DNA of 64,000 nt from the NCBI GenBank assembly GCA_964035545.1, contig OZ037767.1:24196628-24260627 (forward strand), in the 5' to 3' direction. Each line of letters opens with the position of its first letter. The stretch's first letter is position 1. Origin of the DNA: Bugula neritina (Eukaryota; Animalia; Bryozoa). Of the stretch, positions 1 to 64,000 are shown in pieces. Made by a program: the position numbers and the translations under genes. Under the pieces are notes generated by a model. It was not told where the DNA came from, did not search any database, and saw only the letters and a list, made by a program, of their open reading frames with translations.

Positions 1-32
1 TGCATAATTCTACTCTAATAAGGCAAACATAC

Positions 33-3000
33 CTTCATAAAAGTCTTAATTTTCTGAGGTTTTCTGTTCCCAGTGACAGCATTAACCTCTCCAGGCATAA
101 TCACATGTTCAACATAGAGCTTTTTAAGTTCAAGGCCAAACCACTCCAATCTACAAACATCACACCCTCATTTCTGTTAGAGAAAACGTCATAAGCCTGC
201 TCCAATTAACTTTTGTAAGTTGCGAAGTAAGTTTGTCAATTTTTCTGTTTGCTTAAGGCAAACAATTGCAGCATGTGAAGTTGTCTACTTTTCAATAAAA
301 CTAGCACGTAACTAAACTGAATATTTTTAAGCATAAACTTTTTTCCAATAAAGAGCCACTTTGATCAAATGTGGGCTAAACCCTAGTGTATCAATACTGT
401 ATAGACTTTTGAGCTAATATTTAAAAAGCAAAACAACACTTGTAACAGCTATAGTGCAGCTATATAAACAATAAATAATATCTGAACAGCTCTAAATTGT
501 GGAGCAAAAATTACTAAAAATGGCACTTGCTGCTAAAATAGATGTAACTACTGTTGCTAACTCTAACTTACCCGACACTAGTTAAACAGTTAACTCACCT
601 GCATTGATGGATGACAGTGTCATTTTCTGGATGGGATGTGATTAGCACTTTTTCAAGCACCTGCTTGCACTGGTCAACCTGGTAAATCCAGTTCTGTGTG
701 TCTTTCAGCAGGACAACAAGAGGCACAGAAAACAGCATATTGATTACAACTTCTGCAGCCACAACATCAAACCTCTAAAACATCCACGCTGCCATTTTAA
801 TCATAATGCATAATGTGAAATAAAAGAGACAGTCAAACATTGAGATTTGGTTAAACATTTAAACGTATTTTAAAGTATATAGTTATTTTGGTTATATAAC
901 TATTTTGACCAAACAGGGCACAACAGTTTACGCAACAACACAATTAGCTCTAAACATCAAATATACATAAATATTTTAAATAATAATTTGGGTAACACTT
1001 TGGGGAATAACTCAAAGTTTCTTGCATTATAAAAAAGCTGGTGCATTACTCATTGTTAAAATAGTTATACAGATAAACAACATGAAATTTAACACAAGAT
1101 ATATGTTTCTTTATTTTATCACTGCATGAGTAAGTAGAAACTGCTTGAAAACTCACAGGCATTTGTTTCTTGAGCTGTGAAAAAGTAGACTCTACATTCC
1201 TGACCAAGGATAACATTTTGCCAGTACTGTGTACACCAACATCACTGACGGCTGCTTCATTTTCTTCAGAAGATGTCTTGCCATCTCGCTCCAATGTACA
1301 GATCCTGTCTTTGACTGCTTGAGATACGGAGTCTTTTGTGGTGCACGGTTCAACCCTGAAGACTGCCAGCAAATTAGATATCTGCTCCTTTAACTCATCG
1401 GCTATGAGATGAATGTGTGCAATGGTCAAATCTTCGTCATGCTTCAACTCAATATACTTGCTAAATGCTTTCTGTATAATCTAAAATATGACAATATCTT
1501 TAATACAAGATATCCTATCCAAGGTATACCATCAACTGGTTACGGCATCAGCACTTGAAATCTCCTAAAATGCTATTAAATAGATATTATTTTGAGATTC
1601 TATTCATTATAATTTATACCAGAACACTGTTTGGAGTACAAATATCGTTTACCAATTTGAAAGTAAAAACTACTTGCTATTTCAAAAATGTGTCATTTAG
1701 CTTACGTGTAATTTCTCCAGCTCTAGTAAGTGTATTATTTTTTAAACATGTTTTTGTTTTAAAATTAGCGTGGTTCATGCACATGTCAAACTGGCAGACA
1801 TAATCTCAATTTATGAACAATTAAGCACCATCAAAACTTTATTACAGATTTATCCTTAGAAAATAGTTTTTTTTACATTTTTAAAAACAGGTTTGTTATC
1901 TAGCAAAAACAATAAACAGAACTTCGTTTTCAAAAGCATTAGACGTACAGGATAGAGGTGAATTTATCAGATTAGCCTGAATATTAGCAACTTAATCAAA
2001 ACTTTGTTTAGAAGCACAAAACTGATAGCGTATGACAAACCCAATGCTCTGTCTCGTCTGAACAATGATAGCTCATGTACACAAAATCATGCAGGTAGGC
2101 GTTCATCATTCTGGAGTAGAGCTCAGTGTTGGTAAACTGCTCAACAATTCTGCCCATCAAAGATTTGTTGAAAGGATCAATCAGCCAACTTCCGGTCAAA
2201 TCTGTAGTGCATATGACAATTCATAAACACTTCATCATAATTAATCAATTAATTATGTACAAAAAACAAAAATAGTCATTCTAAATTTCAATTGCCTATT
2301 TTTCCTTTATTTCAAGTTGTAACTTATTTGATTTGAACGAACTTTAATTAGAAAGTTATACAAACTAGTAAAATATGCAGTGTGCTTAGTTTAAAAAAAC
2401 AGTTAATCTTATCTCAGTGACACACATACACAACCACAGAAGTTATTTAATATCCATTGCTTCCAGTTAAAACTATTCTTAATTTTAATTATATTTGATT
2501 AACTTCAATTAAATATTTAATACTTGATGAGCAAATGGCTACTAGATATATAAAGCACACTTCCACTGTTGAAGAGCGTTATTAATTGTTAAAAGGACGG
2601 CATGTGATGCATATACTATGTAATTTGGTTTCATGCAGTCATATTCACATAAAATAGTTGCTTTTTAAATAAAGATCGGATTTTCGAGCTCAAACACGAA
2701 ACAAATTACACAAATCAAATTGTTGCTGTTTATTTAACTAAAAAAACCATTCCAGTCAGAAATTGTCCAGCCGATAACATCTCATACAAATTCTTAGCAA
2801 TAAGCAGTGAAATATGTGAGCAAAATCTATTATAATATTGCATATTGTATGCTGCTAATGCATAATATATACTATAGATGCAGCATACACTATATATGCA
2901 TCACCAATGGTTGCTAGAAATCAGATTGTGCTGCTATCCAAAATAGTAAAAACAATTACCAAATATGCTTTTACAGGCAAAAGACAAAATCTACATACTG

Positions 3001-6000
3001 TACCTGTGAGAACTCCTGAAGGCTTGAAAACAGTCACCATCTTGTCGATAACTTCTTTCACAATCCAGGAAAATGGAAATTTGTTTGTGAAATTAGCATT
3101 TCCTTTACCAGCTGAGCGCAATAAAAATGATGTTGGAAGTCGCTGAAATTGAAAATATGACAACGCTGTGTAATAGCTGATTATAATCTAGCACTATTTG
3201 TTAGTTTAAGAAAGGCCTACTGCTTAACAAATTGTTTAACTTTGTAGTGATTTTGGGTCTACATTAATTTGGATTCTCTACGCTAAATATTGCGTTAGCT
3301 GTGCTAACTTAGGAAGTTATAGACGCATCTTGAAAATTAACTTTTTGAATGAAAATCATGATGCCATCAGCACATCTTTAGCTCAGTGGCTAGTCAATAA
3401 CAACACTCAATCATAATTAAAATATAAATATTTGGTGTTTTTATAACAAAACTCAAAGCATTCGTTTCTTATTCAGTTTATGGGAATGACCAAGTACTTC
3501 ATGACTGCCGGCTTTCTGAAAATTTCACATGACTAGCCATCTTGGTGAACTAAAGTTTCAGTTTCTTCAACATGTAAGGTTAATTCATTAAAATAAATTA
3601 GGTTGCACATATCAAAGGCAATATTGTGCACGCACACTGTTTATTAATTGTTATTAAATTATCTTTTAAAACCTGCATGATTTTTACACTATTCTTGGCT
3701 CACCAATCTTACTGATGAAATAAAACATACTTTTAAAAGCAGATAAAAATTGAGGTTAATAATAATGATAATTTAACTCACAGAGGATCCAGTTTTTCCT
3801 GAACTGGTCTGTGTTATTTGATCAAAATTCAAGCCAAATTCACCACAATGCGAAAATATCTGCAGCCACAAAGATTTAATTCCCTCATCATCTTGATTGA
3901 GAATTTTCAGATTTTTTTGTCTGTCGATGAACACAATAACAGCTGCTAATGCAGGTCTAAAAGACCTTTCCAAGGAGTCTTCTAAAGCATGCCTGTATAA
4001 TTATACAACACCATATTAATATTAAGCTAATAATAAGCAAATTTATATATACATTTAGCTTCTATATTTTGTTTACTTAAGGAGACAAAAAATACCTAAC
4101 AACAGTTTAAAGCAGCCAAACTTTTACAGAAAATAAATCAATTTACAAGTTTGTGCACACCTTGTATAATTCTGTCTTTGCTATTTGAAACTGTGTTACT
4201 AAAAATCTTTGGCAAATAATTTGGAAAGATGAAATCTTTTGTCAACCATTCATTACTATTTAAGATTTACTATCAGAATATTTTACTAGTTAATTGCTTG
4301 TTTTGAAGTACTTAGAACATGCTCAAAAGTATTTTTTAAGATATAAAAGTTTTCAGAGCACCAGCAACTAACCTTTACCAATTTTATAGAATTCTATTGT
4401 TATTAAAGATAGAATTGTCTCATGTGAGTATCATTATCGTAATAGGCATATCAATTGGCTATTGGAATATAAATCACCTGAGTGTCTCAGACTTCTTCAT
4501 GTTACTGGCATTTGCGGCATCTGTCTTCACCCAATCACATGTGGAGAACTCCTCTTGTCTACGCAGCAGCTCATAGACATGCTTCAAGAATACACCTCTA
4601 AACTCTGCAATAAATACCGTAATTGAAAATTAAATGCAGAAAATAAAAAATATGCAAGTGCAAAGAGACATATCTATAAATCAGCAGCTTATAAATTTCA
4701 ATAAGTATTTAATGTTAGTTAATAAGACAACATAAAATTGAAAGGCAGATTCAAATCAAAGTGCTGCCTACCTAATTTGCTGTAGATGTGTCTAATTTCT
4801 GATAGCCTGTCATAATGGTCAGCACACTCAATGAGAGACATAGCATACGGCAAACAGTCTCTTATAAACTGCATGATATCTTCTGCATCTTGCGTGGTTT
4901 CTAACTCTACAGCTGGCAAATCAATGGTGTAGGGTTTAGGCATCTCTGGATCCTGTAACTGTGAACTCTCAGTCTTTAGACCTGTTGGTACATCGAGCTC
5001 TTGATGTGTCTGACCTTCAGTGTCTAGATCCGCCTGGTGCTCAGTCTGTAGAACTGTAGTCTCCATAGCTGGCTGATGGCCAGCCTCCATATCTGTCCAA
5101 TCTCCAGCTACCAGATCTCTCTGTTGTTTAGTCTCTAGATCTGTTTCATCTTCAGTGTCCTCATCTGTTTCATCTTCCGTGTCCGCATCTGTTTCATCAT
5201 CAGTGTCCACAACTGTCTGATCTTCAGCCTCCAGTACTGTCTGATCTTCAGCCTCCAGTACTGTCTGATGTCTAGTCTCTAAATTTGTTTCATCTTCCGT
5301 GTCCACATCTGGCTGATCTTCAGTCTTCAGATCTGTTTCATCTTGAGTCTCCAGTACTGTCTGATTTTCAGGCTCCAGAGCTGGTGAATTCTTGATTTGT
5401 TGATCTACTGACTCATCTGATTCACTTTCTGCTACATCAGATGCGACAGACTCTCCATCAGAGTCTGTATCCTCATCCTATAATAACAAACACGCGAGTT
5501 CTATATAATATATTGACATTAGCTTAACAATTGTCAACGAATCTGTTGCAAGTTACAAGTTCGAGCTTTACAAATTTAAAAATAACTAAAACCTGAGCAA
5601 AGTAAATTACAGATGATGGATATTTTATGTCAAGATAGAGAAAGTAAAAACATTTGCTTCTTATTGGTTGACAATTATCTCCAGCATTGCTTCAATGCAA
5701 TAAAATAAAACAATTTGCTTTATTTCTTTCACTGAGGTTATTTAACGCTTAGTTACTTTCTAAACACACCTCGGACACATCTTCTAGGGGTGGCAAGTCA
5801 TCCAAGGAATCACAATTGTCTGCATTGTCTTGTTTATTAGCTTCGTGTTTAAAATTCAAAACACTTCTGATTAGTTGACTTGGCTTGATTTCCAGGCACT
5901 TCCGCAGAGAGGGTAGCCTAAACTGTGGAGGTCGAGGATCATCTATGTGGACACAAGTCCAATTTCCACCTGTGCACAGCATAGTAATAGTTTGCTTTAC

Positions 6001-9000
6001 ACCTCTATTGTTTTCTTATATTCCAGTTTGAGGCATAGGTTATATACTATTTCTTACTAATCTGACTTTGCTTCGTTAAACTTCTTTATGAATATGATTA
6101 AGAAGTTTTTATAAAAAAAATCAACAGTCTTATAGCTATAAATTTAATAAAACTACGTCTAGACTTCGTTAAGAAATGCAAGAAAGAATTTAAAACATTG
6201 TTTCAATTAAAAATTATATAACACAATACACATTTATACTTATCATCATAGATAAACAAACAAATACCAATACATGGGTGGCTAGTGCGGTGATATAATT
6301 AAAATAGAAGAAGAAATCAGTATAACCTTGATAGCCAGCATACTCTTGCCCTCTAGCCAGGCTAAGCAGAAGAATGGTGTGTGTGCAGTACTCTGCTGCT
6401 GTTGGAGACTCTCTCTGTATGATGTATCTTACTGAATCTAGCAGCTCTATGCTTTCATTGGCCGATTCACACTGTATCAGCAGTAACTTTGTGCTCTGCT
6501 CAGAAAACCTTCCATAGAAAGATCTAGAAATTGTATAGAATAATTGTGCTGATTCAGAGTTTGATATTAATATACTTTACTTTTTTCTTTTGGCTTTGAA
6601 GTCTAAAAATTTGATGAGAAGCTTTTAATATGAACATGAAGTACACTATAATATGACATATTAGCAGCTCAAAATCACAAACATGCGCATACATGTGATT
6701 TTTGACAAACAAAAACATACATGGAAACACTTAAAATATAAATATTGTATCTTCACAAGCATCAAAATGTTTTCTAAAATTTTATAAACGAATAGCTGGA
6801 GCATAACATTTGAAACACAGTATTTTTTTCATGTATTTAGTTTAGATTTTATGTCAATAAAAAAGTTGGGAATAAAAAGGGGTTACATTCTCACAGGAAA
6901 TCCTAGCTTAGAAAATTGCGACAAACCTGACAGCTTCGGTAAAAAGACTCTCTTTTGAAAAGTTTTTCAGGAAGATAGTTTTGATTTCAACAGGTGTATT
7001 CAGCTGGTGCTGCAGAGAGTCAATGTCTTCATAGCTCATCAGCTCAGCAAATGTCGTCACCTGCAGAATATTACCTCAAAAATATAAAAAGTTCTGTTGT
7101 TTACCAACACTTTTTATAAGCGTTTTTTAGCTTGCTGACCAACCTATGACATGGCTAATATAGTGTAAAACCACAGCATCACACTCAACAAGAAGGGCAC
7201 TCTTTGAAATTATACTAAAGCCAGATTTATATTTTCACAATTAGACAAAAAGATAATTTTATGAAGTTTTCTTGCAATACAAGAAAACTTATCAAACTCT
7301 TTGTCTTGAGACCCTTTTTTCAACCCATGTCCAGCATGAAATGTGATAGATACCTGAATTCGCAATGCCTGCTCACTGTCAGCATGCTGACTTAGTGCAT
7401 AGTTGAGAAACTGTAAGAGTGTCTCATGACAATGGCGCTCAAGGTACATGGCTTGAATTTCTGCAGCTTCCTCCTTCAACACAGTTCTATCCAGTCTAAG
7501 AATGCACTCGGCAGTGGCACATTGCAACATGTAGGACTTGGCTCTTTTCAATACCTAAAGTTAGAGTGAATGCTATATTCATTACATCACATATAAAATT
7601 TAACAAACTAAAAATTACAAGAATATACACAACGATACAGCTTACATCAACATAGCAAATAATTAATTATATAATAGAGATTCATTGAACAACAAAATAT
7701 AGTAAAGTTATTGTATGAACATAAGAATTTATGCGTGAAATTGGCTTTGATGTCTGAAGTGCTATAGTGAACTTTTTTATTTACTAGAAGCCACCTTCCA
7801 TTTGGGAATCACTGAAGCAATATCTCAACAGCACCACAACAGTCAATAAAACATAATTGAACATACAAAAAAGAGTAGTCATACATACTATTTTCCATAG
7901 CTGGTCAAAACTTGTTATTTCTGTTTTCTGATCAGAGGCTTTCCTCACTACCAAAGCTGTGCATTCCGAACTGTAGCCAATGAATGACGTGGCAACAGCA
8001 GAATTTTCAAAGTATTGCCTAAATCACACATTTTTAAAATTAAATAAATTAAATAACTTAACTCCTAATATTTATGCCATAGACTCTGCTATAATAACTC
8101 AATGAGATAACAGAGCAAAAGTGGTCGAATACCTGTAAGTTGGTTTGCTGTGTGTGAATTCACCAACAATGCCAATTTTATTAATAAAATTACCTCTTCT
8201 CAAGAGCTGCCTTGTCTATAGTCCACTCAAAGTCCACTATATGATGATCACAGTCTTTAACAGGACAAGTCTCTCTCATCACTTGACGGCAGCACTCACC
8301 AATATAGTGTTGTTCTGGGCAAGGCACTCGGTATGGCACGCTTAAATACTTCCCACAGCCATTGCAATTTTCTGGGCAGGACTTCCTATAATAAAAACAG
8401 TCGCTTTTGAGTTATTTAATGTTGTGTAAATTTGAATAACATAAGGCTTATCTAAAATCTGAAAATCAAAAATGTCAATATCTGAAAATCTGGTGTGGTG
8501 ACAATAATTGGTATTTAATAGTATTCACTAACTTATTATATTTTAATATAAAAACCTCTAAAACTGCTTTTTCAACTAAAAAAGCTACAAACTACAATTA
8601 TCAATCCCTGCTTAAATTTACAAACGGATATAACTTTTAAAACCTGCCTACATTTGCTAATATAAAAGTTAAAAAAAATATAATTAAAATTTACTCACGA
8701 AGTTAGATTGAACGGCTGAACAAACTTGGTCAGCCAATTTTCCAGCTGTTCTTTAACTGCCTTCTGGTCAGCGGTAAGGAGTGAAGTGGTAGAGACGTAG
8801 TGCTTCTCTAAGCGATTGATCAGAGGTATGGGAAACTGAGAATGTACTTTGTTTTTGTCAGCTATAAGCACTAGCCTAAACAGACAAATGACAGTTGAAA
8901 TTGTCAAAGATAACTTTGCAAAAATATTTGTAACACATGTTAACACTATACATGGGTGTATTGAGCCGAATGCTGTCCCATTATCCTTACAACTGACATT

Positions 9001-12000
9001 CTAATGCTGGTCACCTAACATTTACCATTACCTGAACGAGTCATGTACAAATGCCTTCACACGGTGAGTGCCAAGTCCGAGATCAACAAACTTCTTGTTC
9101 CCCCACTTAGAGAAATACTGATTCAAAGCATCGTATAGACTTTCATACAAGTCATCTAAGTTAAGCAGTATCACTGGTCTACCCATATCCATACACATCT
9201 TTATTCTGTACAGGTTATGGCAAACCTAAAGATTAAATCGTTCGACTATTTAGATATGCAAAGTTTGATTTCACAGTGTTGACCAAATTATTTATTTAAA
9301 TTCTCTTGCTTGTGATGAAAGATAGACAACGTTATTCCAGTATAAATTATCAACTAAAAAGCTTTGCCAGTGAGTATTATCATGGCCATGGAATGCCATC
9401 TATGTGTAGACAGAATTATGGAAGTTGTAGCACACAAAATATATGCAGTAAAAGCCTTTAGCACAGTTTTCTTCCACCAATACGATTGAAATAGAAGCTA
9501 TCAGAAACAATAACAAACAGACCTGTGTGTAGGACACATCATCACTGAATCTGCTGCCAAAAACCACTTCAGGGTGAAGGTCATTCTCAGCAAATTGATC
9601 AAGAATCACACTGAGAACACTGAGGTTTTCAGTGAGCACTAGCAAATAGCGGCTATCCATTCTGTTGAAAACAAATCATGATATAAACAAGACTATCAAG
9701 CGTTTATAGAGAAAGTTGATTACAACGTCTAAATGCCATAGGACCTAGCCAGTTCAGGACAATCAGACAACCAACAATACTGGCAAGGTATTTTCAACAA
9801 AGCAATATTATAGAGATTGACCACGTCACTGGCAATGCAATATATATACCCAGCATATAAAGAGTGTATATAATGTTAGTGTTGAGTGTATCTTTGTAAA
9901 GGAATTGGCCAGCCTAGACCTTGACCCTGAGAAAAGGGTGGGGTTAATAACATGTGTAAACAGATTTATAATTGCTGCGTAGATTTTATTCCTTTTCTGT
10001 ATTCTATGCTGAAATAATGTCCCTATACTTGAAGTACACCCGTGAACAATCACACTAAATTGCAGTTGTCTTCTCTTAGATAATTTAAAGTTATGATGCA
10101 CTCAGAAATCTAGCTTCTCAAAAACTGGAAGCAAACCTTAAGAACACCATATTGGTTTTCACACTAACCCAGTAGATGAACCAAAGAGACTTGATTTAAT
10201 TAGTCCAATAGAGTCAGTTGGGGGACCAGATTTAGGTTCTTTCTTCAAACTTTCTATAGCAGGGCAGTGTTTTCTGAATATGGTCATTGGATCAAAAATC
10301 TCCATATCAAAACCCCCAAAGTTTCGCTTGATGCTGTGCTCAACCTGCTCTACAGTCAAGTATCCAGTTCCTCGGGCAAAGTTCACGACCATTTTGATCA
10401 AACTGCAACATTAAAATATCTTTTTTCTCTAAAATTATTTAAATTTTATTTTGCAAAAAACATGTCATAAACTTTATAGTAAAACATATACCCATTTAGA
10501 CTGAAATGCTCTAATTTCGACATAGCACACTGTTACTTGGATATTTATTTATCCTTATTATGTGCATAGCATAGTATCAAAAACTTAGACGTACATAAAT
10601 ACATTGAGGTTGACTTAAATTTAGTGTATTATAAATATTGCTATATTACTATACTATGACTGATACTTTTTAGTTGATGTTTAACTGAAACCTAGTTAAA
10701 ATTAGTTTGTTTATAACCTAGTGTGCTGATTACTTCTGTTGTACAGCCACTGCAAGCAAAACGCCACTCTTAACAGAAACCTTTTGTTATGATATAATCA
10801 TGGTTGCGAAGTGGCTTTTACCAGTTAGGCAACTCTAAGCAGATTTCATTTAGTTGAACAATATTGAGGTAATCCATGTTTTGGGCTTTCTTAAGCATTC
10901 CTTAAACAAAGTAATATATAGAGGTGAGTTAATATTATGTAATCGTAATATAGGAAAAAGTTAGTATTATGTAACTATAATAGTATTTAATATACAGAGA
11001 CAAGCTTATTATCAATGTGACAACTCTAATTTCATTCCAGTTTAGTAAATTATAGCCTCGAAACTGACCTACATAAATAGAACATTCTGAAGGCGCTCTT
11101 AAATCCTAAGCATGTAACAATGAAACTAACCTGTAAAAATCTCTTAAGCCAAAAAACTCAGTTAAATCTCTCCGATCTGGTTTTTTAACTTCGCAAATCC
11201 TTCTATAAGCTGTGGAGAGTGGTGTGATAATGGATTCCACCTCATCACAACGCTGGTTTGATGAGCGACATATCTCTCTACAATGCGAGCATGTTCGAAT
11301 ATATTCGGATTGAGAATACGTTGATAAACTCAAGTCATGAAATAATATCCAGACTACAAACCTAGCAATGACCTCTAGCTCATTTGTGGCAGGGACACCA
11401 ATCTGTATGAAAATGCCTCGGTTCATTTTAGCAGGATCTAATGCCCAGTTGGAAATTCCAATAAAAGCACACTTTTTATGAGGCTCTGGTTCTTCATTTC
11501 CTAAACAGCCATCTTCCAGCAACGGGTGGAGAGTCTAGGGAAAATTTAAAACAAGTCATAACCATTGAGAACTCACAACCACCAAGGAACAAATTGCTAA
11601 CAAAAATTTGTATGACTCTAAAAATGCAACAGATGGCTTAGAATTTACTCATACATTTTTATTAGTTAAATTATTATTGGTTAAAATACATTTCGTTGAC
11701 ATTAGATAGTCTTTGCACATCAATTCTAAAAATATCAAAGGTTTTCTAAGACCCATGAAGTATTTAAGAAGAGGTGATAGCTTTCTTTTATTCACTGCGC
11801 ACCTTCAATGGCATGTTTTCAGAGTCCTCAGCCAGTCCGACTTCGTCCAACACCACGACAGACACAAACTCATCCAAATTCTTCTTCTCTTGAAAAGTGG
11901 CACAATGTTTGAAAACTCCAACAATTCCAGAAGGTGTAGCGTGCTTACTACATTGGAAGGACACCATGTAAGTCTAAAAATCACAATAAAATATAATCAT

Positions 12001-15000
12001 CCCACCAGAAACATAATTTAGCAATTGTTTAGAATTGATACGAGCAGTCAAACAGCATCCATACGTCTTTCATGGCTCTGAATAACTCTCTTTTGGACGT
12101 CCCTCCCTTCATAGCATCCAGCACCATAGCCTTGGAGAGGGACTTTGAACTGCCAGGTTTACCAATAACAAACAGTGGGATTCTGGTCTCAATGCACACT
12201 ATCATCATAAAGACATTCTCCTTGAGAGCTTTGTTCTTAGCAATATTCTTGTGCTGACTGGAGTCCACCACTTCGTTAATCAGCATGTCTTGACATCTAA
12301 AGCATGGAAGTCAGGCTGGTGATGTAGTAGTTTGTGATCATATGTAAAAAGATAAATATGCCTTTTGCCAACCTTTATAATTTAAAACCTTGTAGATTAG
12401 TATAACTGAAATATACTAACAAGCAGTAACATGCCTCGTGATACACTGAAATTCAGTGTTAGACGTTGCAAGCAATTAACGAATTTTATGCTGTGATACA
12501 CTGGCATACATCAAAAGATATTCACGAGGAACAACATGTGCTGGCATACACCAACAGACACTGGTTATACACTAAACTCTAGCAAATAATTTGTAAAACA
12601 ATTCTAAAATCAAATATGAAGTGAAACCGGGAAACTAAAAGGGGACTAGATTTTTACAGATATTGATAGTCTATTGCCCAAAAGGCATTACAGTGAATAA
12701 ATAATAAGTAGTTTAATCTAATGAAGTGTTTGTACACACAATTTAGTGAAATTGCAAAGAAGGGGTGGGGCTTGAAATACTTAATACTTATACATACTCA
12801 CATTATCAGCAGTTTTTACATAAAAGATGCTAAATGCAACCAATTAAATCTTCTGAGTAAGCATTGCATAAGTTGTAAATGCTTGGAACATTTCAGTAGT
12901 AGTTATCTAACCCTGATCACTAACAACAATGTTTTTGAAAAATAATTTTTTTTAGATATATTTTTAAAAGCCAGTGATAGAAACATATGCTATTGTGCTA
13001 TAAGAAACTAGTCTGAAAGCACAGCCATAATACTTACAGTGTGAGTTGCTGAGATAGGATATTTGACCCATTAACCAGCCGGTTACCGAGGAGAGATGAA
13101 ATATCACTGCTAATGGCCTGGACATACTCCTGTCTAGTCTTCTCTTCTAATCTAGCCAGATAGCACACGCCAATAGACAACAGCAGGCTTCGAATCTCAT
13201 CTGTAGGCTAAAGTATATATTTATATAGTATTTAAAAACTGTATTTATATTTGCAAGTGAAACTGTTCTAAAACCCTGATTCGTTTTGAAAACTTGAGTT
13301 GCTGCGAACAGTCAGCTTACTCTAGTTTCTAAACTATGACTGTGTTTACTATAAATTGTTTCTTTGCTTCTAGAACCTGTTACAGAACAACAATAATACA
13401 AAATTACTTCTTTACTAATTTATACCAAATGTTAATGTAACATGGCACAACCACACAGGCAATATGTAAAATCTCTCTCAAAGCAAATAATTCTTTATAG
13501 CTGCTAAAATGATGATACCAACAACTTCCGAGTTACTCATGAAGCTACAGCTTTATTACATTGATCAATATTTAAAGAGACTCCTTGGATAAGCTTCTAG
13601 TTTGAAGAGTTCTCAGATGCACACTACACTTTGGGTTCAGTCATAACACAGACTAATTGACTGTATGTCAACACAACCTAACAGCACAAACTTACTGTTT
13701 AAGATATTTTCATCTTTAACGGTGATATTCTGCAAATGCCGAAAATAATTTCTGACCGAATCAACTAATTTGCAATTATTTTAAATTGCTGATAAAACAT
13801 TATTGCGAGTTACCTGAAAATATTCATTAGCCCTGTTTGCTGTATTGAAAGGGGTGTCAAGTCTTTCTGAACGCAAGCTTTCCATGGCTAAATAGAGAGT
13901 AGTTCGCTGAGAGTAAAACCATTTAGCTACGTCTAGGAATCGCTGAATGTCCCGTAAGCTCACAAAACTGCATTCATCCTGTGAAAAGATGCAGACAATT
14001 GTTAGCAAAAGTTAGGAAAAAAAATTGCCCCATATTATTATTATTATAATATAATTATTACTACATTACCCTGATTTTTCTGATCGAGAGGTTGGAATAT
14101 TAGCCCTATATAAGTATATCAATTGAAAGAAAAATTATGATAGAGTAAAAATCTTCAGAAATTCCAACTTTAAAGCTATAAATCTTGGCAAGCATACGTA
14201 ATGTATCACAGTATATTGAGAATGCTCTCCAATAAAATGCAACTATTTTGAATAAATGACAAATGAATGATATGCATTCTTATAAATTGCATCATTACCA
14301 AGTAAACAATAATTACTAACTAATCATTAAACAAAAATTACCATATAAACAAAAATTACTATTTAAACAACTGTTGCAAATTGAACAATTGAACAATTAA
14401 AAGTAGGATGCTAGCCGTGGCTCTTCTATTCGCCAAGGGCAATTAGAAAAACCCCTAATCTTTTAACAAATCAGGGCTACTAGCTAATACAATAACATTT
14501 AATGATAATAGGTAATGCTTTTATAAACTCTTTTTAAATTATTTCTTAAATGTTTCTACCTGTTGTCTTCTCATGAATGTCTGTGATTTTGCTAGAAGCC
14601 GAGATAAGCAGTCAGCAAGAGATGAACTGAAGTGTATATCAGTGTGGCTGTTGCCATCATCCTGTTGCAATATACACATTCACTTTATTACAATGCTTAC
14701 ATATAAATGCAATATTTCAGTGCTTTGAGAAATAAAAAAAGTATCTACGGTAACTGCAAGCTTATCTGCAAAGGCAAAATATTGAAAAAAACATCAAAAT
14801 TATATCAAATCCCTCTGTTTGAAAAATATATGTAGGACATTTTTGTATTCTAAATCACAACCCAAACAATGAATACTTTTTCTCATAATACACTTTGTAT
14901 GTATTACTTTATCTTGCTATTTTCAACTTTACAATGGGAACTTTAAAACTTAATCTCATCCTTAAGAAACACTAGAACTTATGAATATTTTTTCATTTAA

Positions 15001-18000
15001 ACGCTTTTTCAATTTATACAATCTTCTTTTAGCTTGGCAATGACTTATTTACTAACAAATTTACACCTGTCTGCCACAATTAGTTAAGGAGTTGTTTCCC
15101 TTTCATGGCTGACAAACATTGTAATATGTTACAAAACTTACAAATTTGACAATCATCTGTCGAATGTAAGCGCTTTCCACGCTGTTGGCAGACATGTTGG
15201 CTACGTCAGACTGAAGAGTTCCGAAGTCCCAGACCAGGGGCAGAAGACTTTGGGGCAAAGGCTGTACTCTGTACACCAGATGCCTCATAGGGATATGTCC
15301 TGCAGGTAATATAATGCAAGTAATTCTACAGCATATATTCAAGATAGGGCGGTGCTGAAACCTCAATGGCTGGTGTAACTCTTTATAAATAAATATAAAA
15401 ATCTATAATTTCCAGTAGGCGGCAGTTTAAAAAACTATAAGTCTGGCTCCAGGTCTAGCGAATAAGTATAGCCTTAATTCTAAGGTTATGAAGATCCTGC
15501 TTTTACAAATTACAGCAGCTACACAAGAATATTCAAATGGCAGAGCATATTTGTATCAAATCTTGTTTGTCATCTTTCTAAATCTAGGGGCACTCTATAA
15601 TGAAGCAACATTAAATATTTGATTCTCTCATATATAGATATTCATCAATCAGTTTTAAATTACTTTTGTATCCTAAAAGTATATGCTCAAACATGGCTAG
15701 CTTCCCTGCAGCCTGTCACAGAGCTGGCCTATCTAATTCATAACTAAAACATGAACATAATTTTACCAAATCTGTCCTTTGTGTCTTCTTCTTTAACATT
15801 ATATCCCAAGCCTGCTTCCTTCAGCTTGATAATCATGGCGTCTGTGTGTCTAAAGTTATTAAGCAATGTTCAATCACAAACTGCACTTTTGGTTCCTATA
15901 GTGCATGGTAGGGTGACAACTCCACATGCATTCTACTTGCGGAATAGAATGACTGTACAGTACAGGATACAGTATTTGATTGGTTAAAAATAATATCATG
16001 AACTATTAGAAATATATTTAAAATTCTTCAGCTTACTAGGATGCGAGTGTTACACATAAATTTTGCTTTGTCTGATCATCGTTATAAACAAAAATTGCAT
16101 TATCACATTAGACTAAAATTGTATAAAACAGTAATACATCTTTTTCATTAACAAATAAGTTTGAGTACCTTCTGTAAGGGTTGCAGGCTGCAATGATTTT
16201 CAGTTTGGCATCACAAGAGAGAGGTTTGCCATTTATTCTGTTGTCGCAGATTATTTCCTTGACCAACCCAACAGCTTCTGTTGTGTTGACTTCATCCAGG
16301 AACAAAATAGTATAAACTTCGGGAATCTAAAATTGGAGAGCTTGTACACATGACAAATAAGATACAAAAAAAAAGAAATTGTATGTATAACATGCGTACA
16401 GTTCATTTTACACAGCAAGCAAGAAGCTGAGGTAAACTGCAATAAAGTCAATTACAATTTAAAGATTTATATTTGCACTTCTAACTTTGACTAAAATGCT
16501 CTTAAAAAATTATTTGACAGAGCAAGTGTAGTGAAATTAGTGTGAGTTTGCTTAACTATCTTAGCTATATTGAGAATCTACAAAGAAACACTTTCTACAG
16601 CATAGCCATTGCTAACTAAAAGACATCTGGCACTCGGCAATAATTAGTGCTAGTGGACTAGTTGTAATTTTAAGAGAGCAAAAATAATCTTGACTGTAGT
16701 AAACTAGGCTTTGATAGCTAAGCAAACTCACACTAATTTCACTACAGCAAGCTTCTACAGGGTGAGCATTGGTCAAAATTTTCATATACATATATAACTA
16801 GTATTCTAAACAAGTGTTATGCTAGTCAACTCCAAAATCTTTATAGCTTTATAATATAAAACCATTGAAATTATAGAACTAATAATATATAATAAATAGC
16901 TGATAATAAAATTGCAAAAGCAAAACATAGTGTTAAATGACTGAAAAAATTTAAATAATCTATACCTCGAAAATTTGTTATAACAGTATTTCTGTTTATA
17001 ATAATACTCATAAACAGAGATCAATTTTATTGAAATCCAAACTAATAAATTATGCTTATAGTAACAAAAAGTGTGTGCCACAAAACTCACCTGGGAAGAA
17101 TCGAACTGAGATGCATATTTAGAAATTATTTGCTGATTCTTTTTGGCCGCAAACTGAGCTTTCCGAATGCCACCTTCTATGTCTGCCTCCGTGGTGCCAC
17201 CATGAACCTAGCAAGGTTATGAAAGGAAATACACAATACAATCATACATGCCCTTGTATGAATTGATAACTTCTCTTTAGTGCATACTACAGCATCATCT
17301 TGACTGCTGACGAGACAAAACTCAATGATACAAATACTTAGTCCCACATCAACTACTTGCTAGCTAATCAATCAAAAAGTTTGACTTTGTAATGACTGCA
17401 AAATTGTAGAAAGGTTTGTAGCACACTATTCTAATAAACATCAAAGATTACTTTCAGCTCTACAGAATACCAGGATGACATGAAAGCCAGCACACAAAGT
17501 TCCTTGCTGTCTATACAAAGAGTTCAACTTCCAATAAACCGAGCGCAAAAACCCTCAAGCAAACACAAAATTTATTGTGACCCAGGACAGATTCTCTTAC
17601 AATTGTTACAAGTATATGGTCACACATGCACACACAACTATACACACAACGTCTAGAGCAACGAAGTTAGGTGCAGTAGCAGCAAAATTTCAATAGCCTA
17701 AGTTTTTTAATTTTCATTATGAATATTAGGTTGGAGTGCGGGTCAATATTTTCATGAGAACATAACTCTATTACTACAGCTACAGCATGTTCTTTTATGG
17801 AGAAGGAATGAAAACAATGCCGATACCTTGACGATGATCATAGTCTGTAGCTGATCTTTTAGAGCTGTTGGTATTTGCAAAAGAGACATAAAATTGATAA
17901 GTTTTGTTTTTCCACAGCCAGTTTCTCCCATTACTATCACCGGAATTCCAACCCTTCAATCAATTATACAAGGGGTCAGGAAAGGATGTTAACAAACTAT

Positions 18001-21000
18001 TTCACAGCTACCGGAGAATCTTACGTCAAATGCAGCATTGTATATGTTATGGATATGGAAATCATGCATACATAAAACATTTAATTCATCTATAGTCAAG
18101 CCTCCTATATAAAAAACTTTATAATAATATAAATCACACATTACACTGCTATGTAGTATGGGATTACCTATATACCTGTATGCACCCATAAATATGATGA
18201 TTGCAACAAACTAGTTAGAGTAAACAATCAACAGCCACAGCCCAATTGTCCGAAAGACATGTAAATACATATATCAAACCTCAAAGACGTGTTTTGCAAA
18301 CCTCTCAATACATCAATCTTGATATTACACAACCAGGTGTACCTGAGGCGTTGGTGAATGGCAATAATCTTCTTAGCATTGTCCATCGTCAAGACATAGT
18401 TAGGATCTGGATCATAGTCCTCTTCTGTAAACATGGGGATTGCCTTTGAGCCTTGGGTGTAGGTTACTTCTTTCACCATAATGCTTCTCAATTTCTGCAG
18501 TTGTTTTCTCCTGCAAAATTATTTTACAAATTATCAAACTTTATTTAGATTCAAATGTCAAAACAAATAATTCCATGCATTAAAACTATACACCAAAAGG
18601 AGCAAAAATGTGTTCTCTCTTTTGCACTATTTCAATAGAAGGTATTTAAATAATTACCAATAATCACCGAGTGGGAAAAAAATTATTTGTAAGCTAAATT
18701 CATCGCCAATATCATGGATGTTATAAATAATTTTATTTCAATCGATCTAACAATAATTACCTCTCCATAGTGTTGAAGTCTTCAGATATTGGCAAGTGAT
18801 TACGAATTAGGGCGTCATAAAGAGGGCGTGGAATGTTGTAGTCGGGGAAAGGTTGCTGGGTCTTTTTGTTGATCAGCACATACTCTTTACCCCCTGGAGA
18901 TATGCATGAAATTTACTTACTAAGCCCAATGTTATTGTGTAGGAAAAGTACTTTTAATCACTTTACTATACAAATTGACTCGAAATGTCATTTTATGAGA
19001 AAAGCTATAATAATATAATATTAAAACATGACTTAAATTTAACATAGGTCCATTTTGAATGAAACAAATATGAAAATTTATACTAATGAAGTTTATAAAA
19101 CAATATTGAAATTTTTAGCCAAATGGAAATTTAAATAGAATGACCCAATTGTGAAACAAGTCATGGCCAAATGCAGTGTTGTAAATATCATACTAGAATC
19201 TTACTAGATTCAGCATGGAAGCCAAGAGTTGTGAAGGATTCCCCATCCTCATTGAAGAACAAGTAAGGATAGTTAGACTTCTCCCATGTTTTCTTCATTG
19301 ACAAGTTAGAAAACACTTTGTCTGCATTGCCATAGGATACCTGATGGACCAATCACATGATTTCAAAGACATTATTGCATACCCAGGGCACTTGTTGCTA
19401 TTATGAACATGCTTATTAATGCATGGGCTTATAACAACATTGTTTACGTATATAGAGTCTATCTTTTAACAAAGTTACACATAAAATACATTAATGGAGC
19501 AAGAAATTTTAATGAAGCAAGTCACAACCATAATATCTACATCTACTTGTCAAAATAAAATAGATGCCATTTAAATTTTTATTTGAACTTTCAGTATTTA
19601 AATTATTGTTAGCATAAACGTTGACCAAAATTACCCAACAAATAAATGGAGGCAAATACCAATTGCTATATGACTATATGACTCTGTGGTTGACTAAACA
19701 CTAATTCTACTGGTTCAATCAATTGTGATCTCTGGAGTCATGCTGCTAACTGAAGGAGTTGTAGGCTTTTACTTACTTAAGTATGTTATAAAATCATCAC
19801 AGCGAATAAAAAATAACTACAAGATGTACTATAAAAGTCACATGGAAGTGAAAGACATTAATTCACACACCGCACAAGGACGTTCCTTACCTGATTCAAA
19901 TCCTTGCCAGGAGTTTCTTCGGCTATCTTTAAAGATCTCGTAGCAAAGTCCTACGGAAAGACAGGAAGACCTATGTTTATGTCCAAGGTTTCCCCACATT
20001 ACAAGGAGAACACACTAAACACTTGCACATAACTATGCATCATAGTTCTATATATTAAAAACTTTAGTATTAGGTTTTTAGTATGACTTTAACTCAAGCA
20101 AACCCATAAATGACAAAAACTTCATAGACCATAAAATAAACTTGTCTTGGTTATTTACAAAAGCTCGTAGCGTTTTTACCTTAGCCATTGTAAGCATAAA
20201 CTTCACCACAAAACTTTTAAAACCAGGCAGCTCTTGAGCCAACAACGGTCCACAAAAAGGAGACGCCAGAACTTTAGTAAGTTGGCTGCTCAGAAAGTGG
20301 ACGTAGTGTCTCAGCTCACTCCATGTTGGATCTTCCAAACCGCAGTTTCTGCAAAATAATTCCGCGTGTATCATATAGCATACATAGATATCATTAATGG
20401 AATGTTTAAGCTTAACTGTGTACATGCATGTAGATATAAAAAAACTCATGGAGGTTTATAGTCACTATCCCCGTGAGAAACCCCTGATGGAAGGGGTTTT
20501 TGTTGAAGCAGGCTAATTAATTAAATTAATTAATTAAAATTCCTGCATAGTTATAGTTTTTAGCCTTAATTGTCTCATTTTAAAATTGAATCATGCCGGC
20601 ATTGTTATATTTTGGCTGCCAGATGTGATACCCTAAATGGAAGGTTCATTGAAACATCTGTGTGCAGACGATTCTAAATGCCAATCTTACTTGATAAGCA
20701 GTTTCAGAGCTTTGCACGCATCTTCTATAGGCTCATCTCTAAGGTTAAACTGGCTGCTGTTACTCTCCAGACAGACGAGATGTTTCAGAACCAGCTGCCA
20801 TCTTTCATCATGGAGGGTGGCAGAGTCGAAGCCAACAAAAGATTCTAAAAGCAAAACTTTACAAAGTTGAAAAAATACATTGTCAGAGTAATAGTTGAAA
20901 ATATGAAATCATCAGACTGTTATACTACACAATGAAAGCTTACGCTGTGGAGCACAGTTTTTATACTGCTGAAAAGTTTCTAACGGAGTCAAGCAGTGCA

Positions 21001-24000
21001 TTGTGGGTAGGAGGTCCAACACTGTGTGAACATTTTCATTGTTCTAAAATAAACCATTATTCATAAAAAAGCTTGCATATAAAAAGTAAATATATCTCTG
21101 TGAAGAGAGAAATGTTGCTTTAGTAACAGCACACACAGCGTATGTTAGAAGTAGCAGTACAACAACTACCACATGACATGCTATGTGAAAGCTTTACCAG
21201 AAAACTTGGAATAAAAAATCATCTTTCAATAAGGAAATGGTTTTACAAAAAAATTAATATGCTATAAAGCCTTTTTTTAAAAAAATAGATTTAAATACAT
21301 ATGAACAAGTGTAAACTATCATATCAGATTGAATGGAAAGTGTTAAAATGTTGGCAAGAGTTAAGTTCTCGTATGAGAAAAAACTAGCTTTTTATGTAAC
21401 ATTGTAAGAATTCCATGCTTGCCACACTAGTTTAAATAAGCTCAATGTAAATAGAAAAAAATTAAGCGCTGTGTAAACTTAATGCTAAAATTCTCCATGA
21501 ATTAAACTACTTTATTTGAACATTGCAAAAGCTCTTTGTAGAAAAACCATAATTCACCTCTGAAGTGAAGGGCATACATTCAATAATGTAGTACTGGCCC
21601 CTCTTTATATGCCATACAAAACCCTCAGAGTTTACAAGACTTCCTAGAATAACCAGGTTGAACAGCACTTCATCAACACCAGCCTCTACCTACAGAAACA
21701 ATGCATCAAATACCAAATATAACACCATAGTTGATTTGACTACATACACTGTATACTGCACACCATAGCTTGACTAAGCTTAGTATAAAAACTGCATATA
21801 AATATTTTTTATTAATTTTAGCTTAGCAAATATGTATAGCTTTTTCTGAAGATCCACACATAAAATAAAACAGTACCTCATGAGCAATGTCTAGATGAAT
21901 GGTATCGCAACTCTCATCGTCCACGCAATACCCAAACTCTCCGAACAGCTGGCACATTATTTCATCCGTTTCTATTTGCCTGTGTGCAGAGATAGTGATA
22001 TCTTTACCGGGAACCTTTTCTTGCTGCCTCAGCATTTGACACAGATTCCCTCTCTGTAGTGATTTACCTACACCAGCTCGGGTAGAGCGCAGTACTCTAG
22101 CAAATGACCTGTAAAAGCATACGTATGATTTCAGCTCATTATTGTTAGCAGTTTAGTATTTAGCTATGCAAGGCCAGCTTCAGTATCTGAACTATGATAC
22201 TGCATGGTCACACACACGCACACAAACTAATACTTAAATGTTTTATGTAAAGGCAGGTCAGGATTTAAAATATCACGAGCTAGGGCAGCAGCTATAACGA
22301 AGGTAAAAATGTTATCAGTATTGTACCTCTAAAACCAGCATTCATAATTATAGTGCAATAGTCAATACCTTAATTATACTTGTAAAAACAGTATTCCTAA
22401 TTACCTGTCAGGATCAACAGAGGATGCTGATTCGATACAGCCGTCAACTTTCAGAAGTGCCGAGACATAAGCCCTCAGGCTTGCTTCATCCACAATCATT
22501 GGATTCTTGACCAGATGCTTGTCCAGGTAAACTTTAATACGACAATTCTTTGCTCTCTCATCATAGATGAATGCTAAGCCAAAGGAATCGATGGTGTGAT
22601 CAGCAAGGTTGTTGAGTCTGTTCTCAATAACTTGAGTGACTTTATACGTCAGCAGGTGACAATTAACCATGCAGTAAAACGACATGGGGTCATTTAGTGC
22701 TCTGTTGAGGAACAAGGACACCTGCAGTACAATTTCAAGACTTTCACACACTTTTATATACACTGCACAGTAATAGCTGCTAGCTAAACTAATATGAACG
22801 TTCCTAAAACTTCACTTTTTAAATAATCCCTGTTGTAACATAATATAATACAAACCTCATCTTTTCTTGTTTTGGTATTGCATATCAAAACCTCGTTTCT
22901 TGTAGGCTTTTCAAATTCCTGGTCTGCCTCATATATGCTTAACACCAGCTTATAGGTGTTGGCTAGAACAAAACATGCATTCTTATAAATTTATTGCATT
23001 GAAACAGTTAACTTAATAAAAGATGCAGTTATAAAAAGCAGTCAAAGTATAAAACTTCTATTGCACAGTCAACACAAACAGTAAAATCCTCTTCATCAAT
23101 TAGACAAAAACCCAATAATGTATGTAAAATAAATCTGCTTTCAAAAATGTTAACAACTTAACCTAAAGCAATAAATAATGCTCACTCATTTCAACTGGGT
23201 GAAAAATAATTATATTGTTGCAAATGTTTTCCCAAATTTATGTTTTGAAATCAACAGCTGAACCAGGCACTAATAAAACATAGAATGTTATTTTGTCAAC
23301 TATTATAATAAATCAATCCAATTTTTTATCTATTGTAAATACTTAGCCTATATGTAAATAAAACTTACCCTGACCAGTAGCTATAAGCAGAGGCTTTCCT
23401 CTAGTCAACCAGGAAGGTAAAACTCGGCAACATTGAGGTCTACTTTTGAGCTCTATAACGAGGACATCAAATTGTGCGGAAGTCAATTATCTAGCAGCAC
23501 TTTTAACTATTTTACTTCACGTTACATTGGAAACATATTAGTTATCTTAAGTTTCATTCAACACTATGATCCGACTGAAAGTCAAATATAATGTTTTAAA
23601 GTTAGTGCAAATTTTACAGTACCAAAATATGATGCATTGGATATTCTCATGTACTGAAATAGAAAATTTTTTGTAAGACTTTATGGTTAGTAACAGACCA
23701 ATGAGTTGGTGAAGCACATGTCCCAGATCTGATACACTCAACACATCACGAATGCTCTGGCTTGTTTTAGTGGCAAAACCAGTCCAGATTAGTTCCAGCT
23801 GATCTTGAAGCTGTGAGGATTCTCTAACAAAACATTTGGAATTATTTTCTTTTTGCAAATATATATTCATTGGCAGAATATAGCTGAGTGCAAGTACAAT
23901 ATAAACTACCAAAGTAACTATAAAATTGATATGTTTAATGATGGTATAAAAATAGAATGCTTGCTTAGTCTAAAAGTAGCTTAGAGGCAGCACTCAGTCA

Positions 24001-27000
24001 GCAACAAACTTTAGTATATGGTGAAGACTAATACTTATATACTGGTCAACAACTTTAAAAGATATGATGATCATCACTGGCAAACCTCCAAGTGAACTAT
24101 ACGTTTGTATAACTAATCATACTAGTCCAGCGTGTTAGCATATGTTGCATATAATTAGAGAAATAAAGAAAATTGATAGTATTTTCCACAAAATTTCCAA
24201 AATAATAGTTAAGCTTAAAAAGACATTGATTTGTAAGGTCTGCATACAAATTTCAGTTAACCTTGTCTTCTCAAGCAAACCTGTCGAAATATAATGACCA
24301 GACACAATTTATACACCCTTTGTACAACTACAGTAATTAAAAGTTTTGATTGTAGCCAAGCCATTTGCGTTTGTAGTATATTTATGACAATGTTAGAAAA
24401 TTTTCTTAAAATACTTTTTCTTATTAGATACAAAAAAATCTAAAAGATTGTGGCAACATCAACAGTAGCGCCTTACGCTCCCTGAGATTGCTTCATTAGG
24501 TCAGAAATTATTTGATCAGATGTTCCTAGTGCCTCCGTTTGACTTTCAAGCTCTTCTTGCTGCTTCTGTAACCATTTTCTAACCAGGTCTGTAACAAATA
24601 GTAACAATGGCAAATATTCAAACTACATCTAACTTTTAGAAAAACCGCCACAACAAAAGTCAATGCATCATGTTATAAAAATATTATGATAACGATTTAT
24701 CCTCATACATGGAAACTTGAGAAAAAATGATTCAACAATTGCTGCTCTGTAAAGTTACAATTATAGTGATATACTGATTGAGCACTTGTGACTAGATTAT
24801 TATACATTGATATGCAACTGCAGTAGATTCTTTGGTGTACACGCACCTATATCTTCTGCGTCATCACCAATAGCATTGACTATCTTCACAGCCTCTTCCT
24901 TGGTGAGGCTGGGGATTTCTTCTCTGATGTAATCAACAGTCTCCTGCATTTGATGATAAGAAGTAAAATTTTCTTCCTGAGGAGTTTGACTGACATTTGC
25001 TGGTTTCAGATGCTGTTTGATAATCTCGAGCAGATGTTCAGCTGTTACCTTGTGAATCATTGACAACAAGGGCGGGGCCTGCAAGAGATAACGCACACAG
25101 AGTGAGTGAACATAAGGCTCTCTGTAAGATTTTAGAATGAGCTACTTATAGCTTTAAAAAACTAGTGCTGGATTTAAGTCTTGTTGAAATGCATGAACTC
25201 AAATAAACTTGCTAAAATTACTGACTTGACTTGCTCAACCAATTGACTAGGTTTGATTTGAGAATTTGGCATACCATACTTTACATCACAAATAAAATAA
25301 TTAGGAATGAAGAGAGCCTTTCCTATAACTGGTTTAGCGGTGTAGAAGATAGAAACTTATTTTATACTGCTTGCAGTTAAGCATATGCTTAAACACCTTA
25401 AACCACACTGACAGCATATTGTGATATATTGCAGGTGATATTTCGTTAGCAACTTACAATACTTTTAGGCAATAAATCCAAACCAATATTGTTCTGGCAT
25501 ATATGTATATATAAGCGCAAGCAGCCCTACCTTTTGAAGAGTTGCAGAATCTTTACTGTCTGTAAATACCCCCAACTCTTTTCTTAGTATCACAAGTTGC
25601 GCTGTAGTGAAGTAGTTTAGCTCTGGATGCTCCCTAAAGTAATCATAATTTTAAAATAATACAATTTTTATTAGGTTTCAGCTAATTTTGACCAAATAGA
25701 AATCGGAACTAGATTTGACAAAAACTTATTCAAAAAACGGGTAGGTGTTCGAGATGGGTACAAAGTTGCAAAGAGGTTTTCATTTATCTGCTACAAAATT
25801 ATTAAATACTATATTAGTTGTTTATAAAAAATCTGCAGTTCAAAAAGCAAACTATTTTAATTATTAGGTGTTATTTAAAAATCGTTACTTCCACTGACCC
25901 TTTCTAAAGCATTTTGAAATGATTTGCACGTATATCTAAAATATTCTGAGCAGTAAGTGTTGTACCTGCGTTCACTTTCCATAATAGCCTTCCACTTTTG
26001 AAAGCAGTCAGAAAGAAAATTGTAAATATTTTGGCAGTGCTTTAAAGCGCTTTTCTCAAATGTTCGACCATATAAGGGGGTCTCTGAGGCTTGCAGTGTG
26101 ATTTCTACAGCTACTCTGTGCTCAGGATTACAGTGTATGATAACAAACATGTCATCAAACAGAATACAGCCGGCTCTTTTTATCTCCAGATATGCAACTC
26201 CCAGATTCTCCACAGCATCTCTCATCTAAAAAAGCACACAGATGTGAATCTCTTGCATAAAACTTTTACAGGAATTCGAACCTGAGACCTCAGACTTGCA
26301 AGCAGGCACATTAACCATTACACCACAGAGACTACTACTGGGTAAACTCAATACTACATCTTGCAAACTATCAATTTTCACCCTTGAAATATTTATGCAA
26401 CTAATAGTTTTACAGTATTAGCAAGCAGATATAGCTCACTTACTTCTTCAAAGGCAGTGATGGTTTCTATGTGCTCCCTCTGCTTCTCTCCTGCTACCAG
26501 AGCGAGTCGACTTTGTAGGTCTTTCAGTTCACTGTAACGGTAGTGTTTAGACTCTTTACTTTCATCACATGTCAGCAGAATCACGTCTTCTAATGTCTGC
26601 AATTTTAAAACCACTGAAAATATGAATCACAGGTTAATAACAGTGTTTCATAAATCTCACACTACAACTTTAGAGTTTATTCTAAATTAAACTTTTGTGA
26701 ATTGTGAACAGACCTTAAATTCATTAGTAAAACCGTCAACTTTTCCTATGCGGTAAAGGCCTCGAGAGTTGATGACAGTCGCTTGAGCAATGGCAGATTT
26801 CTCAGTGTTTCCGTAGTTACTGTTTACCGTCTTAAAAAGTTCAGCTTGACCAGCAGAGCATCTCTGTTTTAAATTTAATCGTTTAATGTAATATTCAAAG
26901 CCAAGAATAACTAAAAACAATTTTAAAGACAACGAAGGTCCTTGACTTATAGAGCTAATATAAGGCAATGCATATTATGCATAACATAATGTTACAATAA

Positions 27001-30000
27001 TTATGCAATTTTTTAACAAAAGTGAAAAATAGTTTGTAATCTGTATATAGTAACAGAGTAATACTTTACTTCGTACTTTAGGTGATTGTTTACCAGGAAA
27101 ATATGCATCATTTGATTTCAGTAATGTCAGTATTTTTAGAGTCTACATTTTATATACACAAGAGAAGATAGTAAATGACGATATATAAATGCAATGGTGA
27201 GTGCAAAGCTGTGAGTCAGTGTCTGATTATTCTCATTTAAAGGAAAAGGTGTGACAATACTCACCATGTTTTCAGCTAAGTCAGGATTTGCTTCCAAGTT
27301 CTTCCAAACTTTCTGGCAAAGTTCTAGAAAACTCTTCAAGTCTTTTGTCACACTCTCATCAAAGTCATACAACAATGGCGAATAGCCTGTGAGCGTGTTG
27401 TGAATGTATCTAGTTTTATGGGTAGCCATGGAATCTTCCCCAATGCTGTTGCTAACCAAATCCACAAAGACCGATATTTCGTCTTCTAAAATACAAAAAT
27501 ATTACCTTATAAAATATTCAATATCCGTAGACTGCTAAGTTTATGATAGAGCTAAAATCTGACTAGTCTACTGCAGACAACAGAAGAAATTATTTAAGAA
27601 AACATACATGCAATCTTCTCACAACCACAATATTTAGTTTCTAGTTGACAGAGGCATATTTTTGCTTTTTTCAACAGCTGTGGCTAGCAATCAGACATGT
27701 GCAGTAAAGCGAAGATTTATATTAGCCTTTTTAAAATTGCTCTTTTGGACCCCTTGAAATAGCACCTTTAACCTAAAAACCATAGATAGATAACTATGTT
27801 ACTAAAGAGATACATTTTGTGCACTTATCTTACTTTTTACTTCCTGTTTTATCCAATTCACAAACTCAGAAGACTCGGCAAAAGCTTGGAGACAGTCAAG
27901 TTTTGGACCTGCTATGCTACGGATAACGTCTGCACTGTCCACAAGATCTCTACTGATTTTGTTCAGCTCCAACACCTCTTCATTCTAAAAATAATGCTTT
28001 CAATTCTGTAGAATACACATTAAATTTATTGCTTATCTGGCAATATTCAAACTGCATGGAGCTAATTTAAAAAAAGTCAACATACACAGATTCTTTGTAT
28101 GCTACCTTCAAATGTGTTGCAGCAAAAAAATTCTCACCCAAATAATGACAATCCAACGTATGTACACTACACCACTATATTTGCTACCTCTAAAGTCCTA
28201 ACCTCTCAAACAACTTTTTCTGGATTTACTAGAGTGGATCAAAAAAACTTGGCCACTACATACTCATAGATAGATTTTTATACACACGTAGGAGGTTGAG
28301 TTAATCATGTCAAAAATTTTTTAAAAAAACTAAAGTACTTATTCTATTAATACTTATCCATTACTACACATAAATAGTTGTTTGCCCTTGCCAGCAATGT
28401 ATCCTGTGTGACAGGTAACTTCTGCAACAACTATAATTCACAGGAAGCAGAATTCTACTTCGTATGGCAAGACTTTTAAATTCACAAACTAATGAATGAA
28501 GTTCTGTGCTGTGTGTAGGAATTAACACCTAATTTTAGTTTACTTTTACAATACATGTTCTTTAAAAAGAGGATTGTCTTACCAATTGAACCAGCTCCTC
28601 AATTTCAGTGAATCCATTTTCTAGGTTGAACATTTCTTTCAGGGTAAGAAGGGCTTGGGCCCCTTGGAAGTACTGCTTCATTTCCATACAGATATTTATC
28701 TGCTCCAGTCTCCGAGTCTGCATGTCTTTACTGATCATGTCGCGCAGCTGACGCAACATTTCTTCCGTATCTCCATCAAAATACTTGGTGTTTACAATCC
28801 TCAGCACACTTACTTTCATACTTCCTGTCAATATAACATCTAGTGCAGGTATATACTGTTTAAATCTATCCGGGGTGGAAGTCACAAATATCAACATATC
28901 ATTGTGTTCCAATGCTTTAACATTTGGAAGTAATGGTAGCTTTCCTTTTATCTATGTGCATAATGAGCATATAAATATGTCAAATTTCTTATTTTGCAGA
29001 TATACAGTAGTTCGACAATCAGAATTACACCTGTTCAAGATGCCACACCCTGATTCACTTACCATCTTCAATCTGCGTTACCAACTGTTTGTATTGCTCT
29101 ATCGCCATCTGACATCTTGATGCCAATTCTTCCCAGCCATCATTTCCTTCCAAGCCCAGCTGCATCATCTTCCTAAAGATCGTCTTACCCTGGTAGACAT
29201 CATAAATTGGAAGGAGATCTTTGACCGTGTCAGGGATGACTGGACATATCACAGCCTGTGTCAAACTATCAATTGTTTCATTGAAAGTTATTGTGTCTAA
29301 AGACCGATTTATCCACTCATCTACACACTCGGAATCTGTAAGAACAAAATGAAATAGTGATTAAAATTCAAATCTGAGCATTATTTTATTGTGAATCCAA
29401 TAATTTAAATACAATTATGCATACAGAGTTAGCGATAGTTGGATTTCTAAGGAAACATTATTTGTCTGATTTTTAGAACTCTTTAGCTAAAATGAGTGTT
29501 ATCTAAATCTCAAGGCCAAACAAGTGTTTCTCGACAACAGAAAAATCTAAAATTTTACAGTATTTAGTTAAAAAATTCAGATTGTATGTAATACAGTTTA
29601 AACCCAATCATTATTTTATTGTATTCACCAGATAATATTATATTATTTGAATTATTATAATACTTTTGTTAAAATTTATTGCACCTGTTTTATATTACTC
29701 ACTTAGGCAAAACTGTATCACCTATTTAACTTTGAATATTCTTCTATAAATAACATAATCAAATTAATGTAACTCTTTCTCTGACATAGGCTAAGGATTT
29801 AAAACATCATCATTATCATCATCATAGTTAACACCTAAAAGTGAACACCTAAATTATTTAGCCGATGTTTAGAATTCCTTGGCTAAAATGTGAACTATCT
29901 AGAACTTGATAATACAAAAAAGTGATGGTTTAAAAACATGTTTTTAAATAATTAACAATATATGATATAATCAAATAATGTAAATCTTTCTCCGACATAT

Positions 30001-33000
30001 ATAAACTATAGATTATAAAAAATATCATTATTACCATTATCATAGTCAACACAAAGTGAATGCTTAGAGTGCTGATAGTCATGCCACTCACTGGATATTG
30101 AGCTTTTGCAGGTTTGCCAGAAGCTTGAAAGAGTTGACCAAAAACTTTGGTAACTTTTTAGAGCATCTGCTTTTCGATCAAAAGCAAATGACACATTGTC
30201 CAGTTGGGTCTTGTATTTTTCTGACAATTCACATAGACTGAGTGCCATTTGCTTGTGTTCCGCTATCTGCTGATAAGCACCAAGTGACATGGTTCCAGAC
30301 ATCAAACCCTCAATCACTGTTTCAAAGGCAGTCATGTATCTCGTCAGCAACCTTTGTATGTCTGTTTCTGCTTTCTTTGCATCAGTTTTTTGAAGTTTTT
30401 CTAAAGACATAGACATTGAGTTACAAAAATTTTCAGATTAATTTATAAAGCCATTATAAAGTTTTATGCTCAAATTTAATTAACTCACCACAAAATTTCC
30501 AAATAGCCACAAACTGCTTGTATTCAAGAAGGTGAAAGGTCATAGCCAGATCTGTCTCGTTGATTTGCTCTCTAAAGTCCTTGCTGACTGCGTGGGACAC
30601 CAAGTCATACACCTTTTCTGATGCCTCTGGTGTAGCAAGATAGTTGGAGCTTTCATTCTGCAATAAAGAGCACAGTTAACAAAGTGTAATTTGTTGAACA
30701 CTATATGTGAAGTAAAACACAAATTATATAACATGTTATAAAATATCACAGAAGAGCAACACTGAACTTTCTGTCAAAATTAGGCATATTGCGCTGCATG
30801 ATAAATGTAAATTTACTATATGTTGTTCTATAAACAATAAGAAATTGTTACTAAAAAATAGAGCCAAGAATAAAAGTATTCAAAAGCAATAAGTTATAAT
30901 GCTGGAAGTGTTTTAAAAGGAGGAACTTCTAGTTATACATACCACTAACCACCAGTCCACATGGGACAGAGCAAATTGGCGTAGAATGCTATCCATGTTT
31001 GGTTCATCTATGACTTGCGAAGTAATCACATTGAAAACTGAAGGTCGTGTGTACAGCTAAAGAAAAAAGACAAAAAGCGTAAGCATAGCTTGTCTATACT
31101 TTTATTTGCCTATATTACAGTTAATTATAAAAAACATGGTACTTTCACATGCCTATATGATTTCCATAGTTCAAACAAATCAGCAACTATTCCAAAATCT
31201 CAAATTCAAAATATAAATTTTGAAATAAACATTTTTGAATTGCCCATTTTTTAAATGACTAGTTTTAATTGCCTAGTTTTATTTTTGAAATACGTTTTCA
31301 AGGTGTTCATTTCAAAGTGAAAACTTGTGAATTGTAATTTTTTAATGTGATTATATTGTTCAAACTTATTCGGTTTCAACCTCAAAAACATCAACTAACA
31401 AAGCTTTTGCAGCAACCGATGTAAATTTTAACATCTATGAGCATATAAGGGTTACCTCACTTAAGCTCTTTGCAAACGCATCTTCCAATTTTTCACACCA
31501 CCAAGCTCTCACAACTTCTTCTGTGGCAGGTCTTTCAAACATGTCCTTCCAAACCTAAAACATGAGGTAGTAATGATCTTGGTGGTAAACACATACAGTA
31601 GTATCAATAGTAGCAATGTTACTAATAAGTGACGTAGTAATACAGTAAGTCTTGTGACTTAAGCATATATTGCATCAAGTTGTTCTACAAAACAGTAACT
31701 ACTTTTAGTTGCACGTCTATAATCTTTGAAGAATTATAAAATATAACCAATAATATGCGGAAACATTATTGAAAAGGAAGGGAAGGTAAGAAAACTCAGC
31801 AAGTACTTTAGGCTAATTGTTGTAGGAAATTGAGTTCAAATTTATAACAGGAAATAGATTAATTTAGTCTAACTATTGTTAGTACGTACTTGTAGTTGTG
31901 TCTTGTTTAGCAGAAGTAGTTTAGTTTTAGAGCTTTTAAACATAGCAAGTTCGTCGTGCAATTTCATCAAAGAAAACTCCCAAAGTTGCTCTGCACTCTC
32001 AATGATATGAGAAGGAAGTAATCCTCCATTATCATCAGCTACAAAGGCGATCCCAAGTAACGCGAGATGCAGGTCAATCATTGTAAGCACATCCTTCCAC
32101 AGTGGCCAAGAAACATGGCCATCCTGATAGACAGTTGGAAAACTGTTCAATAATTCGCCAGCGACAGAGACACAGGTTTGAGCTACTGCTTGACTGGGAG
32201 GCAAACATCTAAAATAAACACTCAATAGAAATTTGCGTGTGTAATGTTACTTGCTTCTCCGAAATGTCACGGACTCACTACTGTTCACTGACAATGCACC
32301 ACTTATTTATTGAAGCCAACAAAAATCAGTTCAAGTAAAGCATATTTCAGATAATGCTTTGCTAAATGTATTAGACAAAAAAGCTTAAACTGTTTACATG
32401 CTACAAAACATATATACATACTAAAGAATACGTAGGATCAAGATATAGTTTCAATGTATAGCAACTAAATCCACCTTCTACTGTAAACCTCCACCATGCT
32501 GATTGTCTCAAATTTTTGAAAACACAATAGGTACTTGCAAAATATTGAGACAAGTTACAAGTCCACCTACTTTGTTTTGTAGACCATCAGATAATCCAAG
32601 AGTAACTTCCTCAGTGTTACTTTTTCACCCTATCAAACAATAGCATAAATATCTCCAAGTGAAATCATATAAAATGAAAGTAAATACTAAGCCATAACCT
32701 TACTCTGCACTATTGAGTACTCACATAGAGAGATTTTGCACTTTCAACATGGTAGTTCACACAGGCCACCACTCCATCTAGTGGTAGAGCACTCAGCACA
32801 TCACTATTAGATGTTAGCAATGCTTTGAGTTGATTAGCATTGAGAAGTGCAAGAAAGGTATAGGCTAGCCGACTGTCAATGTTGAAGAATGTCTCCAATT
32901 TAGTCTGGTATATTTTCCAGTCATCCAAACTGCTACAATGATTAAACTTCTAGTTTAGCAGTAATGACCACGTTAATAAACTTGAGTCATGTGCGATAAT

Positions 33001-36000
33001 AATAATGGCATGATAGGTTCAAAATTAATCTTCCAATTTTTGGAAGCGTCAAATTTAAATAAAAATGACTCAAATTTTTAACGCCTCTATTCATGCAAGA
33101 ACCCCTGATGATAACAGTTTTAAGTGGATTAGCTAACGACTGTGCTTTTCACTATGCTGACAGCGTAGTTTGAGTGCTTTCTTGGCATCAGCAACTGCCC
33201 TGCTGTGATTAGAACCCCTTACCTAGTTAGCCCCTGCGTATCTCACCCTAGATCGGTACTCTAACCATTAGACCACAACTGTTTGCATTTAAAAATAGTT
33301 CCTTGAATTGGTGTTCAAAAAGATGAATTTAAAATAAAAAAAACTTTTTAAAAGAATATTGAAAGTACCAATTAAAATTTGCATAATCAGCTTTATAGGT
33401 TGGCAGCCTAGAAAAACTCATATTTCATATCCTAGCGTCAATTAGTTGCAAATATAATACAAACTTTCTAGAACGCTGTTTCACAGTCTGCACATCTTGA
33501 TCAAATCCATAAGTGCCCCACCACTTAGGATCATGGTACTTGTCACCATCATACATATCTTGAGTCTCTTGCAATTTCAAAGCATGTATAAAAGGAATCA
33601 GCAGCAACCAGTTGCAGTCAGACTCTTGATACAGGATTTTTGAAGTGTGCATCAGAGATGAAGAGTAACTCCTGAAACACAATATAAATGATAATCGGTC
33701 TGTTTAAATGAAAAGAGACAAATGTGGTATGCATAACATAACGAATTGTGGAGTAAACTTCTCTTTTTCACTTTCCTTAGTACATCTCGACACTTTGAGC
33801 AGTGTATAAGATTGTCTATGGCTAATTCACAATAAAATAGCCCAATATGTTTATTGTTGTCAGTTTCTAAAAAAATTATATTCAATTATGGTCACTTTCT
33901 TGATGTGGCTTTCATATACTATCAAATTGTACTTAGCTCTGTATGCAAGACCAAAGAGATTTGTTATTTATGTTCATACATACTTCATACATTCAATACT
34001 TAGAGTGACACATAATCATGCTAGATATTTTATCCTAGCAAATACTGATTTAGCTTTTCATTTTACTTTCTTTTCAGTGTTGATTGTTACAATTATCCTT
34101 TTTCTAGCTAACCACATTTATGCATGTAATATACCAGTCTGATCAAGGATCTTTTTATGTTATTTAGTTTTTACTAGCAAGCGTAGAAATAAACCGTTAA
34201 AGAACAGTTACTACAGTTTCTGAGTTCTAAAATTATTGTTACAATGAGACCAACTACATTATGATTGCAGAAAAATTTTAATATTTCAACAAAGCATTTG
34301 TAATAAAAACATAATAAATTATATAACACTATATGTGATTAAAAATAAAGTTGCGGCTAAAACATTACGAATGCAAAATAAAAAATCTGGTTTTTTACTG
34401 TGTATATTGGACGGGTGTTGTGCACTTGCTAGTGACCACACACTCACGCAGACATACATAAATATATAAACACAAGCACCCGCACTGATACACAAATAAT
34501 ATATGTAAATCAAAATACAAATTTATAAAGCTTGTGTGTTTATGCTGAATACAAGGAATACCCTACATTACTTAAACATATTTTATGTATTATGTACTTC
34601 TAATATTAACAGAATAAAGATTTTATTCGAATTCTTACAGTGTGGAAGCAGTTTGAATCACTTATTTCAGGGTAAGCCTTAATTTTCATTTTTAAATTTA
34701 GTTTTACATACACAATGTAATAAATTACATAGCATGCAGGATTGCCTATTTCATTTATAAAAATTAATATTTCATAGTTTTGTATTAATTATAGTAATTT
34801 GACTCAATTTTCACTGCATTTTCTGCCATCTAAAATGTGATTGCAAAAACACCTTCCATCACTGCAATAGCAACAGCCAACATCTCACTATACCAACAAA
34901 TAACTTTGTATGAATACTATTCCAAGTAATTAGCTTTGATTTTAAATGGCAAGAAAATAGTAAATTAAAGAGAGTTGAACGTACGTAATCAAATTAATAT
35001 ATAAATAATAAAAGAGTTACTATGTGCAAGTACTAAGAAGCACTCCATTCACTGGCACTGAATTACCTCAAACTGTTTTGGGTCAGAGCTGATATTTGCT
35101 TCTTGAAACTGGGAGGCCAATCCTTTGCAGTGGATACGTAATTGGCGGTGCTTTCAACTAATTTTGAAATATCTTTGAAGAAATATGTTTTCTCTGTGGA
35201 CACAAGAATGGCCTGAGAGATGTCTATTAAGCCAATCATTGACAGAACGCTGGCACCGATGTCTGGGTTGTTCTGGGCCATTGAATAATGCTGTTCCATT
35301 TGTTTTTTGACATATTTCTTCATCAACTTTTAATAGAAATTTGTAGTACTTATTATTATCAAGACCCCAATGCATACACACACTACTTAAAATAAAAGGA
35401 ACATAAAACATCGATTATAATCAGCTGCAAAAATTAAAAGACTGAAGTAAGCAGCTGGTTTCATATTTGATGCATTTAATTTCTTACATAGTTAGTTTTA
35501 ATTGATAGTTTTAATTAGGTTTTTTATAATTGGATTAAAGAGCAAAATGAATTGAACATCTTTTTTTCTGAAAATCTTTGGTAGGTTTGCTAAATGTGTT
35601 CACCTGGTCAACATCGTTTTGCGAACTCTCTTTATAATCTGGAAGGGGATCACAGCCACTCAGTACATGCAACTGTCGATCTTTTACTTGATTAACCCAT
35701 TTTCTTAATCTATCAATATCACTTCCCTTCCACACCTCTTCCACCCAATTTGGCAGCATAGGATCAAACCCAGCCTGTCTATTAGGACTTTCTTTTGATG
35801 AGAATAAAGAGACAATCTTTTTAAATATTCCCGACTTGTTTTTTAATACAATTCCACCATCGTATACTGTAACTGGGTCACCACCTATCAAATAACGCAA
35901 TAGATCTACAGTTGAACAAGTAAATAACAAGAAAACTGGAATCTTTATGAACTAAGCCGATTTCTAAAATATTGTAATATCAACTCAAATATAATGTTAC

Positions 36001-39000
36001 CTAACCCAATGACACATTATATGAAAATATTTTTATAATGTAGCTCACCCTCTGGCAGATTCGACAAATATCTGTTTCCTTCCCCAACCAAATCTTCAAA
36101 TTCACCAAGCTTTTCACCCTTGATCTTCACAAAATATTTGTACTCTATCAAGCTTCTATACATCTTTGGAACAGAGCAGTTACCTTTCCAGACACCATCT
36201 CTGCAAAGAGTCAACATACTCTTACAATGTTTCAGCTTTATTTACATTGATAAAAGCAGTTTTCTTAAACAACCTGTCTTCCAACTATTGCAGCTTGTTA
36301 ATTAACCACTTCACGTCAGATTGATAGAGGCCAATAAAAAAGAATAAGTTATATAATCAATGTTAAATAACATTGGATTTATAAAAAAATTATAGCAATT
36401 GTATAACCAACTTATATAAAAGTTTGTGTCGCTAGTTTTAATGATTAACATGGTTTGGAAAGCTGAAAAATACAATACAAATTGATATATAATTACACCT
36501 ATAGTATCTGCAGTAAAGTATAAGTCATAAGCATTGAAACCCATAAATCTGGTATTGTATAATTAATAATTTAATTAAATACAATGTGAAAGATTATAAA
36601 CCAGTACAGGCTAAGTTTCTTACTGTTGCTTCATGGTTGCAAGTGGAGCTCCTCCTGTAAACTCAAATGATCCATAATTTGATCGAATTTCTACTACTAG
36701 TTTGCTATCATTTTCAGATGGTGCATTGATCAAGACTGCCCAGAATTCTATGTCCCGGCTATTAGCTCTAGTCACTCTGTATGAAACAAATATAAACAGA
36801 TTTACAAGTTTCGGTTCAGTCATAACTATTATTTGCATAGGTCTATTGCTACATTTTTAAATTAACCCTTTATACTGGTATTTAAAAGTGGCTATTTGAG
36901 GAGTGACTGTAAGTGTAGAGCCAATTAGATTAAATCTGCAAGAGCTTTCCGCACTTGCCACTCAGCATTTTATCCACATGAAATCAGCACTCAACAGCCC
37001 ATTTTCGAGCTAGAAGGGTTTTCCAAGTAGGGAAATCCGTGTTGCGTGGCCCTACATCGAGTCAAAAACAAGAATGTTTAAATAACACAATATATTCAGA
37101 ATAATAGAAGTTAAAGTCAAAAGTGTAGAGTCACACTACAAGGTACAAATGTTTGAAAATCCGTTGCGGAACTACCTGCCTCGCGCAGTGAGTTGGCTGC
37201 GGGTTCAGAAATTTATTAGCTAATACGATTGTCATTAAACTTTGCTGCTAGACTAGAGGTGTTTGCTTTTAAATCTGCAGCATTGGCAAAGTGACTTTAG
37301 ATATTATAAAAGTGGAAAATGCAAACCATAAGAAAATGTTTTAATTCAGTGGCCTTGCTATAAATGCTTTGAAAAATGCTTACATCAAGTAAGTCCAAGG
37401 GTCGGTCAGGTATATATTTAAAAATTTGGCTACTCGGTTATCGGTGGGTGCTTACATATAAAAGCCCAGTGATTGATAGCTTATATTCTAACTTTTTTTT
37501 ACTGATTCTATTACAGAAACATGTTTAACTTACTGGTTATACTGCAAGTAGCAAAACCTATAAAACTTGTCATCAACACAGACATTATTAACACAGACAG
37601 GAAGAGATATGAAACTAATAAAACTTGAAAGTAAACTTACAAGGCTGGCCTAAGCAAAAAGATAAATTTGAAAAAAGCAAGTATTGGTATAATACATTAG
37701 AGCAGCACGCAACAGATATAGAAGACCGGACTCAATTATCATTAAATTTACAGGTAACAATTGAAGCACAGCCTGAATTTAGTTAAACAAAAAGAAACAT
37801 TGGGTTTACAGTTTATAAAATATAAAATTGACACAGATTTACAGGACTTATCACGCAAACACTTGCAGGTCACTAAAAATAGGTAAGGCAATTTTAACTT
37901 TTAAATATCAGGAACAAGGTAATAGATCAAATAATTTCATTTCAAGCAAATTTTTCATAAAAGGTATCTTTATGTATGAAACAGTAACACTAATTAGTAA
38001 CTGCACTGTAAACTTTGGTTAACAAAAAGGAAGAGCTCACATTATACTTCTAATCAAGTTGAGGCTGCAAAGGTTCAAACCCCAATATTGGCATGCTTTT
38101 GTTTATTTTCATAACAAGTACAATTTTTATTCACACTGTTTTTTCACTAACTCGAGGTTTGACTTACAATAGTTTCATTGACTCACTTTGTACCGGTAGT
38201 AGTGCTTGGCCTCTGCGCCTAAAATCACCAAATCAATATAAATTCTCTCAAAAGTGTAAAACAAGTTCATTGCCTAATATTTCCGACCAATATACACTAC
38301 TTTCAATGTGTGCAAATTCTTGAAAAGTGAAAGCTGCCAAACAACACCAAGCACATTTTTGATTCATTATGTATGCTCAAACTTGATGCAAAAAACCAGG
38401 CGCGAAGATGTTTAGTAAATCTTTCAAACTTTGACCGTAATTTACATATATATTTATCTGAATTCTGAAGACAATATTGGTAACACTCAAGTATCAGAGG
38501 GTATGCAAGCATAGCAGTTTATAATACCTTTGAACCCTCCATGTGCCTCTCCACTTTTTCTAATATAGAGCAGATGTCAGATTGCTTAGCTTCTTCCATA
38601 AACTTTGAGTAATGTCCCTCTGGAGAATGTTTACTCTTTTTAGTAGCTTTCTTTTTTGAAGAAGTTGGCAGGTTCTCAAGCTTTTTCATCATTGCTTTTA
38701 GATTCTTCTTTTCAGTTTCAGCCAGAGGCAAATTTTGTTGATTGACCAGACTTGCAGCAGTTTTTATTCGGACCTTCAACTCCTTAAAAGCTTTATCTTC
38801 TCCTGAAATAGCTAAATTGAGTAGCTCATATAGTTTTGTTGACTACATGGTTAATTAAACAGTACCTACATCATATCGCAATATTATGTTCCAGGAAACA
38901 CAAAAGAGCTAAAAGATCTGCTCACCATCTTTAGGTACATCATTTGATTTTGATTGGTTCTCTGGTGGAACACTTCGTTTTGCCACATCAGCATAGCTTT

Positions 39001-41415
39001 CTGGACCTGGCTGTCGAAAGACAGTCCCTATAAATAGAAAAACACAAAATGGATCAGCACAACAAAGTTACGTTATTCAAAATTGGATAACTTGCATAAT
39101 TTATAAAGACATTTTAAAATACAATGATAGCTACATCTACATAAGATATAGTGTACAATAATATCAAACTGATAGTTGTATATTGCATATAACATATGAC
39201 ACGCAGTGTATAGCACATGTATAATATATAATATTTGGTGTATTACATAATATATGTAGAATAATTATATAACATATAATATTCAAAGTATACATTGATT
39301 ATATACCATCACACACAAGCGACACGCACCTTCTGAAGTTGCTTGAGAACCAAACTGTGGTTGGGTCCCATCGATAGTCTTACCACCTGCAAAATAGAGA
39401 AATCAACTATATTTACTACAAACTACTGTTAATATGCAAATTCCAGGAAATAAAGCAAGATGGAGCTGCCATAAATTGCAGTCGTACTCTGGATATTTGT
39501 CAAAGCGCAATCATGGATGAAATATATAAGCCTTTATCATGGCTGAAAAGAAGGGAAAACATAAACAGTTGTGTTGAGCACACCTGGTTAGCACATTGTT
39601 TTAAAAGTTACAACACCTTATAGTAACAACATGCACAGCCATAACTGTAAACCACAAGGATAGGATAATATTCTGTACTTAATAGCATATAATCAGTTAA
39701 ATTTTTCCTAATGTAATAAATAATATTATATCATCACTGCATTGGGTGATAAGGCATTAGAAAAACTGATATGGGCAATATTTTAGCCCACTCTTATATT
39801 TTATTAGCCCATTGAACAACAGACTAATCAGCAGATCAGCAAAATAAAAGTAACCAGCAAGCATCAATGCTTCTGCAGAACAAAACACTCTTTGAGTTTG
39901 ATGAAAAACCTAACCATTACTTATGGGTACAATATAGAAGAACAGTTTTACAAAAGTAATACTTTAGCTCATTAGATAATAATTAGTGGCAAAATTTATA
40001 CATAAAGAATCTAAACAATGGAAACCAAACTCTAGTAATAGCCTATACCAACCCTTGTCACCCATTTCATTAACATGATGAACTGTTGAGTGTTGCCTTT
40101 CTTTACTTTCTGCAGCTGGAGCTTGCTTACTAGCTGGAAGACTGAAAATACAGGAACACAGTGCATCATAGTGCACTAGCTGGTATACATACGAGTATTA
40201 CCTACACTACAACTTTCACACAGCTGGAATTTATATCTATATAAACACAAACACAACATACAAGTATACACAATTTATATGTGTGGTAAATATCAAATGC
40301 ACAGACAATAATATATACATGTTTTAATATTTATATTATAATGCTGTTACCATTTTTAAAATACATAAATTTATCTCATTACCAAAATAAGTTGCCAAAA
40401 GGTTAAACTAGACCATTTCATATTCTTAAACAAATTTTTATGTTAGAATTAGTTAAACAGTATGTGTCAGATACTACGTAAGTTCGACATTGCAGTGTTT
40501 TCAAATAACCATATTTCTGGCAAAACTTTAAGGCACGAGAAGCCACCCAACTATGAAATAAGACAAACACACTTCAAACTCAAAGGCTAAACAAAAAATT
40601 ATAGCAATAATCTACATATCACTTTCTAACAGGATATTAAGGAGTTCCACCTGGTAGAATGAAAATACCTGGTTGAGCCATCTGGAGAGTTGCTTGTAGA
40701 GTCTACGCTTCTATCAGCTGATGAAGCTGAAGAGCCTGCAACAGGGGGTTTGTCAGTTGGGGGGTGTTCAGAGACTCCCGACACTGGCTTGTTGATAGCT
40801 AGAAATTGCCAGTAAACATAACATGTAGATCTATAGTTACTAATAACTAGAAATCCACAGTAAATATACTATATCTATAATTACTAATAACTAGAAATCC
40901 ACAGTAAATATACTATATCTGTAGTTGCTAACATGAGAATTCTCGCACTGCAACTAGTAGTTGTGTAGAGTACACTCAACATCTGAATATTAAATGATTT
41001 GTCATAATAAATATGATTATACAAATAGTTATAAAACAGCATGTTACTTATGTACAATTAAATTAAATGTTTTATTGCTCTTACTTTTATCTCGATTATT
41101 TTACTATAAAAGATCTGTAACTACTATTACTTTTTAAGATAGCAAGTTTATAGTTGCAAAAGAATTAATATTGTTTCATTAAATAATCTTGCCTCCTTGA
41201 GCTTTTGTAGTGTAGTTATGTTTGCATCCTCCACAGAACTTGGCAAAACCTTTTTTGGTTACTTTGCGAGGTTTCTGGCAGGAAGGACATTGTAAGTCCT
41301 CACCACACTCTTCACAGCACGCTGGGTACGTCCCGTCACTCTCCTGCTCTATCTCATTCTGACACTCTGTGGCTGGGCATATCAGGGCTGCCGACTTATC
41401 ATTAGCACCGGCCAT
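33..41415 (-). CDS. RNF213: RNF213/mysterin-like giant AAA+ ATPase / E3 ubiquitin ligase; about 70 coding exons; 3'-partial (canonical RING and E3 core expected beyond the left edge)
   Basis: A chain of spliced exons (phase checked by hand for most junctions) carries RNF213-diagnostic motifs in the expected order: N-terminal Zn ribbon, EYKY..NRYL (CBM20-like), LNYFTTAQLVILRKEL, RAGVGKS, IHLDIAHEV, DPTWSELRHYVHFL, DPDPNYVLTMDNAKKIIAIHQR, GETGCGKT, VHGGTT, FLDEVNTTEA, IAACNPYR, RHLVYRVQPLPQSLLPLVWDFG, DECSFVSLRDI, IAKNKALKENVFMM, GKPGSSKS, VVLDEVGLAEDS, ISNWALDPAKMNRG, FFGLRDFY, SRYLLVLTEN, LYESLYDALNQY, FPIPLINRLEKHY. Confidence 0.95.
4772..5477 (-). repeat. Coding 24-nt (8-aa) acidic tandem repeats inside a large RNF213 exon
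   Basis: Units such as DQTVLEAE, DETDADTE and DETDEDTE; nucleotide unit e.g. tcttcagcctccagtactgtctga is repeated around 5200-5270. The exon is GT-AG bounded and in phase with exon 5770-5969. Confidence 0.85.
8194..8385 (-). CDS. Extra RING-like zinc-finger exon inserted in RNF213 directly after the AAA module (192 nt, phase 2-2)
   Basis: Boundaries tatag|GAAG...GAGAAGAG|gtaatt; open and in frame with both flanking exons. It reads KSCPENCNGCGKYLSVPYRVPCPEQHYIGECCRQVMRETCPVKDCDHHIVDFEWTIDKAALEKR. Confidence 0.75.
8699..9661 (-). CDS. RNF213: RNF213 final AAA domain exons (9522-9661, 9031-9225, 8699-8875)
   Basis: SRYLLVLTEN...VVFGSRF; IKMCMDMGRPVILLNLDDLYESLYDALNQYF...FVDLGLGTHRVKAFVHDSFR; FPIPLINRLEKHY. 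Confidence 0.88.
11803..12296 (-). CDS. RNF213: RNF213 catalytic AAA4 (exons 12065-12296 and 11803-11973)
   Basis: Walker A FVIGKPGSSKS and Walker B VVLDEVGLAEDS are intact. Confidence 0.9.
16169..17953 (-). CDS. RNF213: RNF213 catalytic AAA3 (exons 17827-17953, 17091-17207, 16169-16326)
   Basis: Walker A GIPVIVMGETGCGKT, VHGGTTEADI, Walker B ILFLDEVNTTEA and IIAACNPYR are all intact. Confidence 0.9.
16527..16746. mobile_element. Non-autonomous TIR element (MITE), 220 bp, TGT...ACA ends, 5-bp TSD
   Basis: TIR tgtagtgaaattagtgtgagtttgcttaactatc (16527-16560) matches gatagctaagcaaactcacactaatttcactaca (16713-16746) with 1 mismatch. It is flanked by gcaag on both sides and lies in an RNF213 intron. 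Confidence 0.85.
21877..22108 (-). CDS. RNF213: RNF213 AAA2 exon (Walker A RAGVGKS; IHLDI)
   Basis: Translates as ...VLRSTRAGVGKSLQRGNL...TIHLDIAHE; GT-AG bounded. Confidence 0.85.
26268..26333 (-). mobile_element. tRNA-derived SINE head / tRNA pseudogene remnant
   Basis: The minus strand has Pol III A box TGGTGTAATGG and B box GGTTCGAATTCC at tRNA spacing, but no proper anticodon or acceptor stems. Weaker relatives occur near 33205-33280 and 48575-48640. Confidence 0.6.
36049..36776 (-). CDS. RNF213: RNF213 CBM20-like domain (exons 36624-36776 and 36049-36200)
   Basis: DIEFWAVLINAP...DGVWKGNCSVPK..LIEYKYFVK...EFEDLVGEGNRYL; the position and the YKY/E/NR pattern fit the N-arm CBM20-like fold of RNF213. 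Confidence 0.65.
40829..40931. repeat. 44-bp tandem duplication (about 2.3 copies), intronic
   Basis: atctatagttactaataactagaaatccacagtaaatatactat starts at 40829 and again at 40873. Confidence 0.85.
41193..41415 (-). CDS. RNF213: RNF213 first coding exon: double zinc-ribbon-like N-terminus
   Basis: MAGANDKSAALICPATEC...CCEECGEDLQCPSCQKPRK...FAKFCGGCKH, resembling the human RNF213 start (CPSCQ...KFCSQCG). Acceptor ttgtag precedes 41422. The exon ends at a GC donor (GGA G|gcaaga) that is in phase with exon 40669-40798. Confidence 0.85.
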
Positions 41416-42672
41416 TTAGTCACTACAACACAAATATAACATATTTCAGCCTTTTTTGATGGCTAATTATATTTTATTTATTATAAATACTAGAGTTTAA
41501 ATAATATTATAGAGCTATACTTAGAAAGTTGAAAATTCTTTTAAAAAAGTTTATTAGCCATTATTCTTAGTTAATGTAATTTTTATTTATATGGCTCAAC
41601 TTAACTGTTTACCAGCACTAACTGACTAGCTTGATAAACAGTGAGTGAAAACAGTTATATAACATTTTTAAAACCACAACATAATTATTTTAACAGCATG
41701 ATTATAATACCAAAACATTCCATTATATAATATAAGGCTATGAGAATGTATAAGTGAAATAATAGTGACATTACTCTAGTAAACAGACACAAACACTACG
41801 TAACTTGAAAGTATTAGCTTCATATTAACAGTAAAATATTATACTTATTTACACCAAGCAGCTATAACCAATTTTGAGTTTATTGCAGCAAAGTTTTTAA
41901 AATCAGGCTTGGCAAATTAAATGCTTGCATCGGAATTGTCCCAAGAGTCGTAGCTGCATTGTTTCACTCTCAAATGCTGTTTATTCGACTTTAAAAACTT
42001 TCACAAACATTACATCAGATGCTAACTAAATAAATACCTACATTGCACATTATGATTATCATGGTAATACTGACATGCATGCAATATGAATAAAAAAGTG
42101 ACATTAAATTTAAGTAACAAAATTAAATCTATAAATTATATTTATATATTGTAACAATTACTTTTATAGGTATCATTATACACTCCACTTATCCTTAATT
42201 GTCAAGTTTCGTGAGCCGTAGAATTAGATAGTTATAAATTGTAACTATACAAAGCGAATGTTCAATTATTTTACACTTCACAAATTGTCTTTTATAAGTT
42301 CCAGCACTGAAATTTTTCATTGTAACTAGTCCAATATGTTATATCAAAAGAACGCAATAGGTTTAGCTGTTACTGTTACTGTTGGCTTTTTCAAAAGGAT
42401 TAATAGCTTTTCTTAGCTTTTTATTACTAATCACAGCAATGCTGTAGGTAATTTTGTTCATGGGTGGTCTGCTACGATATAGCGTTAGAACTGAAAAATC
42501 TACTGTCCTTCCCTCCTTTAAACAAGCTTCTTTGCTAAATTTGTCTATCTATAACATTAACAACTTGCACTTATTTTTAATGCTCCATTAGTGCACTCAA
42601 CTCTTTATTAGAACTTAATACTAACTAGAAATGACATCTTAATAAGTTAACGAATAACTTGCTTGCACTTAC

Positions 42673-42730
42673 CCCAGCCAGCCAAAGTATTTTGATTCCA
42701 ACTTCGGCACTGATTCTCAGTCCGACTCTG
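42673..42730 (-). other. Putative non-coding 5' exon of RNF213 (5' boundary uncertain)
   Basis: Strong donor ctggg|gtaagt at 42672 in a GC-richer patch. The ATG exon has an acceptor only 7 nt upstream of the ATG, so an upstream exon is implied. Confidence 0.5.
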
Positions 42731-42964
42731 TTCATCAGTCAATCAATGCGAGAGTCACTGATCATGCAATATTTACCATGTTGTATATTTACATATTTAC
42801 TTCTTTAAGCATTAAACTTTAAGTCAAATAAATAATATTGTTATGTTACGAACTGACCATATCTATTGGCACAATCTGAATGGGGAAAAATTTATGGAAA
42901 ATAGCAGTGTCAGCACGAACAATGCGCTGGCTTGTAATATTCCCTTAATTAGGTTTACCGCGCA

Positions 42965-42975
42965 GGGGAATTCCC
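42965..42975. promoter_or_regulatory. Perfect NF-kappaB/Rel site GGGGAATTCCC in the putative RNF213 promoter
   Basis: Palindromic GGGAATTCCC core about 290 bp upstream of the putative 5' exon donor, with CCAAT boxes (attgg on plus strand) nearby at about 42865 and 43005. Confidence 0.55.
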
Positions 42976-43409
42976 TATTGCATAAGAATAGAACAAGTAC
43001 ATTCATTGGTTATGCAGGCAAAGGGTTAAAGGGCATATGCATTGAATACAGTATCATGCTGTATATATGCAAATCGATTACAACAACTAACAGTCGATTG
43101 GCTGTAGTGCAGTACTACAATCTGTAAAAGTAGTAGAACACCACTCTCTTGCATCTACAGCTGAATGTATAGCCTATAAGTATATATACACGAAATACCC
43201 TGCAGGCTGCATGCAGTATAACCCTAGTATACATGTTATATTTCTTCACACATAAGTAATTATTATGTCATTGTTTTTGCTAGTGCAGCTCATGATGGCA
43301 GGGGCTGCATTATTGTTTACTGGATATAATGTAAATACTAAAAGAATATGCTATTGAAAATTAAGCTAAAATTAAAAGTTTTGCACCTTTGTATTTCTAC
43401 AGGCAGAAT

Positions 43410-43633
43410 AACTCCCAAAGGCAAACAGGTGGTGAGTCAGATACATTGTTTCAGTCATGAGATTTAGTTTGGAGAAAAGTTCTGAGAAAAACATAGCTTA
43501 CTAATCGGGTGGTTGTGACTTCAAGCCTTACTGATGCTCACACCATATAGCCAGAAGAGCAGCAGGGTGGCATTAGAAGTCATGACTCTTGCGGTCTTGA
43601 TGTGATAGCGGAGAAGTAGCTTCTCTAGCAAGC
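43410..43633 (+). repeat. Interspersed repeat, copy 1 (homologous to 51340-51568)
   Basis: Shares colinear blocks gtgagtcagat, ttctgag, ctaatcgggtggtt, agccttactgat, agagcag, ttgatgtgata and tagcaagc with copy 2. Confidence 0.75.
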
Positions 43634-43711
43634 TATGACTATGTCAGTAAAAATCTTGGCCAGGTAAAAAAATTTTCTAAGTGACAGATTAGCCTTATTT
43701 CAAAAGACGAT

Positions 43712-43744
<33 letters not shown>

Positions 43745-43750
43745 ACACAC
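43712..43750. repeat. (CA)n microsatellite
   Basis: cacacacac...acgcacacgcacacacac. Confidence 0.9.
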
Positions 43751-44049
43751 ATATATACGAGTATACACCTGTGCGTTATAGTAGTCAAAGCTAGTCACAT
43801 CCAAATATTATTATTCTTCAGAGCTTTTCTTGAGAACAAAATTCAACAAGTTGCAATAAACAAGAGAATTTATGGAATTTGTATTTACTAAAATATTATT
43901 CAGTTCAATTATGATGGATATCAGCCAATGAGAACAGTGCTTACAAGAGCAGGTGTGTGCTGCAAGTCTACAAACAGTTAGAAATAATAAAACTGGATTG
44001 TGCAAAGCGAAGAGTAAAATATTTATTTAGAAACAAAGTAAAATAAAAT

Positions 44050-47000
44050 TTAATAAATTGCGTAGCTTATCTCTTTCATCCCGAGGGAGAATCCTCCAAA
44101 ACATCCCCTGTAACCATAGCAACACAACTGAGTATTAAACAGAATACTAAAGTATAGAGATGATAATATTACTATTATTAATATTCTTTGAGCTGTCAGA
44201 TACAAACTCATTGAGTGGAGTTTTGTGCTCTTGATATGTTAATGCTCTCCGTACAGTTAATATACAATCACATGCATCATATTCTATTATTGTCTGTAAT
44301 TTATTTTGTATGAACCCTTAACTAAAAATACATTCCTTAGCTCCTTAGCCTAGGTTAATCAATTTTATTTAGTATAAAAACATGTTGAGTTATAAGGACA
44401 GATTTGAGGTTTAGCACTAATCCTGTTGTGGTTGGTCTATTTTTAAATAACATATCAGTAGAGTAATTCAGTTATACCAATTCAGTTTTCAGTATTTTTG
44501 ATTAAGTGAACATTTCATATTGATAGGTTGAATGAATTTTTGCTCGGGCAACTTTTTCTCTATATACTACTAATTGGCTGGTTTGAAAAAAATTGAGTAA
44601 ATCGTACTTCTTCATTTTCCTTCCTTTCGCTTTTTTCATTTTGACAAGTAAATCATTTTTACCATTCATATCTCCATTATTTCTATAAAAAAAGTTGTTC
44701 ATTTCAATGATTCTACAAAAATAAAGACATGCATGGACCAAATAGTGTTGTTAGTTGCATTTTTCAAGAGTAAATTATATATATAATTACTTTTCATTGG
44801 AGGCAAGACATTCCATCTTCTCCTCCGTGTTCATCCCCTGGTCTATTTTTACCACATTCATCAAACTTTAAACACACAACAACTTGTATTTATAAATGTT
44901 TTGAATTTGTTGAGTTATATTATATAATACATTATAACAATTATATTATATATTATAATATGTTGTATTGTCGTACTAATTTAAACAAATAGCGTACACA
45001 TAGAGACATGCCTTTATAATATCGAAGTGGAAAAGCTAAACTTTTGTATGCTGTAAAGTTTGTAATTATAAATCAAAAAAATGAATTTGTTGGAACTGAT
45101 TTAAAAAAAAACTTCATAAACTACATAATATACAACAATTCATAAAATTCAATTTGAGCTCAATAGAACTTTGAGTTTCCTATGCATTAACTATTTAAAC
45201 TGTATATATTTGGGTATGCAAGCTTTAGTTTAATGTTTTTTATATACATGCAGCTTGGAAATATTAAGGGAACACTCACAAAATAGCAAACACTTTTTAA
45301 AATCTTACCTCGCCATTTTCCACTCATACCAGTCCTGCATAAATATAGAAAGTATTTACTACTTCATTTACGGGATGCATTCATATCAATCGGAGAAAAT
45401 AATTATACCCCGAATTAAAGAAATTGTTTTGCTATACGTACAAATAACATTAATGGCATCTTCAAAACAGATCAGATAAATATAATACAAGACTGACCTA
45501 TTTATGAAAATGAGGTGTTTCAGTGAAATAAAAAAACCAGCTCATTACCTCGTATACATTGTATTCTGTGACTAGCTAGCTAGAGTACACAACAGACTAC
45601 ATAGTCACTTACAGGACTGCTAAGTGGGTGACAACTTTTTTATAGCAGCAACTGAAAGTCAGCCACAATTATGAACCAAATGAAAAGTTAATAGCAACAA
45701 ACATACCTTCACTTGTTGCAGGTAGTTTACTTGAGCCTTCAGTCTGAGAAACAATAAACAAGAGAAGACAATTAACTCTGACCAATTATTATATAGCTAT
45801 CACACACCTGTTTATAAAAGAGTATTGTAAATACTACAAACAACTGTCATGTTCTACTCAATATTCCCTTCTGCTATGAACAGATATAGTTCAAAGAGAG
45901 TGATATGATGAGTGCGTTGAAATAAACTATGTGCTGATTATATGACAGTTGCTTGTAAAAGTGAGTGTTTAAAGTTTCAGCATATTCACTGCTAGTTTCT
46001 CTTACTTTGAGTGGATTCGCAGAAGCGATCCGTACAGATGGATTTCGGGTTGCAGTTTGCATTAACTTATGATTGTAGCTTTATTTGATGCAATTCTTTC
46101 CATCAGAGGAATAAAAAATTAATAGCAATGGAAAGGCAGTGACTTTCATATATTTATATATTATTGGATGAATTAAGTTTTAAGCTCACCCTTTGCCTTC
46201 TTTTTTTATTTCTTTTACATAGTTCTTTGCAATCGCCAGCTCAATTCTATTCCTCTGTGAAAAACACAAATTATAAAACAAATAGTTAACAAACAAGAAT
46301 AGATGGTTGTGGTAAGTTTTGTGCTACACAAAGAAGTTGTTTATTAACATGTACAGTGACTAGTCACTAGTGCATAGAAGGTTTTGAGAAACGATACCAA
46401 AGTAGTAACAAACGTAACAAGTAGAAACAATGTAACAAAGTGGTAGTTTGATAATTTGTCATTAGAATATATTAGTTGCCAGTTTTCCTTGGTATATGAA
46501 ATGTGGCATATAAATATGTTAGATGGAGTAATTAGGTGAATGGGAGAATGTGATGTCCATGTGGTCAGCAGTGTTAGCTAAATACCATGACTCATAGACC
46601 CAGTTTCAAAAGTTAAACACTTTGACTTACCACTAATCTCCTTTCATCTTGCTCCTTTGTTCTGTAGCAAAAATTAGAAACAAGATAAAACTTATTTTAG
46701 TGACAGAAAATTCAAAATATTATTAAAGCATATATACTGACAATGTTGTAACTAGCTTGATGCATTTTTATTTTCAACAATGTGAGCAGCTTTGGTAAAA
46801 TCTAAAAGCTGTAATATTTTCAATTTAAGAAGTTTCACAAAGTCATAGGGGTAGCCAAAACATTCTAGCAATCTAGAAATTTAAATAGCTCAGGTTTCAA
46901 ATGTTGCACAAAATTAGAGCCAATAAGCATTTCATAGTTGAATGTTGAATGCTGTTTTTAGTTGATTCTACTTGCTGCATCTCTGAATTATTATCTACCA

Positions 47001-50000
47001 GAGTGAGTATACCAATCTATATGACAAGTATTTTGAATGTTGCTTTTTGATTTTAAGGTCTTTACTTTTCTATTACTCAAGAACATGACTTCACAAGCTT
47101 TATGAATAAACATTTTCAAAATCAAACATAGAAACTAATCACAAACATGGGTTTTTGACTCAAGATCACAGGTGTGAGCTGCCGTATGGTGACAAATTTA
47201 ATAGGTTTTACCAGTTTGCTTCAACACTGTCTAGACTTTCACCTGTTGAGTTAATTATATAAAACTTCTACACTTTTAATACAAACACAACTGTTGTTGT
47301 TATCGAAAATCTAAAACTCACTCTTCCCACTTGGCCTTGTCTCTTTGATGTGCCAAAATGGCTTCGGACATCTCCGAGTTTGTCTTGGCACTATAAGAAA
47401 TTAAGATATTTATAAATATAGCAAAAATAGTAAACATGTTCTACACATTCAACTTGAGCAGTTAATATACTTTGAGATAGAAAAGTTTAGCAGGAATTTT
47501 TACGATTCGGAACTAAAAAGCATGCAAACCTCATATCACTTTAAAAAGCATGCAAAATTCATATCATTTTAAAACTGCAATTCATTTTAAAATTGATCCC
47601 ACCACTTATATATACAAGGCCAATTCAATTCATTTTAAAATTACCATTCAATAAGAACTTCACGTACCAACTGAACCTATATCTAGAATGTTATAATAAC
47701 TTACAGGGAATCTCTCTCCTCCATCATCTCAGTTTTCAGCTACAAAGGTAAAAGGTAAACAATATTTTAAGATTTGTAACAGAATAACCTAAAATAGCAC
47801 AATACTACAACTGCAGCTGCTGCAGGACAATTGTTATCTCAGGTAATTTGATGATTAGTGAAACTTCAGAATTATCCTGTTTTGATATAAATTCAATTTA
47901 TTCACATTATTTACAAACATTAGTTTGAAAAAGTTTTATACCAGCAACTAATATAGCAGCCAGGCACAACTAATTATGAATAGCATTTTTACCTCATTTA
48001 TCATCAAAGTAAAAAGCTTTTTTGAAACTTATATAACACTAGTAGCACCGCCTATACTTGTAATAGTAGAAACTTTAAATAAAAGTTAATATTCTAGACT
48101 CACCATTTCCATCATTCTCTCAGAACAGCACAACCTGAAAAATGCTTACAGTGTAAAATTTTAGCCAATAGAAGTACAGACACAAGAGACAATAATAATT
48201 AACATTAGCTTTGGCAGAATAGTTAAGTTGCTACCCAAAACACTCAACAAAAATGGAGGTCTGTTCATTTCAGTCTGCAGTAACATACACAATTAAATAA
48301 AGCCCTCTTCAATTTTAGTAAAGAAATAGAGTTGTTGCACTATATCCTAATTCAACAAATCACTGGATATCATTCAATATTTTTATAAGCAGCTATATAG
48401 CTCTATGTTATGTTTTCAAGCATCTAGCAAATATAGTAAATTCTTTTAAATATTCCAAAGACAAAAGACACCAATTGTATACATACAAACCCTGTTTTTT
48501 TCAACATATACACATGAATACTTTTTATCTAAATAACCAACTTACTTCTTGTCACCGAAAAAAATTACCCCCTCTGGGATTCAAACCCAATACCTCTCTC
48601 ATGCAAACTTTGGGCTGCTGGGTGACCACAACACTACACATATAACTTCACATGAACTTCACTGGCCTCTCTACTACTCCTTCAGTCATCAGGTTATACT
48701 TACTTGTTCCTCAGTTCTTCATTTTCCATCTAAGAAAAACAAGAGGAAGTTACACCAAAGTAAATGCAATAAATTCTTACAGATTTAAACTCTTTTCTTG
48801 AAGTGTTTTAAGTTTTCAACAAGGATTGCATACACCTATAGTATGTATATATAAAATATGCATGGAATTATAGTTGTGACTAAAGATCTTATATTAATCT
48901 TGAGTTGCCTGGAGAACTTATTTTAATCTATGAACCTGCCATATCAAAACACATGCATCAGATATTGTTCTTAAATTAACATTAAAATTACATTATATCA
49001 TATTTTATACATCAAATGAGTAATTATATAGAAGTCAAAAATCCATTGCTGTATACAGAATATATACTTTTGATTAGGACTTACTTTCATAAGATCTTTC
49101 TCCCTCTCCATCTCCCTCTCCATCTCTCTGTGCCATTCGAAAAGAAAATAACAGAAATTAATATTGAAAGCATCGACACCGTATTAACACACTAATCATC
49201 TTAATTGGCCCCAGAAAGTTTAGTAAAAACTACTATCTGTTTGCTGTCAGAATCTATTTGAGTGAGAATCTTTCACAGTTTTTCCATGACATTAAACTTT
49301 TAGACAAACAAGTGTTGAAAAAATTTAAAAACAACAGATTTTATTCTCAATACGTGATATAATAATATATTCTACTAGACTAGAGTTCAGTTATCACTAT
49401 GATATGTTCTGTATTCAAATATAGCAGCACTCATCTCTGATTATATCACTTCAGCATATGTTAACCAGTCACTGCCTCTTATGGAAGAGAAATTACTTAC
49501 CCACATTTCTCTATCAACCTCTTGTTCTTCTACAAAATCAGTGCTAGAAATGTGGTTTGCTATTAAATTATTCTAACAATATACAACACACTCTGCTATT
49601 AGATATAAGCTTCCTTTCTCAAAAAGAAAGTTTGCATTGTTCAATATGTCGCACTGATACTTTCTGAAGAGCATGAACAAAAGGTGAGGCGTTTATGATG
49701 AATATAATAACAGTTTGCTATATAATGCAGTGCAGAAAGTATGGTGCATGTAAAAATATTATTGCCATAATTTGCAACTGAAAATTTTTTTATGCAATAC
49801 ACCAGAAAAATTTAACTCTATATTATATTTGCTAACTAATATTTAAATTGTTTTGCTACTACTTACCACCCATAGATACACACATATCAGCTCGCAAACA
49901 ACTGAAAATAAAAAAAGCACAACCATTACTTCGCAATATAATAAAATTACAGAACTATTTTCACATGTTCCTAAGCTATGCAGTGTATTAGCGATAAAAA

Positions 50001-50116
50001 ACAAGTCAAGGCAGCATGAATGAAATATGTTGGAGAAACAAAGATATCAAAGTCCAGTTAAAATACTCACCTAAAGCAGCAAATAGAATAATTGCAATTA
50101 TCAAAGTCTCACTCAT
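44050..50116 (-). CDS. Uncharacterised 226-aa single-pass membrane coiled-coil protein encoded by 15 very short exons
   Basis: Exons 50071-50116, 49867-49901, 49501-49529, 49085-49127, 48704-48729, 48104-48134, 47705-47739, 47322-47390, 46631-46661, 46190-46254, 45707-45743, 45309-45334, 44791-44865, 44608-44682 and 44050-44107. All are GT-AG and phase-compatible, giving 681 nt with no internal stop: MSETLIIAIILFAALVVCELICVYLWVKNKRLIEKCGEMEREMEREKDLMKMENEELRNKLCCSERMMEMLKTEMMEERDSLAKTNSEMSEAILAHQRDKAKWEETKEQDERRLVRNRIELAIAKNYVKEIKKEGKGLKAQVNYLQQVKDWYEWKMASLMNVVKIDQGMNTEEKMECLASNEKNNGDMNGKNDLLVKMKKAKGRKMKKGCFGGFSLGMKEISYAIY*. The last exon is the least certain. Confidence 0.8.
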
Positions 50117-51011
50117 TTTTTCAAAACAGCAAATATAGTAACTAGGTACAGCGTATAATTATGTAGAAGTAGAAGAATTTCTTTGAGTTAAACAATCCAA
50201 TCATAATTATTTATGTAACAATTAGAAGCCTTAGTTTTGAAAAACTAAATTCACAATTATGTAAATTAATTTATTGCTGATTGTTGCATTCTATAGAATG
50301 TATTTATTATAAGTTTATTCCCACAGGCTAAATATTTACATCCTGTTTCCACAAATAATTAAGGAATGGCTTCAAAATCATAGACAACTGAAAAAAGAAA
50401 CTATTAATTAACGATATGATAAAGGAACTTTATGATTATACTGATAATAAATATAATTTTTCACCAAATTTAAAAACACTTGACTGTTTAACAAAAAAGA
50501 GTCAACCTTATGTAAGAACCTAACACTAGCACCTCACAGTGAGAAGAAAATAATGATTTGCTAACATTAGCATATCCTGTCAGAGTAAAAAAACACAACA
50601 ATTCTTGAAATCTACTCATTGACAAAATAAAAGTAATTAAATCTTTTGATAACAGAAAAATAGGGAATGGAAGCAAAAAGCATAGATAAATATGGTGATA
50701 TCATATGGTTTAGTGACTTCCAACAAGCTATATGTTTACCATTAAAAGGTTGACAACTTTAGTGAGAGAATAAAACAGCACAGCGTAGCTATTTTCTGTA
50801 AAACAGCATCTTATCCTTAACACTTGGCAAATTAAAATTTGCTGTATAGGATGCAATTATAATAAATGCAATAATAATATAATGTCATATATCAACCAAA
50901 AAATATTGAACCAGGTTATTGTAATTTGTTAATGATTTGTTGTCAAAGAAAAGCAATTCAGTTCCTACTGCATTATGTTTTCATAAAAAAGCCTACACAC
51001 GCAGACACAAT

Positions 51012-51056
51012 CTATGGACATCAGCTGTTTTGGGATTTGTCCCCTCACCAGCACAA
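51012..51056 (-). ncRNA. Decayed type I hammerhead-ribozyme-like motif (probably inactive retroelement remnant)
   Basis: Minus strand ttgtg-CTGGTGA-gggg acaaa tccc-AAAA-cagctg-at-GTC-catag. This is hammerhead topology with two core mutations (CUGAUGA>CUGGUGA, GAAA>AAAA). Confidence 0.4.
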
Positions 51057-51339
51057 AACAGAGTACCATAGTCCATAGCCTCGCAATAGCAAAAACTTAT
51101 GTTTCTATTGAGGCTTATTTAAAAGGTATGTAAACTCAAGCCGCAGAGAGCTCAAGTAACTCTAGGAGTCATGAGCTTTGCAGTTTATGACTATCATTAG
51201 AGAGCTCAACCACTGAATGTCATTACTGAGCACAAAGTGAGCACAGAACAGAGCTGTCAATCTAGTTAGGAATAAAGCAGAGCAGAGTGCTCAATGTCAA
51301 ACTCACTGTATTTCTATTACTTTGGAATGCTCATAGAAA

Positions 51340-51568
51340 AACTCCTAAAGGCATGCAGACAGAGAGTGAGTCAGATGTAAGTTTCAGCCACTAAATTTAG
51401 CTTGAAGAAGAATTCTGAGGAAATAGTAGCTCACTAATCGGGTGGTTATGGTGCCGAGCCTTACTGATACTCTCATCATGTACCCAGTAGAGCAGAAGGT
51501 AACAGAAGTGTTGTGGCACTACTGTTGATGTGATAAAATAAAAATAGTTTTTCTAGCAACTAGCAAGC
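51340..51568 (+). repeat. Interspersed repeat, copy 2 (homologous to 43410-43633)
   Basis: Same colinear blocks as copy 1, in the same orientation. Confidence 0.75.
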
Positions 51569-52682
51569 TTGCTATGTTCGCATTTATAATATCTGCTTGT
51601 TTTTTCTCCAAAAGCTTGCATAGCAACACAATGCCAGCCTGTTGCCAATATCAATTTATCTTTGTGCTTAATAACCCTAACACTGTACTCTTCTTAGACA
51701 CTAGAAGATTATAAAGATTATAAAAACCTAAAATCATCTTCCCATGCATTAATATCTAAATTCTATATACATTCATGCTAAAACGATGTACAGTTCTACC
51801 AGTTTTGAGTCAAAACTGCTATCAGACTTTCACTTTCAAAAACTTAAAATTTTGCATTGAGCAGGCAAACACAATAATCGTAGTTGAGATATTAACTAAC
51901 GATGGTGTAGCCGTGTAGGTCTTTATACATGTAAGTACTGATAACTTCTAAACTGTTACTTTATGCAAGTGTAACATTATTTCATGCATAATTATTTAAT
52001 TATTGTGTTTCACCAGCTATTCATGATTCCTGACAGCAGAGTTTAATATTTTATGCTTACCTCAATCAATCTCTTTCAAACTTTATAAATTATATATATT
52101 CAATCCTAACTAAAGATTGTTGAAAGTTTCAATCACTATTATACCTAAGACAGTTTGATCATGCTCTAACAGTCACTTAGCTAAGACACTGTATCAACAA
52201 AATATCTAAAATCCTACACAAGTTGCAAATGTTCAAGTTGAGGCTGTGCATGTTGACCTCTGAATGTCATCATACAAAAGTCTTAAAACCACATCAATAT
52301 TTTATTTGGTGTTTATAAAACTATTCAATTTGGAATTATACATTATCAAGAATATAATTGACGTAGCACTATAATAATTATTATAACAAATACTGAAATA
52401 TATTGACTAGGAGTTATTAGCAGTCACAAAGTCTAGCAAAAACACATCATTACAAAGATGCATATTACATAACAGTACCTGTAAACGCCCAATCATTGTT
52501 AAACAAACACAACATTAACATTTACAAAAAAACGCTTTTATATAGAAGACATTATCTGAATGATTTTAAAACAAAAGAAAGATATAATGTAGAAAAGTTT
52601 AAATTGGTTGGACATATAAACTACACAACAGCAGTATGAAAATATAGCTGTAGTTTATTTTTACTTTTTTGCAAAAATAAAA

Positions 52683-55600
52683 TTACTTTCGTTTCTGGTA
52701 ATAATACGGGTTGTAGCTATACCTTCTTTTATCTACGAACCCAGGATATTGTGCCTTATAAAATGACGTGTCAAGATTGCTGCCACTGCCACCGAGGTTG
52801 GCTGCCAGGTTGCCCAGCTTCTCATCATCAGAGTTGCCTTCTTTATTCATTCTGTCAACAGTATATTGTTCAAGTTTTCACATAAACTAAATAGCAGCTA
52901 AGCAATGAAATTAGGTAAAATTTTTCAGATTTTACATTGAATATTTGTTTATATTTGTTTGAAAAGACATTGAAGAAGTTCCTTAGCAAAATAATTAATG
53001 AATCAGAGCCTACACTAGCAGTTTATGATTAGCCAGGGAGTATGTTATTGTAGGAAATTAAATTAAAGAAGGATTTCAAAATTGCAGTAAAAATATTTAT
53101 ACATTCAAGATATGAGCACATTGTCAGTAGCTTGGATTATTACCGGAACAACTTTGCCTCCAGGTCCAGCTTTTCTTGAGCGAGTCCAATTAAAACATTT
53201 CTTAATTCGGTGGCCTCTGTATCAGAGAACCATACACCTTGTCCATTTTCTTCAGAGCGGAAAGGTTGTTGCTCACTTTCATACCAGTTTGGTTCTAAGG
53301 TTTAAAATGATCAGCATTATGCTATTCAACATGTCAGTTTAGGCTTATATTATTAGAAACTCATTAAAATTATTTTGTTGAAAAAATTCACGTAATACTT
53401 GTGAGTAAAATTTTAATGCTTCAATCTTTGCCCTGGAGACTGTCACCAACTAGGTGTATGCAATCAATAACAGTTTTTAAATTTAAATGGTTTTAATGCT
53501 ATGATGCTAAAAGCTATAATAAATTAGTACTGTATTTATAGACTTATTTTAAAATTATGATGTCTGAACTTGAACAAATGTTTATTCAAATGCAAACAAA
53601 AAGCATTATTATTTGCTTCTTTATATAATTAGTTATATATATTTTAATGTTGGGTCAAATACTTTATGGTTCTGAGCATTATGGAGCCTCTGAACTGGTC
53701 ATTTATATCTATAATTTAGTGGTTGAACACAAATTCATTAAAAGTTAATAAAGCAGTGTCAAAAGAGATACATTAGCTCATAAATTTTGTACACTTAAAC
53801 ATTAGAAAAAATGCTAAACCGATAAATGATGGACTATAAAGCGTGCAATGGTTAGTCTTGACTTTGAGAGTCCGTTTTATTAAATCTGTAGAAGTGTTTA
53901 TTTATTGTAAAATTTGTATAAAAAGTATGTCTATATAATTTCTTTCCAATGCTGCATGTAAAGCAGGTTTGCTGTAGCTATTATTACAGGCTAACCTGCA
54001 ATGCTCCTTTTTTTCCTTCCAAATCTCTTTCCTTCCAGCACAGCTGGCAGAGTATTCCCTGACTCGTCATCTTCTTCCAGATTCAGTTTGTTAAGTCTCT
54101 CCTCTATGGCCTCCAGGTTTTCCAAGTAGTACTCCAGCAACGCTGCCTTGCTCTTTGGGTCTAACTTTGTGCTTTCAGACTCCTCTACAACCTCCTCTTC
54201 CTCCAGGACATCACCATCACCAGTCTCTTCTGTGAAATAACACAAGTCACTGCAAGTACTTTTGTGCCTTGTTATCACACTACATGGTATAAGCCAACTC
54301 ATGCAAGTCATTCATATATCTATTCCACATGAAAAAGGTTTGAGCAAGTATTTAGTTGTTACCTAAGCTTACAGGTGAGAGTGATTAGTTAGTTGTTACC
54401 TGGGTTAGCAGGTGTGGGTGAGTATTTATTTATCACCTAAGCTTACAGGTGTGAGTGGGTGTTTAGCTGTTACCTGTGTTTACGGATGAGAGCAAATATT
54501 CAGCTGGCAGCATTCGAACATACTCTTTCATCTGGCTCTCACTCAATGATTCATCAGCCCTACGGGCTTTTAGTGCTGCCTTACTGGCTGCAGGCCCTGC
54601 TCTGTTGACTACAGGTGATGACAACCAAGGTTTCTCGTAATTGCTTGCTTTTTCTTGACTCTGTTCAACTAAGAACTCCAAATCATCCGGCTGGAATCAT
54701 ACAACTCAAACCATTGATAATATTCAAGTATTCACGGTCAATGTATATTTATATGTGAATATAACTTCTCTACAACTAGTACAATTTACTTGTACACCAA
54801 ATAAGCTGTACTTACACACAAAACTTCAGACTTTTCGATGTTTTTGCTGTGCTGCAATTTAATTAAGGTCTGTTCTGTTCCTTTTAATCTATGCTGTATT
54901 ACCACTCAAGTAAAGTATTTTGTCCTTCTATTTTAAAATTTATTTATCAAGTATGTGAAGTTGTCATCGCTTTTCAACCTAGTTAGCTTAAATATTTCCA
55001 TAAAGTAGTTATTTTGCTTTTACAATTACAATTAAAAGTCTATTCTAAATTTGTAAGATGAATAATGTTAATGACTAGGTCATATAAAGTACAGAGCTGA
55101 TGACCACAGACACCTGCAGCAAGATGCAATCTCTGTTCTTAAATTCCCCTAAATTCCCTTATAAACCAGCTGTAACAAAATGCAGGTAGGCCTATCATGC
55201 ATGTTGAAAGATTAAATAAAAGCTCATGTAAAGTGCATACTGGTGGGTTAGATGGACTTGGAAAAGTTGTTGTTTCTTGATTTTCACCAACAGTCAGTTC
55301 AGCAACTGGAGTAGTCACAGTTTCCATCATCTCCTCATTCAGAATATCTTCTTCAATTGCCTCTTTAACTAGTCTTTCAACAATGTAATCTACAGCCTAG
55401 AAAAAGGACGAACTTGAGTAGCTAAGCAGAGTGTCTCATGTGAGCTGCTTTAAAGTAATTAAAATAGAATAAAAAATAGCCTCTGCAAATATTACATCAA
55501 AGAAATGTATCAGTGTTAATTGAGCCTAAGTATTTAGCACAGCACATGATGAATAATTTATGATCAATAATGTATCCCAATAATGTATTGGCAAACACGT

Positions 55601-58600
55601 GCTAAAAATATATACCAGGCAATAGTTATGGATGCAGTTTGAAGAACTTTTACTTTTAATTAAATATGTATAAGCTGTTACAAGTTCAACATGAGTGCCA
55701 TCTTGAAACCTTTGAAGAATTTGACGTGATATTTCTTTAGCAAGTGATGACCATTACTGAAAGGTCTAATTACTAACATAAATGTTTTATAGGTGTCAAC
55801 TAAAATACTGCATACATGCACTTGTTAACTTAGTGCCATCGATAGCTAGGATGAAAAATTTTAAATTCAAGCTAAAGGGACAGAAAATCAAATTAAATCA
55901 ATGTTTTTAAAAATTGTCTTTTGTTCTAAAAGCAAAACTATATCTATGTTAAAGCTGAACTCGCATCTACTGTAAGCCTAGGGCCACACTGTGCGTATTT
56001 TCACATGCGAAAATTAAAATCACAAGTAGCAAAGGTGTCTACTGTATGCGTTGAGAAAACATTCGCACTTGTCGCTCGGCATTCTCAACGCAAGTGCGAA
56101 TCGTCACCTAACTGGCTGGTAGTTATTCAGCGAGCCCAATTTCTTTATTTTAGTGCTACATTCCAGTAAATTACGTTCTATTGAAAGCGAGTGCTATTTA
56201 AAAATGAAAGCTTTATTTATCATGCATCACTGACGCTACAGTGGACACCTTTGCTACTTGTGATTTCAATTTTCGCATGCGAAAATACGCACAGTGTGGC
56301 CCTAGGCTAAGAGTTCACCCCGTGATCATGTAATTTGCTAACCTTTTTCAATATTTTCAGAAAACTCCCCTTTCCCACGCATTTTAAAGCAGATAAACAT
56401 ACCTCTGAGAAGGCCCATTCTTTCAGATCTTCAGCCAAGCCCTGATTTGTTCTCATTAGTTCCTCCTTAAGCTGAAGCTCACTTTCGGAGTTACTCATAG
56501 ACTTTCCATCAGCACCACCTTTGTCCTATGATCAAGTGTAGTTGGGAAATTGTAAACACATGTATTTTTATAGACATTCTGTTGTTTAATTATAAGTACA
56601 AACAACTCATTTGTGAGCTCCCATACTTATAATAAGGATGACCTGGCAAGTCATTTTCTCCTACATGTGGGTGATCTCCTCCTACCCCCCTTAGCAATAA
56701 GTTAGCATGGAAATTAAAAACTGAGCTTAAAAACTTTCTTTCTCTTGTTCAAAAGATAGTTTTCAACTTGCTGCTATTAAAAGCATTCTATTAAAACTGA
56801 AATGGTATAAAGCAGAAAACAAAATAGCAAATGGAATACTAATGTTCAGTGTTTTATCTATTCAGTGATCCAGCATTATTTATATTTAAGTGCTTTTAGA
56901 GTATTTCTCTGAAGGCAGTAAGTTATTTACAGTATCAAGTTCAACAGGCAATCAAATCTCAAATTAGAGTTTATACGCTGAACTATAGTGAAATGCAGTA
57001 ATGCAAAGTGTTCTTTCACAGTATGTAATGCATGTATAGCTGTTGCAACAGCAATTAATCTCTGGCAAATCTATAGTTTTGTACTCAGCTATTATCTAAC
57101 TTTTAACTTCATGCTAAAACATTTCATGGTTGTGTCTTTTTAATAAAACGTATCCGCGTAAGTAAGCTGTTAAGTAGAGATTCAACTTGTGGACTTCTGC
57201 AGTAATTGGCACACTTGGAGATCACGCCTTAGCAACTGCAGCTATTATGGATGCAAACTCTAATTATATTTATAATTACTACAGGAGTAGAGTTCACCTT
57301 ACAGCATATATAGTCACTTATCTTGTCCATTAAAGATAATGACACTAGGCAACTAATTGTACATTGGCCTTATCTGTCATGTGCTCTAAAACTTATTGAT
57401 TTACTAATAACTCTGCTATATATATAACAGTATATGTAACAGTGTTATGCGTCCCAAGAGGCTTGTAATATACACGCATGGGCTTCTCAAAGCGAGAATT
57501 TTTATTGAAAAATCATTTCAGTAACATTGAGAAGGTAATGCATCCTACACTCTTGGCTGTATGTTAGAGCTGTAATGCAATAGGCATAGTTTGATATTCA
57601 GCAATGCAAATGTTATAATCGATTTATTCCAAGGTGATAGCAGAAAGGTTTGAAGTTCTACTAATTACCTGATGGTGTGTAGGAAAGTTTATGACTACTT
57701 CACTTTTCTCATATTCAGTATCAATCGCAGATCAGTTACGTCAATATAAATTAGTAATATATATTGGCTAACATGGATGGGTATTATAAGATATTAATAT
57801 ACAGATACTGGCCTACTTATTCTATTATAATATAATATTATAGGTGATTTTGCTTTATTTTAATAAACTTTATAATGCATTATAGTATTCTATAAAAACA
57901 CTGTTTAATGACCAGATGTTTGTGTCCTTGCAATGATATGAATATATATACATTACACACACACGCACACACGTGCACGCACACGCACGCACACACACAC
58001 GAAAGGTGCTAACCTTGGCTTCCATATCAGCAATCTCAGCAAAGTTTGGAGTCATCTTTCCTTCCTTAGCCCCGTGCTCATAGTTGAAAAATCTTGACTC
58101 AGATCTCTTACTTAACGGGTCACTTTTCTTCTGCTCATTTTCAAAGTAAATTATCTCCCCTGCTCTTTTATCTGTAAAGATAGCAAATCATTATAGATTT
58201 CATCCTAATTTTATACAAATACAAATACAAATTTCCAAAGATTTCCAATTTATTTTGAGTATTGCTAAGTGATACCATAATAATATATTATAAAGTAAAA
58301 TGTCAGCTATGGAGTAGTCCAATTGCACAGTGCAAAGAAGGAAGAACATGAACAACTTTAGAAAATAAATAAAATATAATATAATGTATTATAAGCTGTA
58401 CTAAAGTGTTTACATTGTAAGCAAATAGAATGTAAGCAACTTGTCAACTGAGTTTAGATCTCTTCTAACATTTACTTTGCCCACTTTCTTTAAGTTTTTC
58501 TTGTCTATCAGTAAAATAATTATCAGAGCATGGTGGAACAGGTGAGTGGTTCATAAAACATGCAAGTATTTCTTCTACATGCATTAATAAGATTAGTCTT

Positions 58601-59609
58601 GGTACTCCTTTATATAAGCTGTAACTTTGCTTTTTTCATCTCAAAAGATCTCTGGTTAGTATACAGACATGTGTACTAGCAAAAGTCTCTAACAATTTGA
58701 TACGATAAACAATCAGTTTTAGATTGCTAATCAGTAAACATAACTTATTATATTGTCATAATAATATTTAAGCAATTATCAAGTCCAGATTACATTTGTT
58801 AACGCAGAAATTACTGATAAGGCTGTAAAATAGTGATTCAATTTTAGCACAAAACTTGTTTTAACTTAAAACTGTAATAGGTCTGTTTGAAGGAATAATG
58901 ACATGGACTGTCTGTTACTTTACGGATCTGAAAGCACCGATGTTCTGAAGGATATGGCTGTAATATGAATTACTAATTAAAACAAAATCAAGTGTTTTGC
59001 TGTGTGAAATGGCATAGTATTGATTTTCAATACACTGTCATCATGCACATAAATTACAGACCTTATATATGCCTGAGATAACATTGTATCGTATAACAAA
59101 ACATCTCTTACAGCTTTATGACATTTTAGGATTGCAGTTTACTGGAGATACTATGTTATCAAATAATAATGTGGCAGAGTTTTAGCTTGACCTCTCTGTT
59201 CCACGATCAATATCAACACCAAGCTTTCTTCCACACAAACAACATGCATTAACAATTTACTAATTATTTAAATAGAGAAGCTATGCTACTCCCTCAGCTA
59301 CAATTTAGTTTTCTAAAAGAAGTTTACCCATTTGAGGTGCAATTGATATGGCCTACTAGCCTCAGAATATATAAAACTTATCAAGTGTTACAAATGGCTA
59401 TAACAAGAGTCTCATAGAAGCTATCGTGTGCTTTTAAAAATACTTTGTTAAGCAATTTAAACATGTTTTATACAAGTTAGAGTAACCAAATAGATAGTGT
59501 GATTACCAATAGGGTTGGCTCTGCTTAGCTCTCCAAGAGAAGCTCCAAATCCATAGGTGCAGCAGGCTAGGCCAGCAGCTAATAATAGCCAGACATTCAC
59601 TAGTTTCAT
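52683..59609 (-). CDS. Secreted acidic granin-like / neuropeptide prohormone precursor, 436 aa, 8 coding exons
   Basis: Exons 59507-59609, 58014-58171, 56403-56525, 55241-55396, 54474-54690, 53996-54229, 53144-53294 and 52683-52851 join in frame (1311 nt). Signal peptide MKLVNVWLLLAAGLACCTYGFGA; cleavage sites KR, KR, RR, GKR, RKKR, KRR, KRK; Glu/Asp-rich; no Cys after the signal peptide; ends ...PGFVD-KRR-YSYNPYYYQ-KRK*. Confidence 0.82.
54347..54476. repeat. Degenerate ~36-40-bp tandem repeat abutting the donor of exon 54474-54690
   Basis: Three to four units of the form ttagttgttacct...caggtgtgagtg. Confidence 0.7.
55976..56307. mobile_element. PIF/Harbinger (Tourist-like) MITE, 332 bp, ~70-bp TIRs, TAA TSD
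   Basis: gcctagggccacactgtgcgtattttcacatgcgaaaattaaaatcacaagtagcaaaggtgtctactgta matches its near-perfect reverse complement ending at 56307. taa flanks both sides (55973-55975, 56308-56310). It lies in an intron of the prohormone gene. Confidence 0.9.
57955..58000. repeat. (CA/CG)n microsatellite
   Basis: acacacacacgcacacacgtgcacgcacacgcacgcacacacacac. Confidence 0.85.
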
Positions 59610-60123
59610 TCTACGGGAATAAAATGTCAACCAACAGTAAAATAAAAGCACATTTTCCTTCAACATATAGTCATTAGTGAGCTGATATGAAGGATATATT
59701 GAAGCAAAAATATAGCATGAATAAAGTAATTAATGTACAGTATGTTATGACAAATAATGACCAAATATGACAAAATATAATTTCTGCATATAATAAATAT
59801 ATGACTTGAAGGTTTCTCAAATTTTCTGGAAGCTAAAACAGAGCTTAATTTTAATTTACAACTATGATGTCACAACGAAAAACCTCTAGATGGAAAAGCA
59901 AATTATGTTTATGAACTTGAGTATATGCAACTTGTACTATAAAATATACAATATATAACTACATAATATGATATAACATAATTTGATTTAATGCAATGCA
60001 ATATACATTTGCAATGGAAAGTAACAACTACCATTACATTCAACATTATGATCGAATTAAGCAAACTTACACCAAAATATATCACAATGTAATTTACATG
60101 TAGATGTTATACAGATTATTCAC

Positions 60124-60280
60124 CTTGGTTGGTATGTTGTAGAATGTGGCTGGTATGGGAGTCACCAAGAGAGAAAGATAGAGTAGATGTATTCTATGAG
60201 TGAGGTGGGATCAGCTAATGGAGGGATTGCAATGAGCTGACATCCACTAACACCTGCGTCACAATATTGATTACCAATAG
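60124..60280 (-). promoter_or_regulatory. Putative 5' non-coding exon and promoter of the prohormone gene
   Basis: Donor caag|gtgaat at 60123; the ATG exon has an acceptor 1 nt before the ATG. Overlapping E-box CACCTG (60251-60256) and CRE-like TGCGTCA (60255-60261); CCAAT at about 60274. Confidence 0.4.
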
Positions 60281-61906
60281 TTAGTCTCAGCGGAGTCCAC
60301 CATCTTCTATTACGACACTAGGTTAGAGTTTCCTGCCTCTCTCTATGAATAGATAATGTGGCAAACCCATTGGGAGCTCTGGGTTTGCTTGTAAAACATA
60401 ATTATCAGCTTGTAACAGACTTATAAAAGGTGTGATATAAACAGGTAGTCTCATCTTCATTATATTATAAGGTGCATTACATAACAAAAACTAATAGAAT
60501 CTCACTAGCTGATGCTGCTTAATGGTCTTCTTAAGACTTCATCTGGAACCTGGAACAGTGCAGTAGGCTGATCAGCATAATCAAATTCTCTATTCTATAG
60601 CCAGAACACCTGAAAGCACCTGTTTTACCTGCACACGTGTCTAGGCCAAGATATTTGGTGACGGGTGACCTTATAACGGTTACTCTGTAAATCTGTGTTA
60701 GAAGAGCCTTACTTGAGAAAAATTAAATTAAATCAAAACATACAGAAAACAAAGTTTCAGAGCAGTTTGCAATGCTGTAATTATATTTAATTATAGGTAT
60801 GTTATAATGTCACACAGAGTTTACATCTTATTAGCTACAGTTAGTAGATATATGACTTCTATGGGAATCATGCATTTCCTTATTATTGTCATAGTCAGCA
60901 TCTATATATAATGCTTGTGTAGTTAAAGTGCTAAACTGTTAGTTGCTAGATTTCAAAGTGTTATCATTTTATATTCATAGTAGTTGTACCAAATAAATCA
61001 ACATGTAATACATTACAAGTCAGCACCATCTCATCAACATACCATTATAACAAGGTAATATGTTATATTTGCAGTAGCATCATTACTTTTGGGTGCGTTC
61101 AGCGAACATGGCTATCCTATTGCATGCTAAGTGAGTAGAAATATTATAGTTATACCAGTACAGATGGGAGAGCCAAGAATGGCGCATTTCTGCAATAGCA
61201 TCTGCTATACCTATATATACTACAGTACCTAATAATATATAGAATGTTTACTCATTATATATAAACACAACCAAATATAAGTTAGCTTTGTGTAGCTATA
61301 CTGCGTATATATAAATATGCAATTCTGAGCAGTTTTGGGGAATGTTGTATATTTAATCTTCAGTTGAAAGAAGTTGTAAAATGGCCAAAAATACTAATAA
61401 TAATAAAATATATTTGATAGTCAGTTACTAACAATACATATTTTTATGACAGCAATATTAGACTCATATTGTGTATCTTATACATTGAGACAGGAAAACA
61501 GTTTAGCAATTTTTTTGGTGTGAGTACACAAACAAAATGTTAAAACTTTTACATTCCAGGTATAAAAATAGGGTGTACAAATTTTTTGAGCATAATATGG
61601 GGTATATAGTTCAGTAAGGGTTATAGGAAATATCTAATCATATCAAAACGAGATACCACATGGGAAACATAATGCAATGATCAAGGTGACTAATATCTAA
61701 TTAGAAAAAACATTTCTTGTCAACAGCAATATGATTGTATTCCAGGGAGCATGGACCGAGCTGTGTTAAAAACTAACAATACATTCAAAAGAAGCTTTAT
61801 TTGATTATTCAGTACTAAAATAACTTTATCGGAAACTCCATGTCACCTTGCAGGTCATCGGCAACTTTAAAATAAGCAAAATGTTATCAGAAATTCATGC
61901 GCACGT

Positions 61907-63786
61907 CTAAAGTGTGGTAGAGGTCACAGGGTTTAGCCCGTGAACTAAAACAGTAGGTGGGAGGTCATTGGTAAGTTCAGTGAGTTGGGCTAAATAATCA
62001 TCAGAGAAACTTCTATTTGCAGGAGGCAGAGGGAGGTAGCAATAAACAACAGAGCTGCTTGAACTCTGTTCCTTAATCATTGTGTTGATATCTGCAACAC
62101 AAAAAAATATATATATATATCGTATAAATAATAATAATATAAATATATCGTATAAATAATAATAATATAAATATATTGTATAAATAATAATAATATAAAT
62201 ATATTGTATAAATAATAATAATATAAATATATTGTATAAATAATGCTGCAAATTACATAAAAAGAAAGGAAATTACATGATTGCGTGTTTATGCTACATG
62301 AAGATATGAACTGGCAGGAGATGCGTTACCAGACAGTGTTTATGCTACATGAAGAGATGAACTGGCGAGAGATGTGTTACCAGACAGTGTTTATGCTACA
62401 TGAAGAGATGAACTGACAGAAGATGTGTTACCAGACAGTGTTTATACTACATAAAGAGATGAGCAGGCAAGAGATGTGTTACCAGACAGTGTTTACAATA
62501 AACATGCCAAGCAGCATAATGCTGTGGGAATTAATTCTCCATGAAGAATTGTTTATGACAACAGAATCTGAAGTCAGCTGCAAGGTCAAGTGGTTGCAAT
62601 AAAACATTATATCTAAAAATTATCATATTGTGTGATTTGTGACAAAGACAAAGTGAAATATTATCTGTAAATTCCTCTGAGACTGAGTGATAAGCTGTAG
62701 TACCTGTCCAATGGCCAATATATTATATTAGAGAGTGGTAGTCTATGTTGTCCTATGGCACAAGTGATTGTGTGGAGTTCAACACAAAGAATGAAGATAC
62801 TGGCACAATAAAGAAAACTTATGACAGGTTATATGACTCTACTGCATATACAGATGAAAATTAAAAAGGTAAAATATATACAAGTAAAATATATACAGAT
62901 AATATACAGGTAAAATATATACGCATAAAATATATACAGGTAATATACAGGTGAACATGTAGTGGGTGTACAGGTAGCATAAATATCGGAAAAGCGAAAA
63001 TGTAGCATATAGGTAGTATAAAGGTAGCATACAGGTAGCATATAAGGAGTATAAAGGTAGTATAAAGGTAGTATGTGGTATAAGTATGACTGAATCACCT
63101 TGGATATATTCAGAGGGTAGAACTGGGGTGTCAAGTTGAGCCTGAGATCTTAAAGACGCAGGATAACGGTTGTCCACAATCTTTGACCAATCGATGGCCA
63201 CAATCTCCGCATCTATCCGTAGCTGGTTCAATATAACAGCCAACTTCCTCTTTTTAGTGTCTGTTTCCATCTCGTTACCTATCAACAGGAGAGAAGTCCA
63301 GTCTTATTTATGAAAAGGATTTATACAAACATATAAAATTCAATTTTATTTAAAATTAAATCTCAGAAGTCATTAGAAGTTGACACCAACTGAAACAGGC
63401 ACACATTTACATCTGTATAAGTGGTGCATGCAGCATTTAAGAAATTGTAATAAAATAAAGGAAACAATCATCTTAAATAAAAGAAATTAGATCATCAAAC
63501 CTTTGAAGTAAAAGTAAAATATAATTTCATAACTGGTGATGATATTTTCAAACCAGTAGACCTTAAAACAATTTTACTGAGTATTCACGCTATTAATGCT
63601 GATACAAGGAATCTTGACTTACTGGCGTGACACATGAACACCCGGAGAGAGGTGGACTGTTTCCACTTTTTCACCATATGAAGAACACAGGCTAATTGTA
63701 GCAGAAAGAGACAGCAGTTGTCCATATAGCTGGAGTTGTCAGGTATGAACATGTTCACCGGCCATACATCTATGTATGTCTTATTC
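61907..63786 (-). CDS. SLC12A9: Solute carrier family 12 member 9 (CIP1/CCC6)-like, last three exons; 5'-partial
   Basis: Exons 63623-63786, 63099-63278 and 61907-62091 are in phase. IDVWP..., LFLLQLACVLHMV..W...LRVF, L..LRIDAEI and YCYLPLPP...YLAQLTELTNDLPPTVLVHGLNPVTSTTL* match the SLC12A9 C-terminus (human ...LGPTLLVHGVTPVTCTDL). Confidence 0.92.
62113..62244. repeat. 28-bp AT-rich minisatellite (about 4.5 copies)
   Basis: gtataaataataataatataaatatat(c/t) at 62122, 62150, 62178, 62206 and partially at 62234. Confidence 0.9.
62285..62495. repeat. 51-bp minisatellite (4 copies plus a fragment)
   Basis: gtgtttatgctacatgaagagatgaactggc..gagatgtgttaccagaca at 62285, 62336, 62387, 62438 and a fragment at 62489. 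Confidence 0.92.
62850..63080. repeat. Degenerate short-period minisatellite (atatacaggtaaaat / ggtagtataaa)
   Basis: Visible periodic units; they generate spurious Y/L/I-rich ORFs. Confidence 0.7.
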
Positions 63787-63796
63787 CTGTAATTAA

Positions 63797-63904
63797 CATG
63801 ACACAAAGCATGACGCAATGCGTGACGCAAAGTGTGACATAGTGCATGACACAAAGTGTTACACAAAGCGGCATACAGAGTGTGACATAGTGCATGACAC
63901 TATG
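63797..63904. repeat. 12-bp minisatellite (9 copies)
   Basis: catgacacaaag/catgacgcaatg/cgtgacgcaaag/tgtgacatagtg... Confidence 0.85.
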
Positions 63905-64000
63905 TTCACTTTCAGCTGCTGGCAGTAAAATAATAAACCACGGAATATCCTTCTGATTCAGCACATTTTCGGACATGGATCATGAAAATGATTCCCTTGA

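Follow-up and report, generated by a model that had tools for sequence, protein, structure and literature searches.

The locus described here raises the question of whether an RNF213 (mysterin) gene of the bryozoan Bugula neritina carries a second RING finger and, if so, where that finger came from and what it may do. An earlier note, made from the sequence alone, had drawn attention to a 192-nt exon in the 64,000-nucleotide stretch of DNA that we analysed (the window), an exon not reported by the ORF track, that encodes a series of Cys and His residues close to the C3HC4 spacing of a RING. We first establish the exon and its place in the gene, and then consider its resemblance to a RING, its possible function, its distribution and its origin. 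The features involved are given in Table 1.

Table 1. Features of the finger exon and its surroundings, in window coordinates
Feature	Position	Strand	Description	Evidence
Finger exon, RING-derived, internal	8194..8385	-	192 nt, phase 2-2, 64 codons	sequence, spliced RNA contigs, conservation, homology, fold
Upstream AAA5 exon (LVLIADKNKVHSQFPIPLINRLEKHY...FVQPFNLT)	8699..8875	-	donor joined to 8385	RNA joints 8384>8698 and 8874>9031
Phase-2 intron between AAA5 exon and finger exon	8386..8698	-	313 nt	sequence and RNA contigs
Phase-2 intron between finger exon and FIGYS exon	8019..8193	-	175 nt	sequence and RNA contigs
Downstream exon (QYFENSAVATSFIGYSSE...)	7889..8018	-	counterpart of mouse QFIARHKYSPADVFIGYHSD	RNA joints 8017>8193 and 7550>7885 (cut +4)
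Internal GGTGAGT, cryptic donor look-alike	8294..8300	-	codons Gly29-Glu30-Cys31	sequence
Predicted ligands of the finger	8196-8384	-	C7, C10, C22, H26, C31, C32, C40, C45	

The finger exon

The exon is real and not a chance feature of the sequence. It is bounded on the minus strand by an acceptor AG (8387-8386) and a donor GT (8193-8192), it is present in spliced RNA, and it recurs at 7 other loci in the genome, with its ligands kept in 20 homologues. The preceding exon ends at 8699 with ...FVQPFNLT followed by the two bases TC, and the following exon starts at 8018 with a single base (G) followed by QYFENS...FIGYSSE. Both junctions are thus in phase 2 and the exon is symmetric, as had been described. 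The codon-aligned translation is KSCPENCNGCGK...PCPEQHYIGECC...CPVKDCDHH, and its Cys/His pattern, C7-x2-C10-x11-C22-x3-H26-x2-G29-E-C31-C32-x7-C40-x4-C45, agrees exactly with the spacing given in the earlier note, in which ligand 5 is replaced by Gly beside a Cys-Cys pair. There is an additional Cys at position 3, outside this pattern.

For RNA we have contigs of runs X1 and X2, from an RNA-Seq library labelled as a symbiont metagenome. These are assembled contigs and not raw reads, and at about 93% identity to the window they represent a close relative or a divergent allele. They contain exons only, with joints that have GT..AG ends on the minus strand, and joints 8017>8193 and 8384>8698 link the finger exon to both of its neighbours. 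Record 8 of X2 has exons 7352-7550, 7885-8017 and 8193-8385 within one contig, and also 29 loose letters; by eye these are similar to the end of the 8699 exon, and their several mismatches are to be expected of a contig from a relative. The contigs show the finger copy spliced into mRNA as an ordinary exon.

The host gene and the site of the insert

The exon upstream of the finger aligns to about 3102-3158 of mouse RNF213, in chain numbering for which a small tag offset is possible, and to 3185-3240 of the human chain (E 2.6e-11). Exon 12029-12286 carries the Walker A motif GKPGSSKS of the RNF213/mysterin AAA core. Searches were run exon by exon or with database proteins, and the closest annotated relatives are two proteins of the bryozoan Watersipora subatra named RNF213-like. 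One of them, P0030, has in a single gene model the GKPGSSKS Walker A, PLINRLEKH, the finger and FIGYSSE in that order, and the other, P0016, aligns with mouse RNF213 over 530 residues.

In mouse RNF213 the AAA core extends over 1775-3405, with the AAA5 insertion IR5 at 3063-3103, and the RING is at 3940-3999 (PMC7311170). The exons flanking the finger align within this core, and the proposal that the finger lies right after the AAA+ motor has to be given up. The insert is within the ATPase ring, in AAA5, just past IR5, about 240 residues before the end of the ring and about 800 before the RING; its placement in the large or the small subdomain of AAA5 depends on sequence alignment and tag-offset numbering. 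The mouse protein reads ...QQWAHEFA-DVKAD-QFIARHKYSPADVFIGYHSD at this site, and the finger falls exactly in this short linker, which has no Cys, in keeping with the expectation that vertebrates have here a short linker with no zinc finger. The mapping of the downstream exon to mouse is taken from the longer Watersipora protein; the 44-residue exon itself gave no match to PDB with phmmer. The gene thus resembles vertebrate RNF213/mysterin (mouse 6TAX/7OIK, human 8S24) in the GKPGSSKS Walker A, in PLINRLEKHY, in the C3HC4 RING of the E3 module and in the exon-level alignments, but where the vertebrate protein has about 47 Cys-poor residues between NRLEKH and FIGYHSD the Bugula gene has a RING-type insert of 64 residues, inside AAA5.

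The canonical RING had been thought to lie just beyond the left edge of the window, and it is indeed there, 731 bp outside, as a 171-nt phase 2-2 exon (L013:9100-9270:-) that scores 28 bits on Pfam zf-C3HC4_3 against a cut-off of 27. By alignment, the counterpart of the following exon in human RNF213 comes directly behind the RING. No RZ finger was found by Pfam in the few downstream ORFs scanned. With the extra finger and the canonical RING both present, we have the two-RING mysterin that had been suggested and not the relocated RING that was offered as the other possibility.

Resemblance to RING fingers

The 20 homologues, whose mean identity is 46%, show no variation at C7, C10, C22, H26, G29, C31, C32 or C40, and at least 90% of them have C45. 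There are thus eight conserved Cys/His residues in C3HC4 order. The spacing is not the canonical one (H-x2-3-C-x2-C and a final C-x2-C), as the finger has H-x2-G-x-C-C and mostly a final C-x4-C; the latter is also present in some canonical copies of the bryozoan lineage. Canonical copies have H-x-I-C-D-x-C where the finger has H-Y-I-G-x-C-C, and with this Gly invariant it is clear that the canonical fifth ligand has been replaced. Its role is presumably taken by the Cys two residues on, paired with ligand 6. Two adjacent Cys on one zinc would be unusual, and the ligands are predicted ones; the modelled structure holds no metal.

None of the 20 members reaches the Pfam gathering score for RINGs (best E 0.001-0.07), whereas the canonical RING of the same gene passes. 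The exon alone gives a weak Pfam match of 10 residues to zf-RAG1, which we treat as noise from the CPxxxC-x-H stretch, and the bacterial CARDB proteins P0005 and P0017 among the phmmer matches are spurious.

A check of the fold with AlphaFold had been proposed, and its outcome is in favour of a RING. The AlphaFold2 model built from the alignment of the 20 finger exons (A1) has a pLDDT of 80, and its top matches in PDB by Foldseek are almost all RING, U-box or SP-RING structures (Rad18, TRAF6, SIAH1, RING1B, RNF125), with TMq about 0.6 and E >0.03. VIA-align gave Z of 5-6.4 and rmsd of about 2 A with 55-58 of 63 residues aligned, all to RING or U-box structures. Taken by themselves these scores are modest, as is to be expected for a domain of 63 residues, and the matches are mutually consistent in pointing to the cross-brace RING/U-box fold for the predicted model. 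There is also homology to a bona fide RING, that of the RNF213 family itself, for which the evidence is given under Origin. From the sequence and the modelled fold we call the finger a RING-derived, degenerate RING of about 64 residues.

Possible function of the finger

The E2-contact surface of classical RING E3s is formed by two hydrophobic residues, one between ligands 1 and 2 and one in the central helix, together with the Pro-containing loop at ligand 7, and a basic linchpin after the last RING ligand activates E2~Ub, as in the c-Cbl, RNF4 and BIRC7 complexes. In BARD1, BMI1/PCGF and MDMX a RING fold with intact zinc sites has a degenerate E2-activating surface, and these serve as docking or dimerisation modules.

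Of the 20 finger copies 15 have Gly between ligands 1 and 2, where most canonical copies have V, I or M, and the position after ligand 8 is Asp or Gly and not Arg or Lys. Two of the contact features are kept in the finger, the hydrophobic residue of the central helix, four positions past ligand 6, and the Pro that follows ligand 7. With regard to selection, comparison of the finger exon with the orthologous contig L035 (about 80% identical overall) gave dN 0.083 and dS 0.90, a dN/dS of 0.09, and the sole indel is one of 12 nt that is in frame, so that the module is clearly under purifying selection.

It could be argued from the RING fold, the eight conserved ligands, the two E2-contact features that are kept and the strength of the purifying selection that the finger is a fully working second E3 RING, which would activate E2~ubiquitin at the ATPase ring and provide a second transfer site. 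We consider this unlikely, while allowing it an appreciable chance, as the first E2-contact residue is Gly in three quarters of the copies and there is no basic residue after the last ligand, a combination that argues against a classical E2-activating surface. Furthermore mouse RNF213 can transfer ubiquitin even when its canonical RING is missing (PMC7311170). The new E2/substrate interface or decoy put forward in the earlier note is conjectural. From the same three observations we think a docking or regulatory role at the surface of AAA5 more likely than a second catalytic RING, and judged by its sequence this is the most likely role. The finger would stand out from the AAA5 unit of the ATPase ring, at a distance from the canonical RING, as a zinc-stabilised module for docking or regulation that does not itself activate E2~ubiquitin. 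BMI1/RING1B structures are among the fold matches of the predicted model. However the partner RINGs BARD1, BMI1/PCGF and MDMX are separate proteins that pair through flanking helices, while the finger is embedded in an ATPase ring.

Distribution among paralogues and phyla

There are nine copies of the PLINRLEKH exon in the genome and in eight of them the finger exon follows. The canonical RING is 8-12 kb downstream in 7 of the finger-bearing paralogues and about 35 kb downstream in the divergent eighth. In the ninth (C2:26.10 Mb) a canonical RING and both the PLINRLEKH and FIGY exons are present, but the 0.9 kb between these two exons contains no finger. The finger is also found in both Watersipora subatra proteins, and metagenome and Logan contigs have the same three-exon order of PLINRLEKH, finger and FIGY.

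Outside the bryozoans the situation is different. In a homologue search with the P0030 region we took the best 120 of 173 RNF213 fragments, of which 112 span both motifs. The gap between NRLEKH and FIGY is 30-59 residues with 0-3 Cys in 109 of the 112, which include fragments from amphioxus, the bivalves Ruditapes and Dreissena, the gastropod Gigantopelta, the coral Orbicella and several fishes. Two outliers with a long gap are motif misreads, and a fragment from the hemichordate Saccoglossus has, by eye, FIDY at the usual spacing. Among the fragments listed Watersipora P0030 alone has a long Cys-rich gap, with 115 residues and 8 Cys. The earlier note had recognised that the insert might prove to be a general feature of invertebrate RNF213s, which these short Cys-poor gaps in other phyla show not to be the case, and with the sampling now available it counts as an innovation of the bryozoans. 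No account of a second RING in an RNF213 came up in a full-text literature search. One bryozoan paper has RNF213 merely listed as differentially expressed.

One could go further and take the RING exon for a mobile symmetric cassette, with repeated copying in bryozoan RNF213 genes, into AAA5 once in a common ancestor and into another phase-2 intron in the animal from which contig L037 comes, so that the ATPase ring gains RING modules that pair with the canonical RINGs of neighbours or with E2. We regard this as doubtful, with only a small chance of being correct. If true it would mean that ATP-driven ring motion is coupled to oligomerisation or to a second route of ubiquitin transfer on pathogen surfaces.

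Constitutive or alternative splicing

It had also been suggested that the second finger could be switched by splicing, and that a cryptic donor inside the exon might interfere. The GGTGAGT sequence is present, at 8300-8294, but there is no sign of its use in transcripts: no joint at this site is among the joints of the X1/X2 contigs, and X1 record 3 and X2 record 8 are unbroken across 8193-8385 and read through it. For a regulated cassette exon, with the finger toggled by alternative splicing, it can be said that skipping of a symmetric exon stays in frame, and that there is one otherwise intact paralogue with no finger exon, so that its absence is tolerated by the protein. However both RNA runs assembled the included form alone, the finger exon has a contig depth similar to that of neighbouring exons, and the 8699>8018 skip joint is not among the joints of the X1/X2 contigs, this last being a weak negative as rare isoforms may drop out. 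Switching by splicing thus finds no support in these runs and we think it improbable.

Origin of the finger exon

Alignment of the finger to the gene's own canonical RING, which the earlier note had recommended, gives a strong result. Comparison by hhalign of A1 with an alignment of 8 canonical RING exons (A2) gave a probability of 97.7% and E 1.4e-12 over 52 columns, essentially the whole exon. When the A1 profile was used to search the whole 216-Mb genome there were 15 matches, comprising the 8 finger exons and 7 RNF213 canonical RINGs, with no other RING. We also ran it on a control set made up of the RINGs in the genome that are most similar to the RNF213 RING. The canonical RINGs of the eight main paralogues scored 19.5-38.7 bits and all non-RNF213 RINGs scored 15.1 bits or less; in the finger-bearing paralogue that diverges most, the canonical RING scored 12.9 bits.

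The two exons also have much in common in detail. Canonical exons start with x-N-C-P-x-x-C-P-x-C and those of the finger family with x-N-V-C-P-x-x-C-x-G-C, both are phase 2-2, and they share their exon limits, the lineage-specific CPxxC prefix (CPxxC-x2-C at the start of the finger and of its own gene's RING), a P-x-(R/K)-L-P-C-x-H core and an aromatic-x-aromatic tail. They differ in that H-x2-C-x2-C of the canonical RING is H-x2-G-x-C-C in the finger, and the residue between ligands 1 and 2 is hydrophobic in the former and usually Gly in the latter. In an exon tree the finger and canonical types are split with support of 100/100, and both sides include a Watersipora sequence and group the paralogues alike; the tree is unrooted with all rows included, so that the order of events is inferred.

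A single intragenic duplication is the simplest reading of the profile, genome-search, control and tree results, and apart from its timing we take it as shown that the finger exon is a duplicate of RNF213's own canonical RING exon. The arrival by exon shuffling that had been proposed thus stands as an exon duplication, with the gene itself as the source. The alternative that exon shuffling brought the finger in from some unrelated RING gene, with the likeness to RNF213 being merely general RING likeness, is disfavoured and in our view highly improbable. Although several other RINGs of the genome outrank the finger exons when the canonical RING is searched as a single sequence, the finger-family profile retrieves RNF213 RINGs alone genome-wide, other RINGs in the control set score below those of the main paralogues, and the prefix, tail, exon limits and phase are common to the finger and the RNF213 RING.

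With regard to the course of the duplication, the 171-nt RING exon of the E3 module would have been copied into a phase-2 intron of AAA5, about 800 residues upstream, where its symmetric phase would have preserved the reading frame. The copying probably took place in a bryozoan ancestor, before most RNF213 paralogues of the genome had spread and before the lineage parted from that of Watersipora. Taking all of the evidence together, the best explanation, and one that we consider probable, is that the finger is an intragenic duplicate of the RING exon that is spliced into the mRNA, has been remodelled, is held under constraint, and serves as a docking or regulatory module.

Significance

The role of the RING in RNF213 is unsettled, since the mouse protein transfers ubiquitin without it (PMC7311170). 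In Bugula a copy of this RING has been kept under strong purifying selection through expansion to at least 8 paralogues, while one zinc site and the E2-contact surface were altered. Retention of the copy with these alterations speaks for a valuable non-catalytic job of the RING fold in RNF213, and the C2:26.10 Mb paralogue, which lacks the insert, provides a natural comparison for that job. The locus also offers a clean and datable case of the gain of a domain through intragenic duplication of a symmetric exon.

Duplication and variation of the finger exon

The RNF213 gene of a relative (contig L037) carries, alongside the usual finger exon, a further finger-type exon that reads H-Y-V-G-P-C-C, ends in ENR and is of phase 2-2. 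It sits between the exons homologous to 10169-10402 and 9521-9661 of the window, and the finger cassette has thus been duplicated a further time there, into a different phase-2 intron.

In the paralogue on C4 of the window animal's genome the finger exon is shorter: all ligands are kept, but ahead of the final N-R the conserved tail F-x-W-x-V-D-x-x-A-L is missing. The donor of the Watersipora subatra finger exon is apparently of the GC type (CACAG|GCAAGA). The NCBI gene models split the Watersipora gene at this exon, with one model stopping upstream of it and the RNF213-like protein P0016 beginning at a Met within it.

Divergence of the finger exon in the window

Compared with the orthologous contig L035 the finger exon has a dS of 0.90, far above the 0.11-0.31 of its neighbours, but in the contigs of RNA-Seq runs X1 and X2 it is about 93-94% identical to the window and no more diverged than the neighbours. 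A mosaic of this kind points tentatively to recombination or gene conversion involving alleles or paralogues.

Coordinates of RNF213 features (G000, genome of the window animal)
Feature	Location	Strand
Finger exon, window	8194-8385	-
Finger exon, orthologous contig	L035:10034-10234	
Finger exon, shorter, C4 paralogue	G000:C4:18802898-18803059 (L008:1495-1665)	+
Finger exon, Watersipora subatra	L010:9989-10192 (OY755163.1)	+
Further finger-type exon, relative	L037:2851-3027 (ENA contig ERZ4903308 NODE_4479)	+
Usual finger exon, relative	L037:4839-5060	
Long exon between AAA core and E3 module	window 4719-5306	-
Probable first coding exon	window 41179-41415	-
Ninth, divergent paralogue	G000:C2:26098000-26117999 (L043, L044)	
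PLINRLEKH exon, ninth paralogue	L043:3160-3327	
FIGY exon, ninth paralogue	about L043:4240-4340	
Canonical RING, ninth paralogue	L044:2662-2940	

Other exons and RNA joints

The long exon encodes an acidic repetitive stretch (DTEDETD..., with TVLEAEDQ repeated), and the homologous region in Watersipora is likewise acidic but without repeats. The probable first coding exon opens with a Cys-rich, zinc-ribbon-like stretch (CPATEC...CCEEC...CPSC...CGGC), for which Pfam gives only a weak DZR match.

Two further RNA joints map to the window: an alternative joint 10296>11131 with AA..AC ends, seen in X2 contigs only, and 11973>12066, which in the RNA contigs has non-canonical CT..CG ends and an extra letter. 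Each could reflect an offset in the alignment, reads from a paralogue or a minor isoform.

A paralogue without the finger

In the ninth RNF213 paralogue, on C2, there is no finger exon between the PLINRLEKH and FIGY exons. Its finger-less state could be either ancestral or due to loss, and it is a natural comparator for the finger-bearing RNF213 copies.
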